In this document: piece after piece, positions 1 to 20,642 of the stretch | How the letters are laid out: every line of letters begins with the position of its first letter | Numbering within the stretch: position 1 is the stretch's first letter | Source of the DNA: Bdellovibrionales bacterium RIFOXYD12_FULL_39_22 | GTDB lineage: Bacteria; Bdellovibrionota; Bacteriovoracia; Bacteriovoracales; Bacteriovoracaceae | Length of the DNA: 20,642 nucleotides | Reading direction: 5' to 3' | Assembly: GCA_001770205.1 (NCBI GenBank) | Contig: MEQL01000050.1 | Coordinates: 62,001 to 82,642, forward strand | Notes under the pieces: model-generated | Told to the model about the DNA's origin: nothing | The model's database searches: none | The model's input: only the letters and a program-made list of their open reading frames with translations | Translations under genes and position numbers: made by a program

Positions 1-8
1 AGTTTCAT
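1..8 (-). CDS. 5' end of a gene running off the left edge of the window (MK...)
   Basis: The minus strand reads GAGGT-N7-ATG AAA CT directly after the stop of 24..653. Only the RBS and start are visible. Confidence 0.5.
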
Positions 9-23
9 ATTAAGTACCTCAGA

Positions 24-3441
<3,418 letters not shown>

Positions 3442-3714
3442 AAAAATCTCCTTGCTGCTGCTTCCGGTGTAGTTAACAATATGACAATCTATCTTCATAT
3501 TTTTGTTATTTTATTGCAAGGATATAAGTTTTGAGATGTCAGCGTTGGCCGACGAAAACTATCAGTGATCAAAGCGATAATAGTTTATAAAAAATCATCT
3601 AGAAGATATTTTTAATCAGCTCTTTTACTTTTTGTAAGATTGATTTATCATGAACAAACGGTTGTATCATTTCATAACAACATTTGATTCCAAGCAAAAA
3701 TGAGGGGTGCTTTC

Positions 3715-4821
3715 ATGAAAAAATCTTCGCTAAAATTATTGGTTGTGTTGTCGTTGTTTCTTTCGGCCTCAACTTATGCCGGACTATTTAAAATTAGCAA
3801 TCGGTCCTATGGAGATCTCGACGCGGATAATCCGGCCGAGGCCCTCTTTATTGAATTGATCGATACTGGTTTTGACACACTGGAAGCAGATATAAATAGC
3901 AAACTTCCAAACACGGAATCTTCCAAATATTTGGATGGAATGTCTAATGCCTCTTTGATGGCCGCCAAGGGGCTAGGGGTAGATTATTCCTCAGATATGG
4001 ATATTTTTGTTATTGGTGGGGGAGCTGGTGTTGGAGTTGATTTGGGTGATAACGGTTTTGGCGATGTGGTGAGCGGGAAAATAGATTTAACGCAAGCTGC
4101 CGGGGCCGGGATTATGGCCTCTCTTATGCTAGGGTTTAATCTTTCGGCAATTCCCGGGGTGACACTACCGAAAATTTGGTTTGTGGATTTAGAGAAGATT
4201 AATGTTTTTATTAACTACTTCGGTTATACGGTTAGTCAGAGTGGCATTACTGGCAAGGTCAACCATTTTGGATTGCATGCCCAGTATCAGTTAATTGAGG
4301 GTAAAAAATTTCTTCCCTTTAGAATGGCCCGTTGGGGTGGGGTGCGAGTTACCTCGGGATATGAATACGGTAGCATGAAATTGATCTATGCTAGAGATAT
4401 AGAGGAGTCTGTCCCCATTGATTTTGGAGGTGCAGGTTCTTCAGAGGTTACTTATGATGGTACTGTGCAGATCGGAGCGGAGGGGTCTATGCACTCTATT
4501 CCGATAGAGGTTACTACCGATTTTCAGTGGTTGTATCTGTTTACTACCTATGTTGGATTGGGGACGGATATTACTGTGGGTTCCGCAAAATCAATTGCAA
4601 ACACAACTGGAGATGTTAGCGTTCCTGTTCCAACGCATGATCCTGCCACGGCCGTAGCAAGCTTGGATGTTGGTGATGAGGGAGGGCCAAATCTTTTGAC
4701 CTTTAGAGGTTTTGTAGGCCAACAGTTTAATTTTTCTATCTTAAAAATCGGTTTGCAATTAGATCACTCTTTTGGAACAGGGGCATGGGGAGCTAATGTG
4801 ATGGCCAAAATTACTTGGTAA
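3715..4821 (+). CDS. Secreted or outer-membrane beta-barrel protein (resembles Lsa36-like surface proteins)
   Basis: Signal peptide MKKSSLKLLVVLSLFLSASTYA. ATG 3715 follows GAGGGG. Gly-rich beta strands and a C-terminal aromatic residue (AKITW). The family resemblance is from memory only. Confidence 0.6.
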   Translation: MKKSSLKLLVVLSLFLSASTYAGLFKISNRSYGDLDADNPAEALFIELIDTGFDTLEADINSKLPNTESSKYLDGMSNASLMAAKGLGVDYSSDMDIFVIGGGAGVGVDLGDNGFGDVVSGKIDLTQAAGAGIMASLMLGFNLSAIPGVTLPKIWFVDLEKINVFINYFGYTVSQSGITGKVNHFGLHAQYQLIEGKKFLPFRMARWGGVRVTSGYEYGSMKLIYARDIEESVPIDFGGAGSSEVTYDGTVQIGAEGSMHSIPIEVTTDFQWLYLFTTYVGLGTDITVGSAKSIANTTGDVSVPVPTHDPATAVASLDVGDEGGPNLLTFRGFVGQQFNFSILKIGLQLDHSFGTGAWGANVMAKITW

Positions 4822-4823
4822 TT

Positions 4824-5210
4824 ATGCCTCGCCTGTTGTTAGTAATTTTTATCATTTCTGCGCTTATCACTTGCTCTAAAAAGGCCATGGTCTATTCCGA
4901 AGTGGAACTTATGGCCATGGCCCAGAAGGAAGATCCGGGAATCAAGTTAATTTTACCTAAAACGATTAATGATGGGATTAATTGTAAAAATTATCCCCCA
5001 GGATGTTTAAGTGGAAAAACTGCGGAGCTAAAAAAAATTACCGTGGTGGTGGTACAATTTGATTCGGAAGAAAACGCTGCGAGAGCGGCAAAAATTATTA
5101 ATCAATATTACGCTAGAAACTGGGTATTTGATGATGTAACGGGGGAGCCGGTCTTAGAACATTTTGTAAAAAAAGTCTTTGATGCGAAAAACCCCAACAA
5201 TTCAAATTAA
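4824..5210 (+). CDS. Hypothetical lipoprotein
   Basis: MPRLLLVIFIISALITC lipobox-like signal. ATG 4824 lies 2 nt after the upstream stop. The stop overlaps the convergent dksA stop (TTAA 5207-5210). Confidence 0.7.
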   Translation: MPRLLLVIFIISALITCSKKAMVYSEVELMAMAQKEDPGIKLILPKTINDGINCKNYPPGCLSGKTAELKKITVVVVQFDSEENAARAAKIINQYYARNWVFDDVTGEPVLEHFVKKVFDAKNPNNSN

Positions 5211-5659
5211 AAATTTGGCCGCTGTGATCGGCAATTAAGATCTGAAATAGTTTGCCCTAATGACTTCGACTTGTTCTGGAAGAAATTATTTTTCTCAGAA
5301 AGTTCTGACTCCTCTTTGCAGTGGATACATAACTCTGCCGTTGGCCGGGCCATCAAGCGCTCGATACCAATTGGCCCATCGCAATCCTCACACAGTCCAT
5401 AGGTTCCGCGTTTAATGCGATCCAAGGATTTATTCAGCTTCTTGAGATAAAAAAGTTCACGATTTCTAAAACGCAGCTCTTTCGTCGCTTGTATGTTGAT
5501 GTTGGCCTCATCAAGCACATCGCTTAGCTCGTTTTTGTCTAGGCAATAGCTAGAGGTATCGTGATCTTTATTTTCAATAGACTCTCGTTCTGCTAATAGT
5601 ATTTCCTTTATTTTGTTCAACTGTGCCGGGGTCAAAAATCCATTTTTACTAATAGACAT
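5207..5659 (-). CDS. dksA: DksA/TraR family RNA polymerase-binding protein
   Basis: Coiled-coil tip DxxDxA (DVLDEA) and C4 zinc finger YGLCEDC...ERLMARPTAELCIHCK. AAGGAG RBS. Confidence 0.92.
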   Translation of the reverse strand: MSISKNGFLTPAQLNKIKEILLAERESIENKDHDTSSYCLDKNELSDVLDEANINIQATKELRFRNRELFYLKKLNKSLDRIKRGTYGLCEDCDGPIGIERLMARPTAELCIHCKEESELSEKNNFFQNKSKSLGQTISDLNCRSQRPNF

Positions 5660-5790
5660 TTTACACTCCTTTAAAAATCATTCATAAAGGCCAACAAAAA
5701 AATCTACTTCTTATGGGCCTAAGATACCTATGATGGCACCCGATAGTAAATAGTTTAAATCTAACAAAATACTTACAAAAGATAACATCA

Positions 5791-5814
5791 TTGTGGAAAA
5801 CTTTGTGGAAAACT
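5791..5814. promoter_or_regulatory. Tandem 12-bp direct repeat containing two DnaA-box-like 9-mers (TTTTCCACA on the minus strand)
   Basis: TTGTGGAAAACT occurs twice in tandem. Boxes at 5792-5800 and 5804-5812 are each one mismatch from TTATCCACA. Confidence 0.5.
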
Positions 5815-5935
5815 TTTTGCTTGGAGGCCTGTTTCCTTTCAATATTATAAATTTTTCCTCCCTAAAATGGACATGGCCCATATTAATTGATACAAGGCCC
5901 ACATATTTTTTTATCTCTATCATGCTTGGAGTATT

Positions 5936-6649
5936 GTGAACAAACTACGAATAAATGCTATCTACTTGGCCACCGAAGGGGAAGGCCTTTTGATTGGGAG
6001 AGTACAGATTTTTGTTCGTTTTCAGGGATGTCTTTTGGGGTGCAAAAATTGTGATTCAAAAGATACGTGGAATGTGTCAAACGGTTCCTTTATGAGTGAA
6101 GATGAAGTCATTGCCGCTATTGAGGCCAAATGGCCATCTCCCAATGTTCCCATTAAAACAGTCTCTATAACGGGCGGAGATCCCCTGAATTTACAAAATA
6201 TTGAGGCGGTAAGGTCTTTGGTAGTCCGATTGAAGGCAAGCGGATATACGCTCTCATTAGAGGCGGCAGGCGATGTTATTGATCAGGATATTTTTCAGCG
6301 ACTGGATTTTATCAATTTTGATTTTAAAACTCCATCTTCTGGTGTGCAAAGTGATCTAGAAAAAATCATTTTTATGCAGCAAAACTTTACTGGCAAGTTT
6401 CAAGTTAAATCAGTAGTGGAAGATAAAAATGATTTTGATTATATTTGGCAGAACTATCAAAAGTTTTTAGCTCGCCTTTTCAAGATTGATTTTATCTGGG
6501 TAATAACGCCGGCATATAATCTCAAAGAAAAATTTCCACTTACGCGATTTGTGGAGATTATTAACTGGAATCAAATTGCCGGAGGGCCATTTAGAGTCAT
6601 TGGCCAGCAACACAAGTGGATTTTTGGGCCAGATAAAAAATTGGTTTAG
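5936..6649 (+). CDS. queE: 7-carboxy-7-deazaguanine synthase (radical SAM)
   Basis: TEGEG...IFVRFQGCLLGCKNCDS (CxxxCxxC), SITGGDP, DFKTPSS and C-terminal QHKWIFG. GTG start after GGAG. Confidence 0.88.
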   Translation: MNKLRINAIYLATEGEGLLIGRVQIFVRFQGCLLGCKNCDSKDTWNVSNGSFMSEDEVIAAIEAKWPSPNVPIKTVSITGGDPLNLQNIEAVRSLVVRLKASGYTLSLEAAGDVIDQDIFQRLDFINFDFKTPSSGVQSDLEKIIFMQQNFTGKFQVKSVVEDKNDFDYIWQNYQKFLARLFKIDFIWVITPAYNLKEKFPLTRFVEIINWNQIAGGPFRVIGQQHKWIFGPDKKLV

Positions 6650-6676
6650 CGGAGTCCACAAGTGGCCTCCGCTAAA
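6645..6676. terminator. Strong hairpin between convergent genes (queE and the Cys-repeat lipoprotein)
   Basis: TTTAGCGGAG-t-CCAC-aa-GTGG-c-CTCCGCTAAA. No U-tract directly follows on either strand, so this is an atypical terminator or a stabilising stem. Confidence 0.5.
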
Positions 6677-6691
6677 AAGTAGACCTATTAA

Positions 6692-7960
6692 TTAATTTGA
6701 GCATCTAAGATTATTGTTGCAGTAGCTTGGATGGCCATATCTATCGCAATTCATTCTAGCTAGGGCCTCTGCTTCAATTTTTGTTTTTCCTTCACCTCGG
6801 TAAATTCTGGAGTCATAACCGTCCGTTATGGTGCAAACGTAGTTATTTTGCCAACGTTCTGTGGCAGTTTCACAGCGTGCATTTTTGCAATAACTAGGAT
6901 GTCCACCGGACTGACAAGTTCTTTTTGCAGAGAACTTTGCTTCGACTTCATTTATTCCTTGGCCAAAATAAGTTCTGTTATCATAGTCATCTTTTATGAT
7001 ACATCCGGTTGCTGTGTTGGGTGGAGGGCGCCGTCCATCAGAACAGGCCAGTTCTTGATTGCAGTAATTAGGATGTCCTGCACGTTGGCATGACTGAATC
7101 GTCAGGGCCTCAGACTCAAGCCTAAAAGGAGAATTAGCGCTATAGGTTAGCCAATCATAACCATCAGTAATTGAGCAAGTAAAGTTCACCTCTCCAGGTA
7201 ACATTTCCTCTTTTTTGTAAAGTTTGCAGTAGGTTGGATGGCCATTTTTTTGGCATTTTTCATTGGCCTTAAAATCTGCATCGATCTCATTATTGGCTTT
7301 ATCAAAATATTTCAGACTGGAATATCCATCTTCATAAATGGCCCCATAGGTTTTTATATTTATTGGCGGAAGTGGATGTGGGATATCCCATGGTCGGTCG
7401 TCATTAGTTAAAAGGGTTATCTGGGAAACAATTACTCTAATGGGATCATATTGGATATATAAGCGTTCAAGTTGATCTCCTATTTCGCGATTTATATCTG
7501 AGTAGAAGAAAACACGTTCGCCATATGTATTGAAAAGATAAAATCGCTCTATTGGGCGCCGCATATTTCCCTGAAGTATAATTTCCGATGGAGTATCATG
7601 CTCATACATGGGCAGTCTTTGGGGATTTGGTTTTTTTGGCAGTCGCTCTCCGCCCACACTATTAATGTATCTGGCCCTTGCCTCTATAATAATACCTTTT
7701 AAGTTTTTTCCATAAAGGCCACCAAATTTAGAAAATTCTTCAAAAACATCAATTAGTCCACTTCCGTTATTGACGATAAGTCGAGAGGTGTACTCACCAA
7801 TTTCAAATCTTGTTCGATCTCGACGGCCATCAAGTCGTTCTGCCGCAATATCTCTATTGGGATTTGTGATATCAGTATTACTCGTTGTTGTTGTTGGATT
7901 AGAGGAACAAGCGACAAGCAGTATAAATACCGACGTCATCCGTAATAAGAATCTAGTCAT
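6692..7960 (-). CDS. Lipoprotein with four C-terminal Cys-rich GHPxYC repeats (DUF4189-like)
   Basis: Lipobox LLVAC, AAGGAGGG RBS, and four repeats of about 56-58 aa. Confidence 0.8.
   Translation of the reverse strand: MTRFLLRMTSVFILLVACSSNPTTTTSNTDITNPNRDIAAERLDGRRDRTRFEIGEYTSRLIVNNGSGLIDVFEEFSKFGGLYGKNLKGIIIEARARYINSVGGERLPKKPNPQRLPMYEHDTPSEIILQGNMRRPIERFYLFNTYGERVFFYSDINREIGDQLERLYIQYDPIRVIVSQITLLTNDDRPWDIPHPLPPINIKTYGAIYEDGYSSLKYFDKANNEIDADFKANEKCQKNGHPTYCKLYKKEEMLPGEVNFTCSITDGYDWLTYSANSPFRLESEALTIQSCQRAGHPNYCNQELACSDGRRPPPNTATGCIIKDDYDNRTYFGQGINEVEAKFSAKRTCQSGGHPSYCKNARCETATERWQNNYVCTITDGYDSRIYRGEGKTKIEAEALARMNCDRYGHPSYCNNNLRCSN
6695..7351 (-). repeat. Four intragenic protein repeats (starts near 7351, 7183, 7009, 6841)
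   Basis: Consensus C-x-I-x-D-G-Y-D-x3-Y-...-E-A-x3-A-x3-C-x3-G-H-P-x-Y-C, with periods of 168, 174 and 168 nt. Confidence 0.85.
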
Positions 7961-8010
7961 ATAAACCCTCCTTGGTCTATTAGATTAAAAATAAATCAGC
8001 GATAAAAAAA

Positions 8011-8038
8011 ATTTTAACAGAAATAAGCTTTATTACAA
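8011..8038 (-). promoter_or_regulatory. Possible sigma-70 promoter of the Cys-repeat lipoprotein
   Basis: Minus strand TTGTAA-N16-TAAAAT with an extended TG. The context is AT-rich, so a chance match is possible. Confidence 0.3.
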
Positions 8039-8072
8039 GTTTAAAGATAAAAACAAAATGATGATAAAAGCT

Positions 8073-9233
8073 TTAATTGAGCAAAAACGTTTCGTTGTTA
8101 CTGGAGCTATTACCGTTTAACGCAGCATGAATACTGAGTTTTTCTCCGGCGGCCCGGCCATGCTTATTGGCCTCGGGACAAAATTTTGCGGTGGAGCGTG
8201 AAGAGCGTAGTCGTTCATAGACTCGCTCAAGATGTATCTGTAATGAGTCTTTTAATATTATAAGTTCATCTGCTTGGGATTTATTTGCGTTGGAGCTTTC
8301 TTGCTCGGCACGCTCCATTTTCTCAATGAAGCCTTTGGCGATTCCTAGCATGAAGGAGTTTTTTTGGGTTATCCCACTTAGTCGTCCTCGTGAAGATATG
8401 CGAGCATCATTCCACATTGCTTCTAATTCATGATCCAAAAAATTAGCAACATAATTTGCAATTTCTACGTTGGTCTTGTTACCAATAACCTCCATATAGA
8501 AAAAATTATGGCCATGGTTGTAAATAGTTTTAACCCAAAATTTAGAAAGGATCTGAGAGATGGCGTGATGCTTGCCACTTCTTTTATTAGCAATCAAGAC
8601 TCGTTTCATGTAGGAGGTTTCCAAGTTGTCCTCCGTTTGTTGGCGAATGGTGCTAAGGTTGTGTTCCAAAATAAGTTTGTTGGCCATGACCATCGCTAGT
8701 TCTGCTTCGTGTTTATTGCTGCTGGAGCTTAAGGCCAATAATTTTTTCACTTTCTCAATAACTCGTTCGGATGGCAGATCACCTTCTACTGAGCTATTGG
8801 CCAATTCCAAATTGACCGAGGCCGCCGATATCTCCTCGCCCCAGGAAAAGTGATCACATATAAACTTAAAGGACTTGCTATGGCCGATGCTATCGTATCG
8901 TTGCATTATAACAACACTTATGTAGTGGGCCAACTCATGGCGAAGAATGTTCTTTATGACTTCTGTTTTTGCCGTAAACATCAGCTTTTTATGTAATCCA
9001 ATTTGGTAAAGTGTTGGATCACAAAAACCTAGGGTGGTTAAATTTTCGTAGACCACAATATTTAAAGGGTAGGTTGATCCGTCGAGAGAAAGCACTCTGG
9101 TTTGGGATAAACAGAGATTGGTCTCATTGGCCAAAATTTCTCGTACGTAGGAGCGAATGCGACTGATGAAGCTGGCAGTCGTATTCGAATACAAAAAAAG
9201 ACAATTATTGAAATCTTGAGTTTCTGGGGCCAT
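8073..9233 (-). CDS. SprT-like zinc metalloprotease domain plus DUF2786 protein
   Basis: ILRHELAH (HExxH) followed by a third His in GHSKSF. A DUF2786-type segment VIEKVKKLLALSSSSNKHEAELAMVMANKLILEHNL follows. GAGGAG RBS. Confidence 0.8.
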   Translation of the reverse strand: MAPETQDFNNCLFLYSNTTASFISRIRSYVREILANETNLCLSQTRVLSLDGSTYPLNIVVYENLTTLGFCDPTLYQIGLHKKLMFTAKTEVIKNILRHELAHYISVVIMQRYDSIGHSKSFKFICDHFSWGEEISAASVNLELANSSVEGDLPSERVIEKVKKLLALSSSSNKHEAELAMVMANKLILEHNLSTIRQQTEDNLETSYMKRVLIANKRSGKHHAISQILSKFWVKTIYNHGHNFFYMEVIGNKTNVEIANYVANFLDHELEAMWNDARISSRGRLSGITQKNSFMLGIAKGFIEKMERAEQESSNANKSQADELIILKDSLQIHLERVYERLRSSRSTAKFCPEANKHGRAAGEKLSIHAALNGNSSSNNETFLLN

Positions 9234-9269
9234 ATTGCATGCTCCTCGGTAGTTTGCAAAAAAGTGGAT

Positions 9270-10043
9270 CTAATTATTAGCAGCAATAGTTGCAGTTAAA
9301 AATTCCCTATTCATTCTGGCGATATTGGTAATTTTAATTCCTTTCGGACAAGAAGCTTCGCACTCTGCTTCGTTGGTACAATTACCAAACCCTAATTCAT
9401 CCATTTTTTTGACCATATCTAATACTCGTTTTCTTGCTTCCACTTTTCCTTGAGGAAGTAGTGCTAGCTGAGAAATTTTGGCGGAGGTAAACAGCATGGC
9501 CGAAGCATTTGCACAACTGGCCACGCAGGCGCCACAACCAACGCAAGCGGCCGCATCCATTGCCAATTCAGCATTGTTGCGAGGGACGGGGGTAGCGTTG
9601 GCATCAGGAGCATTTCCTGCATTTAAGGAGACAAAGCCTCCGGCAATGATAATTTCATCTAGGGCCGATCGATCTACCATTAGATCTTTTAGCACTGGAA
9701 ATGCCTTGGCGCGAAATGGTTCGATCACAATAGTTTGGCCATCTCTAAACTTTCGAACATGAAGTTGGCAAGTAGTGGTTTCTTTTTCTGGCCCATGAGC
9801 TTCACCATTAATCATCAGCGAACACATCCCGCAAATTCCTTCGCGGCAGTCATGATCAAAGGCCACGGGATCTTCTCCATCTTTGATCAGTTTCTCATTG
9901 AGCATGTCAAGCATCTCTAAAAATGACATATCGGTTGATACCTCGGTTAGTAGATAGTCGACCATCTTGCCCTTAATGCCTTTGCGCTCTTGGCGATAAA
10001 TTTTTAAATTTAGCGAAATTTTTTTTCCTGAATTTCCACCCAT
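9270..10043 (-). CDS. sdhB: Succinate dehydrogenase/fumarate reductase iron-sulfur subunit
   Basis: [10 protein letters not shown]...TTTC [2Fe-2S], [11 protein letters not shown] [4Fe-4S] and [11 protein letters not shown] [3Fe-4S]. Confidence 0.96.
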
Positions 10044-10071
10044 ATATTTACTCCATCAAAAATTATATAAA

Positions 10072-11994
10072 TTATTTATAACTTCTTTGTGCGATTTTCA
10101 CGTCTTCAAAAGTAAGCTCTTCTTTGTGACGAATCGGTGTTTTGTTATCTCCTTGATATTCCCAAGCAGCAACGTGAGAGAAATTGGCATCATCTCTTTT
10201 GGCCTCATTCTCTTCTGTTTGCGCCTCTTCACGAAAATGTCCGCCACAAGATTCTTTACGTTCAAGCGCATCCATGGCCATTAATTCGGCCATCTCCAAG
10301 AAATCGGCCACTCGTCCGGCCTTCTCTAATTCTACGTTGACGTTATTCGTTTCGCCGGGGATTTTTAAGTTGTTCCAAAATTCTTCTCGGATTTTTGGGA
10401 TCTCAGCTATTGCTTTTTTTAGGCCAGCTTCGTTGCGTCCCATGCCGACATATTCCCACATTACGCGGCCAAGTTGTTTGTGGATGTCTTCTGCTGATCT
10501 AGCGCCTTTGATCGTCATTAGTTTGTTGAAAAACTTTTGAGCTTTATCAAAGGCCTCGGTAAAGGCATTGTTGTCGGTATTAATTTTTTCAAACTTATTA
10601 GAAGCAAAATAATTTCCTAGAGTATAGGGGATGATAAAATAACCATCGGCCAATCCCTGCATAAGTGCCGAGGCCCCAAGGCGATTGGCCCCATGGTCAG
10701 AAAAATTTGCTTCTCCTAAGACAAAAAGGCCTTCTATTGTACTCATCAAATTATAATCAACCCATAATCCACCCATAGTGTAGTGAACTGCCGGATAGAT
10801 TCGCATCGGCCCACGGTAGGGATTTTCATCAGTGATACGTTCATACATATCAAAAAGGTTTCCATATTTTTCTTTGATTACGTTTTCACCATCGCGTTTT
10901 ATAGCATCTTTAAAATCCAAGTAGACAGAGAGTCCTGAAGCACCAGCGCCGCGGCCATCATCGCATACTTTTTTGGCATTTCGCGAGGCCACATCGCGAG
11001 GAACTAAATTTCCAAAGCTAGGGTAAATACGTTCTAGATAGTAATCTCGATCTTCTTCAGGAATATCGCTAGGCGCACGAGTGTCCCCTTTTTTCTTGGA
11101 AACCCAGATGCGTCCATCGTTTCTCAAAGACTCACTCATTAGAGTTAGTTTGGATTGATGGGTTCCAGAGATGGGAATACAGGTTGGATGAATTTGGGTA
11201 AAACATGGATTGGCAAAAAACGCCCCTTGCTTATAAGCACGATAAATGGCCGAGCCATTGGATGCCATTGCGTTGGTAGAAAGATAGTAGGCGTTACCAT
11301 AGCCACCGGTGGCCAAAATAACAGCGTCTGCTGAATATTTCTCTAATTCACCAGTCGTTAAGTTGCGTGCAATAATTCCGCGAGCGCGATTGTTTACTTT
11401 AACTAGCTCCACCATTTCTCGACGTGCCAAAATCTTAATTTTGCCACTTTTTACTTCTTTCATCATGGAGGAGTAGGCGCCGAGAAGTAGCTGCTGTCCA
11501 GTTTGTCCACGAGCATAAAAAGTTCGCGAAACTTGTGCGCCTCCAAAAGAACGGTTATCTAAATATCCACCATAGTCTCGAGCAAATGGAACTCCTTGGC
11601 CCACACATTGATCGATGATGTTGTTGGAAACTTGGGCCAGACGATAAACATTGGCCTCACGAGCTCGATAGTCGCCGCCTTTAACTGTGTCATAAAATAG
11701 TCTCCAGACGGAGTCTCCATCATTGGGGTAGTTTTTCGCGGCGTTAATTCCCCCTTGCGCCGCAATGGAGTGGGCGCGACGTGGAGAGTCTTGAATACAA
11801 AAGGCCAAAACGTTGTAGCCAAGTTCGGCCAAAGTGGAGGCCGCCGATGCTCCTGCTAGGCCTGTTCCTACAATGATTACGCGGTAATTTCTTTTATTGG
11901 CCGGATTAACTAGTTTGCTTTTAAAAATATGATTATCCCATTTTTTCTCAATGGGCCCTTCAGGAATTTTGGCATCTAATTTATTTGAACTCAT
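10072..11994 (-). CDS. sdhA: Succinate dehydrogenase/fumarate reductase flavoprotein subunit
   Basis: GTGLAG FAD-binding loop, [10 protein letters not shown] (covalent FAD His), [26 protein letters not shown] and ESCGGHFR. Confidence 0.97.
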
Positions 11995-11995
11995 C

Positions 11996-12673
11996 TTAAA
12001 ATCCTCCTTGCAATGATGCCCAGATGGCGTAAGAGCTAAAGCCTACGGCAACAAGCACAGCAAAAAACTTCGCTTTAATTTTTATGTATTTCATATATGG
12101 ATCAAAATTAAATCCAACTGATTGGCATAGTGACCAAACACCGTGACTTATATGGATGGCCAAAACAATCATCAGGCCCACGTAAAATATCACGTTAAGT
12201 TTGTTCTGGTAAAACTCCAGCATGAGTTTGTGTAAATCACGCATCTGGGTGCCATCAAATGTACCAATATAAACGGGGCCAAATTTGAAGTTGATTAGAT
12301 GAATAATTAAAAAAATCAAGATTGCCGATCCGGTGTAGATCATAGTGGAGGAGGCAAAAGTTGCGCCTCGTCCGGAACGTACTTTCATATAGTATTTTTC
12401 TGGGCGTGCCACATAGTTTTCGATTGTTAGTTTGATAGCGTTATACACGTGGGTTAAAAAAATGATTCCTAAAATGGCCTCAATTACATAGATGAAGGGA
12501 TTGCTCATTAGTTTGTGGCCATAGTTATTAAATATATCGGCCCCAATAAACATCAAGCTATTCCCAATTAAATGCCCAAGTATAAAGAGGCAGAGAATAA
12601 AACCGGTGATACTCATTAAAACTTTTTTGGTGATCGAGGTCTTCCAAAAAGATGAACAACAATCTTTGCTCAT
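11996..12673 (-). CDS. sdhC: Succinate dehydrogenase cytochrome b558 subunit (single di-heme, five-TM anchor)
   Basis: Five hydrophobic helices with His ligands (GHLIGN, THVYNA, IHLINF, IHISHG). Lies immediately upstream of sdhA, with no sdhD. Confidence 0.92.
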
Positions 12674-12722
12674 AAGACTGAGACTCCTGACTAAAAGTTG
12701 ATAAAATTATTCGGAAGCGAGA

Positions 12723-12751
12723 AGGATAGCTTATTTGTTTGGGTTGGTTAA
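12723..12751 (-). promoter_or_regulatory. Possible sigma-70 promoter for sdhCAB
   Basis: Minus strand TTAACC-N17-TATCCT (4/6 and 4/6 match), about 50 nt upstream of the sdhC ATG. Confidence 0.3.
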
Positions 12752-12787
12752 GTAGTTTTTATTAGATTGGCATGAAAAATATTTTTT

Positions 12788-12835
12788 TGTCACATTTTTG
12801 ACTGTTTGTGCGGTGCGTTCGTCGACAATATGACA
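12788..12835. promoter_or_regulatory. Two imperfect palindromic activator-like sites (TGTCA-N6-TGACA type)
   Basis: TGTCA-catttt-TGACT (12788-12803) and CGTCG-acaata-TGACA (12820-12835), with centres 32 bp apart. Confidence 0.55.
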
Positions 12836-12858
12836 TGCCATCATTTTTTTTCTTGTGA

Positions 12859-12871
12859 TATCAGGATATTG
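12859..12871 (+). promoter_or_regulatory. IHF-binding consensus site
   Basis: TATCAGGATATTG matches WATCAR-N4-TTR exactly. A T8 tract lies upstream (12844-12851), and the site sits between the palindromes and the sigma-54 element. Confidence 0.55.
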
Positions 12872-12895
12872 TGCTTATTATTTTTTATGTATTGT

Positions 12896-12911
12896 TGGCA
12901 TATTGGTTGCA
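12896..12911 (+). promoter_or_regulatory. Sigma-54 (RpoN) -24/-12 promoter
   Basis: TGGCATATTGGTTGCA versus consensus TGGCACG-N4-TTGCW, with exact GG-N10-GC spacing. Predicted +1 is near 12922. Confidence 0.7.
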
Positions 12912-12921
12912 GACAATAGTG

Positions 12922-13008
12922 GTGTGTGTGTGGGGCCGCGAAAAAAGGATTTTTTCTAATCTCCATAGAGTGTCTCTTAAAAAAGGTCTGTGAAAGCAGG
13001 CCTTTTTT
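12922..13008 (+). ncRNA. Candidate sigma-54-dependent small RNA (about 87-90 nt)
   Basis: Bounded by the sigma-54 promoter and a + strand intrinsic terminator, with no convincing ORF. Contains a GU run and small hairpins. Family not recognised. Confidence 0.55.
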
Positions 13009-13015
13009 GTTTTTT
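12979..13015 (+). terminator. Intrinsic terminator, probably bidirectional
   Basis: A6-GGTCTG-tGAAAg-CAGGCC-T6-G-T6. On + the stem is fully paired with one G.U wobble and a GAAA loop. On - that pair becomes a C.A mismatch. Confidence 0.8.
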
Positions 13016-14941
13016 AGCGAATAATTTCTAATTCTTTAAGTGAAACTTTACTGGTGATCTCAAAAAGTGGCAGAAGGTAAACTTCCGCTTTAGTCCAAGG
13101 GCCATCATCAATAGTTGAAAGATCTAGCTCAATATTATTGATTCCGGGCATAATGCGGATTGCTCGGTTAGTATTAGCTGCACTTTTATCAGAAAAAAGT
13201 ATTTCCATGGTTAGGTCAGAGATATTTTCTTCTCCCAAAACCAGATTTGCATCAAAGTTTTGGCAGGAAAATTCAATAAAGGCCGCGTTTGTCGGAGTGT
13301 TTTTAGTGATAGAAAATTGCAGCAGCCAATTGGTTTCAATTTTATGTTGTTGCTCATCAAGTAATGTAATCGCGCAGGCCAGATAAGAGGCAGAAAGCTC
13401 TGGAATATTTTGAGGATAAATTTTTACAGAATATACTCCTAAATCTTTGGCAAGGGGAAGCCGGGTGAGTAGATCGGTACTGCGTTTAATTATTTTTTTG
13501 CTTATTGAGCGCGGAGAATTTTTTATTAGTAGTCTGGCATCAATGAGCGGACCGGCGTTGTTTAGCTTTAATTTAGAATTTTTTTCTGCCGTTAAATAGT
13601 TGCTCTGTAGTTCAACGTTGATTGGCCGGATGGATAGTTTATTGATGAGTGTTTGAGTGGTTCCCTTGTAGCGCGAGATAGCAATTTGAAAAAAACCGCC
13701 GGTGGGTGAGGTTGGAAAGAAGATATCTGCTTGCAGTTGAGTTTGAAAAAAACTATTGCGTACAATTCCGTTTTGATCCACCAGATCAATTTGGAGAATG
13801 TTCCCTTCGCCTTCTAATATTTCTGAGGAGAGAGAGACTCTTTTGGTTAATGGAGAAGCATAGAAGTGAAAGCGAGTACCTTCTTCTGCGGATAAAGTGG
13901 TGATTTTTTCCATAACTTTATTGTGACATGTTTGGGCGCGAATGATGGTAATGGGAATTTTGAGTAAAATGAAATACCCACTTTTATCAGTTATAGTTAT
14001 CTCTCCGAGTGCTTCCCCATTAGGCAATTTATCCCAAGCAATTTCTCGAGAATTGATGGCCACATTAAAGCGTGATTCGCCGCGGTCCACCCATAATTTT
14101 TGTGCACCACTGTTCAATAAAGGCCGCGTTGGGAATTGCTTGGGAGGAAAGACGAAGAGCGTTTACTACTAGGTGGGCGTATAGTGGAAGTCCTTCTTGT
14201 TTTATTGCAGAAATTAATATTGCCGCCAGTCCTGCAATGGCCGGTGTGGCCGAACTGGTTCTATTAAAGGCCATATATCCAACTTCAGGTGCCGAGTGGG
14301 TAAGGGCGGCCAGAGGAGAAATCAAAGTTGGTTCGGGACCATAGTCAGCGTGTCGATCTCTTCCCCGTTCCCCCTCGGATAGTTTTAATAGTCCACTTTC
14401 TTCTTCAAATTCGGCCGTAAAGGCCACCGATTGCAGGCGATTTTAGATAATCGAAGATGGCCGCATTTACTATGGCCTGGTAATTAAAGAAGGTGGAGTG
14501 CGAAAAGTATTTTCGCTTACCTGTAGATGTTGTTTTAAATCCTGAGTGTAAAGGAGAGATTCCGTCGTCGATCACTCCGACCACTACATTGCGTCCGTCG
14601 TAGGAGGGATGGTTTAGCAGGAAACGATGTAGATTAAAGTCAGTTTTGGCCATATAGAGAACTTTTTCATCTATTTTGAATTCGGCGTTAGGCGCATCAG
14701 TTGTTAAAGGATAGTTTAAAAAAGTTTCTTTGCTGGCATTTTTGTTTTGCTTGAAGCAACTGATGGCCTCGGCCCGTCCACTAAAGATTTTTATTAGATT
14801 TCCAGAGATCAGCAGTCCACATTCTTTTGCTTGTGCCAGTAAGTCAGCGGAGGCATCGATTGCCACTAGTTCTGCCGAATGGAGAGAAAAAATAAAAGAA
14901 AAGAAAGTTAGCAGAGGGAAGTAGAAAATTTTTGCTGACAT
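13014..14941 (-). pseudogene. Fragmented secreted subtilase (S8, tripeptidyl-peptidase II-like)
   Basis: Split into three ORFs. 14405..14941 has the signal peptide and YDGRNVVVGVIDDG...TTSTGKRK (Asp region). 14065..14427 has LISP...NRTSSATPAIAGLAAILISA (Ser region, NGTS changed to NRTS). 13014..14117 holds the C-terminal domains. No catalytic His motif is visible in any frame between Asp and Ser. Confidence 0.75.
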
Positions 14942-15025
14942 AATCATCCTTTTATAATTAGAATTAAAAATCCTATAACGATCTGTTGGGTCTCGTAAAA
15001 TAATTTTTTAAGGACGGGTAATTTA

Positions 15026-16714
15026 ATGGATAAAATTGTCGAATGTGTTCCCAATATTTCCGATGGCGTTCATCCAGAGGTTTATAATACGATTGCTAAA
15101 TCGTGTGAAAAAATTCCTGGCGTAAAATTACTGGATGTTGATCCAGGGGTGGCCACCAATCGTACTGTCATAACATTCGCCGGCCCTCCGGAGGCGGTGG
15201 TAGATGCTGCTTTTGAAATAATAAAATTATCAAAAGAGTTGATCGATATGCGTTCGCACAAGGGAGAGCATCCAAGAATGGGGGCCACTGACGTTTGTCC
15301 ATTTGTTCCAATTAGTGGAGTGACTCTTGAAGAGTGTGCTGATCTGGCGCGTCGACTTGGGCGAAGAGTCGGGGAAGAGTTGGGGATCTGGGTTTATCTG
15401 TATGAAGCGGCGGCCACGAAAACAGAATGGAAAAGTCTCTCGAATATTCGCAAAGGGGAATATGAATCGTTGGCGGCCAGAGAAGGTGATCCTGCTTGGC
15501 GGCCAGATTTTGGTCCAGAGAAATTTGATCCTAAGTTTGGTGGGGTGGTGATTGGTGCCCGTAAATTTTTAGTCGCTTACAATATAAATATTAATTCCAA
15601 CAATGTTAAAATTGCTAAAGATATTGCGATGAATATTCGGGAGACCGGACGAAGTAAGCGTGCGTGGTATCCTGATGGTGAAATTTTAAAAAATCCTGAT
15701 GGTACACCCATAAATGAACCAGGAATATTTAATCATTGCAAGTCAACAGCATGGATAATTCCGGAATACAATTGTGCCCAAATTACCATGAATCTGACAG
15801 ATATAGACGTGACACCGGTGCATAAAGTTTTTGAGGAGGTGGATCGCCAGGCGCGTGAACGGGGAATGCGAGTGACTGGGTCGGAAATTGTGGGACTAGT
15901 TCCTCTGCAAACATTGCAGGAGGCCGGAGCTTTTTATTTACAAAAACAGGGACTCTCGGCAGCAGTACCAGAAGAAGAATTGATATTATCAGCTGTTCGT
16001 TCGTTAGGCCTAAATGATGTTGCCAAATTTAATCCATCTGAAAAAATTGTCGAATATAAATTCAAAAAAAATGGCCCGCTGGTGGCCATGGATCTTCGTA
16101 AATTCGCTAACACCCTTGCATCTAATGAGCCGGCCCCCGGAGGTGGATCAGTTGCGGCCTTGTGTGGAACCTTGGCCGCTTCCTTGGCCACTATGGTGGC
16201 CAATTTGACTCATGGAAAATACGACTACAAAGAATCTTGGGAAAAAATGGAGAAGCTGGGGATCGATGGACAAAAACAGAAAGATTGGTTTTTAGACGCC
16301 ATAGACAGAGATACGGCCTCTTTCAATGTGGTTATGGATGCCATGAAGTTACCAAAAAAAACGAAAGAACAACAAGCTGAACGCACACGGGCCATCGAGG
16401 TCGCTAATCAAGGTTGTACCTTGGTACCACTACAAGTTTTAGAAAACTGTCTAAAAGTTTTACCGCTTTTGGATTCGGCCGTAGAGTTAGGTAATAGAAA
16501 TTGCATCTCTGACGTAGGCGTTGGTTTGCATTGTGTCCGTACATGTGCGGAGGGGGCGGCATTAAATGTGCGCATAAATCTAAGCAGTGTGACTGATGCT
16601 GTTTTTATAAAAAACTCTTCTGAAAAAATGAATTTTGCTTTAAATAAAGTTCGCGAGCAAACCGCTCACAGTTTACAAAAAGTTGAGGCAATTTTTGCTT
16701 CACTCAAGAAGTGA
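15026..16714 (+). CDS. ftcD: Bifunctional glutamate formiminotransferase / formiminotetrahydrofolate cyclodeaminase
   Basis: IVECVPNISDG, TNRTVIT, HKGEHPRMGATDVCPFVP, VTGSEIVGLVP, then the cyclodeaminase part PAPGGGSVAAL, IDRDTASF, SDVGVG, GAALNVRINL. Confidence 0.93.
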   Translation: MDKIVECVPNISDGVHPEVYNTIAKSCEKIPGVKLLDVDPGVATNRTVITFAGPPEAVVDAAFEIIKLSKELIDMRSHKGEHPRMGATDVCPFVPISGVTLEECADLARRLGRRVGEELGIWVYLYEAAATKTEWKSLSNIRKGEYESLAAREGDPAWRPDFGPEKFDPKFGGVVIGARKFLVAYNININSNNVKIAKDIAMNIRETGRSKRAWYPDGEILKNPDGTPINEPGIFNHCKSTAWIIPEYNCAQITMNLTDIDVTPVHKVFEEVDRQARERGMRVTGSEIVGLVPLQTLQEAGAFYLQKQGLSAAVPEEELILSAVRSLGLNDVAKFNPSEKIVEYKFKKNGPLVAMDLRKFANTLASNEPAPGGGSVAALCGTLAASLATMVANLTHGKYDYKESWEKMEKLGIDGQKQKDWFLDAIDRDTASFNVVMDAMKLPKKTKEQQAERTRAIEVANQGCTLVPLQVLENCLKVLPLLDSAVELGNRNCISDVGVGLHCVRTCAEGAALNVRINLSSVTDAVFIKNSSEKMNFALNKVREQTAHSLQKVEAIFASLKK

Positions 16715-16716
16715 TC

Positions 16717-18144
16717 ATGAGTAGAAACTGGTTTGTTTTTCACAAAGATCATCACCAAGGCCCTTTTTCGAAAGAGGAGCTGGTGGAGATGTTTGGCCAA
16801 GGCAATTTAAGTGGAGAGTCCTTAGTTTGGCAGATGGGAGCGGAAGGGTGGCGTCCCTACCGCGATTATGCCGAGCTAAATCCTCCCTTGCCGTTGGCCG
16901 ATGGGGATGATGGCCCACCTCCTTTTGTACCCCCTATTTCTATTACTGAAAATAGTGGTGCTGGACTGGCCATTCCTTCTATCTTTGAAAAAAAAGAAGA
17001 AGCAGATGTCTATGAAAGTCGAATTTCCAAGCGAGAAGAAGAATCTAGTTTCGATCTTTTGTCCAAAGAGCAGTTGGAAACACTAAATCCGCGAGTAAAA
17101 ATTTTTGTTGGTAGCGCGGGAGGACTTTTACTTTTGGCATCAATAATTCTCTTTTTTGTCTGGCCTGTGGCAAAGGCACCAAATTATGGCCTAAGTCAGG
17201 TGGACTATAATCGTTTGCAGGATGTTATTGGACAAGGAACTTTTGAAAAAGTAAAAATGGAATTTGCGCTTACACAGGAAGGAGATGAGATTGTAGTGTC
17301 CACAGGTCGGGCCAATAGTGCGCAACTTTATTTAACTTTAAATTCCATCTACGGAAAGATTTTGTCAGAGGATCAAATTAACATCACCACTTCCGCGCAG
17401 CTTAGAAATCATTTTGCTAAATTTTCAGTACTGACTTTTGAGAGTGGTAGTAAGTTAATTCCCGGTTACTATAGCGCAAAAGTTTATGGCAAGAGCACAC
17501 TGCTCTCCGATAAGGTCTATACTTTTTTAAAGAGACTTTCCTTTTTCAAAAATAAAAATATTTTAAGTGATTCCTCCTCTGATTTTATCTATCGAGGAGT
17601 AGTTTTGTTAACTGCTACTAATATAGCTAAATTTAAAAAAAGCTTGGAGGATTTTAATAAAAACATTTTAGAAGAAAAAACCAAAGTAATTAAGGGAATG
17701 ATTGAAAGTTATTCTACTTTAAATTCTGTGCTGGAGCGGCTCGATTTTGTTTATACGGAACTAATGCAAAAAATAAAAAATGGGCGAGAGATTAAGGAGT
17801 TAGAAAGTATCTATTTTTCAGAGATGGGTCCGCTTCTTGAGGGAATTGTGCTGCAAAGTTATGAAGGCAACGTTGTTTCAATGAAAGAGGGAGGACCAAA
17901 TCGCCTAGAGCAAAAAAATTTATTTGATTATGGAAAAGCGGTTGGGGGATTGGCCTCGGAATTAATTTCGGAAACAAAAAGTAAAAAGGCCATTTCCGCA
18001 TATGCGCGCGAGGAGTTATTGAATAAATATAAATCGCAAATAGAATCATTGTTAAAACGAGGCAAAAATGAGTTAATTAAATATGAGAATCAGCTAAAAG
18101 AGGAAGAAAATAGATTTAAATCTTTTCCTGGAACTGCCCGGTAG
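16717..18144 (+). CDS. GYF_2 (DUF4339) domain single-pass membrane protein
   Basis: N-terminal WFVFHKDHHQGPFSKEEL...SLVWQMGAEGWRP, a Pro-rich linker, one TM (GLLLLASIILFFVW) and a helical C-terminus. ATG 16717 lies 2 nt after the ftcD stop. Confidence 0.8.
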   Translation: MSRNWFVFHKDHHQGPFSKEELVEMFGQGNLSGESLVWQMGAEGWRPYRDYAELNPPLPLADGDDGPPPFVPPISITENSGAGLAIPSIFEKKEEADVYESRISKREEESSFDLLSKEQLETLNPRVKIFVGSAGGLLLLASIILFFVWPVAKAPNYGLSQVDYNRLQDVIGQGTFEKVKMEFALTQEGDEIVVSTGRANSAQLYLTLNSIYGKILSEDQINITTSAQLRNHFAKFSVLTFESGSKLIPGYYSAKVYGKSTLLSDKVYTFLKRLSFFKNKNILSDSSSDFIYRGVVLLTATNIAKFKKSLEDFNKNILEEKTKVIKGMIESYSTLNSVLERLDFVYTELMQKIKNGREIKELESIYFSEMGPLLEGIVLQSYEGNVVSMKEGGPNRLEQKNLFDYGKAVGGLASELISETKSKKAISAYAREELLNKYKSQIESLLKRGKNELIKYENQLKEEENRFKSFPGTAR

Positions 18145-18177
18145 ATTTTTTGTGGCCGAACTTTGAAGGAGTGAAAA

Positions 18178-20574
18178 ATGTTTCGATTAAAAATTGAAAA
18201 GTGTCAGTTGATCAAGCAACTATTATTTGCGGCAACTGTTTTTTCAATTTTTGCTGGATGCAATAGTTCTAGCTCGGCAAAATCTGGAGATGGTAATTCC
18301 GCAGGTGACACTGTTTACGCGGTGGAAGGTTTCGGTGGGCTATCTGCTTCTTTGGCCATGGATAACGGTAGTCCTGCCATTAGCGCAGAAGTGGAAGTCC
18401 AATCTCACCCAGAATATAACACAACGGCTGATAGTAAGGGGAATTTATCCATTAAGAACATGGTTCCCGGAGAGTATACGGTTTTTGTTTCAGGTGCACT
18501 GGCCGGTTTGGTGAGAAGTCCACGCGCTGCAAAGTTTAAAAATATTGTTGTTGGAGCTAGTGCAACCACAACTTTGCCTGATATTGCACTTACACCGCCC
18601 GGAGCAATTATGGGCACGGTGGAGATTTTAAACAACCCCGAAAATGTTACTTTGAATGGAATTATTGTTTATATCCCGGGAACTAGTTTTACGGCCACGA
18701 CCGACGCCAACGGTGATTTCCTTTTGGCAAATATTCCGGCGGGTGATGAGTATACGGTAGAGTTTTCTAAATCGGGACTGAGTGTTTCTTTTATTTCCGA
18801 TATTACTGTGGCCAGCGGAGATACAACGGATCTAGGGGACGTTGGGATGGCACTTTCCACTGGGCCCTCGGGTTCATTTACTACCATGAGCGATTCTACC
18901 ATTGTAACTATTAATTCCGTGGCGACGACGGTAGTGACGAGTACAAGTGATGTTGTTATTAGTTTCAAGTACGATTCGCGCGCGGTATTGATGAAACTTG
19001 CACATGAAAGTGCGTTTATCAATAGAGATTGGGTACCAGTTAGAGGTAGTTATACTTTTTCATCGGTAAATGCTGCCGAAGCAAAAATTGATTTCTCAGA
19101 AGATGGACAAAAAAATATTTATCTTAAATTTGCTGATTTAAATGGATTGGAGAGTTCGGTATACTGGAAAGAATTTATCATTGATACAGAGGCCCCCGAG
19201 ATGGAAAGTGTGAGAGTGTTAAATGGGTGGGCAACGACCGCATCTCCCTCCGTTTATATTGATATCAATGCTACGGATCGTGGAACAGGAATTAAAGAGA
19301 TAATGTTCGACAATATTAATGAATCATTTACTACTGGGGCGTGGCAGTCTTTTGAATATCGTAACGAATGGATGTTAACCGCGGATATTGGGGCAAAAAT
19401 AGTTTATACCAAAGTCCGTGATTATTTGAATCAAACTTCTACCTTTTTTGCTTCAACATCAAGCGATGCGATAAACTTATCTACTTTTACGGAAGTATAT
19501 CCGGCCACGTATACAGAAGCGCTTACCTTTGATGCCGAACGCTCGCCATTCTACCTTGACGGAAGCTATATTTTTGAGGGTAATGTTCATTTTGGGGCAG
19601 GGGCGGATGTTCTTTTTCGAGGGAATGGTGCAGATTCTTCTTTTAAGTTTAATGGTACCGTTACGTCCGCGGGCTCGGCCGGTAGTGAAGTGTATTTACG
19701 AGGTGATGATTCTACATTTATGTGCTCAACTCCAGACGATAACAATGGTGGGCCAGCAACGTTGCAATTTAATACAGGCACTCCAGGAATTTCTCACCAA
19801 ATTACGCACACTGTATTTGATTCAATAAAGGTCTATATTAATGGTGGAAATATTTCTCATAGTAAATTTACCAGCGAATCTTGTGGTGGATCAGACTATG
19901 TCGGGAGTATTAAAAAAACAGGATATGATAATCTAATAGTAATCAACTCCCTTTTCGATAAATGGTATCAAGGATTGAATGCTTACGGTGGGGACGGAAA
20001 TATAATTTTCACAGATAACAGCGGAACTGTGCAATATTTATTTGACTCCTACCATATGACAGAAGCACACGCCTATGGAATAAATACCATCTTTTCTAAT
20101 AATAATTTTACAGTTAGCGGCGTATTTACGAGAATTAATTATACCACGGGAGATTTTTTCTCACCCTCATCGACTAACAACAACATAATTTTAAAAAGTG
20201 GAGCATCTGGTTTTAATGTTTCCAATAATTCAGTTGTTACTTTGTATGGCATCACGCTAACTCCGGAAATTTTTGGTGGATGCAATGAACTCATATCGCT
20301 TGGGCAAAGTTCCTCGCTAACACTAACAAATAGTGCAGTTACTTGTGATATTATTTTAAAAACAGGTAGCGATGTAACTTTGAATTTTGAAAGTTCAACA
20401 ATAAACGTAAGCAATAACTTGTTTTATACACAAACCTGGGCCAGTACAGCGTCTATGTCGATTACAGATAGTACTATCGTTTGTGATACCTCATTGGGAG
20501 ATACGGATGTAAATCGCCCATTCTGTGATCTAATGTTTATGGAAACACATCCAACTGGAACATATAGTTCGTAA
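18178..20574 (+). CDS. Large surface lipoprotein: carboxypeptidase-regulatory-like and Ig-like domains plus a probable beta-helix
   Basis: Lipobox IFAGC and AAGGAG RBS. Two TTxDxxGxF/L..N..PxGxYTV beta-sandwich units, IDTEAP Ig-like modules, and an S/T/N/G-rich beta-solenoid-like C-terminal half. Confidence 0.75.
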   Translation: MFRLKIEKCQLIKQLLFAATVFSIFAGCNSSSSAKSGDGNSAGDTVYAVEGFGGLSASLAMDNGSPAISAEVEVQSHPEYNTTADSKGNLSIKNMVPGEYTVFVSGALAGLVRSPRAAKFKNIVVGASATTTLPDIALTPPGAIMGTVEILNNPENVTLNGIIVYIPGTSFTATTDANGDFLLANIPAGDEYTVEFSKSGLSVSFISDITVASGDTTDLGDVGMALSTGPSGSFTTMSDSTIVTINSVATTVVTSTSDVVISFKYDSRAVLMKLAHESAFINRDWVPVRGSYTFSSVNAAEAKIDFSEDGQKNIYLKFADLNGLESSVYWKEFIIDTEAPEMESVRVLNGWATTASPSVYIDINATDRGTGIKEIMFDNINESFTTGAWQSFEYRNEWMLTADIGAKIVYTKVRDYLNQTSTFFASTSSDAINLSTFTEVYPATYTEALTFDAERSPFYLDGSYIFEGNVHFGAGADVLFRGNGADSSFKFNGTVTSAGSAGSEVYLRGDDSTFMCSTPDDNNGGPATLQFNTGTPGISHQITHTVFDSIKVYINGGNISHSKFTSESCGGSDYVGSIKKTGYDNLIVINSLFDKWYQGLNAYGGDGNIIFTDNSGTVQYLFDSYHMTEAHAYGINTIFSNNNFTVSGVFTRINYTTGDFFSPSSTNNNIILKSGASGFNVSNNSVVTLYGITLTPEIFGGCNELISLGQSSSLTLTNSAVTCDIILKTGSDVTLNFESSTINVSNNLFYTQTWASTASMSITDSTIVCDTSLGDTDVNRPFCDLMFMETHPTGTYSS

Positions 20575-20642
20575 CGAAATAAATTTCACATAACATGAAA
20601 TAATTGTTGGCCTTTTGTGTTTTTTGTTCCATACTTTCAGCA

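Follow-up and report, generated by a model that had tools for sequence, protein, structure and literature searches.

Positions 12896-13015 (+ strand) of the analysed window, a stretch of 20,642 nucleotides from contig MEQL01000050.1 of Bdellovibrionales bacterium RIFOXYD12_FULL_39_22, very probably contain a real, previously uncatalogued small RNA (sRNA) gene of the σ54 type. The predicted gene is present in single copy, is specific to the Bacteriovoracaceae and stands alone, and as judged from its conserved sequence and fold the encoded RNA is a new family with its own anatomy. The features of the locus are the following:

11996-12673, - strand: sdhC, divergent from the sRNA, with sdhA and sdhB next
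12789-12802, no strand assigned: putative activator site 1, GTCACATTTTTGAC, a GTCA-N6-TGAC palindrome conserved in tandem
12821-12834, no strand assigned: putative activator site 2, GTCGACAATATGAC, agreeing with the core at 7 of 8 positions and spaced 32 bp from site 1
12896-12911, + strand: predicted σ54 promoter TGGCATATTGGTTGCA (TGGCAT-N5-TTGCA), with the -24 GG at 12897-98 and the -12 GC at 12909-10 (GG-N10-GC)
12921-13015, + strand: predicted sRNA of about 92 nt, with its 3' end within the T tract 13003-13015
12922-12983, + strand: covariance-model match, 78.8 bits
12922-12931, + strand: invariant 5' (GU)5 tract, predicted to be unpaired at the 5' end
12929-12967, + strand: 5' hairpin with an outer stem of the GGGG/CUCC type
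12940-12956, + strand: inner stem GAAAAAA/UUUUUUC, part of the 5' hairpin
12947-12949, + strand: apical GGA, in the loop of the 5' hairpin
12970-12977, + strand: pyrimidine tract GUGUCUCU of 8 nt (family consensus AUGUCUCUC), unpaired in the minimum-free-energy fold, a candidate seed
12978-13015, + strand: intrinsic terminator consisting of an A-tract, a GGUCUG/CAGGCC stem and T6-G-T6, overlapping the stop codon of the convergent ORF (13014-13016)
13014-14117, - strand: ORF without a Pfam match, convergent with the sRNA, its 3' end lying inside the sRNA T tract
from 15026, + strand: FTCD, the first + strand gene after the sRNA

A first-pass annotation of the window had proposed a correctly spaced, rightward-pointing σ54 element at 12896-12911, and TGGCATATTGGTTGCA is indeed located there on the + strand. 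Twelve nucleotides past the C of the -12 element lies position 12921/12922 or thereabouts, the first base of the (GT)5 run, in agreement with the transcription start that had been placed near 12922. By its -24/-12 sequence context the promoter is of the σ54 type, and dependence on RpoN is predicted. The genome encodes RpoN (Sigma54_DBD, 220 bits) together with 11 clear bacterial enhancer-binding proteins (bEBPs; Sigma54_activat > 120 bits). The motif TGGCAY-N5-TTGCW taken alone occurs at chance frequency, with 14 copies in the 3.95-Mb genome versus 13 in a first-order Markov simulation, and the case therefore rests on conservation in relatives. Among 69 distinct loci with at least 200 nt of upstream sequence, GG-N10-GC was kept in 67, with T, GG, A and T-GC invariant, and the promoter was found at a fixed distance from the RNA core (10-16 nt, mostly 11-14). 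The two loci lacking GG-N10-GC have TTGAA or TTGTA at -12.

The genome as a whole contains 65 σ54-like promoter matches. Twenty-one of them are intergenic, and several are located 25-60 nt before small ORFs of 87-118 aa (contigs C9, C31, C37, C39, C40 and others). At six other intergenic σ54-like sites without a nearby ORF, a terminator was looked for and none was seen.

Folding of the + strand RNA 12922-13016 yielded -28.1 kcal/mol (z = -3.83), which none of 200 shuffled sequences equalled, while the - strand fold (-11.3 kcal/mol, z = -1.32) was reached by 22 of 200 shuffles. A terminator scan detected a hairpin, with 14 pairs, on the + strand only; the earlier impression that the terminator folds better in this orientation was thus borne out. 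Locus anatomy was determined for 70 of the 111 covariance-model matches described below (the 30 best and the 40 weakest, with the 41 mid-scoring ones left out). A hairpin followed by a T run was present right after the core in all 70 loci, with unrelated stem sequences, and the T run ended at a median of about 96 nt from the start of the core (range 85-110). It had been considered that the terminator might track only the convergent gene, then labelled 'S8'. As it was found whichever gene followed, same-strand genes included, the terminator belongs to the RNA and not merely to the convergent gene.

Covariation of the stem, which the first-pass annotation had named as a check, was seen in the 5' hairpin in two ways. 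In the model-fitted alignment 92.9% of cells were paired, compared with a mean of 85.9% after shuffling and 53-79% in slid controls, and 9 of the 11 pairs of the 5' hairpin showed changes on both sides. An independent MAFFT/RNAalifold analysis of 40 sequences also arrived at the inner stem, 5 of whose 7 pairs showed compensatory changes. With respect to primary sequence, three elements stand out among 61 distinct sequences: (i) the 5' GUGUGUGU (columns 1-8), conserved to at least 95%; (ii) AGGA in the apical loop, present in 61 of 61; (iii) single-stranded GUCUCU, present in 60 of 61. Conserved blocks are separated by distances belonging to all three classes modulo 3, as expected of a non-coding gene.

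The covariance model covered the RNA body alone, with 63 positions and 11 pairs, and included neither promoter nor terminator. It produced exactly one match per genome in 111 of 151 Bacteriovoracaceae genomes, and no match in the other 40. The carriers represent 48 of 69 genera of the family and 85 of its 110 genomes that are at least 90% complete. From 127 genomes representing other families in the phylum, no credible copy and only one weak match (E = 0.0075, 28.8 bits) were obtained, and in five well-assembled non-carriers searched with laxer filters the best E value was 0.33. The family is placed in Bdellovibrionota, Bacteriovoracia, by the NCBI taxonomy.

When the intergenic region was compared with 40 relatives by BLASTN, matches were obtained in five other genera at query positions 223-312 only, an interval that opens with the first promoter base and closes at the base of the terminator. 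All five share a common order, namely TGGCAC-N5-TTGC, (GT)n, AGGAG, GAARAAAGGATTTTTTC, CTCC and ATGTCTCTC, followed by a differing terminator. Three more short BLASTN matches of 22-26 nt fell elsewhere in the query. When one genome per prokaryote species was scanned for an exact pattern combining promoter, GT run and loop motif, at least 119 stretches were retrieved. All 80 titles listed were Bacteriovorax, Bacteriovoracaceae, Halobacteriovorax, Peredibacter, a higher Bdellovibrionota-type label, 'Bdellovibrio sp.' or 'Proteobacteria bacterium' (4).

That the RNA belongs to no recognised family, as had been suspected, agrees with the Rfam 15 search, which returned no match over the whole window, Qrr, GlmY/Z and Csr/Rsm RNAs included; at 12600-13100 the best score, 18.7 bits, fell short of the threshold of 55, and no E value was below 0.25. 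In the literature on Bacteriovorax, Halobacteriovorax, Bacteriovoracaceae and Bdellovibrio RpoN, no description of such an RNA was found.

The intergenic region (12674-13013) is flanked by sdhC and by the convergent - strand ORF 13014-14117. Beyond the convergent locus the next + strand gene is FTCD at 15026, which matches the distance of about 2.1 kb given before. The head-to-head arrangement with sdhCAB, also pointed out before, holds for the window but not as a conserved trait: sdhC adjoins the sRNA gene upstream in only 3 of 70 loci, and judged from gene order this placement is incidental. Upstream neighbours in the same set include a divergent OmpA-family gene (22/70) and an ORF of 80-99 aa (22/70); downstream, a convergent arginase-family (formiminoglutamase-like) gene occurs in 40/70 and FTCD on the same strand in 3/70. 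With its own terminator in 70 of 70 loci, no conserved ORF and varying neighbours, the predicted RNA conforms to the stand-alone gene of about 90 nt that had been proposed.

The label 'S8 gene' fared less well, given that ORF 14065-14427 alone matches Peptidase_S8, with 20.9 bits and hence below the cut-off of 21.8 bits. Three successive - strand ORFs (14947-14405, 14427-14065 and 14117-13014) are in different frames and have overlaps of 23 and 53 nt; they may represent a frameshifted gene or an assembly error. This ORF locus (13014-14947) was not found adjoining the sRNA in other genomes, as judged from the neighbours of the 70 loci.

Two further observations concern the neighbourhood. A slot beside a conserved GYF_2-domain gene (window 15026-18144; loci L216, L217 and L219-L221) is occupied either by the arginase-family gene, convergent with the sRNA, or, as in the window, by a fused FTCD. 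FTCD is formiminotransferase-cyclodeaminase and acts in histidine breakdown; the two genes may swap for one step of this pathway. In some relatives (L017, L040, L218) the sRNA region is immediately preceded by a SprT-like/DUF2786/DUF7168 gene (window 8073-9233), and in the window sdhCAB sits between this gene and the sRNA. The sdh operon therefore seems to have been inserted into an older neighbourhood.

Upstream of the promoter, the two putative activator sites start about 107 and 75 bp before its first base. Tandem GTCA-N6-TGAC palindromes spaced 31-33 bp apart were present in 52 of 69 loci compared with none of 204 control regions of equal size further upstream, and the distal palindrome started at a median of 138 nt before the RNA core. 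Throughout the source genome there are only two such tandem pairs, and the sRNA pair alone adjoins a σ54 promoter. Perfect GTCA-N6-TGAC sites number 15, of which 6 are intergenic. Besides the sRNA locus, two of the intergenic ones precede flagellar genes: fliL, at a distance of 195 nt, and a rod gene of the FlgF/G type, at 204 nt.

Both flagellar sites recur in relatives. Within 400 nt upstream of fliL, a perfect site was present in 17 of 30 loci and a match to at least 7 of 8 positions in 27 of 30; the corresponding figures for control regions downstream of fliL were 0/30 and 4/30. The fliL palindrome occurs in sRNA carriers and non-carriers alike. For the rod gene, 30 loci were reduced to 22 full-length matches by dropping 8 whose matches were partial or at contig ends; perfect sites were found upstream in 4/22 and matches to at least 7 of 8 positions in 14/22, as opposed to 0/22 in controls. 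In 7 of the 22 loci the rod gene has a TGGCAC/T-N5-TTGCT promoter 73-96 nt ahead of it, and no clear σ54 promoter was seen at the rod gene of the source genome. The conserved promoter of fliL, CTTGA-N17-TGTATAATTTTTGACA, is not of the σ54 type but σ70-like with an extended -10 (contig C38, 83900-84170; loci L313-L338), and family-wide a palindrome of the GGTAGAAATTTCC type is located about 50 nt further upstream of it.

The sRNA sites, GTCA-N6-TGAC with an A/T-rich centre, resemble the Pseudomonas FleQ consensus GTCaNTAAAtTGAC, and in the available text of the study describing that consensus fliL is among the genes that carry it (PMC6120874), so that fliL carries the motif in both systems. The same text characterizes the consensus as unreliable genome-wide (PMC6120874). 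Unlike in the FleQ regulon, no protein of the source genome reaches the FleQ-domain cut-off: the best score for PF06490 was 21.6 bits against a cut-off of 22 bits, and the sole bEBP among the weak matches scored 21.0 bits. A FastTree phylogeny of 89 bEBPs from 6 carriers and 5 non-carriers contained five orthogroups that occur in both sets, and none of the orthogroups tracks the sRNA across these genomes; one group is confined to carriers, yet is present in just 4 of the 6. None of the 11 bEBPs of the source genome was named above cut-off by NCBIfam, and gene neighbours provided no clue. Because the palindrome recurs upstream of fliL and of the rod operon, the activator of the sRNA would probably be the same flagellar bEBP, and we infer from the shared sites, with about even confidence, that the sRNA is driven by a flagellar-type activator.

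Regarding RNA-binding proteins, Hfq (PF17209) was detected in none of 41 Bacteriovoracaceae genomes, 34 of which have a completeness of at least 90%, and ProQ was not detected in the source genome. CsrA was present in 40 of the 41 genomes and was the only global RNA-binding regulator detected among CsrA, Hfq and ProQ. In the source genome csrA adjoins fliW within the flagellar cluster. The order of this cluster is flgM, flgK-like, flgL-like, csrA, fliW (contig C39, 78500-84900), which amounts to a CsrA-FliW arrangement of the Bacillus/Campylobacter type in a Bdellovibrionota genome.

Target searches with RNAduplex, in which the 5' seed and the linker seed were compared with 3600 start regions, yielded pairing no better than that of 10 shuffles each, and the 15 best linker matches as well as some 5' matches concerned genes of mixed functions. 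Exact complements of at least 9 nt were located near gene starts in 3 of 60 cases only. Pairing was likewise no better than with shuffles for the neighbouring OmpA-like (22 loci) and arginase-family (8 loci) genes. For start regions from carrier genomes, linker-seed pairing showed no enrichment at flgM (24), fliL (21) or the rod gene (18), with median percentiles of 39, 70 and 46, respectively. The best single 5'-seed match in the genome was flgM (-25.2 kcal/mol). A small ORF upstream of flgM contains the patch ACGCGCGCGC, a GC-rich alternation of purines and pyrimidines (C39, 80300-80330) that is complementary, G-U pairs included, to the 5' end of the sRNA. Since none of 29 relatives has this (RY)5 patch upstream of flgM, flgM was rejected as a conserved target.

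The following course of events would accommodate these features. A flagellar-type bEBP would bind the tandem palindromes and activate the σ54 promoter, and the resulting RNA of about 92 nt would act in trans, probably without Hfq. By the likeliest route, the GUCUCUC tract and the partly masked CUCC of the outer stem would pair with purine-rich ribosome-binding regions, and the invariant AGGA of the hairpin loop may provide a second contact, possibly for CsrA. That base pairing is the main mechanism is proposed here with somewhat more doubt than belief. The scheme in its entirety, i.e., a stand-alone sRNA gene under a flagellar-type activator whose product acts in trans by pairing, is put forward with confidence evenly divided between acceptance and doubt.

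Other readings of the locus were weighed against this scheme. Most serious among them, though in our view unlikely, is that the same sRNA gene serves mainly as a CsrA decoy, the AGGA loop and the frequent 5' AGGAG binding a CsrA dimer; the RNA would then lift CsrA repression of flagellin or other mRNAs, and the FliW-CsrA circuit would gain an RNA antagonist. The apical AGGA of all 61 distinct sequences speaks for it, as does the fact that the two A-U pairs closing the loop never covary and thus appear constrained in sequence rather than in structure. A second GGA within the first 21 nt was found in 42 of 61 sequences, one flagellin leader has a hairpin with an AGGAG loop and a AAGGAGGA Shine-Dalgarno sequence, and of CsrA, Hfq and ProQ only the near-universal CsrA, encoded beside fliW in the flagellar cluster, was detected. 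Known CsrA sponges have many GGA sites, however, whereas only one is invariant here and the copy in the window has GGGG in place of the 5' GGA. FliW is present as the usual protein antagonist, and a decoy does not account for the invariant tracts GUCUCUC and (GU)n.

Readings that dispense with a trans-acting RNA are far less probable. A cis-acting leader or attenuator of the downstream FTCD is suggested by the three of 70 loci in which FTCD follows the element on the same strand after 94-131 nt, and by FTCD being the next + strand gene in the window. This is nevertheless highly improbable: most loci have a convergent gene downstream (in 40/70 it is the arginase-family gene), a strong terminator follows the element in 70/70, and a convergent locus of 2 kb separates element and FTCD in the window. 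The chance-level frequency of the promoter motif in the genome, and a hairpin that abuts the stop codon of ORF 13014-14117, would also be compatible with there being no RNA gene at all, but a fortuitous promoter-like motif next to the convergent ORF's terminator. Promoter, RNA body, terminator and upstream sites are, however, kept together in 48 of 69 genera next to differing neighbours, by which such a coincidence is already contradicted and retains hardly any probability. An equally negligible probability is assigned to a very small protein, translated for instance from the AUG/GUG of the AUGUCUCUC tract as MSL(K/E)K... An AUG does precede UCUCU in 44 of 61 distinct sequences, but in others the codon is ACG, UUU, CUA or similar. 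No synonymous change was ever seen in the UCU and CUC triplets among the 61 sequences, the frame enters unrelated terminator sequence, the block spacing is not in multiples of three, and a Shine-Dalgarno sequence is absent at working distance.

sRNAs under σ54 control are already known (Qrr, GlmY, Pxr and FlmE), and by comparison the trans-acting sRNA proposed here appears to resemble them in kind. With Vibrio Qrr1-5, which depend on LuxO and σ54, the predicted sRNA shares its stand-alone nature, its length of about 100 nt, the σ54 promoter, upstream sites for a bEBP, the invariant unpaired region and the intrinsic terminator. It differs in that no Rfam match was obtained down to E = 10, in its single copy, in a host family without detectable Hfq and in having no adjoining bEBP gene. 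Myxococcus Pxr, located beside its two-component regulator, is likewise a small multi-hairpin RNA with a σ54-type promoter from a predatory former deltaproteobacterium; the present sRNA, in contrast, has no adjoining two-component regulator and matches no Rfam family. GlmY and CsrB/RsmY/RsmZ are protein-sequestering RNAs. GlmY has a σ54 promoter in common with the sRNA, which gave no Rfam match. CsrB/RsmY/RsmZ have GGA in a hairpin loop as well, but the sRNA has one invariant GGA, with a second in 42/61 sequences, and again no Rfam match.

Campylobacter lacks Hfq and uses CsrA-FliW. According to the available text on CJnc230/FlmE of Campylobacter jejuni, this RpoN-dependent sRNA is processed from the flgE mRNA and represses flgM (PMC11187230). 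So far as that account goes, FlmE is comparable as an RpoN-dependent sRNA tied to the flagellar hierarchy, a tie that in the present case consists of a predicted promoter and a presumed activator. By the same account the two differ in origin, FlmE being derived from the flgE mRNA whereas the sRNA has its own promoter and upstream sites. They also differ with respect to flgM, repressed by FlmE but complementary to the present sRNA in the source genome only and not in 29 relatives.

Bacteriovorax and Halobacteriovorax are obligate predators that alternate between a motile attack phase and growth inside prey, and in the literature no riboregulator described for either was found. The sRNA gene has a complete predicted regulatory anatomy, comprising activator sites, σ54 promoter, seed candidates and terminator, and it is conserved over dozens of genera without Hfq. 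It constitutes a new family for RNA databases, for which a covariance model with 111 single-copy matches is at hand. As a tentative model, held with less confidence than the pairing mechanism itself, the Bacteriovoracaceae might possess an RNA arm of the flagellar (attack-phase) programme: the σ54 flagellar activator would also fire the RNA of about 92 nt, which would retune translation without Hfq via its anti-Shine-Dalgarno-like GUCUCUC seed and/or its CsrA-binding GGA loop. If the link to a flagellar activator is true, it would offer a handle on the post-transcriptional coordination of motility and metabolism in predators, and through the RNA arm, if real, motility would be linked with the other parts of the predatory cell cycle.
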